Positions 1 through 64,000 of a stretch of DNA of 64,000 nt are shown piece by piece. The translations under genes and the position numbers were made by a program. A model generated the notes under the pieces. It searched no databases. It had not been told where the DNA came from and was given only the letters and a program-made list of their open reading frames with translations. The first letter of the stretch is position 1. Each line of letters begins with the position of its first letter. Source of the stretch: Perkinsela sp. CCAP 1560/9 (lineage: Eukaryota; Protista; Euglenozoa: Kinetoplastea); assembly GCA_965644495.1 (NCBI GenBank), contig CBFFSA010000005.1:434001-498000 (forward strand). The letters are read 5' to 3'.

Positions 1-2
1 AG

Positions 3-488
3 ACATACCGACGGGCGACAAATAAAGAGTTGACATTTGACAAGTCCTTGGAGTTTGAAAGAAAGAAAAATGTTCCGGTACGCTATGACAGAGAGCTAAC
101 AGAAACAACTATCCGCACAATGCGTAACGTTGCTGAAACCAAAGCGCGTCGAGCAGAGAGATTTTGGAAAAAGCGCATGGAGGCCAAGGAAGAGACAGAA
201 GAAAAACAAGATTTGTTGGACCTCCGACGTAACATCGACATGGTTGAAGATCCCGTCCTTAAGGCACACGCAAGCAAAACTCTTAAAAATAGTACCACGA
301 AAGCTGACCGAACAAAGATTTCTGAAACTTCTCACGACTCTTCTATGATGATCGACGGTACTCCAGAGGTTCAGACCAATTTCAACACACAAAAATCAGA
401 GAAAAAACAATTGAGAGGCACTAAACACCTTACGAAAGCCAAAACTCTGCGGCGTACAACAGAGAAAATTTCTTTAAATGCAAATTAA
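3..488 (+). CDS. RLP24: Ribosome biogenesis protein RLP24 (L24e-like), 5'-truncated by window edge
   Basis: Open frame from position 3 reads TYRRATNKELTFDKSLEFERKKNVPVRYDRELTETTIRTMRNVAETKARRAERFWKKRM, matching the RLP24 pattern K-E-x-x-x-D-x-x-x-E-F-E-x-x-x-N-x-P-V-x-Y-x-R-E-L; charged C-terminal tail. Confidence 0.85.
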   Translation, partial: TYRRATNKELTFDKSLEFERKKNVPVRYDRELTETTIRTMRNVAETKARRAERFWKKRMEAKEETEEKQDLLDLRRNIDMVEDPVLKAHASKTLKNSTTKADRTKISETSHDSSMMIDGTPEVQTNFNTQKSEKKQLRGTKHLTKAKTLRRTTEKISLNAN

Positions 489-844
489 AAACAGAGTGAA
501 ACATTGAAAGCAAAATATGTAAGTCTCAATTTGACTTGTTTAAAATCAGCCGGTAAGAATGCGTTAAATTGATAATCTTTTATAATGTAGTACTATACTA
601 GTAGGTTACCTACTATTTTGCCTAACTTTACTTTTTCTGGCTCGTAAGTACGTACATGGGACCAATATTATAACACACAATGTGCTAGTCACGACAAAGA
701 AGTCTATTGCAAACACAATATTTGTACCATGTTTGAATTCTTTTTCTATTACTTATAAGTAGGTATTACCTATGAATAAGTAATATTACTTTAAAAAATG
801 AACGTGAAAATATTGTTTGGCATGTCCAACACAGAATTTGTTCA

Positions 845-2596
845 ATGAAGAAATCCACAGAGGTCCTTGCATCAAAATGCTTGCCGTCGAGGATTGAAGT
901 GAGGCCTTCCCGCACTTGGAGATTTCATATCCTCTTCGCAATAACAAGTCTTCTCTTCTTGGTGTTTCTGTTACGCTTTTGTCATCATCATTCGGACTAC
1001 AATGAGCTATTACTAGGGCAGTCGGTTGTTTGGCTCGTAACAACGTTTGTCTTACAATGGTATCTTGCAGCCTTATTTAAGTCTTTACACCTTTATCTAA
1101 CATGGTGCCTCATTCACCGATCTGATGAGGCTCCGTCTTTGACTTTTAGGGATAGTTGGAAGCACAGTCTCCAATGTCTTATCTCAGCGGATGCCTCAAC
1201 TGTGGATGCATTTTTGGCGGGGAGCGAACTGAGCACTATGCTAATATTATTTTACATTTGCGACAGAACGCCTTTGCTTGCACATGCACCTCGTCAGTTT
1301 GATGCTCAATCACTTTATGGGGCATGGCTCTTAATTGCGATATTCGCATTGTGTACAATAAGAAAAATACCTCAAAGAGTGAGCCGTCGGAAACCCTACA
1401 TGCACGGCGAATCAATAGACGACTTAATGGAAGTAAATGATGTTTCATCATACCACATACCTCCACTACCCAGACATCAAACTGAGGAGTGGAAAGGATT
1501 GATGCAGCTTATGTTTCTTCTATATCATTATTACAATGCAACTCAAACTTACAGTCTTATCCGGCTTTGTATTGCAGGATATGTTTGGCTAACAGGTTTT
1601 GGGAACTTCAGCTATTACTACGTCAAACAAGATTTTTCGGGACGTCGAGTAGCCCGCATGTTATGGCGTTTAAACTTCCTTGCAGTGTGTACCTGTCTCA
1701 TGATGGGCAACCAGTTCATGCTGTACTACATCTGCATGCTTCACCTAGTTTTTACACTATTTGTCTTCGCTACTGTGGCGATTCTTCCGTCGATTAATAC
1801 TTCTACAAAAGGTATGACCAGGAAATTTCTTCTTGTTAGCCTTTTTACCGCACTTATTTGGGAAAGCTCTCGGTCTGTTTTCGAAATTATTTGGACTCCA
1901 TTATGGCCCTTCGTGATATATGACCGTTCAGCTCCCCAGCAAAACTTGGCGCACCGTATGTACGAATGGTATTTTCGCTCGAAACTTGATCACTGGATTT
2001 GGATTTTAGGGATGATCACCGCATTCGCTCTTCCATATCTAGACGATGCTTTAAAGCACTTGGACAGTTCCGCACGCTCGCGCCAAACAAAAATAAAAAG
2101 CTTCGCTGCTGTAACAGTCTTTGCTCTCCTTTTTTCGTGGTATGTTTTTCTTTTTCCTTTGGATAAATATTCATACAATGTTCTACATCCCTACACTTCA
2201 TGGTGGCCGCTGCTTGCTTACGTCACGGGACGCAACCTCTTTCAGGTCTTTCGTATGCATTATGTTTCCGGTCTGTCATGGTTTGGGCGCATCACCCTCG
2301 AGACCTACATCTGTCAATTTCACATATGGATGGGAACCTCAGAGCCCAATGGAAATCCGAAAACTGTACTACAACTTCTTCCTCGACAGCACAGTGGGCT
2401 GAATTTCCTACTCTGCTCTACTCTATTTATTTTTCTTGCCTTTCGTGCTGCCCATATCACGAACGTAATTAAAATGTGGGCAATACCAGAAGTTGATACG
2501 ACAGCACGCACAAAATTTTTGCTAAGATGGATCCCCATCATTTTTCTCTCCCTTTATGTCTTAAGTTGGCTTATGCGAACTCTTGCATTAGGGTAA
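845..2596 (+). CDS. Cas1p-domain multi-pass O-acetyltransferase (CASD1/plant RWA family; unrelated to CRISPR Cas1)
   Basis: Motifs LPRHQTEEWKGLMQLMFLLYHYY, IRLCIAGYVWLTGFGNFSYYY, LWRLNF, MLYYICMLH, EWYFRSKLDH, WFGRITLETYICQFHIW; many hydrophobic helices. Confidence 0.9.
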   Translation: MKKSTEVLASKCLPSRIEVRPSRTWRFHILFAITSLLFLVFLLRFCHHHSDYNELLLGQSVVWLVTTFVLQWYLAALFKSLHLYLTWCLIHRSDEAPSLTFRDSWKHSLQCLISADASTVDAFLAGSELSTMLILFYICDRTPLLAHAPRQFDAQSLYGAWLLIAIFALCTIRKIPQRVSRRKPYMHGESIDDLMEVNDVSSYHIPPLPRHQTEEWKGLMQLMFLLYHYYNATQTYSLIRLCIAGYVWLTGFGNFSYYYVKQDFSGRRVARMLWRLNFLAVCTCLMMGNQFMLYYICMLHLVFTLFVFATVAILPSINTSTKGMTRKFLLVSLFTALIWESSRSVFEIIWTPLWPFVIYDRSAPQQNLAHRMYEWYFRSKLDHWIWILGMITAFALPYLDDALKHLDSSARSRQTKIKSFAAVTVFALLFSWYVFLFPLDKYSYNVLHPYTSWWPLLAYVTGRNLFQVFRMHYVSGLSWFGRITLETYICQFHIWMGTSEPNGNPKTVLQLLPRQHSGLNFLLCSTLFIFLAFRAAHITNVIKMWAIPEVDTTARTKFLLRWIPIIFLSLYVLSWLMRTLALG

Positions 2597-2833
2597 AACT
2601 GTATTCCGTTGTATTTGCAACGCCTAAAATTAGTTCTTTAAAGATTTTCAAATCTTTATACATGGGTGACCAATAGAGTACACTAAAGTATAAGCACCAA
2701 AAAATCTGTAACCAAGAAAAATATCAAGCAAAAACTTCCCAGCAAGCATCACTCTACACAACAACAAAAACAAAAAACAAAAAACAAAAAAAAAATTACT
2801 CGTCCTTACGAAACCTTCCCTACCCCCTCCCCC

Positions 2834-4060
2834 ATGCCCCTCTCCCCTCTCCACCCCCCTCCTCTCCTCCCCTCCCCCTTCCACGCCCCCCGACGCTTCC
2901 TCCACCTCTACGAGGGGGTCGCCAAGCGACTCCTCTCCCCCGTCGCCGCGGTCCAGAACGGGTTCGTGTGCCCCACGGTGGCCCACGCGGCCCGGGCCGG
3001 GGCGCGTCTCCCCGCGGGCCGTGCCGTCGTCAAGGCCCACGTGCTGGCCGGGGGCCGCGGCAAGGGGGTGTTCACCCACGGGCTCAAAGGGGGGGTCCAC
3101 CTGTGTGCCTCGCGGGACCAGGTCGCGGGGGTCGCGAAAGCGATGCTGGGCCACACCCTGGTGACGAGCCAGACCGGGCCGGGGGGGTGTGTGGTGCGGG
3201 AGGTTTTCGTGGCGGAGTGCTTGGAGTATGAAAGGGAGTACTATGTGGCGATTACCCTGGAGGCGTCCGCAGGGGGGGCGGTGCTGTTGGTGTCGGCGGC
3301 GGGTGGGGTGGAGGTGGAGAAGGGGTGTCCGGGGGAGGTGGTGAGGGTGGGGATTGCGTACGACACGGGGTTGAGTTTGGAAAAGGCTCAGGAGGTGGCG
3401 CAGAAATTAGGCATGAAATCACAGGCGGCGCAGTTTTTTGTGGATCTTTATGAATTCAGCAGGTCTAATGATGCGCTGTTGGTGGAAATTAACCCTTTTG
3501 TGGAGCTGTCTGGGGGGAGAGGGTACGCCTGTGTGGATGCCAAGATTACTATAGACGATAACGCCCTTTTTCGTCACAAAGCTCTTAGCGAAGAATGGTG
3601 CCGAGAAGTTCTTGATCCTCGAGAGGCAGAGGCTCGCAAATGGAATATTAATTATATTGGTCTTGACGGAGATGTCGGCTGTCTTGTCAATGGCGCAGGA
3701 TTGGCGATGGCAACAATGGACACCATTCACCTTTTCGGTGGAACCCCTGCTAATTTTCTTGATATTGGTGGATCTGCTGACGCAGAGCAGGTTAACGCGG
3801 CGCTTCAATTAATTCAAAAAGATCCTCGCGTTAAAGTTATTCTCATTAATATTTTTGGGGGGATTATGAAATGTGACACAATTGCGCAAGGCGTCGTGCA
3901 GGCGTGTAAGGCCGTCACCCCTCGTGTGCCTCTTGTGGTCAGGCTCTCAGGCACCAATCAAGATCTGGGCATACAAATTTTGGCCGAAAGTGGCTTGAAA
4001 ATTGAATCAGCCACCGACTTGTCTGACGCAGCCGAAAAAACTATGAAATTCTTGAAATAG
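2834..4060 (+). CDS. LSC2: Succinyl-CoA ligase beta subunit, mitochondrial
   Basis: KAHVLAGGRGKG, EREYYVAI, LVEINPF, DAKITIDDNALFRH, GCLVNGAGLAMATMD, PANFLDIGG, INIFGGIMKCD, PLVVRLSGTN. Confidence 0.95.
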   Translation: MPLSPLHPPPLLPSPFHAPRRFLHLYEGVAKRLLSPVAAVQNGFVCPTVAHAARAGARLPAGRAVVKAHVLAGGRGKGVFTHGLKGGVHLCASRDQVAGVAKAMLGHTLVTSQTGPGGCVVREVFVAECLEYEREYYVAITLEASAGGAVLLVSAAGGVEVEKGCPGEVVRVGIAYDTGLSLEKAQEVAQKLGMKSQAAQFFVDLYEFSRSNDALLVEINPFVELSGGRGYACVDAKITIDDNALFRHKALSEEWCREVLDPREAEARKWNINYIGLDGDVGCLVNGAGLAMATMDTIHLFGGTPANFLDIGGSADAEQVNAALQLIQKDPRVKVILINIFGGIMKCDTIAQGVVQACKAVTPRVPLVVRLSGTNQDLGIQILAESGLKIESATDLSDAAEKTMKFLK

Positions 4061-4126
4061 TGTTTGTATACGAATTTATGAGCGGTTTTCATTATGCCTA
4101 TCCTTGACTCCGTACTTTGCTTCGGA

Positions 4127-4186
4127 GTTTGTATTCTCCTACTATAGAATTGAAAACGTTTGTATTCTCCTACTAGAATTGAAAAC
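4127..4186. repeat. Two-copy tandem duplication (31/29 bp)
   Basis: GTTTGTATTCTCCTACTATAGAATTGAAAAC directly followed by GTTTGTATTCTCCTACTAGAATTGAAAAC, no spacer. Confidence 0.9.
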
Positions 4187-4249
4187 GGCCTTTTGTCGAC
4201 AAATTTCAATTTTGCACTACAGTAATATTTCTTTATGTTACTGTAATAA

Positions 4250-4474
4250 ATGTCGGAGAGCACACCCGATTTTGAACGGCATCTAAGGAGTTGCATGAGC
4301 ACGCTGTTAGATGAGACAAAATCCAAATTTGATACTATTGCTTCTCGAGTTACAGCTAAGGTAGATGAGATTGGCATTGTTTTAAATAAGTTAGAGAATC
4401 AATTGGAGTCATCTCTCATGAGCTTAGTGGATCCACCTGACAGCGAATGCAATAAACCTTCGCCGGCGAAGTAG
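4250..4474 (+). CDS. HSBP1: Heat shock factor-binding protein 1-like small coiled-coil protein
   Basis: 74 aa; LRSCMSTLLDETKSKFDTIASRVTAKVDEIGIVLNKLENQL parallels HSBP1 [41 protein letters not shown]. Confidence 0.7.
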   Translation: MSESTPDFERHLRSCMSTLLDETKSKFDTIASRVTAKVDEIGIVLNKLENQLESSLMSLVDPPDSECNKPSPAK

Positions 4475-5151
4475 TGTTGTTTTGATTGCAATACTTGACA
4501 TGAAAATTATTAAAGAAAATCCTACTTTACAGTAGCATTTATTTCTAAGCAGCGTGGTGACAGGATTTTAAAAAGCACACAGCTCGAAAATGTACGCATA
4601 GAAAAAAAAGGTACATATCCCTACCACTCCCTTTACTTTTGTCTTCTAAGCACGCCTGAAATGTGGTTCGAAAAGATTAAATGTGGTTTGAAAAAAGAAA
4701 TATGGATTTCTTGCCTTTCCTTGAAATGAATTTCACCTGACTTTTGCTGTCGATTTCTTATGACTTAGTATTTTCGGCTTGTGTTATTCTTTAGTCAAAA
4801 ATAATGGGATTATCCGTGATGCCGGATAAAGAATAGCGAATTTAATAACAATAATTTAGTCAAACTTAATATCACTAAACTGTACTGTGAAACACACAAG
4901 ATTTCGTATTTTCCCCAAATTTAAAAAGGGACTGAAATGAGAATCAGGAACACGAAAACAAGGCTTTTATTCGCGGCCCTTACAATGCAAACTTACGAAC
5001 TGTATCGGGTCCTTTTACTCCATCGATGGAATAGGTCCTGTTTCTATGATTCATAAACTTTCGGATGACAATCAGCTTCTTAGAAGCAATATTGATCAAC
5101 ACTGTCAAGTTGCATAAAATAGAAGTATCGCGCACAAGGGAAACTAGGTGA

Positions 5152-7962
5152 ATGTCATCCAGATGTATTTTTATACAGCCCAGTAAGCTACCAGTATTAG
5201 CTAAAACCTGTTTTTATTGCGCTCGCGCAAGCCTTTACCTTAGCATAGCTCGTTCGTGTGCAACCCAGACACCTTGCACGACCAAAGACTCTATGTTCGA
5301 TGGATCCCAGCGTCCGTCTTCTACTCAATTTGCTTTAATGTTGCATCAAGATATAGCAAGGTTTGAAGCCCAGTCTATCAGCAATTTGGATAACATGAGT
5401 TTAGCTCGAGTAGCAAATTTCGTTACTCGTCTTGAAAGAATACGACGCAATTCAAACTATGGGGCCACGTCAAATTCTTGTACGCACAAGGTCGAAGCAG
5501 ATGATCTCTATCTAATAGCATCCATAGAAGCCGGTGAACAGTATGGATTTCGAAGGTTTTCAGCTACTCTCAACTTGTATTTGCCGTACCCTTATGGCAC
5601 TCGCACAGCATGCGGGGTGGGCATAGATCCCAAAGAAGCAAGAGTACTTGCGGCGATGCACGCCGAACGCATTCTAGGAGCCCTAGGTTTTCCTCTATTT
5701 CGCCTTTCTTCTGCTCAGCTTAATTACGCTAATTCTGTTGGAGATAAATTTACCATACATTCACAAAAACAGGATCCGAAAGTGCCGACACCACCGATAC
5801 TCATATCAAAACGAATTGCAGTGAAAGATAGCAGAGAAAGGAATGCGGTAACCTCTACCCTTTCAGCTATGTGGCCTCGAAGAAAGGAAGCTTCTCTCTG
5901 GCATACCCTCACCTCTCCAAGTGTTGTCGATAAGAGAAGTCTAGCCCGCATTAGTCGCTGGTATAGATCACACACGCCCAGAAAACTTGGTCACTTTGCT
6001 CACTATTCCAAAGTATTGCTAAAATCTGATGAAAACTCCCCGAAACGTTTATGTCGCATAGTTCTTTATATGCCAAAATACGTCTTACAGGCTTACACTG
6101 ATGAACGGGTGTATGCTATAGGTTACGGGATTACGTGGCGACGGGCGCTTTTTGCAGCAGCGATGCACGCCGAATTGCTACTAGATTACTATGGCGCTCC
6201 TTTGCATAAACAAGCTTTCTTTCAGCAAGCTCATGAGAGCACGTTATTTTTGCTGAAGAGAGTTTTTAACGAACAAAAAGTTGCAGCCGACAAGAGTAGC
6301 TCTTCTCAAACGGCCGATACTTCTCCGCCTCTTCCTATTCGCATATTTTCGCAAAGGGTCAGTACTCAAACCTTTGGATCTTATAAAGAAATTGTTGATC
6401 TGGACGACATCGAGGCTACGAAAACGAGTCATCAAAATTTACGACACTCCAGAATTAATATGTCCAAAAGCGAAAACAAAGTGCTTTTTCAAAATGGACT
6501 TCGAACCGCAAACGAATTCAATATGTCACACGGAACCATTCTTGTAAAATCTGTCTACGTTCATCGTGCCAAGTTGTGGAGAGTGCAATGTTTCAATGCT
6601 TCTAATAAAGATGTCGAAGGCGTAGGAGTAGCACGTAGATACTACAATGCGTATCGACTTGCCGTCATGCATCTTTCTGAAAACAATCTCGTACGGAACA
6701 AAGCGGAAATGGCGACACATAGCATAGAATTCAAAGATGTTTCTACATGCAAAAACTCTTTCACATCCACTACTGTCGATGAGCAGTCTGATATTTGCGT
6801 GGAAGCACGGAAATCAAGCACCCTATCAGCAGATCAAAATTCATGCAAAAGCGAAGGGAAGATCACTTGTCAAAGCAGAAGCACTGGTCATCCAGCTTCG
6901 GAAAATCGGTGCGATTTTTACTATCATGTGGAAAAGAAGTATATTGCTCCCATCGTTTACGGTCCTGCAAGGGAAACTCTCGAGCATGAAGGATATACAG
7001 TTGTCCCCGCCAACCTAGGAAAATGTGGAAATCCATACGCGCAAATATCTCTTCAGGATGTAGATCCCAATTCCATAAGAAGAATGACTCATTACTTTCA
7101 ACGGCTAGGGCTTCATCTACGTGAATTTTTGCATGCAAAAGCTACATCGTCCCTGTGTTCACACAAAACTTATCAAGTCGAGCTCAAGTTCCCGTTACCA
7201 TACACGATCAGGAGATCTGTTTCTTTTAAGCAAATCGATTCGAATCACGCAATCGATGTTGCCTCTCCTTCAGTTTCTATTGGTGTGGGACATTCTATAA
7301 ACGAAGCACTTTGTCTAGCTTGCATGCATGCTGAGTGTACGCTTCAATACTATGGTGTACGACTTTTTGATAATTTGAACACTCAGTATCTTCACGATAT
7401 TTTAGTTGTCCGTCGTCCATCCTCCATTCCGCTTCCTATTCGTTATGAATGTGAGGAGAGTGTGCGTTGGCTACGGTTTGTTCAGTGGCGACAGGGTAAA
7501 AAGAAGGCACGAGTTCCCGAATACCAGTCACAAGACTTGACGTCGTACGAAAAATTTTCTTATGGGAAAATAGATCACCGCGCAGAGTATCGTGTTCGAC
7601 GCTACTTAGAAGTATATTTTGGCTGTTCGTTGCGGGAACAAACTTTATTGTGGAGGATTGATCCTAAACGATACTTGGCATGTATTGATATTCCGTTGCA
7701 TTTAACCGGACAGGAATTGCCGGATATCAAAAATAAAGAAACTTTTGTGCAAGCTTCCTGCAGTTTCGGTGACAAAGAAACCCAAATCAAAGCCTACGGT
7801 ATCGGATTTTCTGAAAAACACGCCCTTATTGCTGCTTGTATTCACGCGGAGCGGCTACTTCGTCGTAGGAAAGTAACCATGTTTGAAGACGAACTACTGA
7901 ATGACAAATGGATCGAATCGTATTCTGTTGTTCCCTCTCTTCGTCCCATATGCATCGAATAA
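5152..7962 (+). CDS. Protein with five dsRBD-like repeats resembling the non-helicase region of kinetoplastid RNA editing helicase 2; probably mitochondrial
   Basis: Repeated G-x-G-x4/5-A-x3-A-x-M/I-H(AE) motif: GVGIDPKEARVLAAMHAERILGALGFPLF; GYGITWRRALFAAAMHAELLLDYYG; GVGVARRYYNAYRLAVMHL; GVGHSINEALCLACMHAECTLQYYG; GIGFSEKHALIAACIHAERLL. No DExH motifs seen. Confidence 0.6.
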   Translation: MSSRCIFIQPSKLPVLAKTCFYCARASLYLSIARSCATQTPCTTKDSMFDGSQRPSSTQFALMLHQDIARFEAQSISNLDNMSLARVANFVTRLERIRRNSNYGATSNSCTHKVEADDLYLIASIEAGEQYGFRRFSATLNLYLPYPYGTRTACGVGIDPKEARVLAAMHAERILGALGFPLFRLSSAQLNYANSVGDKFTIHSQKQDPKVPTPPILISKRIAVKDSRERNAVTSTLSAMWPRRKEASLWHTLTSPSVVDKRSLARISRWYRSHTPRKLGHFAHYSKVLLKSDENSPKRLCRIVLYMPKYVLQAYTDERVYAIGYGITWRRALFAAAMHAELLLDYYGAPLHKQAFFQQAHESTLFLLKRVFNEQKVAADKSSSSQTADTSPPLPIRIFSQRVSTQTFGSYKEIVDLDDIEATKTSHQNLRHSRINMSKSENKVLFQNGLRTANEFNMSHGTILVKSVYVHRAKLWRVQCFNASNKDVEGVGVARRYYNAYRLAVMHLSENNLVRNKAEMATHSIEFKDVSTCKNSFTSTTVDEQSDICVEARKSSTLSADQNSCKSEGKITCQSRSTGHPASENRCDFYYHVEKKYIAPIVYGPARETLEHEGYTVVPANLGKCGNPYAQISLQDVDPNSIRRMTHYFQRLGLHLREFLHAKATSSLCSHKTYQVELKFPLPYTIRRSVSFKQIDSNHAIDVASPSVSIGVGHSINEALCLACMHAECTLQYYGVRLFDNLNTQYLHDILVVRRPSSIPLPIRYECEESVRWLRFVQWRQGKKKARVPEYQSQDLTSYEKFSYGKIDHRAEYRVRRYLEVYFGCSLREQTLLWRIDPKRYLACIDIPLHLTGQELPDIKNKETFVQASCSFGDKETQIKAYGIGFSEKHALIAACIHAERLLRRRKVTMFEDELLNDKWIESYSVVPSLRPICIE

Positions 7963-8295
7963 GGGTAGGTCCGAATAACATTGTAGTCAAGAAAAGATAA
8001 GCGACTTGCGGAGTCAAATGGAATGTTTAGAGCTTGTGGGTGAGTCTGCAATATGCAAAGCCTCTTTTGTAACATTGTTGCAAAAAGTCTAATTTATTAA
8101 GCAAATGATTTTCATAGTCGAATGTATCTGAATCTTGATAGGTAAGAACCTTGACTAAAACAGCAACAGTGGAAGGATATTGTATCCGTTCTTTAATCCT
8201 TACTTAAACAATATCTACACCGTACTGCTTTTTACCGATGACCCTATCACTTTTAGTAATTTTTTGAAATTCTATAGCAATAAAAAAATATTAGA

Positions 8296-9003
8296 ATGGC
8301 GTCCCGGAAGTCTGTAAAACGAACACCTGCCAAAGATTCGAATCTTGCTTCTAAAACGCCGAAGACGAAAAAAGTAGCGCGCAAGAGACAGTCTTCACAC
8401 GGAAAAACGTACGTTTCATTAGGCAGCCCGGTACACACATCACGAGAAGCGTCCCTTGAAAGCCTGACTAGCAATCCACACTTTGAATCTCCGGTCCTTC
8501 TCTCAAGTCCTTTTGATTCCTTCCAATACGGTTCACTTCACATAGAAGGGAATAGAGCACGCCAAGAAGAGGATGTCGGCACTACAAAGGCATCAATTGT
8601 AGTGCCCTCAGCTGGAACTTTATTTTTTCCTTTCCATCAAAGAGAGCGCCTAGTTTTTCGCCATCAATTACCTGATTCAGGAAAGGAGGACACTCTTAGT
8701 TCACAATTTGCTCCAAAGCACTATTTTTTTATTTACGCTTCCTTTGACGATTCTCAAGGCTATCTACAGATTCCAATACCAAGCGTAAAAAACTTTTATG
8801 GCGTTTTATCCGCAAATTTTACAGAAAATTTAGAAGCCGATTGTTTCTTTGTACTTGAGAACAAAGAGAACAACGATGTAGTTCACAAAGTTTATTTTGG
8901 TCACGACCCTGCCTTAATGGAGGCTTTCAGACGTGGCATCATGCACTTGGGTGTTTGTTTGTTTGCTCCTAGAAGCGAAGTAAACATCATGAGATCATGT
9001 TAA
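8296..9003 (+). CDS. Hypothetical protein, basic N-terminus
   Basis: 235-aa ATG-initiated ORF co-oriented with the cluster; K/R-rich N-terminus, beta-rich C-terminal half; no family recognised. Confidence 0.65.
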   Translation: MASRKSVKRTPAKDSNLASKTPKTKKVARKRQSSHGKTYVSLGSPVHTSREASLESLTSNPHFESPVLLSSPFDSFQYGSLHIEGNRARQEEDVGTTKASIVVPSAGTLFFPFHQRERLVFRHQLPDSGKEDTLSSQFAPKHYFFIYASFDDSQGYLQIPIPSVKNFYGVLSANFTENLEADCFFVLENKENNDVVHKVYFGHDPALMEAFRRGIMHLGVCLFAPRSEVNIMRSC

Positions 9004-9318
9004 ATATATCGTACTACTACACTACCGATTGCTTCGTTTTTTTAAAGCACCAAAAGATTTTTTCATACTACAAATTTTATTCGTTGAGAGAGGCCCTTAC
9101 ATGGCTGGTAAATAATCTAGCTTTCGACTAACTCAGTCCAATACTGAATGTAGGAAGCAAAACATTCGAAATATTTTAGCGAGCATTAAAAAAAATTACA
9201 ACACAAAACAAATGCTAACTTATACAAATGTATGCCTGTACGTATACCTGCCTGCCATGTACAAGGCTGGTTCAATTGATCCCATACTTTTTCGTCTTAA
9301 TATTTTTTTCTCTTTCCC

Positions 9319-10467
9319 ATGAATGACAGTGTCCAAGACAATCTTGGTCCTCTCTTGGTTAGCGAAGTGCCACGGGCCATTATTCTTCTTTTGGATCTCA
9401 CTCCGTATGACGGAACCATCAATCTGAATTCAGATTCTTCACATATACTCAACGCTTCCTCTTTGCAAAGGATTCCTTTTTTGGACCAAGTCTTGTTCAT
9501 TCTTACGGCTTGTCAGTCTATGGGGCACACGGTACAAGTTTTGGTATTATATGGTCCTCATTGTGCATGGATAGACGTTGATTCAGTTGGTCCAATTGTA
9601 GGGAAAGTAATAGGGGACTCTGACATCATGCCAGACTCATTTGCGCCTGTTCCATCACTCGACAATATAGTAAATGACACTTCAGCAAAGTCTCCTGAGG
9701 GTGAGACTCCAGAAGAAGAAAAATACACTTATCCTCAAGCTGCATTCTTCATGCAATCTATTCTTTCAATCCTACAAAATATAAAGTTGACCGCATCTGT
9801 GCTGAAAGAAAAGACGGACAGTGTCCGAGCAGTCTTACCCCCTTCTGTAGACATTGGCACTGCTCTTAGTTTAGCTTTATGCGCTTGGCATCGTATTCAA
9901 TCTCAATTTTCCACAGCAAATTCCAGAAATATTGGTCATCGTCAAGAGTCTACATTAGAATTTGATGCCAATATAGAACCTCACGTAATTCTTCTCCTTC
10001 CAGAGTGTGCTATCACACAACAAAATCAATTTACGAATTCTTCTTGGAAGAAACTTATGAACGCAACCTTTTGTTCAATGCAGGAGGGCGTTTCTTTCTC
10101 TACAGTTCTTTGGAAAAATAAGTTTTCTGAAGCAAATAGGAGCAGCCGTTCTGAACATTTCACGACTGGTTCGTCAAACGATTTAAACATTCTTTTAGCT
10201 TTGCGTCACGTTGCATACCTGACTCATGGAGTAGTAGTGCACGCTGCACTGGATGAAATCGTACCCGTCGTTCTTGAATCGCTAAAGAGGTCTAGATCTA
10301 ATATTGGATCCCTTAACACTACTAGCACAGAAACCCGGTCCGACTTGAGACCTGCATGTTGCTGTCATGGAGCTCTAACGGGAGTAGCGAATATATGTCC
10401 TCAGTGTCTGCGCGTGTTCTGCAATAATTGGAAGTCATCTTGCTGTCACGTTTGCTCTGGAAAGTGA
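9319..10467 (+). CDS. TFB4: TFIIH subunit p34/Tfb4
   Basis: N-terminal vWA-like start (IILLLDLTP), GTALSLALC, LMNATF, C-terminal DLRPACCCH...ICPQCLRVFC...CHVC zinc-binding region typical of Tfb4. Confidence 0.85.
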   Translation: MNDSVQDNLGPLLVSEVPRAIILLLDLTPYDGTINLNSDSSHILNASSLQRIPFLDQVLFILTACQSMGHTVQVLVLYGPHCAWIDVDSVGPIVGKVIGDSDIMPDSFAPVPSLDNIVNDTSAKSPEGETPEEEKYTYPQAAFFMQSILSILQNIKLTASVLKEKTDSVRAVLPPSVDIGTALSLALCAWHRIQSQFSTANSRNIGHRQESTLEFDANIEPHVILLLPECAITQQNQFTNSSWKKLMNATFCSMQEGVSFSTVLWKNKFSEANRSSRSEHFTTGSSNDLNILLALRHVAYLTHGVVVHAALDEIVPVVLESLKRSRSNIGSLNTTSTETRSDLRPACCCHGALTGVANICPQCLRVFCNNWKSSCCHVCSGK

Positions 10468-11056
10468 CAACTACATGTACGAAATCGTAGGACACATTCA
10501 CGTAGGAGAGTGTTGTGAATGATCCTCGAAGTCCTTCCAAGAAGTTAGTGAACAATTCGGTTACTTCACTTACCTTACGTTGCTGACTCCTACTTGTTTC
10601 TGGTCTATGCGTCCTCAGTTGTCGCCAAGGGCCATGCACATCACAGGTTACATTTTACAGTGCATCACACTTACAGGATCGTATCTTTACTCTTGAAATT
10701 TTGCGACGGGCTCTGCGGGCGCCTCTCATGATTTCATTATTTCTCAAATGTACAGTGCCGAATCACCCGTAGCAAATATTTAACACCCTTACCTTCTCAT
10801 ATTCACACTGTACATGCCAAAATGGGCACACTGTCTAAATAAAGTATATAGACAGTGTGTCATAGAGTGACACACCAAAAAGAAATATAACCGTACAAGC
10901 TCTCCTAAGCACTTTTATTTCTTTCATTGGGTAAGATTTACTACACTGGATGAAAATGAACACACCACTACTCCTCACAAGTGCTGTTTACAAATACAAT
11001 TGATAGCGATAAACATGTTCTGTTGTTGCTAACGTTAGCACCTGCTAATCAAGGTT

Positions 11057-12580
11057 ATGGAAAAATCACTTATTGATGTTAAATATTTAAAGGACATAAC
11101 CATTCGCGGAGCGCGAGCTCTGTCCTGTGGCGTCAGCGGGGAACGCTTGATATCTCTTTGTTCAACTCGGCGTGAAGAGTTTCAAACCATCACTAACTTT
11201 ATTCGTAGTTGTCATGAACTACGTCGCACAGAATTTTTTCTTGTTAGCGGTACTCCTGGAGTAGGAAAAACATTTTTGCTTCGCCAGGTCATGACGACCC
11301 TCGAGCGCGAGGGTATTGTTCATCCAGTCTATATCAATTGCTTCGAAATAGATAACCCCAAGAGCATTGCAAACGAAATACTACATGAAATACAACACAC
11401 TTATAGTCGTGCTAGAGCTGATTCACGTAAAAGAATGACGCGCGTTCCCTCAACGAAATCTGCCGCTACTCGACACGCTTCAGATACCCTTGAGCGGCTG
11501 TGCGAAAGTGGTTGGGACGGAATACGATCTCCATCAGATAGCAGGTTGATCCTACTTGTTCTTGATGAAATCGACAGGTTAATTGTCTCTCAGGAGCGTA
11601 CGAGAACAGTCTTTCAATTGCTCGACCTGTTACGCTACCCTCTCAGCAATCTCTGTATATTTGGTATCTCAAATCAAATTGGTATACCTGCGTTGTATGA
11701 GTCAAAAATGTTGTCACGTGTCTCGGGACAATGCATCATACGCTCCTACACAGAGGAGGAATTGGTTCGATTGATTAAGCAACGTCTCCACGTTTTTGAT
11801 GCAGAAATCGTTTTACAGAAAGAAACAGACGCAGACTGTGGGACCCTCTATCCTTTATTTGCTCCAATCGCTCTTCAGGTTCTAATGCGGAAATGCGGGG
11901 GTACGCAAGGGGATGCTCGTAGAGTACTTCACGCTTGCGAGCACGTACTGCTTCGATTATTCGGAGAGCGTGATGCCGTATGGAAAAGTTTGTCTAAACA
12001 AGCTTGTAGTGTTCAGATTGATCCAAAACTTCTACAAAATCCAAGAACTGGACTTATTAGTCCTGAATATACAATGCTGGTCGCGCATGAATTGGTACCC
12101 AGCCAGTATCCAGAGCTACGCAACTTACCTTTTCTTGCACATATCGTGCTTGCTGTGTTTTGGAATGCACAAAAGGTGCAAGGCTGTGCGGAATCCGTGC
12201 AACATCGTACCTCCACGCAAAATACGAATCTAGGAAACTATATTGCCCCAGAAGTCCCAGTCGCGCTCTCATCCGACATAATTATGGATGTTGTATGGTG
12301 CATGTCCCGACGACTTGAGGTGATCGAAGAAATGCATTCGCAAAATTGTGAAGGGGATTCGATTTCTAACCTCGCGCAGAGAATGCGCAATTTTGCTGGC
12401 ATACAAATAGTACTACAGTCACTTGTCGATTTGCATATTCTACAACAGCTTCGAACTCCTGATGGTTTTGAATCTAGGGCCTCATTTCGTCTACTCACAC
12501 CTGCGGCACAGGTGGAGCGAGTGCTGCATGAAGCTCAAAGCTCGGCTTACCCTTTTTTAAAACATTTAGCACCAGAGTGA
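11057..12580 (+). CDS. CDC6: Orc1/Cdc6-family AAA+ replication initiator
   Basis: Walker A SGTPGVGKT, VYINC, Walker B LVLDEID, sensor GISN, YTEEEL, GDARR box; possible degenerate winged helix. ORC1/CDC6 versus ORC1B not resolvable by eye. Confidence 0.85.
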   Translation: MEKSLIDVKYLKDITIRGARALSCGVSGERLISLCSTRREEFQTITNFIRSCHELRRTEFFLVSGTPGVGKTFLLRQVMTTLEREGIVHPVYINCFEIDNPKSIANEILHEIQHTYSRARADSRKRMTRVPSTKSAATRHASDTLERLCESGWDGIRSPSDSRLILLVLDEIDRLIVSQERTRTVFQLLDLLRYPLSNLCIFGISNQIGIPALYESKMLSRVSGQCIIRSYTEEELVRLIKQRLHVFDAEIVLQKETDADCGTLYPLFAPIALQVLMRKCGGTQGDARRVLHACEHVLLRLFGERDAVWKSLSKQACSVQIDPKLLQNPRTGLISPEYTMLVAHELVPSQYPELRNLPFLAHIVLAVFWNAQKVQGCAESVQHRTSTQNTNLGNYIAPEVPVALSSDIIMDVVWCMSRRLEVIEEMHSQNCEGDSISNLAQRMRNFAGIQIVLQSLVDLHILQQLRTPDGFESRASFRLLTPAAQVERVLHEAQSSAYPFLKHLAPE

Positions 12581-12751
12581 AAGCACGTTTTTTCAATGTT
12601 TACGAATCTCTTTGTTCAAAAAAGAAAAATTAGTCAAAAAAGTTGAATAATGTTTTTGCATAAATTAACTACAGCAGCTTTTTTCTGTGTAAAGAGAATT
12701 AATTTTAGAACACTGTTTTAGAAAAAAGTGGTCTCTGTTTGAAACAATTTT

Positions 12752-13522
12752 ATGTATGAAAATATACTCCGGATCCTCCAGGCGAACTTGCAATACGGAA
12801 ACAGTGATGCGACCGACGCGTTGTTAAGCCTGCAGACCATAACTGGGAACGAGCGTTTTTGGTTTGAATTCATCGAATGTTCTACATTGGCACCGCTTCT
12901 TGCCGCTTATGTATGCAAAAAGGCCGTGTTACGATGTGAGCAATCGGAATTATCTCAAGGTCAAGATACGTCAAACCACCTTGAAATAGCCACCCTCCAT
13001 GCAGCATTGGAATTTCTGCAGGACGTTCTTCCTTTTGCGCTCTTGACGTTGAAGGGGCGCACGCGGTCTTCTCTGTCACGACTATGTAAGCTCGTAACAC
13101 AAGCGACGCCACACCAGGAGAGTTCGCATGTGGGTGACGTCGCTGCGGAATGTGCTCATATTCGGGGTCTTTGTGATGATATCACCCAGGCCTGTAGAGA
13201 GGACTACGGGGCCGCACTCCCCATTCTCCCCTCTTCGTGTCTGACAAGCACCCCGCTTTGTGTGCAGCAGTACAATAATTTCAACGATATCCCAGGGGAG
13301 CAGCAAACTACCCCAACGTGTGGTCCGATGGGACACCACCCCTCCCGTCGAGGGCTCACGGCACCGTTTTCTCCCCGGGAGGACGAAACGATACGCACAG
13401 GGGTGCGACTTTTCGGGCACAGGTACCGGCAAATATACGACGCCAATCAGGGCGTGTGGGCTCCTGGGAGATCTCCAGATCAAATCGAATATCGGTGGAA
13501 GCATTTGAAAACGCTTCTGTGA
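12752..13522 (+). CDS. TRF: TRF-like telomere-binding protein (single C-terminal Myb domain)
   Basis: C-terminal PFSPREDETIRTGVRLFGHRYRQIYDANQGVWAPGRSPDQIEYRWKHL is a telobox-type Myb resembling kinetoplastid TRF; helical N-terminal domain. Confidence 0.65.
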   Translation: MYENILRILQANLQYGNSDATDALLSLQTITGNERFWFEFIECSTLAPLLAAYVCKKAVLRCEQSELSQGQDTSNHLEIATLHAALEFLQDVLPFALLTLKGRTRSSLSRLCKLVTQATPHQESSHVGDVAAECAHIRGLCDDITQACREDYGAALPILPSSCLTSTPLCVQQYNNFNDIPGEQQTTPTCGPMGHHPSRRGLTAPFSPREDETIRTGVRLFGHRYRQIYDANQGVWAPGRSPDQIEYRWKHLKTLL

Positions 13523-13712
13523 AATCGAAAAAAATGTTTTATCCTTTGTAAATTAGTAATATTCCTATGAAGGTCAAAATTATTAGGATATTTGTTCAGT
13601 ATTTTCTTTTGCCTTACTTGATAAGTGTGGGGTAGGCTTTCATGGGCTACACAATGATTTTACATGTATCTTCTCTTAATTATAGCAATACCCACCTAGT
13701 GTTTTCCTTTTA

Positions 13713-14879
13713 ATGCACTCCTCCCGACTTCTTTCCGCGTTACAGACCTATGCCACGCTTCCCCCCTCGGATGTCTTCCCCCTCCCCCTCGTAAAGTGGG
13801 CCCAGCGACACAACTGTAACTTCTCCTCCGGCTTGCGACAGGCCTATGTCACCCTGGGCTACGCCGCCGCCGTAGACCCCAGCATTGACCCCCCTGAGTC
13901 ACAAAACAACACCCCCGGCGATGCTACAACCGGGTCCTCTCCTCCACCCCCCCTCCCCCTCTTCTCCCCCACTCTCCTTCGTGCCGTCCAGGAATCCAAC
14001 TACCAACTCGCACACTGCTCCGACTGGGTAGAACACATCGCCGTGACCCAATTCGAATACGCTCATCGAATACCCCATCCCCCCGTGGCCGTGACGCACC
14101 CCTCTACATTGGAAACAGAAAAACAAGAACAAAACGAAAAAGAACAAAAACAAGAACAAGAAGAACAAAAACAAAAAGAACAAAAACAAAAAGAACAAGA
14201 ACAAAAAGAACAAGAACAAAAGCAAGAAGAACAAAAGGAACAAGAACCCTCCACCCCTTCCACCCCCCCTATGAACCCCTCCCCTACGTGGACCGCCATC
14301 CCCTCCTCTGAGGTCGACACGGGAAAATTCGACATCCCGATTCACCCCACCAATGCCTCTTCCCCCCTCTTCCCCTCCTCCATACCCCCCAGCGGGCAGC
14401 ACGACCCCACCGGTCCCCTCCTCTCCCTCCGCATCCGTGCCGTGCTCACGGTACGGGTCAACCCCGCACGGTTCCTCCCGCACTACCGCTGGTGTCACCA
14501 ACGGATTCACGTCCCCGAGGGGGGGGCGATCGGGGGGGCTGTCGCGGGGACAGAGCCCGGCAGCGTCGGGGAGGGGGAGAGCTCTGTGCCGTTACGGCAC
14601 CAGGCCGCGACCTATGCCGCGACCCGCCCCTGGGCGCGGGGGTTGTTAAAGGTGTTTCGCTCGGTGACGTTGGATCCGGTGATGCGGACCATGGTGCCGT
14701 ATGTTCCGGCGAAGATGACCGTGATGGAGATGTGTCTGGGTCCGGTGGGGAGAGGGGAGAGGGGGGGTCCGTCGTGTGCGGTGGGTGCGGAAATGAATTG
14801 GAGAGTGACGGCTCTTAGGCATGCGGAGGAGGTGGCGTATCCGGTTTGGGTACAGCGGAGTAAGCAGGAGGGTTTGTAG
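13713..14879 (+). CDS. Hypothetical, probably mitochondrial protein with an internal E/Q/K low-complexity insert
   Basis: Leader-like start MHSSRLLSALQ; 388-aa ORF; ordered segments (FSSGLRQAYVTL...NWRVTAL) weakly recall Tim44-like/MAIP1 folds, unverified. Confidence 0.6.
   Translation: MHSSRLLSALQTYATLPPSDVFPLPLVKWAQRHNCNFSSGLRQAYVTLGYAAAVDPSIDPPESQNNTPGDATTGSSPPPPLPLFSPTLLRAVQESNYQLAHCSDWVEHIAVTQFEYAHRIPHPPVAVTHPSTLETEKQEQNEKEQKQEQEEQKQKEQKQKEQEQKEQEQKQEEQKEQEPSTPSTPPMNPSPTWTAIPSSEVDTGKFDIPIHPTNASSPLFPSSIPPSGQHDPTGPLLSLRIRAVLTVRVNPARFLPHYRWCHQRIHVPEGGAIGGAVAGTEPGSVGEGESSVPLRHQAATYAATRPWARGLLKVFRSVTLDPVMRTMVPYVPAKMTVMEMCLGPVGRGERGGPSCAVGAEMNWRVTALRHAEEVAYPVWVQRSKQEGL
14112..14246 (+). repeat. 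Imperfect GAA/CAA/AAA codon repeat (EQK tract), T-free
   Basis: gaacaa/aaacaa units with no T for over 130 nt. Confidence 0.9.
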
Positions 14880-15098
14880 TCCGAGGTTTGTAGTCCGGGT
14901 GTGTTCGTTGGGGTTAGTATAGTAATTGTAGCACTTGTAGCATTGTTCAATTTTGGCAAATAATGTGGAAGGTAAACATGACAAGGGTGTGGGAATGTAG
15001 ACATCGGGTTCACTAAAACGATTCAGAATAGTCTATGGGAAACTAATCGCTGGTAGTCTTTTTACCTTCTAACATCCTTGTTTCCAAAATTTATCCGT

Positions 15099-15785
15099 AT
15101 GAACCGAGATCAGATTAAAGCGCTAAAATTGAAAGCGCAACAAGAAGCAGCGTGTCCAGATTCGGATGCTAAAAGCGGCAGAAATCATATTGAGCACGCC
15201 GCAAAAATGCGTCAACGTGCATTGAAACAGAAAAAGAAGGAGGAAGAGGTCGCAAGGGGAAATGAGAAAGCACGTCAGGCGGAGGAACAGAAGCGCCAAT
15301 TTTTGGATGCGTTAGAAGACAAAACCGCGGAAAGCTCTGCCGATTCTCTTGAAGCACTTAAACAATCGGTAGAACAACTTGATATCAAACAAAAGGAAGC
15401 ACAGCAACGCGCCCAAAATCACGCTCTAAAACTTGAGGAAGATGCCTTACAGGCGGAGCGTGAACGAGTGTTGAATATGAGTAGCGATGAACGCGATGCG
15501 TACCTACGTGGTCTGGAAACTAAAATACACCAAACACAAAGCGTAATTGCTGAAAAACAACAGTCACAAAAAAACATGGAGAACTCGGTAGAAACTCGAC
15601 GGCACGAACCCAGGAAAAAAGAAAAAGCAACGAAGCCCAATAATGTGTTGCCTTCTTTTCTCCACGAGGCGGAAGAGGCCGACTTTGATCATGAAAATGA
15701 AAACTACAAGTCGGGGACACCCGCTGACCTTCTGCTTATTCACAAAAATACGAAGGCACTTAGAAAATCGGGTGAAATCTTGTAG
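15099..15785 (+). CDS. Charged coiled-coil protein (weak resemblance to MFAP1/Spp381)
   Basis: First ATG at 15099; AERERVLNMSSDERDAYLR resembles MFAP1 AEIERMRNLTEEERRAELR, but the KYYHRGAFF hallmark is not seen. Confidence 0.55.
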   Translation: MNRDQIKALKLKAQQEAACPDSDAKSGRNHIEHAAKMRQRALKQKKKEEEVARGNEKARQAEEQKRQFLDALEDKTAESSADSLEALKQSVEQLDIKQKEAQQRAQNHALKLEEDALQAERERVLNMSSDERDAYLRGLETKIHQTQSVIAEKQQSQKNMENSVETRRHEPRKKEKATKPNNVLPSFLHEAEEADFDHENENYKSGTPADLLLIHKNTKALRKSGEIL

Positions 15786-16013
15786 CCTGCTAAATCTGCT
15801 ACATCCGAGTTTCCAGTTGGGCATTCACATTTTTTTGAGATAAAAAGCGTCACTTAATGTGGATGGTGAGCTAGTTACTCATATGTTTACAAAACTCATA
15901 TGTTTCCTCATATGTATCACCTTTGTTTTTAAACCTTGGTATACGAAACCGTAATACAACTTCCTACATCATCTTGCCATTTTTCACACACCTCATACCT
16001 TTACACCTCCCCT

Positions 16014-17069
16014 ATGTTCAGCGTTCGTCCCCTGGTCTCTCGAAACTTGAGAGATCTTTGCAACATCGTAAGCACAGACGATTACGTCATCTCTTTGCTC
16101 AACAAGTCCAAGCTACGTTCCTTTGCGGAGTTTATCTCCTGGCCCGGGGCGGGGGCGAGAGAGATTTACCGATACGTGCTTACCCTCCCAAAAGAGCAGC
16201 GTGCCCTACACGCGGTCTTTGGACGAGAGGGGGTTCCGTTGGACTTTTGTGCTGATCTCGACCTTCCGTTGTCTCCGTCAGATCCGCATGCGCAGCAACA
16301 AGGACAGCTTCTTATGGAGGCCACCTGCGACGAAACAGAGCGTACGCTGCAACTCGCCTACGGGAAGCAATTCTCGAAACTGGTCGTCCTGCAGAGTTTC
16401 GCCGTGAACAAACTTTCCTATCACATACATGCCCGGATCGCAGAGGATGTGGCATTCCAGGACATCTCGGATTTGTGCAATTTCTCTCGCATTGTGGCGC
16501 GTTCCCTCAAGCTACGCTGGAAGAAGGAAGTTCTTGATTCCGGAATTTACCGTACTGGGGGACAGCTGCGGTTGTACGACTGTGTAAAGAGTATTGGTGA
16601 TGACGCCACTCTGGACAAGCTTGCGTTGAAGAGACCACTACACTGGAATCCCTGCCCCGACGACCTTTTTGAGCTCTCCTTAGTCACCCGCCCGCGTTCT
16701 GTTGTGCGCGAGCTAATCACGTCCAAGTCCACAGCCCCGGTCGTTAAAATGGAAGATAGCTACGATAACTGTATGGATTTTGTAATTAAGACTGTCCCTC
16801 GGCTGGAAGAATCCGTAGCACACGCTTACAGTTCTTGGATTCAAATCGGGCTGGCACTGAAAAGTTTGCACCTGGTTGCACAGTCAAGACCCGATGGGGT
16901 GTTATTCGATTTTGAGGATCTTTTTCACACGTTTAGTGCAAAGTCGCCGAAGTACTCACGCGGAGATTGTGATAGACAGTGGGCCAGAATGAAAGTGAGG
17001 GATGCTGACTGGTTGCGAGCTGTACGGTGTGTTCGGCGATTTTGTAAGAAAAATGTTGACATGCCATGA
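16014..17069 (+). CDS. PRI1: Mitochondrial (kDNA) primase, AEP superfamily with PriCT-2 domain (PRI1/PRI2-like)
   Basis: AEP motif I DFCADLD, motif II KLSYHIH, motif III VLDSGIYR..QLRL; C-terminal YSSWIQIGLALK...FHTFSAKSPKY...CDRQW PriCT-2; leader-like start MFSVRPLVSR at ATG 16014. Confidence 0.8.
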   Translation: MFSVRPLVSRNLRDLCNIVSTDDYVISLLNKSKLRSFAEFISWPGAGAREIYRYVLTLPKEQRALHAVFGREGVPLDFCADLDLPLSPSDPHAQQQGQLLMEATCDETERTLQLAYGKQFSKLVVLQSFAVNKLSYHIHARIAEDVAFQDISDLCNFSRIVARSLKLRWKKEVLDSGIYRTGGQLRLYDCVKSIGDDATLDKLALKRPLHWNPCPDDLFELSLVTRPRSVVRELITSKSTAPVVKMEDSYDNCMDFVIKTVPRLEESVAHAYSSWIQIGLALKSLHLVAQSRPDGVLFDFEDLFHTFSAKSPKYSRGDCDRQWARMKVRDADWLRAVRCVRRFCKKNVDMP

Positions 17070-17383
17070 CGTAGGTTTATGGCTTTCAATTCCGTACCTT
17101 CAGTCTTCTGTTTTTCAGAACAACTTCACACTTTTAGAAATTTTTCATTTTTCACAAATTTAATTTAGAACGCAACGTTCAATCACGTTTCGTATCCTTC
17201 AGTTTCTGTTATTCCTATGGTCTCTCAACACATCACCTAACTCACTAAAAAACATTTACTGTCATAAAAACATTCATTTCTTTGAAGTAGTCTACGAGAT
17301 GTACATCTTTCTACTTCTGCAACACGTGCACCACCTATTCGCCAAAATACAAAACCACTCGTTTATTCTCCTCACCCCCATTT

Positions 17384-19063
17384 ATGTCTTCCCACTGCCT
17401 CATCCTTGAGCGACCCAAACCCGGAGCAGACCTCCATCACGTCCTGTTCGTCGACCTCGACAACGTTGCCTTCTTTCGCGGTGTAGACGAGCGGTTCAGC
17501 ACCCCCCGTCCCATCGTGCCCCCTCGTAGCTTTGTGTTCTGTATCGTCGCCGCGGACACCATGCTAAACGTCGCCATTGGCAAGAGTCCGGGCTACTTCC
17601 ACCTTGTCCAGCGTCACGGTATCGAGATCTGTCCCCTCGGGAGCTGGCGTCCCCCGTTCGTTCTTCCCCCCGGGGAGGCCAGCAACACCATGAGCCCTTG
17701 CCAGGCCCTGCAGCGTCTCGTGCGCTGGGCCCACACCGTGCTGGACCCCGCGATCTCGTTCACCCTGCTGTACTTCCCGGAGGATAGCGCCTCCGAGACC
17801 TCACTGCAGGACTATCTCCAGGGAAGGGACGTGGAGACGATACGACCAGCTCGACACCACTGGTGGGATCGCGTCGCCTCCCGGCTGGCACGCCGTAAGC
17901 CACAGCCCCCTAAGGTGAAGACATCGGAACCATCTCCTCGTAGAGAAGGTGAGGAGGAGGCAGAATCAGGGGTTGAAAATCCGATTGAGAACAGGGAGCG
18001 GATAGAACCGAGCGCACTCACGGAGGAGGCGTTGCGGTCATGGGGTATTGGAATGGCAGAGCCGGAGCTGAACGGTGATGCGGGAGAGGGGAAGGAGAAA
18101 GGAGAACTTTTTCGGCAGGAAAGTAGGAAGGTGGAAGATAGATGTATCTTAGATACATCTGAGGTGGTGAAGGAGAGAAGTTTTTCTGTCGAGCCAACAT
18201 GTGACATTGAGGTGCCGAAGACAGCGGGGGACAAGTTGAGTACCACAGAGCGTCCGACTGTGCTGGAGCCCGTAAAACAAGTACCTGAACGTGCTTTACC
18301 TCCTACAGAGGATGTGGCGACCACGAATACAAAGGATCCGCACATTGCGGAGACTTCTTCGCACCGAAAACCGTACCGCGAGGTGCCAAAACGAAGCAAA
18401 AAGAAAGTAAAGGAACCAGTTCCTGTGGAGTCCTACAACCCCGTAACTTCGCTCCTTCTTAACATGAGTGAACCGGAGACATCTCGATCCAGAAAGCGTC
18501 GGCAACACCCCGAACTCGCCACGATGGACTCTTTTCGGGCCAACGACATGTTCCCCTCGGAGCAGCGTGATCTCTCTCCAATAGAAAAGGGTACGACTCA
18601 GGAGATACATCCAGGGCCTATAGATAAACATTCTTCACCACAGTACCAGGGGCGTGATGCTCTGCGTTCTTCTACACATCATCCTCATGCGCACCAACAT
18701 CGACATCGGCATCACCACCACCATCATCATCATCATGAACGCAGAAGTCATCATACAAGGGAGCAATGTCCCACTCACGACCATCCTATTCAATCCAAAG
18801 AACATAAAGGTTTTCCTGCGAGAGATGCAGAACGGCACAGAGACGCACGGAAACACAGAGCCCATACCCATAACGAGTCTGATTCTGACTCGCTTAGCAG
18901 CGCAGAGGCTTCCGACATGAGTTCTGACTTTAGTTCCTCAGCTTCTCGGCAATCCTCGCTTTCCCGATCACTTAGTTCACTTAGCTCGGATTTGACAGCT
19001 TCTTCGATCTGTTCGAATTCCCTTCGCACCAAATTGATCGCGGCGACAAAGAAAAAATACTAG
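17384..19063 (+). CDS. Protein with N-terminal PIN/NYN-like domain and long disordered, His/Ser-rich tail
   Basis: HVLFVDLDNVAFF resembles the first motif of ZNF451-type PIN-like domains; poly-His tract near 18675-18737; Ser-rich C-terminus. Confidence 0.55.
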   Translation: MSSHCLILERPKPGADLHHVLFVDLDNVAFFRGVDERFSTPRPIVPPRSFVFCIVAADTMLNVAIGKSPGYFHLVQRHGIEICPLGSWRPPFVLPPGEASNTMSPCQALQRLVRWAHTVLDPAISFTLLYFPEDSASETSLQDYLQGRDVETIRPARHHWWDRVASRLARRKPQPPKVKTSEPSPRREGEEEAESGVENPIENRERIEPSALTEEALRSWGIGMAEPELNGDAGEGKEKGELFRQESRKVEDRCILDTSEVVKERSFSVEPTCDIEVPKTAGDKLSTTERPTVLEPVKQVPERALPPTEDVATTNTKDPHIAETSSHRKPYREVPKRSKKKVKEPVPVESYNPVTSLLLNMSEPETSRSRKRRQHPELATMDSFRANDMFPSEQRDLSPIEKGTTQEIHPGPIDKHSSPQYQGRDALRSSTHHPHAHQHRHRHHHHHHHHHERRSHHTREQCPTHDHPIQSKEHKGFPARDAERHRDARKHRAHTHNESDSDSLSSAEASDMSSDFSSSASRQSSLSRSLSSLSSDLTASSICSNSLRTKLIAATKKKY

Positions 19064-19440
19064 ACGTTCTGAATGGCGTGACAGACTTTTAGGTACGGAG
19101 GTTGTTTCGTACACTGTTTGTCAAGAAGTTTTGTCATCTAGCTCAAGAGAGAGGGAGATCTACGTCTTCTCAGTTTTCCTACAAACTAAATCTATTTTTG
19201 AACGCAAAAATTATCTGTGCTTTAGTAGTCCAAGCTTATAGCTCCATATGGTGCCCTATTTTTACTAAGTTTTGGCATATTGACTAACATTATACATTAT
19301 CTATTTCCTTTCCTTGAATAGAGAAGACCATTTCTTGAATGTTTAATTCTTTCTCCTTCACAAAATAAAGGTTTATTAAACAAATTTAAATATACCAATT
19401 TCATTTTTTCGCTCCCCTCCGCCCTCCTCCCCCCCTCCCC

Positions 19441-20541
19441 ATGCATCGTACCTTCTTCCGCTTCCTCTACCGCTTCACCCCACCCCATCTCCGAGACCCC
19501 AACCCTTTACCATCCAGTTACCCACACGCCCTTGCCCTCCTTCCCCACTCCCCCTCACCCTCCCCTACCCCCTCCTCCCCTTCCCCCACACAACCCTCCC
19601 CCACCCCCTCCTTACCCTCATCCTCCTCCCCCTCCTCTACCGCCTTCACCTTATCCCACCCCTCTCCCACCCCCACCACCACCACGGATTCCACTCTCCC
19701 CGTTGTTTCTGTCCCCTCCAACGCCTTCATCCTACAAGATCCTCCACAACACAAACCCGAACACAACCCTCAACACAACCCCCAGCACAATCTCCAACAC
19801 AACCCCCAACCCAGCACGCAACACAATCTCCAACACAGAGCACAACACAACTCCCAACACAGTACGCAACACACCCCCCAACACAGATCCCAGCACAGCA
19901 GGCAACACAACCCCCAGCACAGTCCCCAACACAAATCCCAACACAACCCTCAACGGACAACACAGCACCGTTCACAACGAAGCACACAACACAGTCCCCC
20001 ACACCACTCCCCACTGAGCACCCAACACAGTCCCCAACACAGTCCCCCACACAGTCCCCCACACAACCTACAGCATCGTCCCCCCCACAGCTCCCCCCAC
20101 AGCCCCGACCCCTCCCCCCTCGACGCGCTCCCCCTCCCCCTCTCCCCGGCCTCCCAGGCCCAGGTCGCCCGCCTGGTCGCGGCGTACCGCGTGTTCTGGG
20201 ACCACATCCGGTTCCGCAAGGCCTGGGCCGTCCCCCCCTTCACCTACGACGAGGTGCAGCCCGAGCTCTCCCGTGCCGCGGAGTACGTGGTGCGGGTCCG
20301 GCGGTACCTCGACGGGGTGAGCCCCGGGATGAAGATGCGTATGCTCGACGGGGCCGCGCAGGGGTTCCTGCGCTCCCGGCGAAGGGAGCAGGTGGTGGGG
20401 GACCGGGGGGGGTTTGTACGGGGGTTGGTCCACCACACGTTAAGGGACGCCACGGGGTATGTGGAGGGGCTGAGTGAGGGGGTGGTGGAGGGGTTGCTGA
20501 GGAGGGTGAGGGAGGGGGAGGGGGGGAGAGGGGAGGGGTAG
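19441..20541 (+). CDS. Hypothetical, probably mitochondrial protein with QHxP tetrapeptide repeats
   Basis: Leader-like MHRTFFRFLYRF; P/S-rich linker; many QHNP/QHSP-like units; ordered helical C-terminal ~120 aa. Confidence 0.65.
   Translation: MHRTFFRFLYRFTPPHLRDPNPLPSSYPHALALLPHSPSPSPTPSSPSPTQPSPTPSLPSSSSPSSTAFTLSHPSPTPTTTTDSTLPVVSVPSNAFILQDPPQHKPEHNPQHNPQHNLQHNPQPSTQHNLQHRAQHNSQHSTQHTPQHRSQHSRQHNPQHSPQHKSQHNPQRTTQHRSQRSTQHSPPHHSPLSTQHSPQHSPPHSPPHNLQHRPPHSSPHSPDPSPLDALPLPLSPASQAQVARLVAAYRVFWDHIRFRKAWAVPPFTYDEVQPELSRAAEYVVRVRRYLDGVSPGMKMRMLDGAAQGFLRSRRREQVVGDRGGFVRGLVHHTLRDATGYVEGLSEGVVEGLLRRVREGEGGRGEG
19747..20105 (+). repeat. Degenerate 12-bp coding tandem repeat (caacacaacccc-like)
   Basis: Recurrent caacac/cagcac + a(a/g)(c/t)ccc units with 12-nt period. 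Confidence 0.85.
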
Positions 20542-20798
20542 AGGGGGGGTGGCTGGCTTGCGGGTGTATGGTGGAAAGAAATAGAGTGTAGGAGGGAAAG
20601 AATAGAAACGGATTTTTTATAGGGTATTTATGGTAGGATAAGTTTTACTTTGAAGAATGACCCATTTTAGCATTTTTAATGTTCTAGTTTTCTTGTACGC
20701 TTACTTGCTTCTTTTCCAGTATTATCACGCCGCATTTTTCTTTATACGCTCACAAAATATATTCGAGTACTTCACACTCGTATCCCTTTTTGTTTGTG

Positions 20799-21443
20799 AT
20801 GCTTCAAATTTTGAATCGCGCACAGTTTGAGGCAGCACGCGCGAGTCGAAACTTTCTTGTGGTACACTTCGCGGCGGAATGGTGTGCGCCGTGCAAGCAA
20901 TTAAACACCGAGTTGGAGTCTTGGGTCAAGTGTCAGCGATTCCCGCTGGTCACCTTTGCGACGATTGACGGAGAGGCAAACGAGGACGTCTCCACTGCGA
21001 TGAACATTCATACCGTACCCCATGTCGTGTTCTTCCGAAAAGGAAAATACGTGTGTGACGTCCAAGGTGCAAATATACCCGAGATCGAGAGTACGGTTCA
21101 TCGGGTCTATCAATGCCCCGATGCGGACCAACCACTGGAGGAACGTCTGAAAAACTTAATACACCGTAGCCCAGTGATGATCTTTCTAACTGGAACTCCT
21201 TCGCAGCCTAGGTGTGGGTTTACTGCTCGGGTGTGTGAGGTGTTGAATCGCACCGGCGTTCCGTATGACTCATTTGATATTATGAGCGACTCAGAAGTTT
21301 TGGACGGACTTAAAACGTACAGCAACTGGCCCACGTACCCACAGCTTTATGTGAAGGGGGAGCTGATCGGGGGGTGCGATATTATTTTGGAACTGGACCG
21401 AAATGGAACTCTTGAAGCGACATTAAAGGGGGACACTGCATAA
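20799..21443 (+). CDS. GRX3: Thioredoxin-monothiol glutaredoxin fusion (Grx3/PICOT type)
   Basis: Trx domain with WCAPC followed by Grx domain GTPSQPRCGFT...YSNWPTYPQLYVKGELIGGCDI; ATG at 20799. Confidence 0.92.
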   Translation: MLQILNRAQFEAARASRNFLVVHFAAEWCAPCKQLNTELESWVKCQRFPLVTFATIDGEANEDVSTAMNIHTVPHVVFFRKGKYVCDVQGANIPEIESTVHRVYQCPDADQPLEERLKNLIHRSPVMIFLTGTPSQPRCGFTARVCEVLNRTGVPYDSFDIMSDSEVLDGLKTYSNWPTYPQLYVKGELIGGCDIILELDRNGTLEATLKGDTA

Positions 21444-21965
21444 GGTGAATGATTGAGCGCAAGTGGACGAGTGAAGTTCTTTTTCACATTTTTAGATGAA
21501 AGGACTAAACGTGTATGAATTTCACTGGTGACGGAGAACGAATTTAATTTTTTGGCTGTCTCAAGTGTCTTATAGCAAAAGTAAAGTCTCATAGCGAGTG
21601 CAGTTGCAGTTCCCTAATCGACACAATGTAAGCGCGACATACATTATTATTGGGCCAAAAATGGACACAATTTTCTCATAAATAAATAACTTTATAACAA
21701 CAAAAAGAGTGTAAACTACTGTAAAATTTATACTGAGAATTCAAAGTTGTATGGTGTACCGATCATAAATTTATTATAGTCTGTATTTGCGTTTAGAGAA
21801 ATGAATATCCACGTATTCAATAGCACATTTGCAAAACTGTTTTAAACAATGCAGAATTGTTTTCCATGTAATATTTCATGTCATGTACGATTATCACATG
21901 AAGCGCAATATTTTGCCTAGTAATCACGTAATTCTGCGCGTGTCATTCAGGAATTCTAGTCCACA

Positions 21966-24900
21966 ATGCTGGAGCGTTACGTTGCCAGTGCTTTAGCAAG
22001 CATTCTTAGTGATTACATACAGGATGTAAGCGCAGATAACTTAAAATTGTCATTGTGGGCCGGTGTGGCACATCTGCACAACATTTGGTTTCGACGGGAT
22101 GCTCTTGATCGGTTTGGGCTACCTTTTTCTCTTCAATATGGCTACATTGGTGAAATATCGATACAAATTCCATGGTCCGCCATATACACTCAGCCCTGTC
22201 GTATTATTTTCAATAAAGTTAGCCTCGTTCTAGAACTACAACAGGGGAATGACTGGAGTCAAGCTCGAGATCTTCAAAACATATGGAAAATGAATGAGGA
22301 GTGTGTTGCTCTGCTTCTAAAAAGGACGCAAAAAAATACTGGGACGCAGTCTTCTGGGGTAGGTATGGTGGCAAGTACTTTGGCTTTTGTTAGTAGACTC
22401 GCGCAAGCTATTCGTGAAAACATAGAGTTGCAAATCTATGATGTAATGGTGTCTTTGAAATGCGAAAGAAGTGTATTTGGTTTTCACATCGAACATGTAT
22501 CTTGGTTAAAAACTTCTAATGTTTGTCCTGAAGGGATTCCCGTTGTCCAAACCAGTCACGGAACAGAAAGAGTCTTACATCTCCGCGAAATTCTGTCATT
22601 TATTGGGCCAGGACCAGAAAAGACAAAACTGTTTATGCCAGATGAGCGATCCTTCAAAGAAGATGCAGAATCATATTTCGAATCTCTCAGAGAAGTTGCT
22701 CCGAAGTATTCGGCATCAGCGTTCTCTGATTGCTATCTTCATGTGGGAGAAGCGCACTGTAAATCTGTGGCTACTTTGAAGCTTAACACATGCCGGTGGT
22801 CCTTCACTAAGAGTCAGTGGAAATGTATCCTTAAACTGTTAGCATGGTGTAATAGCGATCCAAGGAGGGAACTTGACAGCTTCCTTCCGATACAGCGACC
22901 GTGTATTGAGTCATGTCCGCGAAGCGGGTGGAAATATGCAGCAAATTTAATATTCAAAGGAAAGCACGTTGCACACAAACGGGTTTTCCTTAATGCAATC
23001 AAAGAAGAATACGAGCAAGTATATCGTGATCACATTATAGGAATGCTAAAGAAAACTAATGAGAAGCTTTCTCTACCCGATGTTATTACCCGTCCGAAAA
23101 CAATGCGATTGCTGGAAAGAGAACTCTCTCTATCAGAAGTGCTCTCTTCCAGAAAAACCGTTTACAAAATTCTTCTTCGTGAAATTTCGACACAAGATCC
23201 CCGTTTGCTCTCACCGCTAAACAATGAGGTGTCGTCCACTGGGCGAAAACAATCTTGGAGCGAATGGTGGTATGGGGAAAAAGTATTTGAGCAAGATGGT
23301 GCAACCGCAGAAGAAATTGCTGAAATTCGTCATATTGTAGATGATCTGAATTCACCTAATGCATCCGATGGTACGGTGGATGAGTTTTCGGGATCGTTGT
23401 TCGAAATTATCACGAGCGAAGTTTCTGTGCATATTGAATCCGAGAAAAATTATCAATTGGAAATAGAAATGAGCGAGCTGGGCTTCACACACGACATAAA
23501 ATATAATGAAGAGATATCTGCTTGGAGACTTGATCTTAAAGCGTTTTCCTTCGAAGTCTCAAATATTATTTGGGCATCTTGTGTCGCTAATCAGGATATA
23601 ATGTATTCTTCCGAGATTACAAATCCTCCTGTTCAAAAATGTGTCTCTAACAGTCTTCTTTCACTCAAGAGCAGTACATCGGATAGTCGAGGCCCACACT
23701 TTATCTCTGTGCTATCCTCTCCTGTACATACCAAATATAGTTGGTGTATCAAAAATTTATGTTGCATTCTTTCTCCAGGTATGTTTGATTGGGCGAATGA
23801 TGTTCTTGTATATTGTTCGTCTCACGGGATTGAGCGTAATAAGCACGCGATTAGGAACTGTTTAGGTCCAAAGGTTCAACGAAGGAACTCCGATATTGAT
23901 TTCGATGGGCTCTTCCAGAGCACAAGAATTATTCTGTGCAAGGATCGCAGTCGAAACTTAAACAAGTTCTCACATTGGGTGACTATGGAAATGGATTCGA
24001 TCTCAATGGGGAAAATTCGTGAAATCAATAATCCCGAACAACCTCGAAAGCACGTGCTTGATTTGGACTCTTCATCACCTAACAAGTCGCTGCTTGTCTG
24101 CGGAGCCACCGTAAAATGCCTATTTTCCGAAGGAGAGGTGTGTTTATTACGCAAATTTTCGTTCACGATACAATATGTACGTGCATATGAGATGTTGCAA
24201 GATGATCCGCGCTTAATTCTCACTTTTAAAGACAACTTATCAATATGTCTGAAAAAGGAGAATCTTATTGAGATCAGAGAGCAGATAGGTTTATGGGCAG
24301 GACACATTACATATGATACTCAGAAGCCGATTCCCAGGAGAGCTGGCGATCACTTAGCTCTTCTTTTCGAACTTAGTGCTATCGAAGCTGAAATGACGTC
24401 ACATGAAGCTAACTACTCGGTTTTAGTTGTCAAGCCTATGGTTTCGTATTCTAGAAAACGTATCTCAGGGTCGATATCTAGCCTTCAGTTACTTTCCTCT
24501 AAGCCCGAAATAATACTTCAGTCATGTAACGACTATTTCAAATTAAGCGATGTGAAATGTGATCCAGCTTTTGGAAATCATTCTCAAACGAATCTGTTTG
24601 CGCGATCTTTTTACATGGTATTGGCACCGGAAGTGGTATCCTTTTTAGAGGAGCTATGGGACGTATTTCTTCTCTTTTATTCGGAGCAAACTGTGGATAT
24701 AACATGCGCTACCATTGACAAAGGTTCTCCTTCTCAGGGAGGAGTTTCCTCTGGAACTTTGGATGATGAAAACGATTTAGCGATCAAAATAGACGAAATG
24801 GTGATCGATCTGCCTCACAGCTCTACTTCAGGTTCGGAAATTTTGAACGTTCCTCTTAGTATTAAATCTCGAAAATTCTGCACCGCTGTCAAGAGATTTC

Positions 24901-27900
24901 CTAACGTTAACGACTTTCAGAGTTCTCTTGCTCAGTTAACGGGCGAAATAAAAGTCCAAGGGATTGAGTGTTGTACAAATAATGATTTTTCTGCTGCCCA
25001 GTTTTTGATAAAATGTCCTCTTTTGCGTTGTTTCTTCGGAGTACAGCACAGAATCACCGAATTTGGCGTGCTGAACGACATTCCTACCCTAAACCTCGAA
25101 TTTGGTGCTTGTGAATTTGAGATCGCGGATATATTAAACACTGCGATCATCCACGCCGTACGGAGTGAAGTCTTAATAGAAACCTGGAACAGACTTATCA
25201 GCATACCGTCCAGAATTTTTATTGATAATCTCGTTTCCGTAGCTGTTGAGGAGGACCCTATGCAGCTCAACATATCCTTAAAAGAGGTTTTTATAAATGT
25301 GAGCAGTGCGTCGTGCAACGATTATGTTATCTCGATTAGAAATATGCAAATGTACAGTGCGCCCTTCGTGAACTTTTATCAAACAATTGAGAAGAAAGAC
25401 GCATTTTTGGAATGTGTTATGGATCATTTTCTTCTACAATGGAAAGCAAAGGACGATCCCATCCTGTTATTTTCAGAATCCGGTTGGCAATGGGAGCGAA
25501 CATGCACTGCAGTTTCAAGAAACACTATACAGGTCTATCTTGGAAAGGTGGAGGTCGGTCATATTGACGAATTGATGGAATTTTATGAAACCTTCTTTCA
25601 TCACGCTTTGTGTTTAAGAAAGTGCGATCAATCCGAAGAAGTTCTTAATGATTTATTTTATAGTACAAGTGTCGACACCAAGAGTACTAACCTAGGCGTC
25701 GAATCCTATTTTCATTCATGCTGGACCGTCGATTTTCGCGTGGGAAAGACGACATTCTTGTACCGCACGTCAAGATTTGTTTTGGCCGATTCGAAACATC
25801 GTTTCACTTGGGACAAAGGCTTGTCAAAAATTCTTAATTTTAGGCACACGGCCTCAGATTCTTCACTCCAGATCGGTGATTTTGTTATGTCTACCTCCTC
25901 ACACGATATTCTTTGTAAAGCTAACTTCACCCTCCGCCGCTTCAAGTTCCAAAGCGAAGTTCAGAATCCGTCAATACAGTGGAGAGAGCAACCCTCTCTT
26001 CGCCTAAGTGCAGATTTCGTTTTTCTACAGATGATTTTTTATGAATGCAGTTCTTCTCTGTGGCGAAGCTTTCTGTCTTTTTTTACAGCGGAAGTCGATA
26101 AAAGTAACCCGGATGAAATTATGCGGCATGTCAAAAAAGGGCATCTTTCTTGTTCCAATCTTTCATATCTCCAATCTGAAACTTTTTCAAAAGATCCTTT
26201 TCTGCGATTTACGTGCTGTAAATTTTGTTTACACTTTCCTGAAATTAGAGAAAGAGGGAAAAACAAGTCTGACTTATCTCGATCGAGGGAGGAAAGCAAT
26301 GAAAGTTTGGTATCTGAATTCGCTTCTCAAAATGCTCAAAATGGATCTGTCTCGATTTCAGGTGCTGAAGCACTTCTTCTAGGCTCTCCAATCCTGCAAA
26401 TGCATTCATCGGGAGTCTTCAATGTAAAGCTAATTACCGAATCACTTTTTAGCTTTCCTGTGCGTGCTGCTCTTTTAGCGAGTGCATATCACTGGTGTTG
26501 GCTTTCGCAGCTTCCTCACATTACTCTCAGGCTGAATTCAGACCAATACACTACGCTGATCGGCGGAAATTTTTTCCCATGCAATTCTTTCGGTGCCCCA
26601 CTCAGAAACGAAAACTCTTTTTCTATGCATCTTTTTCAGGCCGCTCTGATGAATCTTAACCAATATTCCTTGCATTTTCTCGCCATTTCCTGTACCATGG
26701 ATCTAGGGGGCGACTCGAAGAATAGCTTAGAGCTCCAATTACATGACCTAATTGCTTCGAAAGGAATCGATTCTGTGGTACCGTTATCTGGTCAAGACGG
26801 TGAAATTTTGATTCGTAAGATTGTTCTTTGTACTGTTCATGGAGGAGGAGGAGGAGGAGAAGAAGGGGTCGTTTATGCTTCTGGTAGCCCAGAAATTCAA
26901 CATTTGTTGAGAGCATCAAGTGATACAGGCTCCGATGACTTTTTGGAATCCCTTGAGATCAACCAACTTTCAAGCTGCGCATCTGGTAGTTCCATGGAGG
27001 CAGATAAACAAAGCACATTCCCGAGCAATTGTTTTCATTTAGCATACTCTGCCAAACAATGGCGTTTGCAACTCCACCATCTAGAATTCTATCTTGATCT
27101 AAATGAACTTCGTCACCTAATACACGATGTTACTCGCTTCATGGAGATTAATCCCTTTCGAACAGACTTAACTGTGGGTCTACTTTTGGAAAATCGTGTA
27201 ACACAACTTTCCTGCAATGCTATCGTATCTCCCTCCCAGGTTTTACTTATTGTCGAAGAATATTTGTTAGATTATGTCCTTGACCTTGCATCTCATACAC
27301 TGGAAATCACACGTGATTCGAGGACGTTTTCATCTACTCAAGCGATTATTCTACCTGATTTTACTAGACTGCGTGTCAAGAACGGAAAAATCAAAATTCC
27401 GTATGCGACGAGTATTAACGATTTTGTGCGCCTCGGTAAGCACTCTATGCTTCACGTCGATGAAGCTTCCGTCTCATACGAATTCGAAGAAACTAAGTTA
27501 CCTGACTTAAACAAAGAGACAAATGATGCAACGTTTTTGTCGCCTCTTAACGGGTTCGTTGAAGTTAAAATTAATATTGTATTTCCGATGTGTTCACCAA
27601 AATGCTGGTCTTCTATGCTTGAAATGCAAGTAGAATGTTCTAAGGAATCACTTAGTGCTGTGGACTACACGTCATTTTCATGGAAGATGCGTTTCTCAAG
27701 CAACAAAGACCTTTCGACATCAACTCAATGTGTCCGAGGTAGTATAGAGAATAACAATGTTATCTTACATCTTCCGAAAATTCGGGGTAACTTAAACCTT
27801 GAAAATGTGTACGCCACACTGGAGTCCATGGGTGTAAGTAATTTACGTAGCCCGGAAGTGTTCAACGCTTCACCTTCATTTCTTGATACAGAACTCGTCT

Positions 27901-30900
27901 CCACGATACGGTCATGGTTTAAAAACACGAAAAAACGTTTTCAAGTATTTGTCCAAGGGCTTAATATTTCTCTTTTTTTATCAGATATCTCTCTTTTGAA
28001 CTTCACCGTTGGCAGTCTAGAAATCAAAGGTGAGCATAAAAATATATGCTTGCTCTTAAAACAAACTGACTTCAGTTCATCCTCGCATCAAACTGGGATA
28101 CTTGAGCCAATTTTGGAAAATTTGGAGCTTTGTTATACAAAGGTAAGTGAGACTCATAGCACATACCACAGAGTTGAAGTGGAAAATTGTGAACTAGTGA
28201 TCAACCCTATCACCTGGCACCGTCTCATGAACTTGCCGGGCCGAATACTAAACCGAAAATTGGTCTCCTCACAACTCACTCTTGTGAATCATACTAGAGA
28301 TATCTTTTCTATTGAGCTAGATAGCGCGGAAAAGCGTTGCGAGTCCTTTACTCTGGAAGCTGCTCAGTTAGTAAACACAACTCTTAGCTCCTCTAGCGAT
28401 CGAATTTATTTTGCTGTTGAGGGGTCCAAAGATCAGAAACAAGTTATACACGTGCGTCAAAATGGTTATCAGCTGTACTTCCCGTTTCTCTGCTACATCA
28501 CGTGGAGTTTAGATCAAATTATGATCCGTTTCATGCATATTTATCTTTATTACTTTCCAATAGACGATGCCAAGAAACGCTATAATTCGCTCCATGAACT
28601 TGCAGGGCAGAAACCTGCACTCATCAAATGTGAGAATCGCTCTAGTCATTCACTAGTCCTTAACAAAACGGTTATTCTTGTCCCATCGAATTCTTTTATT
28701 ACAATACCTCACCAACTAGACAATCAGATTCAACCTTCTCTGCTTCATACGGGAGGTTCCTCAACTACCGAAAATGCTTTATGCGAGTCAAAAAGTGTGA
28801 TTTTTTGCAATAATCTAATAAAAAAGAATGGGAGCGCCACCCTTCGCTTTCACAGGGAAAACACGAGTGATGTGTTCCTTCTTGCAAATTGGGAGACCAA
28901 TCGTCATGAGGAGTGCTTCGTTATTTCCCATCTTATTTTCTATGACCCCATTTACATTGTGAATAGCCTTCCTGTACCATTACGATTGAGCTTGTTGTCA
29001 CTACAACCGGCTCTTACTTTCATTTCCGAGGAAGGACTTATTGCTTCACATTGCGATGACTCGTGGGAGAACAAGAACACAGTAGAGATTGTCGTGGAAA
29101 GTGGAAAAAAATATAGAATTGATGAAATTCATCCTTCTCAGGAATTGAAGTTACATCTAAAAGTTGAACAAGTCGAACTTTACGAATTACGCACTCAATG
29201 TGCGACAACCCAACTCACCTTGCCGTGCACGAGTTCACAAGCATGCCCTCCTGTTTGTCTGAAATTAAAGGATGAAGTAAATGCAAATTGCGGTTATAGG
29301 GAACTCTTATTTAGCGCTGATTTCGCTATTCTAAATCATACGAATCTTCCTCTCCAAGTAAGGTTCCGAACGCACGCTTCGTCATCAAAACATGTGTATA
29401 TTCTTCATGCACTTTCAACTTGTCCGCAAATATCCGGAATGCGGTATCATGATGATTTACAATGTTGTGCGTCCATTTTAAATTCCAAAGTTTCCTCATC
29501 TTGGTTTCACGTGCAGTCTATGGTGGTCCCAAAAGTAGTTGCTCTTTCGAGTGCTCAGAAGAATTCAGTTCATGTGACGTGCAGTTTGGAAACCGTCTCA
29601 AATTCTCAGACTCGTATTTTGCACATCAGTGCCCCACGCGTTGTGCGTAACTACACTGATTCCGATATGACTTTCACCTACACGATGAAGGGGGCAGTAA
29701 CGGAGAAACGCATTAAGTTTTTCTCTAAGGCGAGCACTCCAGTTTACCACAACTTCGGTGAAAATTGTAAAATTAAGTGTAGTTGCGCTTCCTTCAGTGA
29801 AGGTCGCGCTTTTTCTTTGGAAGATCAGCATCGAATTTCACGGACCTTGTGCAAAACTCCTTTCTTTACTCGAACAAATGAAATATTTGGAACAGAAGTT
29901 ATCAACATTTTACCAATTACGCATTGGAAGACGCTTTGGCTAGTAAACTGGACTAATCAGTCTTTTAAACTTGGCCATATTTTGCAAGAAACTGTTCTTG
30001 GACACGCGTTTTGCTCGGAGACTCTTTCTGTCGGAGAGCAAAGGGTTACCCGTATCGAAATATGTGATAACATTGCATCATTGGTACTTCATTCTTCTTG
30101 CTCCTTGGAGATTCCATTGGAGAAGCCTTTTGCACGAGAATGGGGGTCAGTATCTTCTTTCGAAAGCTGCAATGGTGAAAACAATGCGCATTATGTATCC
30201 TATCGACTACTTCAAGAAAATGGGGTCTTCGTACTCTTTCTTCGAGAAAACGAAGAGAACGCGCACATTACAGAAGAAAAAAGTTATGTAAAGTGCGAGT
30301 ACTTGATCAAAAGTGGTTCAGTATCACTAATAGATCCACGACTCCTTCGTGAGCATGCTCTCATTTATCTAAAAAATATGTTTCATGGTATTTCCTGGTT
30401 TAACAGGCGTTCACACGGGATATTACATATAGGTAACATCCTTATCGAAAACCATTTACAAGTAAAACCTGCTTTTGATCTTATTTTGTGCACATCGAAT
30501 CAAAGCAAAGCGCCATTTCTTGTTGTCTTCTGGGAAGACGGATCTTGGTTGCAATGGCAAGATACTATGACTTTTCGTAAGATTCATATGTGCTTCTCTC
30601 CTTTTGCCTTGAGATTAACGGATTATTGGGTCTACGCAATGAGCAGCTATCTGTTACAGCTAATTCGTGGGGATTCAATTAGCTCTCTATCAACATTATA
30701 TGAATCGTCGTTTGAAGTGTCCTTTGCTAAGTTGCACAACGTTCTACACTCAGTGGAAAATACAGAGTGTGATGACTGTTTCTTTTGCTTGCCTAGTCGT
30801 TTAGCATGCGAGGAGTTTCGTATCGGGAATGTGAGCGTGTTGTTTTCCTTTCAATATGAAAAGTATGATGTAAAAGAAACAGAACGCTTTCCTTTTATGA

Positions 30901-31865
30901 TTAGCATTCCACCTCTGAAAGAGTTGCAACTTCGCATCGAAGGTATTGAACTAAGAGGTCTTTCTGACTATCACAAACGGCTTGCTCAACGCTTGATTTT
31001 CGCATATTCAAATGCGGTTCAAGGTAATCTTGGTGCTGCGGTTTACCATTACATGAAAAACATACCCGTCTTTGGCGTACCCTTACAGATTTTTTCTGCT
31101 ATTTCTGACGCCGCAGCCTCGACAATTCAAGAACCCATTGCAACTCCTTCTCATTTAGTAGAATTAACTGGCTCCATCTCAGGTGGTTTACTTCAAAGTG
31201 TATCCGACTTAAGCAGGGCACTGGCTGCTGGTCTTGAAATTCCTTCTCCGACGATAAGATCAGGGGCACACTCTCCCTCTATTTCACGGAACAATGATTC
31301 AGTCTTACCCGGAGAACATTTGCTTCGAGGAATGGTGCATGGTGTAAGCGATGCCGTGCGCAAACCTTCACTTTCATCTCTCATTGGAGTTGTCACCAAG
31401 CCCGTTGGCGGTCTCTTTCAGGAAGTTTCCACCATAACGGGATCCCTTGCGAGTTCACTCCGCATGGAACTCAAATCTTCTCGTTACTCAAGACAACGCG
31501 GTCAGCGACCTTTCTCATCATCGGGAACCGTTCTACCTTTGTCTACAGCAATAAGCATCATTGAAAACCAAAGATTTTATCCTTCAATTGGGTGGAGTTC
31601 GGAACTCCTTCCTGGGGATCCGCCGAACTGGGCTCTTCCTTCGGGATCATCATCAAGCAGAGAGTCTTTAGAAAACTTATTTCGGAAGGAAGGACGCATT
31701 TTAGGCTCGTGGCTGATCCAGGGTTCTGATAACTGCCGAATGTGGTGGTATGCTAGAGATTTTGCAGAAGAATCTCATCCCATAAGGACATCGAGAGACC
31801 ACACGAGGTATAGAATTTGGTATTCACTTGAAGTTGACAAATCAAAAAATTGTGTATCGAGTTGA
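21966..31865 (+). CDS. VPS13: VPS13-family bridge-like lipid transfer protein with C-terminal DysF (dysferlin/peroxin)-like domain
   Basis: Chorein N-terminus (LASILSDYIQDV..DNLKLSLWAG...ALDRFGLPF...GYIGEISIQIPW), VAB-like repeats (IVNSLPVPL, ILNHTNLPL, VRNYTD), ATG_C-like GVVTKPVGG; terminal ENQRFYP.IGWS..LLPGDP...W.YA.DF...R.R.W. Confidence 0.9.
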   Translation: MLERYVASALASILSDYIQDVSADNLKLSLWAGVAHLHNIWFRRDALDRFGLPFSLQYGYIGEISIQIPWSAIYTQPCRIIFNKVSLVLELQQGNDWSQARDLQNIWKMNEECVALLLKRTQKNTGTQSSGVGMVASTLAFVSRLAQAIRENIELQIYDVMVSLKCERSVFGFHIEHVSWLKTSNVCPEGIPVVQTSHGTERVLHLREILSFIGPGPEKTKLFMPDERSFKEDAESYFESLREVAPKYSASAFSDCYLHVGEAHCKSVATLKLNTCRWSFTKSQWKCILKLLAWCNSDPRRELDSFLPIQRPCIESCPRSGWKYAANLIFKGKHVAHKRVFLNAIKEEYEQVYRDHIIGMLKKTNEKLSLPDVITRPKTMRLLERELSLSEVLSSRKTVYKILLREISTQDPRLLSPLNNEVSSTGRKQSWSEWWYGEKVFEQDGATAEEIAEIRHIVDDLNSPNASDGTVDEFSGSLFEIITSEVSVHIESEKNYQLEIEMSELGFTHDIKYNEEISAWRLDLKAFSFEVSNIIWASCVANQDIMYSSEITNPPVQKCVSNSLLSLKSSTSDSRGPHFISVLSSPVHTKYSWCIKNLCCILSPGMFDWANDVLVYCSSHGIERNKHAIRNCLGPKVQRRNSDIDFDGLFQSTRIILCKDRSRNLNKFSHWVTMEMDSISMGKIREINNPEQPRKHVLDLDSSSPNKSLLVCGATVKCLFSEGEVCLLRKFSFTIQYVRAYEMLQDDPRLILTFKDNLSICLKKENLIEIREQIGLWAGHITYDTQKPIPRRAGDHLALLFELSAIEAEMTSHEANYSVLVVKPMVSYSRKRISGSISSLQLLSSKPEIILQSCNDYFKLSDVKCDPAFGNHSQTNLFARSFYMVLAPEVVSFLEELWDVFLLFYSEQTVDITCATIDKGSPSQGGVSSGTLDDENDLAIKIDEMVIDLPHSSTSGSEILNVPLSIKSRKFCTAVKRFPNVNDFQSSLAQLTGEIKVQGIECCTNNDFSAAQFLIKCPLLRCFFGVQHRITEFGVLNDIPTLNLEFGACEFEIADILNTAIIHAVRSEVLIETWNRLISIPSRIFIDNLVSVAVEEDPMQLNISLKEVFINVSSASCNDYVISIRNMQMYSAPFVNFYQTIEKKDAFLECVMDHFLLQWKAKDDPILLFSESGWQWERTCTAVSRNTIQVYLGKVEVGHIDELMEFYETFFHHALCLRKCDQSEEVLNDLFYSTSVDTKSTNLGVESYFHSCWTVDFRVGKTTFLYRTSRFVLADSKHRFTWDKGLSKILNFRHTASDSSLQIGDFVMSTSSHDILCKANFTLRRFKFQSEVQNPSIQWREQPSLRLSADFVFLQMIFYECSSSLWRSFLSFFTAEVDKSNPDEIMRHVKKGHLSCSNLSYLQSETFSKDPFLRFTCCKFCLHFPEIRERGKNKSDLSRSREESNESLVSEFASQNAQNGSVSISGAEALLLGSPILQMHSSGVFNVKLITESLFSFPVRAALLASAYHWCWLSQLPHITLRLNSDQYTTLIGGNFFPCNSFGAPLRNENSFSMHLFQAALMNLNQYSLHFLAISCTMDLGGDSKNSLELQLHDLIASKGIDSVVPLSGQDGEILIRKIVLCTVHGGGGGGEEGVVYASGSPEIQHLLRASSDTGSDDFLESLEINQLSSCASGSSMEADKQSTFPSNCFHLAYSAKQWRLQLHHLEFYLDLNELRHLIHDVTRFMEINPFRTDLTVGLLLENRVTQLSCNAIVSPSQVLLIVEEYLLDYVLDLASHTLEITRDSRTFSSTQAIILPDFTRLRVKNGKIKIPYATSINDFVRLGKHSMLHVDEASVSYEFEETKLPDLNKETNDATFLSPLNGFVEVKINIVFPMCSPKCWSSMLEMQVECSKESLSAVDYTSFSWKMRFSSNKDLSTSTQCVRGSIENNNVILHLPKIRGNLNLENVYATLESMGVSNLRSPEVFNASPSFLDTELVSTIRSWFKNTKKRFQVFVQGLNISLFLSDISLLNFTVGSLEIKGEHKNICLLLKQTDFSSSSHQTGILEPILENLELCYTKVSETHSTYHRVEVENCELVINPITWHRLMNLPGRILNRKLVSSQLTLVNHTRDIFSIELDSAEKRCESFTLEAAQLVNTTLSSSSDRIYFAVEGSKDQKQVIHVRQNGYQLYFPFLCYITWSLDQIMIRFMHIYLYYFPIDDAKKRYNSLHELAGQKPALIKCENRSSHSLVLNKTVILVPSNSFITIPHQLDNQIQPSLLHTGGSSTTENALCESKSVIFCNNLIKKNGSATLRFHRENTSDVFLLANWETNRHEECFVISHLIFYDPIYIVNSLPVPLRLSLLSLQPALTFISEEGLIASHCDDSWENKNTVEIVVESGKKYRIDEIHPSQELKLHLKVEQVELYELRTQCATTQLTLPCTSSQACPPVCLKLKDEVNANCGYRELLFSADFAILNHTNLPLQVRFRTHASSSKHVYILHALSTCPQISGMRYHDDLQCCASILNSKVSSSWFHVQSMVVPKVVALSSAQKNSVHVTCSLETVSNSQTRILHISAPRVVRNYTDSDMTFTYTMKGAVTEKRIKFFSKASTPVYHNFGENCKIKCSCASFSEGRAFSLEDQHRISRTLCKTPFFTRTNEIFGTEVINILPITHWKTLWLVNWTNQSFKLGHILQETVLGHAFCSETLSVGEQRVTRIEICDNIASLVLHSSCSLEIPLEKPFAREWGSVSSFESCNGENNAHYVSYRLLQENGVFVLFLRENEENAHITEEKSYVKCEYLIKSGSVSLIDPRLLREHALIYLKNMFHGISWFNRRSHGILHIGNILIENHLQVKPAFDLILCTSNQSKAPFLVVFWEDGSWLQWQDTMTFRKIHMCFSPFALRLTDYWVYAMSSYLLQLIRGDSISSLSTLYESSFEVSFAKLHNVLHSVENTECDDCFFCLPSRLACEEFRIGNVSVLFSFQYEKYDVKETERFPFMISIPPLKELQLRIEGIELRGLSDYHKRLAQRLIFAYSNAVQGNLGAAVYHYMKNIPVFGVPLQIFSAISDAAASTIQEPIATPSHLVELTGSISGGLLQSVSDLSRALAAGLEIPSPTIRSGAHSPSISRNNDSVLPGEHLLRGMVHGVSDAVRKPSLSSLIGVVTKPVGGLFQEVSTITGSLASSLRMELKSSRYSRQRGQRPFSSSGTVLPLSTAISIIENQRFYPSIGWSSELLPGDPPNWALPSGSSSSRESLENLFRKEGRILGSWLIQGSDNCRMWWYARDFAEESHPIRTSRDHTRYRIWYSLEVDKSKNCVSS

Positions 31866-32146
31866 ATTATCGTAATAATCTTGCACTTTTGAAAGGGGTA
31901 CATATCGTTTCCCACGCATGAACTGCATGGCGCAGGTTTTCTCGAATAGAAATATCACCGGGTTCGGAACGATTATACCGAAAAATGGGGGTAAACAAAT
32001 TATTTTTAAGTTGAACAAAAATTCAGTATCTGTAAGTGGGAAAACACAACTGTCATTGCCTATTCATTTTCACAAGGTTACCCATCATCTTATTAGTTCT
32101 TAATTCCCTCTTAAAGTTTTACTTACATGTCGAGAAATTTTTACTG

Positions 32147-33079
32147 ATGTCTGCACAAGGAAGATACGAAAAACTAGATAGACTTGGGGAAGGAACCTAT
32201 GGAGTGGTATACAAGGCGCGTGATAAAGTAACTGGTGAAGTGGTTGCTTTGAAACGAATGAATATCACAGAGCACGAAGATGGAATACCCGCTACAGCAA
32301 TTCGTGAGGTTTGCATTCTAAAAAATATAAAACATCGCAACGTAATACGACTTTCGAACGTTTTGTTTCGTCTTCCAAAACTTACTCTTGTTTTCAACTA
32401 CTGCGAGTACGATTTAAAGAAATATATGGATGCAGTAGCAAGACCTTTATACCCTGACACCGAGATAAAGGTGTTCCTTTTTCAAATATTAGAAGGATTG
32501 CGTTATCTCCACTCGAAGAGCATTGTGCATCGTGATTTGAAGCCACAGAATATATTAATTGATGGAGATAAAAAGCTTCAGCTTGCAGACTTTGGATTAG
32601 CACGCGTAGAAGGAATCCCTACTAAAAAATATAGTCACGAAGCTGTAACTTTATGGTATCGGCCACCTGATGTTATTCTGGGCTCTTCAAACTATGGTTT
32701 TCCAGTAGATATGTGGAGTGTCGGATGTATATTTGCGGAAATGATACAAGGAAAGCCTTTTTGTCCAGGAAAGACGGAATCCGAGCAACTAAAATTAATT
32801 ATCCGTCATCTAGGGTCTCCTACTGTTCATTCTTGGCCCTCTTTACATAAGTATCCTGGTACAAAAGATATGATCGACACAATAAAGTCTACACACGCGC
32901 GAGAATCAAGCTTGTTTCGAAGCACCGCTTTTCGTTCTGTTGGAATTTACGGCAGTAATCTACTCCGAGAGATGCTTCGATATGAACCTACGCATAGAAT
33001 CACAGTTGAAAATGCGCTCTCACACCCTTACTTTAGCAATATACACTCAATATTTACAAAGTCAAAATCAGGAAAGTAG
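32147..33079 (+). CDS. Cdc2-related cyclin-dependent kinase with PATAIRE helix (CRK family)
   Basis: GEGTYGVV, VALK, EDGIPATAIRE, HRDLKPQN, ADFGLAR, HEAVTLWYRPPD; ATG at 32147. Confidence 0.95.
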   Translation: MSAQGRYEKLDRLGEGTYGVVYKARDKVTGEVVALKRMNITEHEDGIPATAIREVCILKNIKHRNVIRLSNVLFRLPKLTLVFNYCEYDLKKYMDAVARPLYPDTEIKVFLFQILEGLRYLHSKSIVHRDLKPQNILIDGDKKLQLADFGLARVEGIPTKKYSHEAVTLWYRPPDVILGSSNYGFPVDMWSVGCIFAEMIQGKPFCPGKTESEQLKLIIRHLGSPTVHSWPSLHKYPGTKDMIDTIKSTHARESSLFRSTAFRSVGIYGSNLLREMLRYEPTHRITVENALSHPYFSNIHSIFTKSKSGK

Positions 33080-33490
33080 GCCTCGTACTCTTTGATTTCG
33101 TTGATCCGAGACTTTTTTGGTCCCTAATTTGGCCGCTTAAGGATAGCATCCTATGATTCCTGTTTAATTACCTCAGTTTAGCTGCAGTAGTATGTGTAAT
33201 AATAAGCTACAGTAGTATGGTCTTGGTATGAGTACTTGACAAGTACTAATAGTCCACAAGTCTTGTGGACTGTGGGTCAATTAAATGAAATCAACGAAGC
33301 ATGATCCTACTAGTACTGTATTTTCACACGACTTGTAACTTTTTAAAGAAGTCTACATATTGGTATCAATATCTACGTATCAATGTTGGTCTTTTTACAT
33401 GGAGTGTGATCAAAAAAGTAGCAACTTATAGGCATAATACGCGTACGTGCTAATTAAATAACTTGATATTGACTACTGTTCCTACCAACC

Positions 33491-36400
33491 ATGTTGTTTC
33501 GCTCTTATTTTCGTTGCTGTACAGTCTACACCCTTTCAAGGCGAATCCTTGAGCACGATTTAACAAGGCTTTTTTGTGGATCTTTTTCTTCTAATCCTCC
33601 CGAAACAGGTGACTTTCCAAAAAAGGAAATAGCCCTATCCCTGTCAAATGGGCCATGTGTCGATTCTTCTGCGTCAAATGGATCAGTTACAACTTTTGCA
33701 GAGGAATTTTCCGAGAAAAATGAAACTTATTGCCGTCTGGTCGCTAACCTCCGTAACCCTATTGTCCACCCAACTACATTCACACTCCTTCAAAACGCCA
33801 ATACTAAGAATACTTGTGCCCACACTAAAGATGGAACTGCAAGAAATACTCTTGAATTACACATGAATCGTTTAAGCTTCGCTTCTCAATTTTTTGTTAA
33901 AGATGAGCTTGGAAAATCACACGCTTCTTCAATAGAGAAGAGCAATGAAAATGAACTGCATGAGGATTCCAAAGTGCTTTGTTTGGCAGTGATCCGTTTT
34001 CCGCCCCTCACAAAATCAGGAAAGCAAAACATTGACGAGCTCCATGCTATTGCTTACACGATAGCCCTAAGAATCTTTTTTCCCGAGAGGTACGAAACTG
34101 CTGTATTGGAACATCCCGAGGTCGCGGATCTCAACATATGGGATCCCTTCTTACATGGTATACATCTTTTTAGCAAAGGATATTTCTACACACTACAAAG
34201 CCTTGTTCGAATGTTACAGCCTCAGGTTGTAGAAGAAATAATTCCTCCGAGGAATGGCAAAGGAAAGTTTAGCATTATTATTCCGCCTCATCCAGCGTTC
34301 TGCACAGAAAATTCCTGTCCTTTATTTTCAGGCGTAGAACTATATGCCCAAGTCTTAAAACTTGCTGATACCCAAGCATATGTTGCATGGAAACATTTCT
34401 TAAGCGCGGCTCAGGACTTAACTCTATCTCCCTCGCTAAATGCCGTAGCAGTTGTTACTTTAGCTGCACGAAAATTTTTTAATGCGGAAATATTGATTGT
34501 CAGCACGGGTTCGCAACGAGAACAAGTCTGTACGCTTTACTTGGGTACTGATATGACAGGCGTTCAGATAGAAATTGGTAAGTGCACATCAACTACAAAA
34601 AAAGATGCAATCAAGCTTGCATCACTTGGTGCTTTACAAAGCTATTTTCCACTTCTTTATGAACGAACAAAAAAGCTGAGTTGGTATGTAAACCCTCAGC
34701 AGAAGAGCATTACCAAAGATGAAGAGACAAGCCAAGCAACTCCACCCGAGAGGACGCTTTTGCCAGATCTGGAATTTCTTTTTCGCACTTCAAGCTCAAG
34801 AATTGGACTCAGGTGCATTGAACGTACCATTCGACTTTCATTATTAAAATTGCATTGTGTGGAACTCTGGAGTGTTATAAACGGCAAGTGCGTTTCGTGC
34901 GTTTCACGCTACATCGGAAGAAGCAAAACTATAATGATCTCGGATGGTTGTCTTGCTCTATGTAAAAAACATTTTCCTGAAGAATACACTAGATTTTTGA
35001 CAAAAGCAGAGACTTTGAAACAAAGCGCAGCTCTTAAGAAAACTCCAAAAAAAATGATTGGTAAGGATTTTGATTGGAGTAGTACATCCACACTTAATAT
35101 TTTTCGAGAAGCAGTATATCGCGCGTCACGTTTGAATGCCAAACCCATCAGTGAGCATGTAGCATTTAGTAGAGCTTCAAAAAAATATGAAATCAGACTA
35201 GAAACGCCGGATAATCACACACTATATCGTCAAACGAGCTATTTTCATCCCTTGCGTGCATTTTTGGATGCGTTCAAATATGTTTTGAGTGAAACTGAAT
35301 TCTGCAAAGAACTAAACGTATTGGGAATACATGCTTTTCACAAAATAAGAGATTACACGAATGCTCAATTGGATTACACTTTAGAGAGTGCATGTCAGAA
35401 GCTCTTAAGGTGTGAATATGGAGTGGCCCTTGACGTTTCTTCACGCAGTAAGGGAGATTCTGTTGTCGAATGGGAAGCGACGGCATCGATTGCCACCATT
35501 CCCGAGTTTGACAGGATGCAAATTAAAATACCTTTAGAGCCTCGAGAAATTACGTACGTAAGTGGTTACTTAACTAAGCAGGATGCAATACGAGCCGCTT
35601 GTACGCAAGTAATAGCAGCATTACTTCCTGAGATTTTTCCAATAGTAGAACCACTTATGGAAGACCCCCCCGATATACTACTAACACGACAAGAATGTAC
35701 CGACGAACATACTCGGAGCATAGAACAAAGCACTTCAGATGAGGGACCCATGCAACAACATTTGCCAATTGCTCAGAATACAACTCAAATGAGTATTATC
35801 CCTCTTCATTCATATTGCTCCTTTGGTTACATGAGGATCGCGGTACGCTTCGCACTGGGATATCTTCCACGTGAAGAAATAGCATGGGATCCCTCTTGTC
35901 AGATGTACACAGTAATACTTCTTGATAGGAAAGGTGAGGTTCTGTCCGAGACGAAATGCATTTCTAAAATGTACGGTGTCTATCAGGTCTATGACAAACT
36001 CCTCAGTGACTCGCGTTCTATGGGCAAATCGCAAGAACTCTACACACGTATACTAGAAGGTCATCCGTATGATCCCTCGAATCGTTTGCTTCCGGAAGTT
36101 TTGCTTGAGTACGGCATGAAGTATCGCTATGGACTTCAGGTGGAATTTGGAACTGCCATAACTATAGTCAACCACCAAAATCAGCAATGGACTACATCTT
36201 TACAATGCCGCACTTCCCCGGAGCAGGTCTTGTTTCTGTGTTCCGCAACGTGCGCTACTAAATTAAACAGCATACGCGCTGCAAGTATGCGAGCTATGGA
36301 AATTCACATTCCAGAAATTTACGAATTCCATAGTTTACCATTGAACCAGTGGAAAGTGCAACGTATACCAGATATAGTGTCTGTTTTTGACACAGAGTAT

Positions 36401-36871
36401 GGAGAAATGGGTCTCCGGGAACGTATGAAGATGTCAACGTCCCAAGAAAATGAAGTAGAAGCTGGGCCACATCAGGCATCCAAACGTACAACGCCGGACG
36501 TTTCAATGAAAGAAGCTGCTTCGAAATTACTTCCGGACGAAGTGAACAAAACCTCCCTGCAGGATCCGTGGGTCGTTGCCTTCAATTGTGTCAAAAACAC
36601 ATTGAAAGCTGAGAAGCAAGCGACAGCACGTATGGAAATTTTGGAGGGCTCCAATCTCAAAGATCCTGTTGTTGTACGTATCTTGGGTACGCGATTCGAT
36701 GCTTTAAGCACTGACCAAAATAGTGAAACTGAGTACTGTAGCGTTGCACGCCCTGGAGCTGATTTTGCTCGTCTACTAGCGTGTCATACATTCTTGCTGC
36801 AACAGTTTCCTAAGATCCATGCAGATCTCTTAGCTGCTCATCCTCGAATATTTGATGTGTTGCAGTTATGA
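33491..36871 (+). CDS. Large, probably mitochondrial protein with multiple degenerate dsRBD-like repeats
   Basis: Leader-like MLFRSYFRCC; repeated helix motifs TKKDAIKLASLGALQSYFP, TKQDAIRAACTQVIAALLP, TKLNSIRAASMRAMEIHIP, ARLLACHTFLLQQFP, AIAYTIALRIFFP. Confidence 0.55.
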   Translation: MLFRSYFRCCTVYTLSRRILEHDLTRLFCGSFSSNPPETGDFPKKEIALSLSNGPCVDSSASNGSVTTFAEEFSEKNETYCRLVANLRNPIVHPTTFTLLQNANTKNTCAHTKDGTARNTLELHMNRLSFASQFFVKDELGKSHASSIEKSNENELHEDSKVLCLAVIRFPPLTKSGKQNIDELHAIAYTIALRIFFPERYETAVLEHPEVADLNIWDPFLHGIHLFSKGYFYTLQSLVRMLQPQVVEEIIPPRNGKGKFSIIIPPHPAFCTENSCPLFSGVELYAQVLKLADTQAYVAWKHFLSAAQDLTLSPSLNAVAVVTLAARKFFNAEILIVSTGSQREQVCTLYLGTDMTGVQIEIGKCTSTTKKDAIKLASLGALQSYFPLLYERTKKLSWYVNPQQKSITKDEETSQATPPERTLLPDLEFLFRTSSSRIGLRCIERTIRLSLLKLHCVELWSVINGKCVSCVSRYIGRSKTIMISDGCLALCKKHFPEEYTRFLTKAETLKQSAALKKTPKKMIGKDFDWSSTSTLNIFREAVYRASRLNAKPISEHVAFSRASKKYEIRLETPDNHTLYRQTSYFHPLRAFLDAFKYVLSETEFCKELNVLGIHAFHKIRDYTNAQLDYTLESACQKLLRCEYGVALDVSSRSKGDSVVEWEATASIATIPEFDRMQIKIPLEPREITYVSGYLTKQDAIRAACTQVIAALLPEIFPIVEPLMEDPPDILLTRQECTDEHTRSIEQSTSDEGPMQQHLPIAQNTTQMSIIPLHSYCSFGYMRIAVRFALGYLPREEIAWDPSCQMYTVILLDRKGEVLSETKCISKMYGVYQVYDKLLSDSRSMGKSQELYTRILEGHPYDPSNRLLPEVLLEYGMKYRYGLQVEFGTAITIVNHQNQQWTTSLQCRTSPEQVLFLCSATCATKLNSIRAASMRAMEIHIPEIYEFHSLPLNQWKVQRIPDIVSVFDTEYGEMGLRERMKMSTSQENEVEAGPHQASKRTTPDVSMKEAASKLLPDEVNKTSLQDPWVVAFNCVKNTLKAEKQATARMEILEGSNLKDPVVVRILGTRFDALSTDQNSETEYCSVARPGADFARLLACHTFLLQQFPKIHADLLAAHPRIFDVLQL

Positions 36872-37932
36872 TGTGCATATCTAGGCATTTCCTATCCTGG
36901 TAATACATCTTTATAGGAAGTTTTTACTTGCCATAGAATTGCCCTACTTTAACCTGTTTAAAATGCAGGTTATCGTTGTATGGAGGCTGTACACTCTCAA
37001 TCACATTGGCTGGTATCAAAATAAGAAAAACATGAACAAATTATTATTTATTGTAATTGTCATTACTTGCTTTGGATTATCATATCTTTAAATGACATCA
37101 AATCTCTCGGAATGAAAACGTATGCATAAAAATAGAAAATGGTGATTTTTACTATGAGTACAAGGCTGCATAGTAGAATATAGTGTTCTCCTTATTTCCA
37201 ATTTACGCGTTTTCCACTAAGTATGTAAATAAAATCTGATTGAATTATGACACACATTATAGCATTTCTATTCCGTGCAGCCGATAACGTTAGTACAATA
37301 CGATACACAGACTACCGAGTATGGTTCGGGGAGTTAATGTACCGCTGTAATATGAGCTGAAACGAAGTTTTAGGAAGGATGCTCCACGAGCGCACTTCTT
37401 GTGCGGAGGATGGTCCAAGGAGCTAAAGAAGACGGATTGCAGTCATCTATCCCGAGTCTCTCGAGGTGGGTGTGGTGCTCGAAATGGTTCGGACGAGCAC
37501 TCATCCATAAAGCACGTGTTTGCTTAGTGTCTGCCTCAGGCAACCGAGCCGTATAAGGACCCGTTTTTCTTTTTCTGGATGTCTGAAGGACAAGGCCCAG
37601 GGAGTGTACTACGCACAGCAAAGCAGGCCGCATGACGGAAGCTATGTCCTCGAAGTGGATTGTGCTAAGAAAATCGTCCCTAGAGATGGTATTTACAAAC
37701 GTGGACTTCGTCGAAGTGATCACTCCTCCTCCAATCCAATCCAATAGACCGACGTAAGTCGGTTAGAATACTTAACATTGTTCCCTTAAACTTATACTAC
37801 CTCCAAATTCAGAGTTAATATAAGTTTATGTGCACTACTCCTGAAAACACACATTACGTTTCACTAATTTGATACATATTTCTCAGGGTACCCTAAACCT
37901 ACTGGGGGAAAACACTTCCGTCCTGTCAACCC

Positions 37933-38374
37933 CTACTCGGAAGGCTTCCTCTTTCCACCAATTTTCGCTACTTTCCCCCGGAGTTTCTCTTTTGCCTCAG
38001 CTCCGCGCTTGGCTGCTGGCAAAGGTTTCGCCTTTCCCTTTTCTAAGGCTCTATTTTTCATCAGTTTTTCTAAGGTTTTATCTGCTGGAGATTCCTCGGA
38101 GTCTTCAGTTGTTTTCCTCCTTTTCTGCACTGGAGGTCGAGAAAATTTTCGTGCTGTCATGAGTGCCAATCCGTCCGCCTCCTCATTCCATTTATTTCCA
38201 CAATGACTTTTGACTTTGCACATACAAACCGAGAAGGAATCATGTTTTAGTTCGCGTAGTTTATTGTCCAGTTCGTAAAACAAATCTCCATTTGTGACCC
38301 CCTTATATCCAACAATACGCCTCTGCTGACGAAGATTATGAAAAAAGTCCCAAAGATAGTAGGAATCTGTATCA
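37933..38374 (-). pseudogene. C-terminal fragment of an RNase HI-like domain
   Basis: TDSYYL...VTNGDLFYEL...KVKSHCGNKWNEEADGLA (D, H, N, D motifs of RNase HI); N-terminal DG and E motifs not found upstream; opposite strand to all intact genes. Confidence 0.7.
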
Positions 38375-38777
38375 CTCCTCCTAGGAGAGCCCCACCACAA
38401 CCCGAGATGGGACGATAGATAATGGTGTTTGCCTCCGTGACAACCTCCGTGGCATGGGTGCGAACTATGCATTTCTATCAAGGGCTCCTACGCATGACAA
38501 AAAAGGGAAGCGCGCACTGTCGCACGAGTGAACACCCCCAAAAAGAGAATATAATATGCATGATCTTTTGTCAATTTTTCTTTTTTAGTCGTTTCGTTAA
38601 ACACGGAGGTAGTTTTCAACGCCAAGCGCGCAGCTGTGGTGCCTTCTAAGTTGAAAACAACCACCTCGTTTAACGTAGCGATGGAAATTAATAAATATTA
38701 TTGCAAAAATTATTGTTGCAGCTATGCGCACCATTCACGTCCTGGAAAAAGGTCCTGCAGAGTACATAATTTGTATA

Positions 38778-40122
38778 CTCCCCCTCTCATTAATTTTTAT
38801 AAATGGATTCTGAGTTATAAAAATTCGTTTTATGCGCTCTCATTAATTTTTATAAATCAACAAACAAATTCAACTATTCTTTTTAAATTATGTTTCGAAG
38901 CAAACAAAAATGACTCTTTTGTTCTACTGAAAATGGATTACTTCATGGGCGTCCTTCACAGCGGTTTCTTTCAGAGAAGAGAAAGTGGTTGGTTTCTATG
39001 GTGGATAATAATGGTAAGAAAATTACGATAAAGATATCGTTTATGTAAAAAAGCAACTTTCTCATATGTATATATCTATACAGGGCATTACCTGTAGAGC
39101 AATTTAGTCGAAGCAGGACCTACGCATATGACGTCACCTGCATGACGTTTCGCTAACCATAAATATCGTTGTCCCATGAAGGCGATTCCCTTCTTAGCCA
39201 GAGCTGAAAACTGCCCCTAATGGCCGCTTGTATGATCTCGGTACGACACTTATCGGAAAGTTTCGTATCACCCGAAAAGAGGCGACCAATCTGGCGCAGC
39301 GTTTTCGAAGGAAGACCTCTAGCTCCTACTTCAATGCATATCAAATGACAATCAGGATATCGTATTTTGCGTCGGTGGAGAATGTTGCTATATTTTTTTT
39401 GGTAAGTTGGATGCAAACTCGATGTGGAGAAGTAAGGTCAGAACCTCCTCGTAGTCTTCCCTGGAATTGCCATCTCACTGATGGTACTAACGCCGACCAA
39501 CTACCGTTTTCTGGGTAGGGGGGACCTTAGATGAAAATTCATCGAAAGTTACATTGCACGGATGAGAAAAAGCTTGTCTGAGTTCTCAATTTTTTTAGTT
39601 AATTCGAGTTTCCATTCTAGTGTATTTTGATAAATAACCGGGTTTGCGGAAAATTTAAAACTTTCAAGAAAGTACTTTAAAGTTACTTTATTTTTTTCTA
39701 AAAACTTTCAAAAACTCTTTTTTTTGTATACCTTAGAATCACAGAGTTTCTTTCATGATTTTGATTCGTCTGTATTCATTACAGTTTATTATCAGGCCTC
39801 TATACAATACATGATACTCTTTTTTCCGATGCAAAAGCTCACCCGGGGCAGTTTTTGTAAAGAATTCTTTGCTCAAGTACCTAATGCAGAGGGCGACAAT
39901 GTAAATTGTGTCCTGAGAATAACAATAAACGTTTTTGACGGCAAGAGGTCTGCAGCCCGATTACATATCGGCAGAAAGGCATCTTCGAGGGCACGCTAAA
40001 AGCTACGATACGTGCACGGAACAAAGGGAAAAATGTCCCCGTCAAAATATCTTTTTATAATTATAATTATAACTCATTTTTTGTTATAAAATATAATTTA
40101 TAAAAATTAATGAGAGGGGGAG
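38778..40122. mobile_element. Non-autonomous Tc1/mariner-like DNA transposon (perfect 27-bp TIRs, TA flanks)
   Basis: CTCCCCCTCTCATTAATTTTTATAAAT (38778-38804) is the exact reverse complement of 40096-40122; TA on both outer sides (38776-77, 40123-24); subterminal TGAGTTATAA/TTATAACTCA pair and an internal direct copy of the TIR core at 38837-38857. Confidence 0.8.
39070..39530 (-). mobile_element. 5'-truncated, decayed non-LTR retrotransposon: restriction-like endonuclease C-terminus (HERO-like) plus 3' UTR
   Basis: Minus-strand KKYSNIL...LICIEVGARG...IIQAAIRGSFQLWLRRESPSW, and upstream frameshifted EMAIP(W)EDYEE from 39476 equivalent to the RLE ELTVPWE motif. Outer boundaries approximate. 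Confidence 0.75.
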
Positions 40123-41406
40123 TATGCAGTCTACTCGATATCAAGAGTGGAAATCTTCGCGGCAACCAGTACTCACATTACTTCGGCGCCTCCAATTGAA
40201 CCGAACATGAATTTTACTTCTGGGTTCAAAATTTATGAGTTGCAGACGGATACGGAGCTCGCTTACTCCGTTGCACCGAAATCTCACTCCCCATATAGAA
40301 TTGTCCTTTTCCTTAGGAAGAAGATCTAGATCTCGAGGATCAATCTTTTGGGAATTTCGACTGTGTGTATCTTCAATTCATTACAAGTAATCCACTATTT
40401 TTCTTTCATGATGCATATTGCATGGAAATCTACACTTTGGAAATATATTTTTGTTTACTTTTTTATGTTACTTCATCAAACTCTCTTTTTAATGCCTGGC
40501 ACCTCTCCATTTTGATGGCCCTCGGTGTGAAGCGTCTGCTTCTACAGGTTTTGCTGAGAGAGAAGAATACCATCTGCGAACATAATTGCGAATATCTTCG
40601 AATAGGGACACGAATGGGGTACATGAGTTTATTTTGTAAACGTTTTATGCATTATTTTGTATTTGATATCATTGTTATGTTGCGACGTTGGTATTTTTTA
40701 AATGAATATACTAGCTAGTAAAACTAACTAGGGGAAGGGGATTCCTTCTTAATCTTGATGAAATGATCTAATATGTTTCATGTGCATCTTGGTCTGATGA
40801 ATCATTATCTATTTTTAAAACAAATGAAAAAATATCATATTTTAAATGTGAATATCTATTTTTAAGTATGGATTCCTGTTTGCAAAAGAAAGGCCGCGTG
40901 AGATCCTTTGCTTTACCCTCCGAAACTCAACTTTCTCGTTTTCTAAGAAATATTACGAAAGTGCACGCAAGTTGGACAGAAGTAAATGAAGCGTGTAGCT
41001 GGCACCGTGTTAAGTGTCATCAACATGGATTCGTTCGGAGATTGCACTGGTCTGGCCGTGATCTTCGTGGTTCTCTTTACTGGAGATCTCTTCCTCATAC
41101 GGTATCTGTTCTCTTTTTGCATGAAAATTTATTAACGGGCGAGATCATGCTGGGAGACCTACCTCACGAATTATACAAAATTGATGTTGCTAGGAACAAA
41201 TTCTTAGGTCATATGCCAATCAATTAAATGCCGCCTGGTACTCATAAGTGGTTGGCATATATGAATTCGCTGGAAGGTTGTCTTGATCTTTCTCAACTTC
41301 CTCAAACATTACATACCTTGAGTGTCCATGAAAATAGATTTTCTGGAAATATTGATTTGTCTTCGCTACCTTCAACTTTGGTGCATTTGATACAGTTGGT
41401 GATAAA

Positions 41407-41550
41407 GATACAGTTTCTGTACCTTGTTGGTACATTTTCCCTTTAGTTCATCTTTTCTTTCCCCGGCAACGGGCATAATCTTACTGTTTTATATGCCCGT
41501 TGCCGGCCGGCACTAAGGCCGAAACTGTCCCTCTTTCTCGGCGAAGTAGG
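41407..41550 (+). ncRNA. SL RNA-like sequence, copy 1
   Basis: GATACAGTTTCTGTACCTTGTTG|GTAC matches the conserved kinetoplastid SL 3' core and donor (T. cruzi GATACAGTTTCTGTACTATATTG|GTA); followed by stem-loops and AAACTG (Sm-site-like). The canonical AACTAA 5' end is absent; 3' limit is a guess. Confidence 0.5.
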
Positions 41551-41979
41551 GGACGCGCTTCCACCCCATCACCCCTCCCCGGCTCACTCCTTGAGTGGGT
41601 TTTCTTCCCTCCCCGGCTTTCTTCCCTTCGCGCCCTTTTCTTCCCGGGGAGCCATGCGCCATGGTGGCCTCCCTTGAGGACCGCTGGGCGTGGCTCTGCC
41701 TCGCATTATCGCGAGGCAGCGGTCGGTTGCAGTGCGCCCCTCCGGCTGCGTAAAGAGGTGGTGAGTTGCCTGGACCACCTCTACCGACTGGGACCGAGTC
41801 GGTTGCAGTGCGCCCCTCCGGCTGCGTAAAGAGAGGGCGAGTTGCCTGGACCCCCTCTACCGACAGAGTCCGAGCTAAACCCCCTTGGTGCGACATCCGT
41901 CAATACGGATTGTGCCGATGATATCGGCTGTCGCATCAAGGGCTGTATCTCTGCGCCAACGAGCGCATGAACATCAAAA

Positions 41980-42121
41980 GATACAGTTTCTGTACCTTGT
42001 TGGTACATTTTGCTAGCCCTTCCTTTCTTTTCCCGGAAACAGGCATATTCTTACTTTTAAATGCCCGTTTCCGGCTGACTGCTAGCTGGAACTGTCCCTC
42101 TTTGTCGCGGAAGTAGGGGAC
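41980..42121 (+). ncRNA. SL RNA-like sequence, copy 2
   Basis: Identical 32-nt GATACAGTTTCTGTACCTTGTTGGTACATTTT, with covarying downstream hairpins; 3' limit is a guess. Confidence 0.5.
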
Positions 42122-43252
42122 GCACTTCGCACTCTTCACCTCTCCCCGGCTCGCTCTCTTCGAGTGAGCTTTCTTCCCTCCCCGGCTCTCTACTTCTCGT
42201 GCTTTCTTCTCCCGGGAGCTATGCGCCATGGTGGCCTCCCTTGAGGACCACTGGGCGTGCTACAGCGGGAGGACACGTTGTATGCGTGTATAGGGGATGC
42301 GAACTTGCACCCCTCTCTCCCTACATGCTGTAGCGAGTGCGGCGGTAACGGACCTCCCCATGATGCATCATGATCCACGATAGACCATCTGACAGCATGA
42401 ACCCACGGCTTGACCGTGTTGCAGCATGAACCATGGCTATACGTGCTGTAGCATGACCGATGGGCGACTCGTCTCCTACCTCGCACTCCACTCTCTGTGT
42501 GACACCCGTCGTATGCGGGTCATGCGCTGATGGTATCGGCCGTCACACAGAGAGACGTATCTCTGCGCCACGAGCGTATGATCATAACCTTGGGCGGAAA
42601 CGGCTTTGAAGGCAAAATCAAAATTGACAATTTATCTAGCAGGTTACAATCTCTCCGACTCAATGACACCCATTTAAGTGGTACTATAGATGTTAAAAAA
42701 TTACCAGCATCATTATCCAAGCTCAATATTCAAAACTCAAGTTTATTATTGCTTCACGAAAAGTAACCTCATCGCTAACTGATTCATCTCAATCAGGATT
42801 CTCAGAGTCGTAGCGCAGCAAAGGTACTATAGATTCTGCATACGGTATTGCCAAGCTTGAACTCTGTCATTGTGGGTTTTACTAAGTTTTACGGATTGCA
42901 GCGCAACGTTGACCTACTTGTACTTGCAAAACGTTTTTCCTCTTGAAGTGCTCTGCTCCCTCAACGGATTCCCACAAAAAGTGCCAACAAGTTATGAAAG
43001 GGCCAATATAAAGAATACGAAAGAGGGAGTAGCCTTAAAGAAAATCATATGGAATAGGTTCGGACAGCTTGAACTTTACTTACGATGTCAGCAGTAATCA
43101 TGCTTTATATTTTTGGTAAACGTTCTAAAAATGTTTCGGTTCCTATTTATGGTAAAATTGCATGGTAAATTCGACATTCCTGCACCTCAATCAATGGACA
43201 AGATAAAAACTCCTCTCTAATCCGCACGAGGCAGAATTCCACGTGCACTTAC

Positions 43253-44599
43253 ATGCCCCATCGCGTGGCCCTGGTCTCCGACTTTTTTCACCCCGGATTT
43301 GGAGGGGTGGAAATTCACATCTACAACGTGGCACAGTGTCTCCTACGTCGCGGACATAAGGTCATTGTCATTACCCGGTCCTACGGCGCCTCCTATACCG
43401 GTGTCCGTTGGCTCACCGGCGGTCTCAAGGTGTACTACCTCCCCTTTATTGGGGTACGCGTCCCCCCCGGTACCGTCACCCTACCAACGCTGTTTGCCAA
43501 CTTACCCGTACTCCGCTGTATATTTCTCCGAGAGCGGGTGGAGATTGTCCACGGTCACCAAACCACCAGCACCCTGTGCCACGAAGCCCTTCTCCATGCC
43601 CTCACCATGGGACTCCGGGTGTGTTTCACCGACCACTCCCTGTTCGGGTTCGCGGACAGTGCCTCGATCCACATTAACAAAGTACTGGAGTGGTCCCTGC
43701 GTTGTATGCACCAAGTGATCTGTGTCAGCCACACCTCCCGGGAGAACACCGTGCTACGGGCGAAGATCTCCCCCGAGACGGTCAGTGTGATTCCCAATGC
43801 CGTGGACACCACGGGGTTTGCCCCGCCGGTCGCTATGAAGGGACTGCCCTGGGGCACCGTACTGCGTGGGGGCCCGCCCACGGTTGTGGTACTCACCCGG
43901 TTGGTGTACCGCAAAGGGGTGGACCTCCTGGTGGATGTGATCCCGGGGTTGTGTGCGCGACACCCCGGACTACGCTTTGTGATTGGTGGGGATGGACCAC
44001 GCCGGCTGCAGTTGGTGCAAATGATTGAACGGCACGCTTTGTTTGATCGCGTGGAAATGCTCGGGGCGCTGGAACATTCACAAATTAAGAGCACACTTAA
44101 CCGCGGACAGATTTTTTTGAATTGTTCGCTCACGGAGGCGTTCTGCATTGCCATACTAGAGGCGGCGGCGTGTGGACTGCTGGCCGTGTCCACAAGAGTT
44201 GGTGGGGTTCCCGAGGTGCTCCCACCCTCAATGCTTTACCTTGCCGAACCCGATCCCGCTTCCCTGATTGCAGCCTTAGAAAGGGCCATTGCGAGAGTGC
44301 CTTACGTGTCTCCGTGGAGCTTTCATGAATCTGTGTCTTCGTTTTATTCGTGGCGTAGCGTGGCAGAGCGTACAGAGAAGATTTATAAACAAATTTCTAG
44401 TGTCGACTGTCCCGCTCTCAGACTTTCTGAACGTATTCGCAGATACGTAAAAATTGGCCCTGTATATGGGCTGTTGTGTGTTGCCATAGCGGTTGTTGAT
44501 TGGGTTCTTCTGCAGTTCCTTATTATTTTTTATCCAAAAGAAGACATGGACATGGCCTTAGACCTTCAAAAAAGAGATGAAGTCATATTGGGAAAATAA
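43253..44599 (+). CDS. PIGA: GPI-GlcNAc transferase catalytic subunit PIG-A/GPI3
   Basis: VSDFFHP..GGVE.HIY, GHKVIVIT, GLKVYYLP, FTDHSLFGFAD, ICVSHTSRENTVLRA, RLVYRKG.DLL, SLTEAFCIAILEAA, VSTRVGGVPEVLP. Confidence 0.97.
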   Translation: MPHRVALVSDFFHPGFGGVEIHIYNVAQCLLRRGHKVIVITRSYGASYTGVRWLTGGLKVYYLPFIGVRVPPGTVTLPTLFANLPVLRCIFLRERVEIVHGHQTTSTLCHEALLHALTMGLRVCFTDHSLFGFADSASIHINKVLEWSLRCMHQVICVSHTSRENTVLRAKISPETVSVIPNAVDTTGFAPPVAMKGLPWGTVLRGGPPTVVVLTRLVYRKGVDLLVDVIPGLCARHPGLRFVIGGDGPRRLQLVQMIERHALFDRVEMLGALEHSQIKSTLNRGQIFLNCSLTEAFCIAILEAAACGLLAVSTRVGGVPEVLPPSMLYLAEPDPASLIAALERAIARVPYVSPWSFHESVSSFYSWRSVAERTEKIYKQISSVDCPALRLSERIRRYVKIGPVYGLLCVAIAVVDWVLLQFLIIFYPKEDMDMALDLQKRDEVILGK

Positions 44600-44745
44600 T
44601 TTTTGGTGGGTCTATTCAATTTATTTCACGTTAGATTATTTTTAGTCCGGTCTTCTATTGTTCCATCTTGTAGTGGAAAAGAGCCGCTGTTTTTAGCAAC
44701 AACAGCTAGGAGTAGAAAAACAAATTTAATCTTTCATCCTGTAAG

Positions 44746-45639
44746 ATGACCTGTCAGATTCGGTGCCAAGACGATGTTTCTCAAAACAAAAGGTACTCCG
44801 CACAAGCTTCGTCAAGTAATGAATTTTCAATTCCTTCTTCCCGTGCAGCAAAGGTTCGAGGTGCACAATTACCTTCTCAATATCTTCTTGTGCGATTTGT
44901 TAGCAACATTACTGGTCAGGATATCACATGGAATTCCGATGCTGATGCTTGCACCTGGAAAGGTGTACATTGTAATGGGGATTTTGAAGTTAAATACGTA
45001 TTGTGGCCAGACTTTAATCTCCATGGTACACCATGTTGGAAGTATCTTCCTTCCACCACTCGGACAGTAGATCTTAGCAATGTGATGGTGCATGATACAA
45101 TGAATATTCTGGAGGGATCAGTTCCGCTATATGAACTTCCACATGCCATGGAAATTCTTGTTCTACGCAAAAATAAGTTTTCTAATGAACTTGATCTTTC
45201 TCATATGCCTCGCACTATGCTAACTCTTGACGTGTTGAGCAACTGTTTAGAAGGTAGTGCGGAATTAGAGCAACTCCCTGGTACAATGTCCTTTCTAAAT
45301 CTTTCAAGAAATCAAATGAGCGGATCTCTCCAAATCGATTTACTTCCTTCTTCAATGAAGGAGCTCTATGTCTCACATAATTTGTTTTCGGGAAATGTGG
45401 TTCTCACAAGCTTACCCTCTCGCCTGACTGTATTGTGTCTAGAAGCGAACCGTCTTCACGGATCTATCGATTTAAGTTGTCTTCCTAAATGCATAATAAT
45501 GATTACTTTGGACGAAAATCATTTTTCTGGTCATGTAGATCTGACCACTCTTCCTAGGAGTTTAAAAATAGTGCGGCTTGGGGGAAATTCTATATCTTCG
45601 TATACCCCTGTCCCTGCTCCCATATGCGTGCAAATATAG
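44746..45639 (+). CDS. Leucine-rich repeat protein (plant-like N-cap, 23-aa LRRs)
   Basis: ACTWKGVHC cap; repeats LPxxLxxLxLxxNxFSGxVDLxx; no signal peptide or TM segment evident. Confidence 0.9.
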   Translation: MTCQIRCQDDVSQNKRYSAQASSSNEFSIPSSRAAKVRGAQLPSQYLLVRFVSNITGQDITWNSDADACTWKGVHCNGDFEVKYVLWPDFNLHGTPCWKYLPSTTRTVDLSNVMVHDTMNILEGSVPLYELPHAMEILVLRKNKFSNELDLSHMPRTMLTLDVLSNCLEGSAELEQLPGTMSFLNLSRNQMSGSLQIDLLPSSMKELYVSHNLFSGNVVLTSLPSRLTVLCLEANRLHGSIDLSCLPKCIIMITLDENHFSGHVDLTTLPRSLKIVRLGGNSISSYTPVPAPICVQI

Positions 45640-45756
45640 TATTTCATTCTACCTGTCTTAAAACGCTGGGCTGCACATTGCGTGCTATCTATATCAATCC
45701 TATGCGAATACCATACCAATATATACCAGTACTATTACATTATACTACATATTACA

Positions 45757-45798
45757 GAGGCAGTAGCCACGTACTACGAGGCAGTAACCACGTACTAC
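45757..45798. repeat. 21-bp two-copy tandem duplication
   Basis: GAGGCAGTAGCCACGTACTAC GAGGCAGTAACCACGTACTAC. Confidence 0.85.
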
Positions 45799-46032
45799 CT
45801 TCCACCATTTAGCTATAGCACTACGTTTGCCTCGAGACCATTCGGGATACATTCATTGGAATATGGTAATGAAAGTTTCAATGAAAAAGTCGTCGTTCGA
45901 CCGCATAGGTTTCCCTCAGTTATTTAATACGTTTGAATTCGTAAGAAACGTTGATGTTAACGTTTTTTTTCGAACACAGTAAAAGTTGCGTAGCATCTGT
46001 TGATATATTCTTCTTCTTACTTCTTACTTCCT

Positions 46033-47475
46033 ATGACCGAGTCCTCTCGCAAGAAACCTTCCCCGACGATTGTAAATCGCCAAGACGGAGCCGCACACGG
46101 ACGCATGACACGCGATGCCGGCGCCTCTCTCCACTCTCGTCTTCTCCGGTCCAGCACCAAGAGTCTCTCCCCGGTACGCGACACCAGCTCTTTTCGCGCC
46201 TCCTCCCCTGAAGATGTGAGACAAGTGGCTCGCATCACCACACGATCCATGACACGCTCTCGGCTGGATGATGTCACCCTCCTACGCAAAGTCAACAAAG
46301 TGCTTGAATACGAAGACAAGCACACAAAGGCAACACAAAAACTTCCCCCTCCCACAAAGCCGGGCTCTAAAACAACGAAACCAGGAAAATCAGAATTGGT
46401 TGTCGGCAAGCCCCTAAAAGAAACCACCGGAAAAAAACTGCACGAAAGTACGGTGAAGAAATCAACGGCAAAGTTAGAAAACGGTCGACGGGAAAAGAAA
46501 GAGGACACGGGCAAGACACAGGATAGGAAAGTCTCGCCTACGGTCAAGCCTTCGGCGGTAGTCAAGCCTTCGACACCTTCAAAAGCACTTGATTTCAGCC
46601 CTATAGGTCGTATGGGTCGAGGAAGCCGTGTTGAGATTGATATCCCGGGGGTTCTGGTCGGAACCGGAAAGCGTAGTAACCCTCTTCGAATCCCTTTGCG
46701 AGAGTCCCCGAATGGTAGTGCGTGCTACCATTGCCCTATGGGTATTGAAGTGTGTGATTGTGTCGAGATGAAAGAGTTGATTTGGCGACATTTAAAGGGA
46801 ACGGGAAAATCTCGTGTGAGCGGACTGCGTATACTCAACGCAAAGAGTATTCTTCCGAACTTTGTTTCTCGGCTGATTCGGTTATTGAAGGTTTCTTCTT
46901 CAGACGTGTTCTGGGATCTTGGCAGTGGACATGGAAGTGTCGTTATGCAAGTTGCATTGCAAACAGGGGCGGACGCTATCGGGGTGGAAATTCAACGTCC
47001 CAACGTGGAGCTCGCAGAAGTCGCTTGGCCTAAAATACGAGCTGAGTGGGTCAAGAGGTATCCTGACCGGAAGGTAGGAAACGTAACGTTTCTTGCGGAA
47101 GATATGATTGCTGTTCTTCGTCGTTCCATTAGCCCTAAAGATAAGACAGCCCCAAAGGCTCCCACGGCGGTGTGGGCCGCGAATCTTCTATTTGGCAGTA
47201 TGTTGAATTATCGCATGAGTGAAGTCCTGCCTCAGGTACCCTCACTTCGTGGAGTGGCGACCATGACAGACGTTTATCCGCACGAACGCATGCTTGCTCG
47301 TTTGCGTAACCCTGTACCTTACAACCGCTTCCCAGTCATGCGTAATCATCTATGGCAGCCGGGCTCAGTAGAGTGGAGTGAGACGGAAGTCTTACCCTTT
47401 TATACGTACCAGGAAAAAGAAAAAAAGGTAAAGACTGAAACAGGCCAAAAAGAAGAGCAAGAAGAGGTGCTGTAA
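46033..47475 (+). CDS. DOT1: DOT1-family histone H3 lysine methyltransferase (kinetoplastid DOT1A/B type)
   Basis: SPNGSACYHC....CDC cluster, NAKSILP (CAKS-type motif), DVFWDLGSGHGSVVMQVA..TGA.AIGVEI, VWAANLLF; ATG at 46033; long basic N-terminal extension. Confidence 0.9.
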   Translation: MTESSRKKPSPTIVNRQDGAAHGRMTRDAGASLHSRLLRSSTKSLSPVRDTSSFRASSPEDVRQVARITTRSMTRSRLDDVTLLRKVNKVLEYEDKHTKATQKLPPPTKPGSKTTKPGKSELVVGKPLKETTGKKLHESTVKKSTAKLENGRREKKEDTGKTQDRKVSPTVKPSAVVKPSTPSKALDFSPIGRMGRGSRVEIDIPGVLVGTGKRSNPLRIPLRESPNGSACYHCPMGIEVCDCVEMKELIWRHLKGTGKSRVSGLRILNAKSILPNFVSRLIRLLKVSSSDVFWDLGSGHGSVVMQVALQTGADAIGVEIQRPNVELAEVAWPKIRAEWVKRYPDRKVGNVTFLAEDMIAVLRRSISPKDKTAPKAPTAVWAANLLFGSMLNYRMSEVLPQVPSLRGVATMTDVYPHERMLARLRNPVPYNRFPVMRNHLWQPGSVEWSETEVLPFYTYQEKEKKVKTETGQKEEQEEVL

Positions 47476-47859
47476 GAGGAATAGAGTATATCGTTGGTTT
47501 TTATTGTTTTACAGCGATGTCTTTTTCGCTGAACGTTATTTTTTTCTCGTTCGAGAATCTTGGTTTTAGATTTGTTTTAGTTTTCTTAGAGTAGGTTTTA
47601 GAGTATGATCTTACTACCGTCGTCCAGTGGATGGGAAATAAATAAATTTCTTTCTATGGATTCTTGAATTTTGTATGCACAGCTAGGTGCATCTTACACG
47701 AAAAACGCAGAGTAGTAAAAACAATTCTTGCATGCACATCGCTTGAATTTGTTTGGTATGTGTAAACTTTCTTTTAAAAAAAATGAAACTGTAATTAGAA
47801 AATCTTCTAATTAATTTTCAATGTGTGTATTTGATTAATGGCAATGTATTTAGCACAAA

Positions 47860-49269
47860 ATGAATAGTTTACCCGACCTTCCTGACTCGCTAACTCGCAT
47901 CAGTTCAAGTTCTACTTCCGAGAACTCGCAATCTACTTATCCATCTGACCAAGAAAAGAGCAGTCAGAAGCTGCAAAGTAGAACCTCGGATAGTTTCATT
48001 GGATCTAAAAAGCAAAGGCTTTCGTCTGCTGAATGTTCAACGGAAAGTGTAACCCCTTTTCTATTGGCCGAAAAATCCAACTCTTTGCGTTCTGAAGAGG
48101 AAGCACTCGAGATTCCACTGGGTCAACCATTATTGAAGCGTAAAGATGGGGACATTTCGCCTTACCTCTCATCTGAATCAAATCTTCGAAATGATCGTAA
48201 TACTTTTCCTAGCGTATCGAATCCTCCCGCTATGCAGCACTCTGGAGCTGGCATTATTTCCATCGAAAATAACCTACGTGTTGAGATTCGATCGCTTCAG
48301 GATGCGGTAAACAGTCTTCAGCTAGAGTGTGTCGTACTACGTTTGTTAGCAAAAGAATATCTCAAGGCTGATTCAAGATCAGAATCGGGTGAGAATAAAA
48401 ATTATCTTCTTAAATGTGTTTTAGAAAACGCCCCTTCTGCCTTAGAAAAATCTCTATCTCGAACCTACGAGGCAGAAAAGAAATACTTGAAACTCGAAGC
48501 ACGGGTTTTGGAACAAGATAACCTTCTTTCTCAACAGCAGTTGCACCTCCAAGAAAGAGAGTCTGTCTTTCATTTAGAGCTGCAATCGGCGAATAAACAA
48601 ATAAACGCTATGAAACAGAAGCATAACACAATGGCAATGGAACAAGAAAACGAAATCAATGCCATGAAACTTGAAAGACAACAAATGCATACTCGATATT
48701 CTGAAATTACTCAAGAACTGAATGCACTTCGACAAAATCTTAAATCGAAAAAAGAGGCAACAAAAGATGCCGATGCAGCTTTCCGTTGCTTTGCCGCGAC
48801 TGGATTCGACGAGAGTTGTGATATTGGAAAAATTGCGTCTCACCTCACCTTCCTATCCAGCGTGATTTCAATGGCAAAAGAGGTCAGTTTGGAGCTTTCA
48901 CATAATGGATCGCTTTCTAGTCGAGTAACTCACCTTATCGTGCCTCAAGGACACGTAAGGAGGGTGACCATGAAGGTATTACACGCTCTGGTAACTGGAA
49001 TTTGGGTTTTACCAAGCGCGTACTTGGAAGCCTGCGTTGAACATCGATGTTGGGTCGGCGAAAGGGAGTATGGTACGCGATATGCTCCTCCGCCCTTTCT
49101 GGATAAACGCATTTGCGTCTCCCTGCGGGGACGTCATGAATCCACAGCTCTCGATATCGTAAATCGGGGTGGCGGTATATTAGTGAGCGATCCCTCGCTT
49201 GCAGAGTATGTATTAAACGATTGGAAAATTTTCACACGTGATCTTCTAGAAGGTCGATTCAAGTGCTAA
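47860..49269 (+). CDS. KKT4: Coiled-coil plus C-terminal BRCT protein, KKT4-like kinetochore component
   Basis: Disordered N-terminus, long coiled coil, BRCT VTHLIV...TMKVLHALVTGIWVLPSAYL...WV.E..YGTRYAPPPF...IVNRGGG, recalling the KKT4 BRCT (RY.PPP linker). Assignment from memory. Confidence 0.55.
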   Translation: MNSLPDLPDSLTRISSSSTSENSQSTYPSDQEKSSQKLQSRTSDSFIGSKKQRLSSAECSTESVTPFLLAEKSNSLRSEEEALEIPLGQPLLKRKDGDISPYLSSESNLRNDRNTFPSVSNPPAMQHSGAGIISIENNLRVEIRSLQDAVNSLQLECVVLRLLAKEYLKADSRSESGENKNYLLKCVLENAPSALEKSLSRTYEAEKKYLKLEARVLEQDNLLSQQQLHLQERESVFHLELQSANKQINAMKQKHNTMAMEQENEINAMKLERQQMHTRYSEITQELNALRQNLKSKKEATKDADAAFRCFAATGFDESCDIGKIASHLTFLSSVISMAKEVSLELSHNGSLSSRVTHLIVPQGHVRRVTMKVLHALVTGIWVLPSAYLEACVEHRCWVGEREYGTRYAPPPFLDKRICVSLRGRHESTALDIVNRGGGILVSDPSLAEYVLNDWKIFTRDLLEGRFKC

Positions 49270-50003
49270 GTCGCATATCCCACTACGCTTTCTACTGTAC
49301 TGACCTCCAACTTGGGGATCCAATCTTTTGGTCTTGTAGAAGTCTTTCTAGTACTGGCACTCCAGTAATTTAGTACAGGAACTCTACTTACTCGCATGTA
49401 CTCGCCAAATCGTATGTACACGCCGTACTCGCTAAGGTATGCACTTAAGAATAGTGAAACTTTCCTTACTTTCATTATTAAAGTAATATTAGAAGGCACT
49501 TAAGTGTTAAAAGATCGATGGACGCTTGAATGTCTGTTGTAGGCTTCTCAAAAACTCGATTCAATCCAATGTAGATATGCTTTGCTTTGCTCAAACAAAG
49601 GCTCTTATCACGCGCTCTTGTCTTGTCTTTCATGTTCAGCCTTTTGCCTTTCGAAATCCTCACAGAAACTTCGATAGATTTGGGACAAAATGTGGCACTT
49701 TTTCTCAGAGGCGGCCTTGGAATTTCTAGTGACCGGGTAGGCTGGGTATCCGGTGAAGAGAACCGTATTAAGCTATCTCTCTCAAACTTCTGAATGGCAA
49801 GTTCGAATTATTGAGAATTTATTGATCACCTTTTCTTACAATCATGCATTTACAAAACTCAATTAATTTAATAGTACGGATTGTACGGCAGTACAGCATG
49901 CAATTGTACATACAACATGTTCCGCGTATTTTATTTATGTTCCAACGTGTACAGTATTCTCCTTTGCCTTTGATTCCATACGTACACTGTATTTACTCAC
50001 AGT

Positions 50004-52289
50004 ATGACCCAAGAATCTTCGAAATCGAAAGCTCGAAAGCAAGAAAAGCTATATACTTTATGGGGCGGACACCTACGCTTGTATCCGCAAGATACCACGA
50101 AAGGCAGAATGAAGTTTAACAGGATGTTACAAGCACGTGAGCAACTCGAGCAAGTTGTCCGGCGGCACTATCCTGGAGCCCATGTGTATGTTTTTGGGAG
50201 CTGTGTTGCGCACCAAATGTGGGACGGAGACTCCGACATTGACTTCACATGTATCGATCCGAATGCATGGGCGAAAGGGCGCTGGCCTCCTCACAACGAG
50301 AGGTTGGTTATTTTAGAATGCAGTTCGACATTGGGTAGGCTTGCGGAACCCCGTCACGTACTATCCATCACGGGTGCACGTGTTCCAATTCTAAAGTATT
50401 CGAAAATTCGGGGTGAGAAGAAGAATAACCTGAACCAAGTATCGCTTATCGAGTACTGCGGCACGGATGTGCCTCAGGGAAACGGAAACGAGGAAGGCAA
50501 CTCTCTCTGTCTCATCGTAATATTTCAAAAACCTGGGTACAGTGGCGATCTCTTAACTCAATCTCAAGAAAATGTTGGAAAACGGATACAGGAAATGCTG
50601 CCGGATGTACCGTTATTATTTAATTGGAGCGGAGATCATGGGAATTACCTAACTATTACATTTCCAGAGCAGAAGTATGTATTCGATGCTTACGTAAAGC
50701 TGAGAACCACGCCAAAAATTGGTCCTGCACCGATAGCCTCCGTTGTGTTATCCCTTAAGACTTTATCTAATCAAGCAGGACTTTCTAATGAGACTCATCG
50801 ACAAGCCCTAGCCCGTATAGCTCTCTTCTCAGTAGATTTTGATCTAAGCACACGCGCGTTTGGACTTCGAAATAGCTACCTGCTTCAACGATACATCCAA
50901 CAGAATCCAATGGTTAGTGTCGGTGCTCATGCGATTAAGAACTGGAGCAAATGCACAGGCCTGAACAATAGTTCATGTGGCTGGCTATGTACATATGCTT
51001 TTCACGTTATGTGGCTACACTTTCTCCTTCGCGAGGGCGTAGTAGAGTATGTATCCCCTGAGAGCATTCCTGAAAATCCATTACTCTTGCCCGTTGCACC
51101 ACAATATAATCCATGTTACCTTCCCAACGAACTTTGGGGAAAGATGGGTCGTTTATTGCAAAACTTTTTCCATTATTTTGCCAATGATTTTTCCTGGGAT
51201 TCGCACGTTATAACTATTAATCGCAAAAAGTCCACAATGAAAGAATTCCTTAAGTGGGGAAGCGATGCAGGACAATCGGGTTCGAGAAAAAAGTCCCTGC
51301 AATATTACGTAGCGATTGAAGACCCTTATGAAGTTGACTTCAATTTGGGAAGACACATGAGTTGGCAGCGATATAGCTTTATGAAAGAAAAATTTGTAGA
51401 GGCTAGCAATGAGTTAGGCACAAAGGACCCTTTGCGATGTACTCTTTTCTCACCTGTGTTCAGCAAGGAGGAAAAAGAAACTGCTGTTCACATGGCTTCT
51501 CTTGCACTCGAGATTGTTAGGCGTTTAGAGTCAGTACCGTTCCGACAACTTATGGATCTTGTGGAAACTAAGGTGGCAGATCTACCCGGAGCAGAGCACT
51601 ATATCTCCATTCTCCGAAGCGCGCTGAAATCTGTTCGATTGTTTCGTTGTGCAGGTCTATTACTCGATGACACTGATGAAGTGCGTCTTCCGAGAACTCC
51701 GGAAGAAGAGAGGTCCGTTAAGAAAGAAAGAAAAATCATCAGAAAAAGTATGGATCTGGTAAACGACTTCGATAAAAAATTAAAACATTTCACTTCCGAC
51801 AAGAAAAAAAAAGTTAGAGAACGAGAACGGCCGAAAAAGATTAGAGAGAGGCTAAAGCGTATGGAAGCTAAATCTCAAGAAAAGCTAAAACATCAAGAAG
51901 TAAAGACTAAACCTATTACATCCAGCACATTGCCAAATGACGTATGCAACTCTAAGGTAAATACTCCATCAATACAGCCGGAGGATAACGCTAGAGAGCA
52001 AGGTACGGACAAGCATCCAGAATTCTCACAATCTTGTACAAGCAAATTTAGTGCGCAGAGGCAACAAGTTTGGACAGAAACCTTGCTGACGAAGATGAGT
52101 AAAGGCTTGTCAAACACTGAGTATTCAAACCCCTTCGTTGTTGAACCTGTGGGTGATGTAAAGCCACAGAAACCTCAAAGTCTTGAAGTTCCTCTCGGAA
52201 TGTCAACAAACCTTCGAACACATGATCTTGGACATATGTTTCAGCCATCGCAATGCTGGAGCCTACGCATGCTTACTCGTCGTCGATAA
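50004..52289 (+). CDS. Terminal uridylyltransferase, RET1/TUT3 subfamily
   Basis: VFGSCVAHQMWDGDSDIDF, WPP, ARVPILK, middle-domain insertion, VDFDLS...GLRNSYLL..Y, IKNWSK..GLNNS..GWLCTYA, IEDPYE..FNLGRH. Confidence 0.88.
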   Translation: MTQESSKSKARKQEKLYTLWGGHLRLYPQDTTKGRMKFNRMLQAREQLEQVVRRHYPGAHVYVFGSCVAHQMWDGDSDIDFTCIDPNAWAKGRWPPHNERLVILECSSTLGRLAEPRHVLSITGARVPILKYSKIRGEKKNNLNQVSLIEYCGTDVPQGNGNEEGNSLCLIVIFQKPGYSGDLLTQSQENVGKRIQEMLPDVPLLFNWSGDHGNYLTITFPEQKYVFDAYVKLRTTPKIGPAPIASVVLSLKTLSNQAGLSNETHRQALARIALFSVDFDLSTRAFGLRNSYLLQRYIQQNPMVSVGAHAIKNWSKCTGLNNSSCGWLCTYAFHVMWLHFLLREGVVEYVSPESIPENPLLLPVAPQYNPCYLPNELWGKMGRLLQNFFHYFANDFSWDSHVITINRKKSTMKEFLKWGSDAGQSGSRKKSLQYYVAIEDPYEVDFNLGRHMSWQRYSFMKEKFVEASNELGTKDPLRCTLFSPVFSKEEKETAVHMASLALEIVRRLESVPFRQLMDLVETKVADLPGAEHYISILRSALKSVRLFRCAGLLLDDTDEVRLPRTPEEERSVKKERKIIRKSMDLVNDFDKKLKHFTSDKKKKVRERERPKKIRERLKRMEAKSQEKLKHQEVKTKPITSSTLPNDVCNSKVNTPSIQPEDNAREQGTDKHPEFSQSCTSKFSAQRQQVWTETLLTKMSKGLSNTEYSNPFVVEPVGDVKPQKPQSLEVPLGMSTNLRTHDLGHMFQPSQCWSLRMLTRRR

Positions 52290-52779
52290 ACTATTGCGTT
52301 TTTATCCGGTTGTTGATTCTCTTCATGTGTTCCTATTGATGTGGGAAATCGACAGTACAGCTCTCTCTCTCTCTCTCTAATGCATCGATAGTGCGGTTTT
52401 GTATGAGGATTTTATATTTTGAGATACTTTAGAAAAACTTTGATGGTTGAAGATCCCAGAGGAAGAGAGATTCCCTTGATCATTGGATATCTTGTAGCCA
52501 TGTTTCTATGAACCTTGCTCTCTGAAATGAAATTTTAAACACAAGGTACCCGACTTGTATAAAAATTATGCTGTGTATTACATACACAGTATAACGATTG
52601 CGTGTAGTATAACGATTGCATTGGAATAGTTCTATTCTATCATCTTTTTTTAATATATTTCTGCTTAAACGCTAGAAGTCGTTTTGTCCGTTCGTGAAAT
52701 TTGCTACACATTTCATTAACAATACTAAAAATGTTATTCCAGTAGGTACTGCGCTTCCTCTCTAACACAACGATAACGT

Positions 52780-53376
52780 ATGGCGCTGCAAGCCGTGTTT
52801 AGTTTCATTCGTTTACCACGAACAACACTTTTTCTGTTGTATTGGTGTCTTTCGCACTACATAGTGTCACTTTACTACTGGTGGACTTTTCTCTGGGTTG
52901 AAACTTCTCTTTTAGGTTCAACCATAGCTTTGGTTTACGCCATTTGTCTGAGCACGGGGGCCGCACTTTACCTATTCGGCGCTTCGGCCTGTTGGATGCA
53001 GGTCTATCGTTTCGGACATGAAATGCTTCCAAATGAGAGACGTCGTCGAATCACACTGGGATTCGCTCTTATATATTTTCCACACATTCTTCCTTGCTGG
53101 ATAGTGGAGGCCTACCTTGTGCACTTGCATGGATTTCTTTGCAACACACAGTGTTTATGTTTTATTATCTCAACAGTAACGTGGATCACATTCTCTATGT
53201 GTATTTGGTTATCCTACACTTGGTTTATGGCTAGATTCTTGAACTTTCGCTTTGGAGATCATGATGACAATGAAACGATGGCGGGTAGTGACACTGACTC
53301 TATTCGCACGGAGTCCAGTCTTCGGTCTTTTTCGTACCGACCTGTTTCACAAAATAGAAAGTTGGACAACTTTTAG
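52780..53376 (+). CDS. Hypothetical multi-pass membrane protein
   Basis: 198 aa with about four hydrophobic helices and a polar C-tail. Confidence 0.7.
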   Translation: MALQAVFSFIRLPRTTLFLLYWCLSHYIVSLYYWWTFLWVETSLLGSTIALVYAICLSTGAALYLFGASACWMQVYRFGHEMLPNERRRRITLGFALIYFPHILPCWIVEAYLVHLHGFLCNTQCLCFIISTVTWITFSMCIWLSYTWFMARFLNFRFGDHDDNETMAGSDTDSIRTESSLRSFSYRPVSQNRKLDNF

Positions 53377-53662
53377 GCCTCATAGGAAACATTCTACGTA
53401 ATTTTTTTAATGGAAAATGACAGGTTCGTGCTCTTATAAATACAGACCGATATTGAGACCAATTAGACTGTCTTAGGGCGAAAAGCTTCCGAGATTTCTA
53501 ATTTCCACTATTAAATTTCGTCTGTCCATCCATTAAACTTCGTTTAATTTTTTTTTTGATATGCCACGCCAAATCTAGTTCTAGGTCTTTTCGAGTATCC
53601 TACTAGTTTTGCATTCGATGACCTATATTATTTTACTTTCAACCATAATTTCTTATTTTGAA

Positions 53663-54037
53663 ATGGGAAAGAAACGTCGCGAAAGGCAGAAACAATTGAA
53701 TGAGCAAACAATGAAACTGCAAAAACGCCTTGATGAACAGCGATTTCAAAAGCTTGAGAAAACGAAGAGGAAGCGCACACGTTATGAAATGGAGTCTTCG
53801 ATCACTAAACAGGCACATCTGAAGAATACAGCTTGCACAATAGAAACGGAAAAAACACAAAAACATTTAAGCAAGAGAGCGCGTGGATTATTGAGGAAGC
53901 GTCTGAAGTCAAACGCCCCTAGAAAACAGGAAAACGTTCTTCAACAAAAGCCCGCATCACTAGAAAAGGACATTGGTTGTTCAGGGAATGATATGATATG
54001 TGATGAAGGGCCAACCATTAAACGAAGAAGAACTTAG
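53663..54037 (+). CDS. Small basic hypothetical protein (possibly nucleolar)
   Basis: ATG 53663, MGKKRRERQKQL...; K/R-rich; co-oriented with the cluster. Confidence 0.55.
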   Translation: MGKKRRERQKQLNEQTMKLQKRLDEQRFQKLEKTKRKRTRYEMESSITKQAHLKNTACTIETEKTQKHLSKRARGLLRKRLKSNAPRKQENVLQQKPASLEKDIGCSGNDMICDEGPTIKRRRT

Positions 54038-54232
54038 CCTCAAGCTATACTCGGTCTTTCAGAATAAAGTTTATTCTGCTTATTAAACTGGTTTTCCGGC
54101 GAGACATTTTTCTGCATACATCTATTTTCCAGACAGTATTATCTTCTAGGTAGTGTTGATCACTATAAATAAAGATCACCATACATTGTGTATTTAGATT
54201 GTTTGTTTTTATACTTTTACAGTATAGGAAGT

Positions 54233-56113
54233 ATGGAAATTGATGATATAGGAGATCGCGACGTCAGTGAGTGGAAAACTGGGGTCTGGAAAAAGGAGAA
54301 AGACTTTTCCGAAGAGGCTAATGCCGTAAACAATCGAATCCTACTATCGTTCAAATCCTTTTCGAAGGTTCTAGAAAAATTACCGGATGAATCGTCTATC
54401 GAGGAACCAGGAAAGCTCTTAGATAGTAGAATAGCGCCTGAAATCTCTTGCCTTATACCATCAGCGACATGGCTCTGCCAACATCAGAGTGATATGGAGC
54501 ATTTGTCAAATCTTTCTAGCGAAGAAATGCTCCTTCGAAATGATCTTATTGCATTTCTGAATATGGAGAAAAGGGCACGTTTAGCAGGGGACATTGACAC
54601 TGTGACTTTTATTTCGCAGCAACTTCTTCGAATATATAAATTGGCTTCCCGATATCTAGATATGGTAGATCTCATGGAATTCTTTCTTCAAAGACGTGGT
54701 CAGGCAGCGAAAACTCAAGCAACTATTGTTGGTGAATGTTACGACGGTTTGCAGCAATTATCAGACAATTTAATACCCGTTTCAAATGAACTGATCGCTG
54801 AGACTGTTCCGGAAATTGAGACATTGCTCTTACCGTTGCTGCGTCGTTTTTCAAAGGCCACTCGTAGTAAGCTCCATGTGGAGTTAGAGCACACATACAG
54901 TACGCTTCGTCTAGTTAAGGTCCTCGTTGAACTAAGTTCTAACGAACAGTCTGACTCTCAGGTAATGTCTTTAAAAAATGAAGCTTTCGAACTGCTACAA
55001 GACTTGCAAATTGAAAATGTATCATCTATGGCTCGTGGAGAAAGAACGCTGAATCTACTTTATCACATAGCTTTTTGTATCTACATGCAAGATTATCCTC
55101 GATCTGGGCTTCTGCTGCGAAAAATTGGACCTCAAGCATTGGAAGAGGCCTCAAAAAAGCAATTCGACATTCCACGTTTTTGCAAAAATGGGAATAATAA
55201 AGAGTTCCTATTTCACGACGAGATACGTCCATGTAAGAGTTCGACTGAATTTTACCTACGGTGCCGCATTTTATATCATATGCATAATTCACAATACTCA
55301 GAAGTCGCCCGTTGCTGGTGGGAATGGTCATATCATTTGAGAGAACTTAAAGAGCTTCTCTTGGCTTCATCTGATGAAGAACAGTCAAGCGATACTGTAT
55401 CAAAAGTAACATTTGCAATCAGGATTACATATCAAAAGGCGGTACTTTTTCTTCTAATCTGTAGCAATGCGGATTTCAAACGCGGAAACACTGGGGAAGT
55501 TTTCCCGTCTACGTTAACGGCTCCAGTTCCTGATCCATTGGAAAGAACCAAGTGGATTTCGGAATTAGCATCGCAAAGTGTGTTGTCAGGTTATCACGCG
55601 AAAGATTTGTCTCAAATTGATCACTCAGTTGATAAACAATCTCTTTTTTCGATGACGCTGTTAAAGGACCTAGCTATGGACTTTCTTGGCAAGTCGCCTA
55701 TTTCGTCGGTAAAAGCAGATGAAAAATATTTTTCGCCGTTGAGTAAACACCCTTTCTTTAATTCTTACCCTGAGCTTCTAGCCAAAATTTGTACGCAGTT
55801 AATGTCGCATAATGTTATCCTTCTTTCAAAATGTTACACACGATGCACTCTTCAGAAATTATGCGAGTTGCTTGAACTTCCAATCGCAAATATTGAAATT
55901 ATTCTCATGAACCTCGTCAGTGAGGGCGCTATGCATGCAAAAATTGACCGTGCGCGTGGCATTGTTGTGTTTGAAAGTGTTAGGAATGCTGACGCTTCTG
56001 TAACGGAACAATGGTCCTTGAAGCTGGAAAAATTATATCAGTGCATAAATGAAACGTGCCACCTCATTGCCAAAGAAAGGATGCAATCCGGACTTCACCG
56101 TACTGTCGCGTGA
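54233..56113 (+). CDS. RPN5: 26S proteasome lid subunit Rpn5/PSMD12
   Basis: LNMEKRARLAGD, RRGQ..KTQ..IV, LHVELE, LQDLQIE..SSM, PCI domain HNV..LSKCYTR.TL.KL.ELL...LV..G..HAKIDR..GIV.F, CHLIAKE. Confidence 0.9.
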   Translation: MEIDDIGDRDVSEWKTGVWKKEKDFSEEANAVNNRILLSFKSFSKVLEKLPDESSIEEPGKLLDSRIAPEISCLIPSATWLCQHQSDMEHLSNLSSEEMLLRNDLIAFLNMEKRARLAGDIDTVTFISQQLLRIYKLASRYLDMVDLMEFFLQRRGQAAKTQATIVGECYDGLQQLSDNLIPVSNELIAETVPEIETLLLPLLRRFSKATRSKLHVELEHTYSTLRLVKVLVELSSNEQSDSQVMSLKNEAFELLQDLQIENVSSMARGERTLNLLYHIAFCIYMQDYPRSGLLLRKIGPQALEEASKKQFDIPRFCKNGNNKEFLFHDEIRPCKSSTEFYLRCRILYHMHNSQYSEVARCWWEWSYHLRELKELLLASSDEEQSSDTVSKVTFAIRITYQKAVLFLLICSNADFKRGNTGEVFPSTLTAPVPDPLERTKWISELASQSVLSGYHAKDLSQIDHSVDKQSLFSMTLLKDLAMDFLGKSPISSVKADEKYFSPLSKHPFFNSYPELLAKICTQLMSHNVILLSKCYTRCTLQKLCELLELPIANIEIILMNLVSEGAMHAKIDRARGIVVFESVRNADASVTEQWSLKLEKLYQCINETCHLIAKERMQSGLHRTVA

Positions 56114-56627
56114 AGTTTATACCGAAGCTACTATCCAAGCAAGATCGTTGCGTGATAATGGAAGTATTACTACATTTCATTTCAATCCCTACTTCGGTTA
56201 TGCTTCAAAACAATGATTACATATTTTTGCGTGTAGTTTGTAAAAATATAGTCCGCACGGGGAGATAAAAGAATTGTTCAAGGCTAAATCAAATACTAAA
56301 AGGTGAACTTTCTATTTTTATCATACATTCGATATTTAATTACTCATCAAGTTGCAAAACATAGTTGGACCTATATTTTATACGACATCACCTTATTCGC
56401 AGTGTACGTAGTGAATACAGTACGTATTCACAGTGCATCAAGCACATGGTATACCTACATAGCTGTGTGAGAATATAAAGTGATATTGATTGAGTCATTT
56501 CTCTTTGTTTTACATGGCGCAATTTTCAGAGTTATAAAGTCTTTTAAGAAGAACAATAAATTTTCCTTCAAATATTCGAAACTAAACTAGAAATTGAACG
56601 ACACCTTTTTGATCGTTTACTTTTTTT

Positions 56628-58148
56628 ATGTTTCGCGCTTGCTTGCGTTCGCTTCGTGTTTCTGCTCCCGTACCTCGTCCAATAAGCTCCAGCGATCAAC
56701 TTTCAAGGGAATCTTATGGCAACACCCGTGGCGGCTACAACAAAGAACTTTCCATAAAATACGACAAAGTCACAGAAGAAAACCGCTACGAATCCCTCGA
56801 TCTCATCCTCGAAACCCTCAGCACCCACAAAGGTCGTCGTCAGTACCCCATGCGTCTTAACCTCCGACCCCTCGGCGCCCGTCTCCGTCAAATGCAACTC
56901 GACTGGCATGACCTTAAAACCCTTCCCCGGTCCGAGCGTCTGATGGTCTTCGACGCCCTCCGTCTCACCCCCGCCCAACGCACCATCCTGGCCCTCGCCC
57001 TCCACGTCCACCTCTGCGGGGTACTCACCCAGAGTTCCCTCTCCTCCGCGCCCCAGACGTACTGCACCCGCGCGGGTCGGGTCGCGCACGGTGGGCGCTG
57101 CGGGGAGGACGGCCACACCGCCTCGTGCTACTTCGAGCACAAGCTCGTGGCCCGGTCGGCTCACTCGGGCGGAGCCGCGGGCAGTGCCACCCACGCCGCC
57201 TCGCTCTCCCGGCATCGGAGTATGCAGGACGGGGTGGTGGTGGAGACCCGGGCGATGCCCCCGTTGGAGATCGTGGGGAGGCGGCGGCAGGAGTACCGTG
57301 CGCGGGTGTGGGAGCCGGGGCCGGGGCCATCGCGGTTTGTGGTGCAGACGATGGGGTTCGATTTTAGGGTACACCCGGAGGATCCGAGATATGATGCACA
57401 GGTGATTGCCCCGGCGGTGGAGTGGGATACGCACGCGGAGAAGCTACGGCACGTGTTGGGGGAGTTGTTGGAGGTGCATGGGACGGAGAAAGGGGTGCCG
57501 CAGCCGTTGGAGATTCGACCGGGGGAGTTGCAGCCGGATATGGCCTACACGTTGAATTATGCTCCGGATCCGGATGGGACGGTGGTGGAATACCGGATGG
57601 TGGATCAGCAAGGGGTACTGCGGCCGTGGTTTATGGTGCCCCCTCCGCAGAGGTTTTTGCGTGGGGTGCCCGTGGATGTACCATTTGCACCCTCTGTTAT
57701 CATTAAAGTTACCGCGAACGCGCCGAAGCCAGAAGGTGGGAAGGAGGAGTGGTTTTCCGATCCCAAACTTTCGCGAGCAAAGAGCACCAGTGGCGATGGC
57801 TCTTCAAGGTCACAACAGCCGGAGTCGAATAGAAATTCGCAGAAGTCTCAATCGGAGTACATCAGCCCCACCCTTGCGATTGACGATCCCGGGCGACTTC
57901 CGCTTCAGGTCACGATTATGGTACATGATCTGGCATGTTTTCGACTACCCCCGGAGAAGGAATCAACTCTTATGCAATATTTAGTGGATTATGCAAGTCA
58001 AATTCCTTTTAGTCTTCCATTTTATTTATACTACCGCGTCGATTCCATTGACGTACTCCGAGCTAATCCGGACGTACAACAATATCAAAGGAATATGCTA
58101 AGTGCTGAAAAAAACGGGCTCAACTTTCGAGTAAAGAAAAACTTTTAG
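56628..58148 (+). CDS. Hypothetical, probably mitochondrial protein with Cys/His cluster
   Basis: Leader-like MFRACLRSLR; 506 aa; LCG...YC...H..RC...GH...CYF possible metal site. Confidence 0.65.
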   Translation: MFRACLRSLRVSAPVPRPISSSDQLSRESYGNTRGGYNKELSIKYDKVTEENRYESLDLILETLSTHKGRRQYPMRLNLRPLGARLRQMQLDWHDLKTLPRSERLMVFDALRLTPAQRTILALALHVHLCGVLTQSSLSSAPQTYCTRAGRVAHGGRCGEDGHTASCYFEHKLVARSAHSGGAAGSATHAASLSRHRSMQDGVVVETRAMPPLEIVGRRRQEYRARVWEPGPGPSRFVVQTMGFDFRVHPEDPRYDAQVIAPAVEWDTHAEKLRHVLGELLEVHGTEKGVPQPLEIRPGELQPDMAYTLNYAPDPDGTVVEYRMVDQQGVLRPWFMVPPPQRFLRGVPVDVPFAPSVIIKVTANAPKPEGGKEEWFSDPKLSRAKSTSGDGSSRSQQPESNRNSQKSQSEYISPTLAIDDPGRLPLQVTIMVHDLACFRLPPEKESTLMQYLVDYASQIPFSLPFYLYYRVDSIDVLRANPDVQQYQRNMLSAEKNGLNFRVKKNF

Positions 58149-58335
58149 CTCCACGAAATATTAAATGTGCGTCCGAATGTATTTTCAACACCTTACCTTC
58201 GTGTGTTAATTCCTTATTCAAGACTCTCTTGCTCCTAGACTTAATGCATTATTTCCTTTTACCCGTTTCACTCTTTTCAACGAAATAACCCCTTTTTCTC
58301 TTTTTGTTCGTCATTTACATTTCTCCCTCCTTACA

Positions 58336-59163
58336 ATGCTTGTTACAATTACTCAAAAAGTCTATACACGCGATGTTGTACCTTGTGATAGGCTTCGTCT
58401 TGGGAAGGCTCGGGCCTCCCTGCTCTCTGACGAGGATATCTTCCAAAAATTTGTGGCACAACTTACGCACAGTCCCTCCTCATGGAACACCCGTCACAGT
58501 GTTTGTCGCTGGGAGGGAGTGCTGTGTGACGCCCCGTCCAAAGTCAGCGCCCTGTTGTGGCGAGGATTTGCCCTCCGAGGCAACTTAAGCTGGTCTTATG
58601 CTCCCTCTGAGCTCACCCGGATAAACATCGGAGGTCACCCCGAGAGGAGGAGTGCCTTGACCGGGGAGATTCCCACCCCTGTTCTCACGGATACGCTTTC
58701 AACGATCCGTCTTGCGTGTGCTCTTTTTCGTGGTCCGGTAAATTTGGAAGTCCTCCCGAATTCCCTAACAGAGCTCGACTTGGGTACCAATCACTTTGGC
58801 GGGGAGATATCCCTCAGTCTTCTACCACCCCAGCTTAATCTACTTTGTCTGCGACGTAACCTGTTTGGAGGTTTCGTGAACCTAGGTGCTCTCCCTCCCT
58901 ATTTGATTGGGCTGTACCTGGAGCACAACCAATTCTGTGGTGAAATTATTGACGTTTCTCGTTTACCTCCTCGTCTAACTGAGCTGGATTTGTCGTATAA
59001 CCAGTTCACGACAATGATCCCTGTCGCAGGTCGCGTGTCCTCTGCGCTCGCTGTTCTTGATATCTCGCATAACGCCTTGGGCGGGCATCTGGATCTTAGG
59101 CGTGTACCAGCTTCCGTTTATATTTCTCATGAAGGAAATCCGTACGACGAAGTAAGAGAGTAG
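58336..59163 (+). CDS. Leucine-rich repeat protein (same family as 44746)
   Basis: VCRWEGVLC cap and 23-aa LPxxLxxLxLxxNxFxG repeats. Confidence 0.9.
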   Translation: MLVTITQKVYTRDVVPCDRLRLGKARASLLSDEDIFQKFVAQLTHSPSSWNTRHSVCRWEGVLCDAPSKVSALLWRGFALRGNLSWSYAPSELTRINIGGHPERRSALTGEIPTPVLTDTLSTIRLACALFRGPVNLEVLPNSLTELDLGTNHFGGEISLSLLPPQLNLLCLRRNLFGGFVNLGALPPYLIGLYLEHNQFCGEIIDVSRLPPRLTELDLSYNQFTTMIPVAGRVSSALAVLDISHNALGGHLDLRRVPASVYISHEGNPYDEVRE

Positions 59164-59461
59164 CTACTAACCTGAGGTCCATGGACACAAAAAGGGAAAA
59201 TATTAAACAGAGAATGAACCATGTAATTCTACATTGTTATCACATACCTCTTTTTTTTATATTGTGTAACGTCGTACAAGTGCATCCCTTTTTGTAAATC
59301 GTTGTTTTATTTAGGCTGCTATTTTGACCAACACGGAAAAATGAAAAGCTACTGCATGTGGAGAGATAAGTTATTGTTTTACCTCCAATTTTCCGTGGTC
59401 ATTTTCTAGCTTCTAGTCGCAACATTTGAGTGTCTTTGATTTTTGATTGGATTTTTTATCT

Positions 59462-61876
59462 ATGACTAACCAGAAAAATAAAGCTCACAAGCAAAAGCAT
59501 CGCAGCAAGAGTGCAGTGAAGAAGAAGCAATCTGGACGCGGAGCAGCGCGAACGATCCGCATGCCGCAGGGCTCTGTACGTCTGCAGAAAGGAGGGCTTG
59601 GTCAAGGAGATAAAAGTCGACGCATTCAAACTTCGCAACAGCGTAGACATCAGTCCCGAACAAATACGGCACAATCTCGTCGAATTGGAAGAGGAGAAAG
59701 TCGGCGCATTGTAAGCCTTATTCCAATGAGCGAAACATGTCACACTCTTGCATCGCTAGATCGCATTAGAAGCTGGGTTCAGTCACAAAAAGGTTCTACC
59801 GAAGATGTTCCACAGAACAAATCAAAGTCCGAAGCACTGGAGTGGCAAGGACTACAAACTTCGTGGTTAGCTGTGGAAAATAGAACTACGTCTCCATGGG
59901 ATGCCATCGGTTTTATGGCCGTATCCGACATTGTGGTACTCGTTGTAAGCGTCGCTGCAGAAGCCAATTGTTCTAATGATCTCTGCATGGAAGAAGATTT
60001 CAGCGAAAATGGAGAGCAAGAATCGCCTATGAATACATGGTACTCCGACATAGGGCTCGCTGTAGATGACTTAGGTCGCTACAATATACACTTGTTGAAT
60101 GCTCAAGGTGTTCCTACCGTATTCATATTCTTCGTAGGGCTAAATGGTCTTACAAAGCAACGCAAGGCTAGTGTAGTCAAGCTTCATGAGCGGTATTTTC
60201 ACAGTGTTCTTCCATCGGAAAAATTATTTTTTCATGAGGAAGGCGAACTTACCAAGCTCTGGCGTGGATTAAAGGAATGTCCCTTGTTTGATTTACAATG
60301 GCGTCAAATTAAGCCATACATGCTTCCAGACACAGTCGAAATATTACCAGATTCTGCGGATCAAGTAACAATGGATCTTGACAAGGAGAATGCTTCCTCT
60401 GAACGATCACAAAAGATGGTTCACTTGCGTTTTGCAGGCCACCTTCGAGGCCAACCAATTAGCGCTAATCAACTACTCCACGTCACAGGGTTGGGAACGT
60501 ATGTGATTCAGTGCATAGAAAAAGATGCGATAAAATTTCACCGGGGTGAATTGGGCAATCCTGACTCCCTTGATTGTCTAAACTCCGTAGATCCGATGCT
60601 TGGAGGCGTGGAACAAACGTGGCCTTCCGCTGAAACTTTTCAGGCTCCAATTCGCTACGTACAGGTTCCTCAAGGCTTATCAGAATATCACACAGGATGG
60701 TTTGAAAAGGATAACATCGGTGTTGCTCCAGACAGCAATTCTTCCCTTCTAACGAAAAAGGCATTAAAAACGAGCCAATTATCTTTTCGAGATGCTGAAA
60801 GAGAATTCGCAGGTGAGATTCACTCTGAAGAAGAACTCACTGATCGTGAAGCATCTGGTACGGAATTATTGAGTGAAAATAATGACGAGGAAGAGCCAAC
60901 CATGGACGATGCTAACCAAGACGAAGTTGAATTTCACCCGAATATGCGAATCAGGGAACGATTGGCAAAGTACCGAGGACTGACTTCCTTCTCCGCTCCT
61001 TGGGACTCAAACGAAAATCTTCCTCCAAGTTATGCTCAAATTTATCACATACGCGATTACAAGCGCCTCGTCAAAGATGGCGTGAAACCTTACTTCGGAG
61101 ATATCCCTGAGTGTGATGCAACTTGTGCGAAATTTTCTGCCGGAGATTATGTATCGATAACCGTTTGTGCTCCGGAATCTGATGCTAACACTATTTGCGA
61201 ACTCAACCCACTTATCATTAGTGGTCTTCTTCCTCATGAACAAAAGTGGACAGTTCTTCACGCCTCTCTACAATATCGCAAAGATGATTTTGAGGAGCCT
61301 ATTCCAAGTAAACATCCTATGTTATGTGCTATTGGTTTTCGTTTGCTCTACTCGTCGCCCCTTTATTCTCAGCTATCCTCACGCATGTGCGATCGAGCAA
61401 AATATCTCCGGAGCTTTAGAGAAAGTGACATGAGAGCGCGAGCCACGTTCTTCGGTCCCTTGAGTCATACCCCATGCCCTATACTGGCGTGGGCACTCAC
61501 GCAGAACGACGACGGAAGCACAAACTGGTCGTTTGCCGCAAATGGAACAATGCTTCCACCCGATCCCTCGATGATGCTTCTAAAGCGGATTACACTTACA
61601 GGAAGACCTAATAAAGTTCGAAATCGAATCGCTGCAGTTCGTTTCATGTTCTTCAATGCGGAGGATGTCCAGTGGTTCTCTCCCGTTGGAATACGAACCA
61701 AACACGGAGGAAAGGGGTCCATTTTGAAGCCGATTGGTTCTCACGGAAGCTTCAAGGCGCTTTTTAAGAACCCGGTTCAGCAACATGATGTTGTGTGTCT
61801 TGATCTGTGGAAGAGAGTGTTTCCTAAACCGAGTACTCAGCTTTTTAAGCATACAAAGGCGACTCTTAATGTATAG
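59462..61876 (+). CDS. TSR1: Pre-rRNA processing factor TSR1 (BMS1/TSR1 family)
   Basis: NQKNKAHK.KH.SK N-terminus, GHLRG...SANQLLHVTGLG, RERLAKYRGL.SF...WD..ENLP..YA.I, GLLPHEQK, VRFMFFN.EDV.WF, G.I..P.GSHG.FK; ATG 59462. Confidence 0.93.
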   Translation: MTNQKNKAHKQKHRSKSAVKKKQSGRGAARTIRMPQGSVRLQKGGLGQGDKSRRIQTSQQRRHQSRTNTAQSRRIGRGESRRIVSLIPMSETCHTLASLDRIRSWVQSQKGSTEDVPQNKSKSEALEWQGLQTSWLAVENRTTSPWDAIGFMAVSDIVVLVVSVAAEANCSNDLCMEEDFSENGEQESPMNTWYSDIGLAVDDLGRYNIHLLNAQGVPTVFIFFVGLNGLTKQRKASVVKLHERYFHSVLPSEKLFFHEEGELTKLWRGLKECPLFDLQWRQIKPYMLPDTVEILPDSADQVTMDLDKENASSERSQKMVHLRFAGHLRGQPISANQLLHVTGLGTYVIQCIEKDAIKFHRGELGNPDSLDCLNSVDPMLGGVEQTWPSAETFQAPIRYVQVPQGLSEYHTGWFEKDNIGVAPDSNSSLLTKKALKTSQLSFRDAEREFAGEIHSEEELTDREASGTELLSENNDEEEPTMDDANQDEVEFHPNMRIRERLAKYRGLTSFSAPWDSNENLPPSYAQIYHIRDYKRLVKDGVKPYFGDIPECDATCAKFSAGDYVSITVCAPESDANTICELNPLIISGLLPHEQKWTVLHASLQYRKDDFEEPIPSKHPMLCAIGFRLLYSSPLYSQLSSRMCDRAKYLRSFRESDMRARATFFGPLSHTPCPILAWALTQNDDGSTNWSFAANGTMLPPDPSMMLLKRITLTGRPNKVRNRIAAVRFMFFNAEDVQWFSPVGIRTKHGGKGSILKPIGSHGSFKALFKNPVQQHDVVCLDLWKRVFPKPSTQLFKHTKATLNV

Positions 61877-62166
61877 GTATTTTTTTATCAGAATACTCGC
61901 GCGCAGAATAGACCGCTATACAAAGATAGACAAAATTACGCTTTGACTTCTAATATTTTGGGCTCTTTTTCGCAAGCCAACGCATGGTGCAATCAATAGG
62001 AACTTGAATTTTGATGTTTTATATGCATTCAAACACATTGTATTCAAACTCATTTTATGTTGTGTGTCTACATGCAAATAACGTATTGCTTTGGTACATG
62101 TGATATATATCCTACTACTACAAAACACTTTATAGCTTCCTCTTCTTTCTCACCAACTTCTCTCCT

Positions 62167-63993
62167 ATGGGCTCACGAGAAAAAAATGGTCCACGTAAGG
62201 TGGACTCGAAGTTATCAACTACGGATTTCAAGCTAGTTTCGGCGTTGCTCTTTCTATCCCCCGAACCTTCCACTAGCACCTCGAACATGGTAAACTCTTG
62301 TGATGAATTTTCGTCTCAGACTGTGGAGCTATCATGTTTTATGAAGAGCTCATTGCGCTACAGCTTGCAATTTTTACTCTTCAATGGCGTTCAAAAGATT
62401 TTAATATTTTGTGCAAATCCAAGTCACGCCGATGGAACTGAAAGTTATTTGGATGTTCTAAAAAATTTGCGAGACCTTCCAAGAATGGTTTCTGTCAGAG
62501 TAGTGTGTGCATCAAAACCTAGATGCTCATCTCTTGGTGACTCCTTGAGAGAGCTTCATTTAACCTCCTCACTTCACACCTTTCTTGGAGAGAAAGATTT
62601 CTTAATTCTTCGAAGTGATATAGTTCGCAACTACACAGAACTTTCCAGTGCGTATATTCGACATCGAACTCGTAGGTCGAAAGACCCAAAAGTCTTGATG
62701 ACCATATTCATGTACGAGCAAATCTCGGCCTTCTCAAATGGTCGAAAAAACGTTAATGAAAGCGAAATGAATGAGCATCGTAGGCATAGATCATCCTGCT
62801 CCTGCACTTTAGAGAAAATAGCAACCCTTTGTGATGAAGATTCAAGGCTACACGCAATAATTTCTATGCAGGAAAATTCTCATTCTGAATTGGTTCTTCA
62901 TAATAACGTTCTGGCTTCTCATATTTCGGTAAGGCTTCGCAGTGATCTTGGGGATTCAGGAATGGCATTCTGTAGTGCAGAAGTCATACAGGTATTCAAA
63001 GAGAATTTTGATCTAGAAACTTTGTTGGACTTCTCAGAAACCACCTTAGCCGATGACCTTCTCGGAAATAAAGTAGCTTTGGAGATTATTTCTAGCAAAT
63101 TCCTTCTCAAACGATTATCGAGCTGCGCGCTTCAATGTATTAAAACCAATTGGGGAAATCCCTTAGAATATGATGCATCATTGGAAGGAAATATCAGTGT
63201 TCAAGGAGTTTACCAACGGCCTGAAGACACCACAATCGAATCATCCACTTCCCCTAGTATGGATACCGGCTCTCGATCTGTACGAGAATCGACCTATACT
63301 TCACCTTTACCTTCGGATATTTCAAGTTTTGGGCCACTATCTCAGCAGTTTATATCTGTTTGTAAAAAGGAATCCAATTCTGTTCAAAACTTTTCGTGTT
63401 CTCATGCAACCAGTAGTACGAAATGTGCACAAAAGGATAGTGTGAAATGCAAAGACAGTAAGGAAATGTTCCAATTGGAAATCACCGACACTATTTGCTG
63501 TGCTTTGGAGAGTGATCACGATCTTCGAGATGTATCAACAGGACTCAGTCAACTTCGTTTTTGCTACAATAAATCGCCAGAGGACGTGGGTGTTGCTTTA
63601 TTAGTATCACTGTTGCAATATTCTATTCAACATGTGGAAACGAAACACGCAATATCTTCAGAGGACTTCTCACAGGATCACTCAAAAGCAGCACAGAAAT
63701 GTTTTAAAAAATGTTGTATAACTTTCCAAGGTATTCTGCTGGAAGATCGCTTTGGGGGCAGAGAGGATGCAGCTGGAGTAGATAAATTAAGAGGTTTTTT
63801 AGAATGCATAAATCTTCATTCGTCTCTGTGGTCACGTCTGGGGCACTTCTTGCGTATTCTCTACGAATGCGATATTGTACTCTCGGAGGCGTTTACTACA
63901 TTCAGCAACTCGAAAAATTCATCTCGGTCCATAGTGGAGTTGTTAAAATATGCAGAGAGTTTTTTTAGTGTTCTAAGAGAGCTAGACGATTGA
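62167..63993 (+). CDS. EIF2B5: Translation initiation factor eIF2B epsilon subunit (divergent)
   Basis: SLGDSLREL, DFLIL.SDIV.N, HR.RR.KDP...MT, R.DL.D....CS.EV...F.ENFD motif, C-terminal W2/HEAT region (F..EI.DTI...L.QLRF.YN...LYECDIV.SE). Confidence 0.8.
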   Translation: MGSREKNGPRKVDSKLSTTDFKLVSALLFLSPEPSTSTSNMVNSCDEFSSQTVELSCFMKSSLRYSLQFLLFNGVQKILIFCANPSHADGTESYLDVLKNLRDLPRMVSVRVVCASKPRCSSLGDSLRELHLTSSLHTFLGEKDFLILRSDIVRNYTELSSAYIRHRTRRSKDPKVLMTIFMYEQISAFSNGRKNVNESEMNEHRRHRSSCSCTLEKIATLCDEDSRLHAIISMQENSHSELVLHNNVLASHISVRLRSDLGDSGMAFCSAEVIQVFKENFDLETLLDFSETTLADDLLGNKVALEIISSKFLLKRLSSCALQCIKTNWGNPLEYDASLEGNISVQGVYQRPEDTTIESSTSPSMDTGSRSVRESTYTSPLPSDISSFGPLSQQFISVCKKESNSVQNFSCSHATSSTKCAQKDSVKCKDSKEMFQLEITDTICCALESDHDLRDVSTGLSQLRFCYNKSPEDVGVALLVSLLQYSIQHVETKHAISSEDFSQDHSKAAQKCFKKCCITFQGILLEDRFGGREDAAGVDKLRGFLECINLHSSLWSRLGHFLRILYECDIVLSEAFTTFSNSKNSSRSIVELLKYAESFFSVLRELDD

Positions 63994-64000
63994 TTTATCA

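What the first reader, a model, noticed from the sequence alone, without database searches (positions are those of the whole stretch)
41390..42586. Mobile structured RNA carrying a spliced-leader exon core and splice donor, inserted as a tandem dimer without target duplication
Seen: a 1197-bp non-coding insert splits an LRR between codons TTG (41387-89) and ACC (42587-89). Removing it restores an exact 23-aa repeat (LPSTLVHL|TLGGNGFEGKIKIDN) with no TSD and only 1 nt of boundary ambiguity. The insert is a 17-nt stub plus two head-to-tail units (41407-41979, 41980-42586), each starting with an identical 32-mer GATACAGTTTCTGTACCTTGTTG|GTACATTTT. Established: this matches the conserved 3' core and GT donor of kinetoplastid SL RNA (20/23 to the T. 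cruzi exon 3' end as I recall it). Unlike SL arrays, the units lack the AACTAA start, are not homogenised, are structured along their whole length and sit inside a protein gene. Inference: a non-autonomous mobile RNA (SL-derived SINE/retrozyme-like) that mimics SL RNA. It might use the trans-splicing machinery to be processed, circularised or spliced onto mRNAs, and insert by a TSD-free route (reverse splicing or tyrosine recombinase). Alternative: orphon SL RNA genes.
Basis: partly seen in the sequence, partly recalled or inferred. Interest (0 to 1): 0.92.

Follow-up and report, generated by a model that had tools for sequence, protein, structure and literature searches.

The report
Spliced-leader-headed retroposon pair in LRR gene
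The insert is two stacked, very young copies of short non-coding "jumping" elements of a kinetoplastid. Each begins with a copy of the cell's own spliced leader, and R2-like retrotransposon enzymes probably placed them at one fixed codon of a leucine-rich-repeat gene. A second haplotype in public reads still has the empty site.

Summary
Window 41390-42589 holds a 10-11 nt junction stub, unit A (41401-41979) and unit B (41980-42589).

- **Families.** A and B belong to two related families of a dispersed superfamily of 480-610 bp non-coding elements. About 279 genome sites carry this spliced-leader (SL) head, and copies are 96-100% identical.
- **The head.** It is this organism's own SL exon, not merely a T. 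cruzi-like core. The real SL genes lie elsewhere. Copies start at varying SL positions (nt 3-20, mostly 10-12), so the template RNA began with the SL.
- **Likely mobiliser.** All families end in a motif, ATCTCT-hairpin-ATGA-tail, that is shared with R2-like LINEs (zinc knuckle plus restriction-like endonuclease) lying next to several copies.
- **Target.** 12 of 29 A/B copies sit in sense at one phase of the 23-residue LRR unit, against a 0.6% background.
- **Empty site.** Public read contigs hold an empty allele, ...CATTTG AGC TTGGGC.... There is no target duplication, 1-3 nt are lost, and the element's terminal ACC replaces codon AGC.

The most likely reading is non-autonomous riders of site-specific R2-like LINEs. 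Reverse splicing, tyrosine recombinase, retrozyme and orphon SL gene readings are not supported. How the SL|GTAC junction arises is unresolved.

This scan had already noted the same system on other DNA of this genome.

The parts
40871..41389 (+). 5' part of the interrupted LRR gene. 23-residue repeats end in LPSTLVHL at the insertion point. An in-frame TAA at 41226-41228 means the gene is probably already a pseudogene.
   Evidence: Translation. The family is very large: 2797 first-look candidates in the genome.
41390..41400 (+). 5' junction stub (ATACAGTT+GGT). These are extra bases made of leader fragments. 41390 (A) may be the first base of the original AGC codon.
   Evidence: Together with G41389, the stub repeats the first 9 nt of unit B's head (41980-41988).
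41401..41429 (+). Unit A head: DNA copy of the organism's SL exon, nt 10-38.
   Evidence: Identical to the SL gene L033:1801-1838:-.
41430..41979 (+). Unit A body. It holds GTAC, a pyrimidine tract, a perfect 15-bp hairpin (41463-41506) and a conserved 5' module reaching to ~41695. A 76-nt tandem duplication (41722-41873), a Y-shaped 3' domain (~41882-41942) and the terminal motif (41946-41979) follow.
   Evidence: 100% identical over 577 nt to a copy at G000:C2:589513-590089.
41980..42002 (+). Unit B head: SL exon nt 16-38. The start is ambiguous over nt 13-16 because of A's terminal A run.
42003..42589 (+). Unit B body. Its 5' module is homologous to A's and its centre is family-specific. 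The Y-shaped 3' domain has the same architecture as A's but different stem sequences, and the terminal motif ends ...TCATAACC.
   Evidence: 98-99% identical to at least 10 dispersed copies.
42587..42589 (+). Element-borne ACC that stands where the empty allele has AGC (LRR position 9).
   Evidence: Empty-allele joint 41390 to 42589 with G between, in runs X1 and X2. ACC also ends B copies outside LRR genes.
42590..42776 (+). 3' part of the LRR gene (LGGNGFEGKIKIDN..., stop at 42774-42776).
   Evidence: Translation.

Best explanation
**What it is.** Units A and B are two independent, recent insertions of short non-coding, non-autonomous retroposons. They belong to a superfamily whose members all carry three parts:
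- a 5' head that is a DNA copy of the host spliced-leader exon followed by GTAC;
- a conserved, structured 5' module and a family-specific centre;
- a structured 3' domain that ends in ATCTCT-hairpin-ATGA plus a short A-rich tail.

**Shown here.**
- The copies are dispersed and near-identical.
- Their 3' junctions are exact, while their 5' ends are ragged within the leader.
- The template RNA therefore began at or near SL nt 1.
- The insertion in the window is absent from a second haplotype and made no duplication.
- Insertions strongly prefer one phase of the LRR repeat, in sense orientation.
- R2-like LINEs in the same genome carry the same terminal motif and sit stacked against such copies.

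**Inferred.**
- The LINE protein recognises the shared 3' motif and nicks the LRR target between codons 8 and 10 of the repeat.
- It then primes reverse transcription of the rider RNA on the nick and joins the 5' end imprecisely.
- B landed first. A then landed at the same nick position in front of it.
- The leader head most likely marks a trans-spliced template RNA. In the same genome, other element families have the full leader joined to unrelated bodies, and some carry nested leader relics.
For: **Copy number and identity**
- The A+B query gave 42 scored matches of 369 candidates, at 96-100% identity and each as a single unit.
- The SL 3' 23-mer plus GTA matched 279 sites, against 0 for the reversed control.

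**The real SL genes**
- They form a 297-bp repeat beside 5S rRNA, with a different intron.

**Junctions**
- 5' ends are variable, at SL nt 3-20, and some carry small duplications.
- 3' ends are exact...CATCAAAA for A and ...TCATAACC for B.
- Deeper 5'-truncated copies exist: L064 is tail only, and one B copy starts 40 nt in.

**Trans-splicing signatures in other families**
- Full SL joined to other bodies, and nested relics in L078 and L081.
- Nested relics at 12 places genome-wide.
- The unspliced SL RNA itself was retroposed twice.

**Empty allele**
- Found in 2 runs of one study, with linked flank SNPs.

**Target**
- 12 of 29 A/B copies are in phase, against a 0.6% background (p about 1e-19).
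- 15 in-phase, sense insertions across subfamilies.

**LINE link**
- RT-bearing ORFs end 100-170 nt before A/B copies in L004, L024 and L026.
- Their C-termini match solved R2 proteins over the zinc knuckle and endonuclease (E 8e-12), and the motifs are visible.
- The terminal motif is shared, with five different but always paired stems.
- The B copy in L004 carries a tail like that of its LINE neighbour.

**Structure**
- z -8.2 and -6.2.
- In the 3' domain 83.6% of cells are paired, against 31-48% when slid, and 13 cells changed on both sides (0 of 500 shuffles reach this).
Against: - No LINE with the same GTAC-type 5' module or the full 3' domain was seen in the loci I could fetch. The LINE link therefore rests on the ~35-nt terminal motif, adjacency and target, not on a demonstrated parent element.
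- No source locus with a splice acceptor AG in front of GTAC was found.
- No nested relic was seen among 44 GTAC-type copies.
- The three bases after the leader equal the first three of the real SL intron. A pure trans-splicing origin makes this a 1-in-64 coincidence.
- No RNA data could be laid.
- The filled junctions are not bridged by short-read contigs. These break at the repeat.
Confidence: 0.8

Rival explanations
1. The mobility mechanism is the same, but the head does not come from trans-splicing. Master copies would sit inside SL RNA genes just after intron nt 3 and be co-transcribed from the SL promoter. This is how CRE/SLACS elements use SL genes and R2 uses rDNA. The RNA would then start with the whole SL exon plus GTA.
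For: - The junction is always TTG|GTAC, and GTA equals the first 3 nt of the SL intron.
- GTACC/GGTAC keeps the leader's stem-loop.
- No AG-preceded source locus exists, and these families show no nested relics.
- Relatives of R2-like elements in trypanosomatids are SL-gene specific (PMC12278014).
Against: - No copy in the assembly has the SL promoter region upstream. The longest relic starts at SL nt 3 with unrelated flank.
- Only two SL genes are assembled, and both are uninterrupted.
- Other families in the same genome clearly acquired the leader at diverse junctions.
Confidence: 0.22
2. The head is kept up by template switching. During reverse transcription, the nascent cDNA of the relic would switch onto the abundant SL RNA, homologous through exon plus GTA, and run to its 5' region. 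Every new copy would then end inside the leader, whatever the source transcript.
For: - 5' ends are tightly clustered in the leader, and no flank is transduced.
- 5' junctions carry leader fragments and small duplications.
- SL RNA itself is a substrate for retroposition here.
- R2 reverse transcriptase is known for template jumping (my own knowledge).
Against: - No copy carries SL intron sequence past GTA, as an imprecise switch would sometimes give.
- The idea is purely inferential.
Confidence: 0.1
3. One reading: an SL-RNA-mimicking mobile RNA (retrozyme-like or SL-derived SINE). It would be processed or circularised by the trans-splicing machinery and integrate by reverse splicing or a tyrosine recombinase.
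For: - The head keeps the splice-donor context and a leader-like stem-loop.
- There is no TSD.
- The RNA is strongly structured.
Against: - No ribozyme or any Rfam family was found.
- There are no terminal or split direct repeats.
- There is no intron similarity.
- Ragged 5' ends, 5'-truncated copies and a 3' motif shared with R2-like LINEs point to target-primed reverse transcription.
- The head-to-tail joints seen in reads are stacks at other loci, not circles.
Confidence: 0.04
4. Orphon or dispersed SL RNA genes, or an assembly chimera.
For: The leader sequence is identical to the SL exon over 23-29 nt.
Against: - The copies lack SL nt 1-9, the promoter and the intron.
- There are hundreds of copies with defined 3' ends.
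- The flanks are the two halves of one LRR unit, and an empty allele with linked SNPs exists.
- The same arrangement recurs at other loci.
Confidence: 0.02

Closest known systems
R2 elements and their non-autonomous derivatives (SIDE-type riders of R2; my own knowledge), and the RLE class of site-specific non-LTR retrotransposons generally
   Same: - The C-terminal zinc knuckle plus restriction-like endonuclease of the neighbouring LINEs matches solved R2 proteins.
- The target is sequence-specific, in one orientation.
- 3' junctions are exact and 5' junctions ragged, with no or tiny target change.
- A structured 3' end is shared between the autonomous element and the rider.
   Different: - The target is a codon position of a protein-coding LRR repeat family, not rDNA, snRNA, SL genes or microsatellites.
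- The riders are not obvious internal deletions of a LINE seen here.
- The 5' end is the host spliced leader instead of a ribozyme-processed end.
CRE clade of trypanosomatids (SLACS, CZAR, CRE1, CRE2)
   Same: They are kinetoplastid RLE-type LINEs intimately tied to the spliced leader (PMC12278014).
   Different: - CRE elements insert into SL RNA genes and are flanked by leader halves.
- Here the leader is part of the element's own 5' end, and the copies are dispersed, mostly in LRR genes.
- CRE elements have poly(A) tails and TSDs. These have a short specific tail and no TSD.
DinoSL-relic retrogenes of dinoflagellates
   Same: A DNA-encoded leader relic at the 5' end marks retro-copying of a leader-bearing RNA. 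Nested relics exist in this genome too (PMC5585692, PMC6050394).
   Different: - Those are host genes copied by unknown machinery. Here mobile elements themselves carry the relic.
- The GTAC families show no nested relics.
- The organism is a kinetoplastid.
Trypanosomatid non-autonomous retroposons (RIME, NARTc, SIDER) with the shared 77-79 nt 5' signature
   Same: They are short non-coding riders of LINEs in kinetoplastids, with a conserved 5' signature shared across families (PMC8190864, PMC2323293).
   Different: - Those belong to the ingi/L1Tc (APE-type) lineage, with poly(A) tails, TSDs and an internal promoter or ribozyme head.
- Here the partner is RLE-type, the head is the leader, and insertion is site-specific.

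Membership tests
LINE-dependent non-autonomous retroposon (SINE-like) | Short, non-coding, dispersed, many near-identical copies | tested here: met
   - Units are 579 and 610 bp.
- No ORF of 250 aa or more lies in 41390-42589.
- 369 candidates, 96-100% identical copies.
- 279 leader+GTA sites.
LINE-dependent non-autonomous retroposon (SINE-like) | 3' end shared with an autonomous LINE of the same genome | tested here: met
   The terminal ATCTCT-hairpin-ATGA-tail motif is present in families A-E and at the 3' ends of three R2-like LINE copies, with compensating stems. Only the last ~35 nt are shared in the LINE copies I could read.
LINE-dependent non-autonomous retroposon (SINE-like) | Pol III-type head (tRNA, 7SL or 5S derived) with an internal promoter | tested here: not met
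   The head is the spliced-leader exon. No Rfam family matches. So it works like a SINE but is not a classical one.
R2-like (RLE) site-specific retrotransposition | Partner protein with reverse transcriptase, CCHC knuckle and PD-(D/E)xK endonuclease | tested here: met
   - RVT_1 matches lie upstream of L004, L024 and L026.
- The CCHC, RPD, ELTVPWE and K..KY motifs are visible.
- The profile hits R2 structures 9nl3_A and 9dou_A at E about 1e-11.
- A single-sequence fold failed, pLDDT 31.
R2-like (RLE) site-specific retrotransposition | Fixed target sequence and orientation | tested here: met
   12 of 29 copies lie at one LRR phase, against a 0.6% background. 15 of 15 in-phase insertions are in sense. 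The remaining copies lie in microsatellites, other elements or unique DNA.
R2-like (RLE) site-specific retrotransposition | Exact 3' junction, variable 5' junction, no or minimal target change | tested here: met
   the empty allele shows no duplication and 1-3 nt lost.
R2-like (RLE) site-specific retrotransposition | These LINE proteins actually mobilise A and B | not testable with these tools
   This needs biochemistry or observed new insertions.
Leader-relic retrocopy (dinoflagellate type) | Relic identical to the host SL exon and ending at the exon's 3' end | tested here: met
Leader-relic retrocopy (dinoflagellate type) | Evidence of trans-splicing for this family (source acceptor site, or nested relics) | tested here: not met
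   No AG|GTAC locus was found, and 0 of 44 copies carry nested relics. Nested relics occur only in other families.
SL RNA gene (orphon copy) | Complete exon, upstream promoter and SL intron | tested here: not met
   The copies lack nt 1-9. Their upstream DNA is the LRR gene or another element. There is no intron similarity, p 0.4-0.8.
Retrozyme or other ribozyme-bearing circular RNA element | Self-cleaving ribozyme motif and flanking direct repeats | tested here: not met
   No ribozyme family was found even at E up to 10, and no terminal repeats.
Tyrosine-recombinase retroelement derivatives (VIPER/SIRE, TATE, DIRS) | Split or inverted terminal repeats shared with a recombinase-encoding element | tested here: not met
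   No such repeats lie at the unit ends. The termini are shared with R2-like LINEs instead.

The most novel reading that the evidence does not exclude
The leader head may be an adaptation rather than a passive scar. A whole LINE/rider system of a kinetoplastid would use the host's spliced leader to give its RNA a capped, defined 5' end. It could do so by trans-splicing, or by co-transcription from SL genes. The head would be kept in a leader-like fold: GTACC/GGTAC, plus an invariant 8-bp pairing of leader ACAGTTTC with a downstream GAAACTGT. The system would home to one codon of an LRR family with more than a thousand members, where the element's last three bases stand in for the displaced codon. 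It could thereby drive turnover and diversification of that family.
Probability: 0.25. Interest if true: 0.8.

Novelty: new variant of a known kind. Interest (0 to 1): 0.66.

Why it matters
Site-specific RLE retrotransposons are known to target multicopy RNA genes and simple repeats. A protein-coding repeat as the preferred landing site, hit in frame and in sense, would be a new target class. It would also be a possible engine of gene-family turnover.

Leader relics at element 5' ends show that the element RNAs carry the host spliced leader. In the papers I could search, this was documented only for dinoflagellate retrogenes, not for kinetoplastid mobile elements.

The polymorphic empty site makes activity testable. 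The element families are young enough that new insertions could be looked for between strains or culture lines.

Tried and rejected
- **Rfam.** Run on the window and on the insert, it found nothing. It also does not recognise the real SL RNA gene, so this says nothing about leader-likeness.
- **Empty site within the genome.** Searches with the flanks found no close paralogue. The empty site came from read contigs instead.
- **Longer stretches around long-looking heads.** From then on, no new loci could be cut, so a LINE with the same 5' module could not be sought.
- **Harbinger-type DDE ORF next to a tail fragment (L064).** It looked like a possible partner. Other copies of that ORF carry neither head nor tail, so it was rejected.
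- **LINE C-terminus.** The single-sequence fold was useless, pLDDT 31. phmmer against solved structures gave nothing. A three-sequence profile did find R2.
- **Source locus.** Searches for an AG acceptor in front of GTAC found only chance-level matches.
- **SL intron against element.** The alignment showed no similarity.
- **Literature.** A search for the leader sequence itself gave 0 papers. One broad search was uninformative.
- **Run X7, guessed to be RNA.** It gave one 153-nt contig: a B 3' end joined to another flank. That is too little to show expression.
Full report
**What is there**

The window is G000:C5:434001-498000 of a 21-Mb genome. All ORFs of 250 aa or more in it lie on the + strand. 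A housekeeping protein, PIGA, is 70% identical to a free-living prokinetoplastid transcriptome and 64-67% identical to trypanosomatids. The organism is therefore a kinetoplastid outside the well-studied trypanosomatids.

At 41390 a GC-rich stretch interrupts a gene made of 23-residue leucine-rich repeats. It holds two head-to-tail units that share an identical 35-mer at their starts.

**The head is the organism's own spliced leader**

Two real SL RNA genes lie on another contig, in a 297-bp repeat beside a 5S rRNA gene. Their exon is L033:1801-1838:- and is followed by an intron starting GTATGAG. Unit A carries exon nt 10-38 and unit B nt 16-38. In both, GTAC follows.

Forty-four distinct copies from 60 loci show the leader part starting at different positions. 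Most start at nt 10-12, some at nt 6-9 or 13-20, and one B-like copy at nt 3. Several have small duplications or leader fragments at the junction. Upstream DNA is unrelated between copies.

Only a few copies are truncated more deeply. The template RNA therefore began at or very near SL nt 1, and a few bases were lost on joining. The missing leader start is not a designed terminus.

**A dispersed, young superfamily**

The insert as query gave 369 candidates. The scored matches are single units at 96-100% identity, and none is the A+B pair. The dimer therefore arose in place from two insertions. Unit A is 100% identical over 577 nt to a copy on C2.

The leader 3' end plus GTA occurs at 279 sites, against 0 for the reversed control. 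Comparison of copies resolves at least five mosaic families of 480-610 bp:

| Region | Pattern across families |
|---|---|
| First ~290 nt | Conserved |
| Centre | Family-specific |
| 3' domain | Conserved |

**Structure**

Units A and B fold far better than shuffles, z -8.2 and -6.2. Folding each family's 3' end on its own gives a long stem enclosing internal hairpins (two in A, B, C and E; one in D), then a small terminal hairpin and a single-stranded tail.

On the alignment, 83.6% of cells pair, against 31-48% when partners are slid. Thirteen cells changed on both sides, which 0 of 500 shuffles reach. In the 5' module the perfect hairpin keeps pairing through C-G to A-U changes. Leader ACAGTTTC is predicted to pair with an invariant GAAACTGT about 100 nt downstream, and GTACC pairs with GGTAC across the leader/body junction. 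"Structured" is confirmed.

**The empty site**

Contigs of two public runs of one study join 41390 directly to 42589 with one G between them. They carry three linked differences in the 5' flank, at 41236, 41239 and 41350. One of the runs also holds the reference flank haplotype.

The pre-insertion sequence was ...CATTTG AGC TTGGGC..., that is LVHL-S-LGGN. Three things follow:

- The insertion is polymorphic and hence recent.
- No target duplication was made, and 1-3 nt of codon AGC were lost.
- The ACC that seems to restore the repeat is the element's own end. All B copies end ...TCATAACC and all A copies ...CATCAAAA, including those outside LRR genes.

Short-read contigs break at the repeat, so the filled junctions themselves are not bridged.

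**Target preference**

Of 29 distinct A/B copies, 12 have the LxxNxLxG part of an LRR unit starting 2-4 nt after the element's ...CAT(C/A)A. The element's last bases take the place of repeat position 9. The same test on both strands of the window gives 0.6%, a binomial p of about 1e-19.

With families C and D included, there are 15 such insertions, all in the gene's sense. The LRR family is very large, with 2797 first-look candidates. Other copies lie in a (GT)n tract, in other retroelements or in unique DNA.

**Who moves them**

The genome is crowded with reverse transcriptases: 1072 candidates, of which 150 were scored. In three loci an RT-bearing ORF ends 100-170 nt before an A or B copy. 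Its C-terminus shows a CCHC knuckle and the RPD, ELTVPWE and K..KY motifs.

A profile of the three C-termini matches two solved R2 proteins at E about 1e-11, over exactly the knuckle and restriction-like endonuclease. The language-model search agrees that this is a non-LTR RT C-terminus.

These LINE 3' ends and all rider families share ATCTCT(G)-hairpin-(C)ATGA-tail. The hairpin stem differs but stays paired: GCGC/GCGC, GCAC/GTGC, GTAG/CTAC, AGTGAT/ATCACT and ATCT/AGAT. In L004 the B copy even carries a tail resembling that of the LINE next to it.

Together with exact 3' and ragged 5' junctions and the tiny target loss, this is the anatomy of target-primed reverse transcription by an R2-like enzyme acting in trans on a rider RNA. 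I could not show a LINE with the same 5' module, because no further genome sequence could be fetched.

**Order of the two insertions (inference)**

A's complete 3' end abuts B's head. The stub before A, together with G41389, repeats the first 9 nt of B's head. This fits A landing at the same nick position, in front of an already resident B, with a 9-bp duplication of B's head plus three extra bases.

**Where the leader comes from**

In the same genome, other element families carry the full leader joined to quite different bodies. Some have nested relics that start just after the AG inside the leader, and the nested-relic pattern occurs at 12 places genome-wide. The unspliced SL RNA itself was retroposed twice, with an A-rich tail. 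Retro-copying of leader-bearing RNA is therefore common here, and trans-splicing is the simplest source.

For the GTAC families, several points argue for caution:

- No locus has an acceptor AG before GTAC.
- No nested relics were seen.
- GTA equals the first three intron bases.

Similarity to the SL intron stops there, p 0.4-0.8, so an SL-RNA-derived body is not supported. A master copy inside an SL gene, or template switching onto SL RNA, remains possible. No RNA reads were available to decide.

**Comparison with the known**

Trypanosomatid mobile elements are reported as four clades. The RLE-type CRE clade inserts into SL genes and has poly(A) tails and TSDs (PMC12278014). Riders such as NARTc and SIDER share a 77-79-nt head with APE-type LINEs. 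Leader relics as tags of retro-copying are documented for dinoflagellate genes.

I found no report of leader-headed elements in kinetoplastids, nor of an RLE element family homing to a protein-coding repeat. The library is limited, so this is absence of a find, not proof of novelty.

**Earlier notes of this scan**

These describe the same system at other places of this genome: leader-headed LINEs and riders, R2-like partners and the LRR target. My reading was formed before I saw them and agrees with them. I tested the LRR target, the R2-like nature of neighbouring LINEs and the shared 3' hairpin myself. New here are:

- the empty allele with the exact pre-insertion codon;
- the compensating stems of the terminal hairpin across LINEs and riders;
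- the negative tests for a source acceptor and for intron similarity.

**Verdict**

This is a real, recent, polymorphic double insertion of two non-autonomous leader-headed retroposons at the preferred LRR site of R2-like LINEs. It is a new variant of known kinds (an RLE LINE with a rider, and a leader-relic retrocopy). The origin of the leader/GTAC junction remains open.

Noticed in passing
L033:1504-1541:- and L033:1801-1838:- (G000:C1 ~661,300); 5S rRNA at L033:2228-2346:+: Only two canonical SL RNA genes are assembled (297-bp repeat), and they lie beside a 5S rRNA gene. That is a very small number for a kinetoplastid, so the array may be collapsed in the assembly.
   Followed up: partly
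L066 (G000:C2:801573) and L067 (G000:C25:23939): These are retro-pseudogenes of the unspliced SL RNA. They run from exon nt 3 through the whole intron to ...GGGGCTTA, followed by an A-rich tail, in two unrelated flanks. This marks the 3' end of the SL RNA and shows that a poly(A)-dependent retroposition route exists as well.
   Followed up: partly
L062, L068, L075, L078 (ORF starting ~40-60 nt after a full SL relic): A different leader-headed, multi-copy family encodes an ORF with an LsmAD (ataxin-2-type) domain (Pfam E 5.5e-07). The copies sit behind poly(A) runs of upstream elements.
   Followed up: partly
L078 and L081; 12 genome sites: These carry nested leader relics: the full SL followed by its last 16 nt, and in L078 also by its last 10 nt. 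Shorter fragments (GTTG, CTTGTTG) lie between leader and body in L071, L075, L080 and L068. Not all of them start after an AG.
   Followed up: partly
L064:187-978:+ and ~50 further places: A Harbinger-type DDE_Tnp_4 transposase family is present, with intact 396-397 aa ORFs at several loci. One copy, next to the SL genes, has a 5'-truncated ~200-nt rider tail inserted at its end.
   Followed up: partly
L007 (G000:C7:500749-504354): A B copy sits inside another retroelement, between its RT domain and an RNase H-bearing ORF.
   Followed up: no
window 41226-41228: An in-frame TAA lies in the LRR gene upstream of the insertion. The empty-site haplotype contigs show no difference from the reference at this position, so the gene is probably a pseudogene regardless of the insertion.
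   Followed up: partly
L005 / L072 (G000:C14:309457-310710): Two riders of different families sit in adjacent repeats of one LRR gene, each in the same phase and separated by one 23-residue unit.
   Followed up: partly
whole genome: RVT_1 gave 1072 first-look candidates in 21 Mb, many with open frames of 1000-2800 aa. This is an unusually retroelement-rich small genome.
   Followed up: no
L004 ~2100-2130 (tail of the B copy): This B copy ends in an ATC/ATAT-rich tail like that of the R2-like LINE directly upstream, instead of the usual ...TCATAACC. It is possibly a chimera made by template switching.
   Followed up: no
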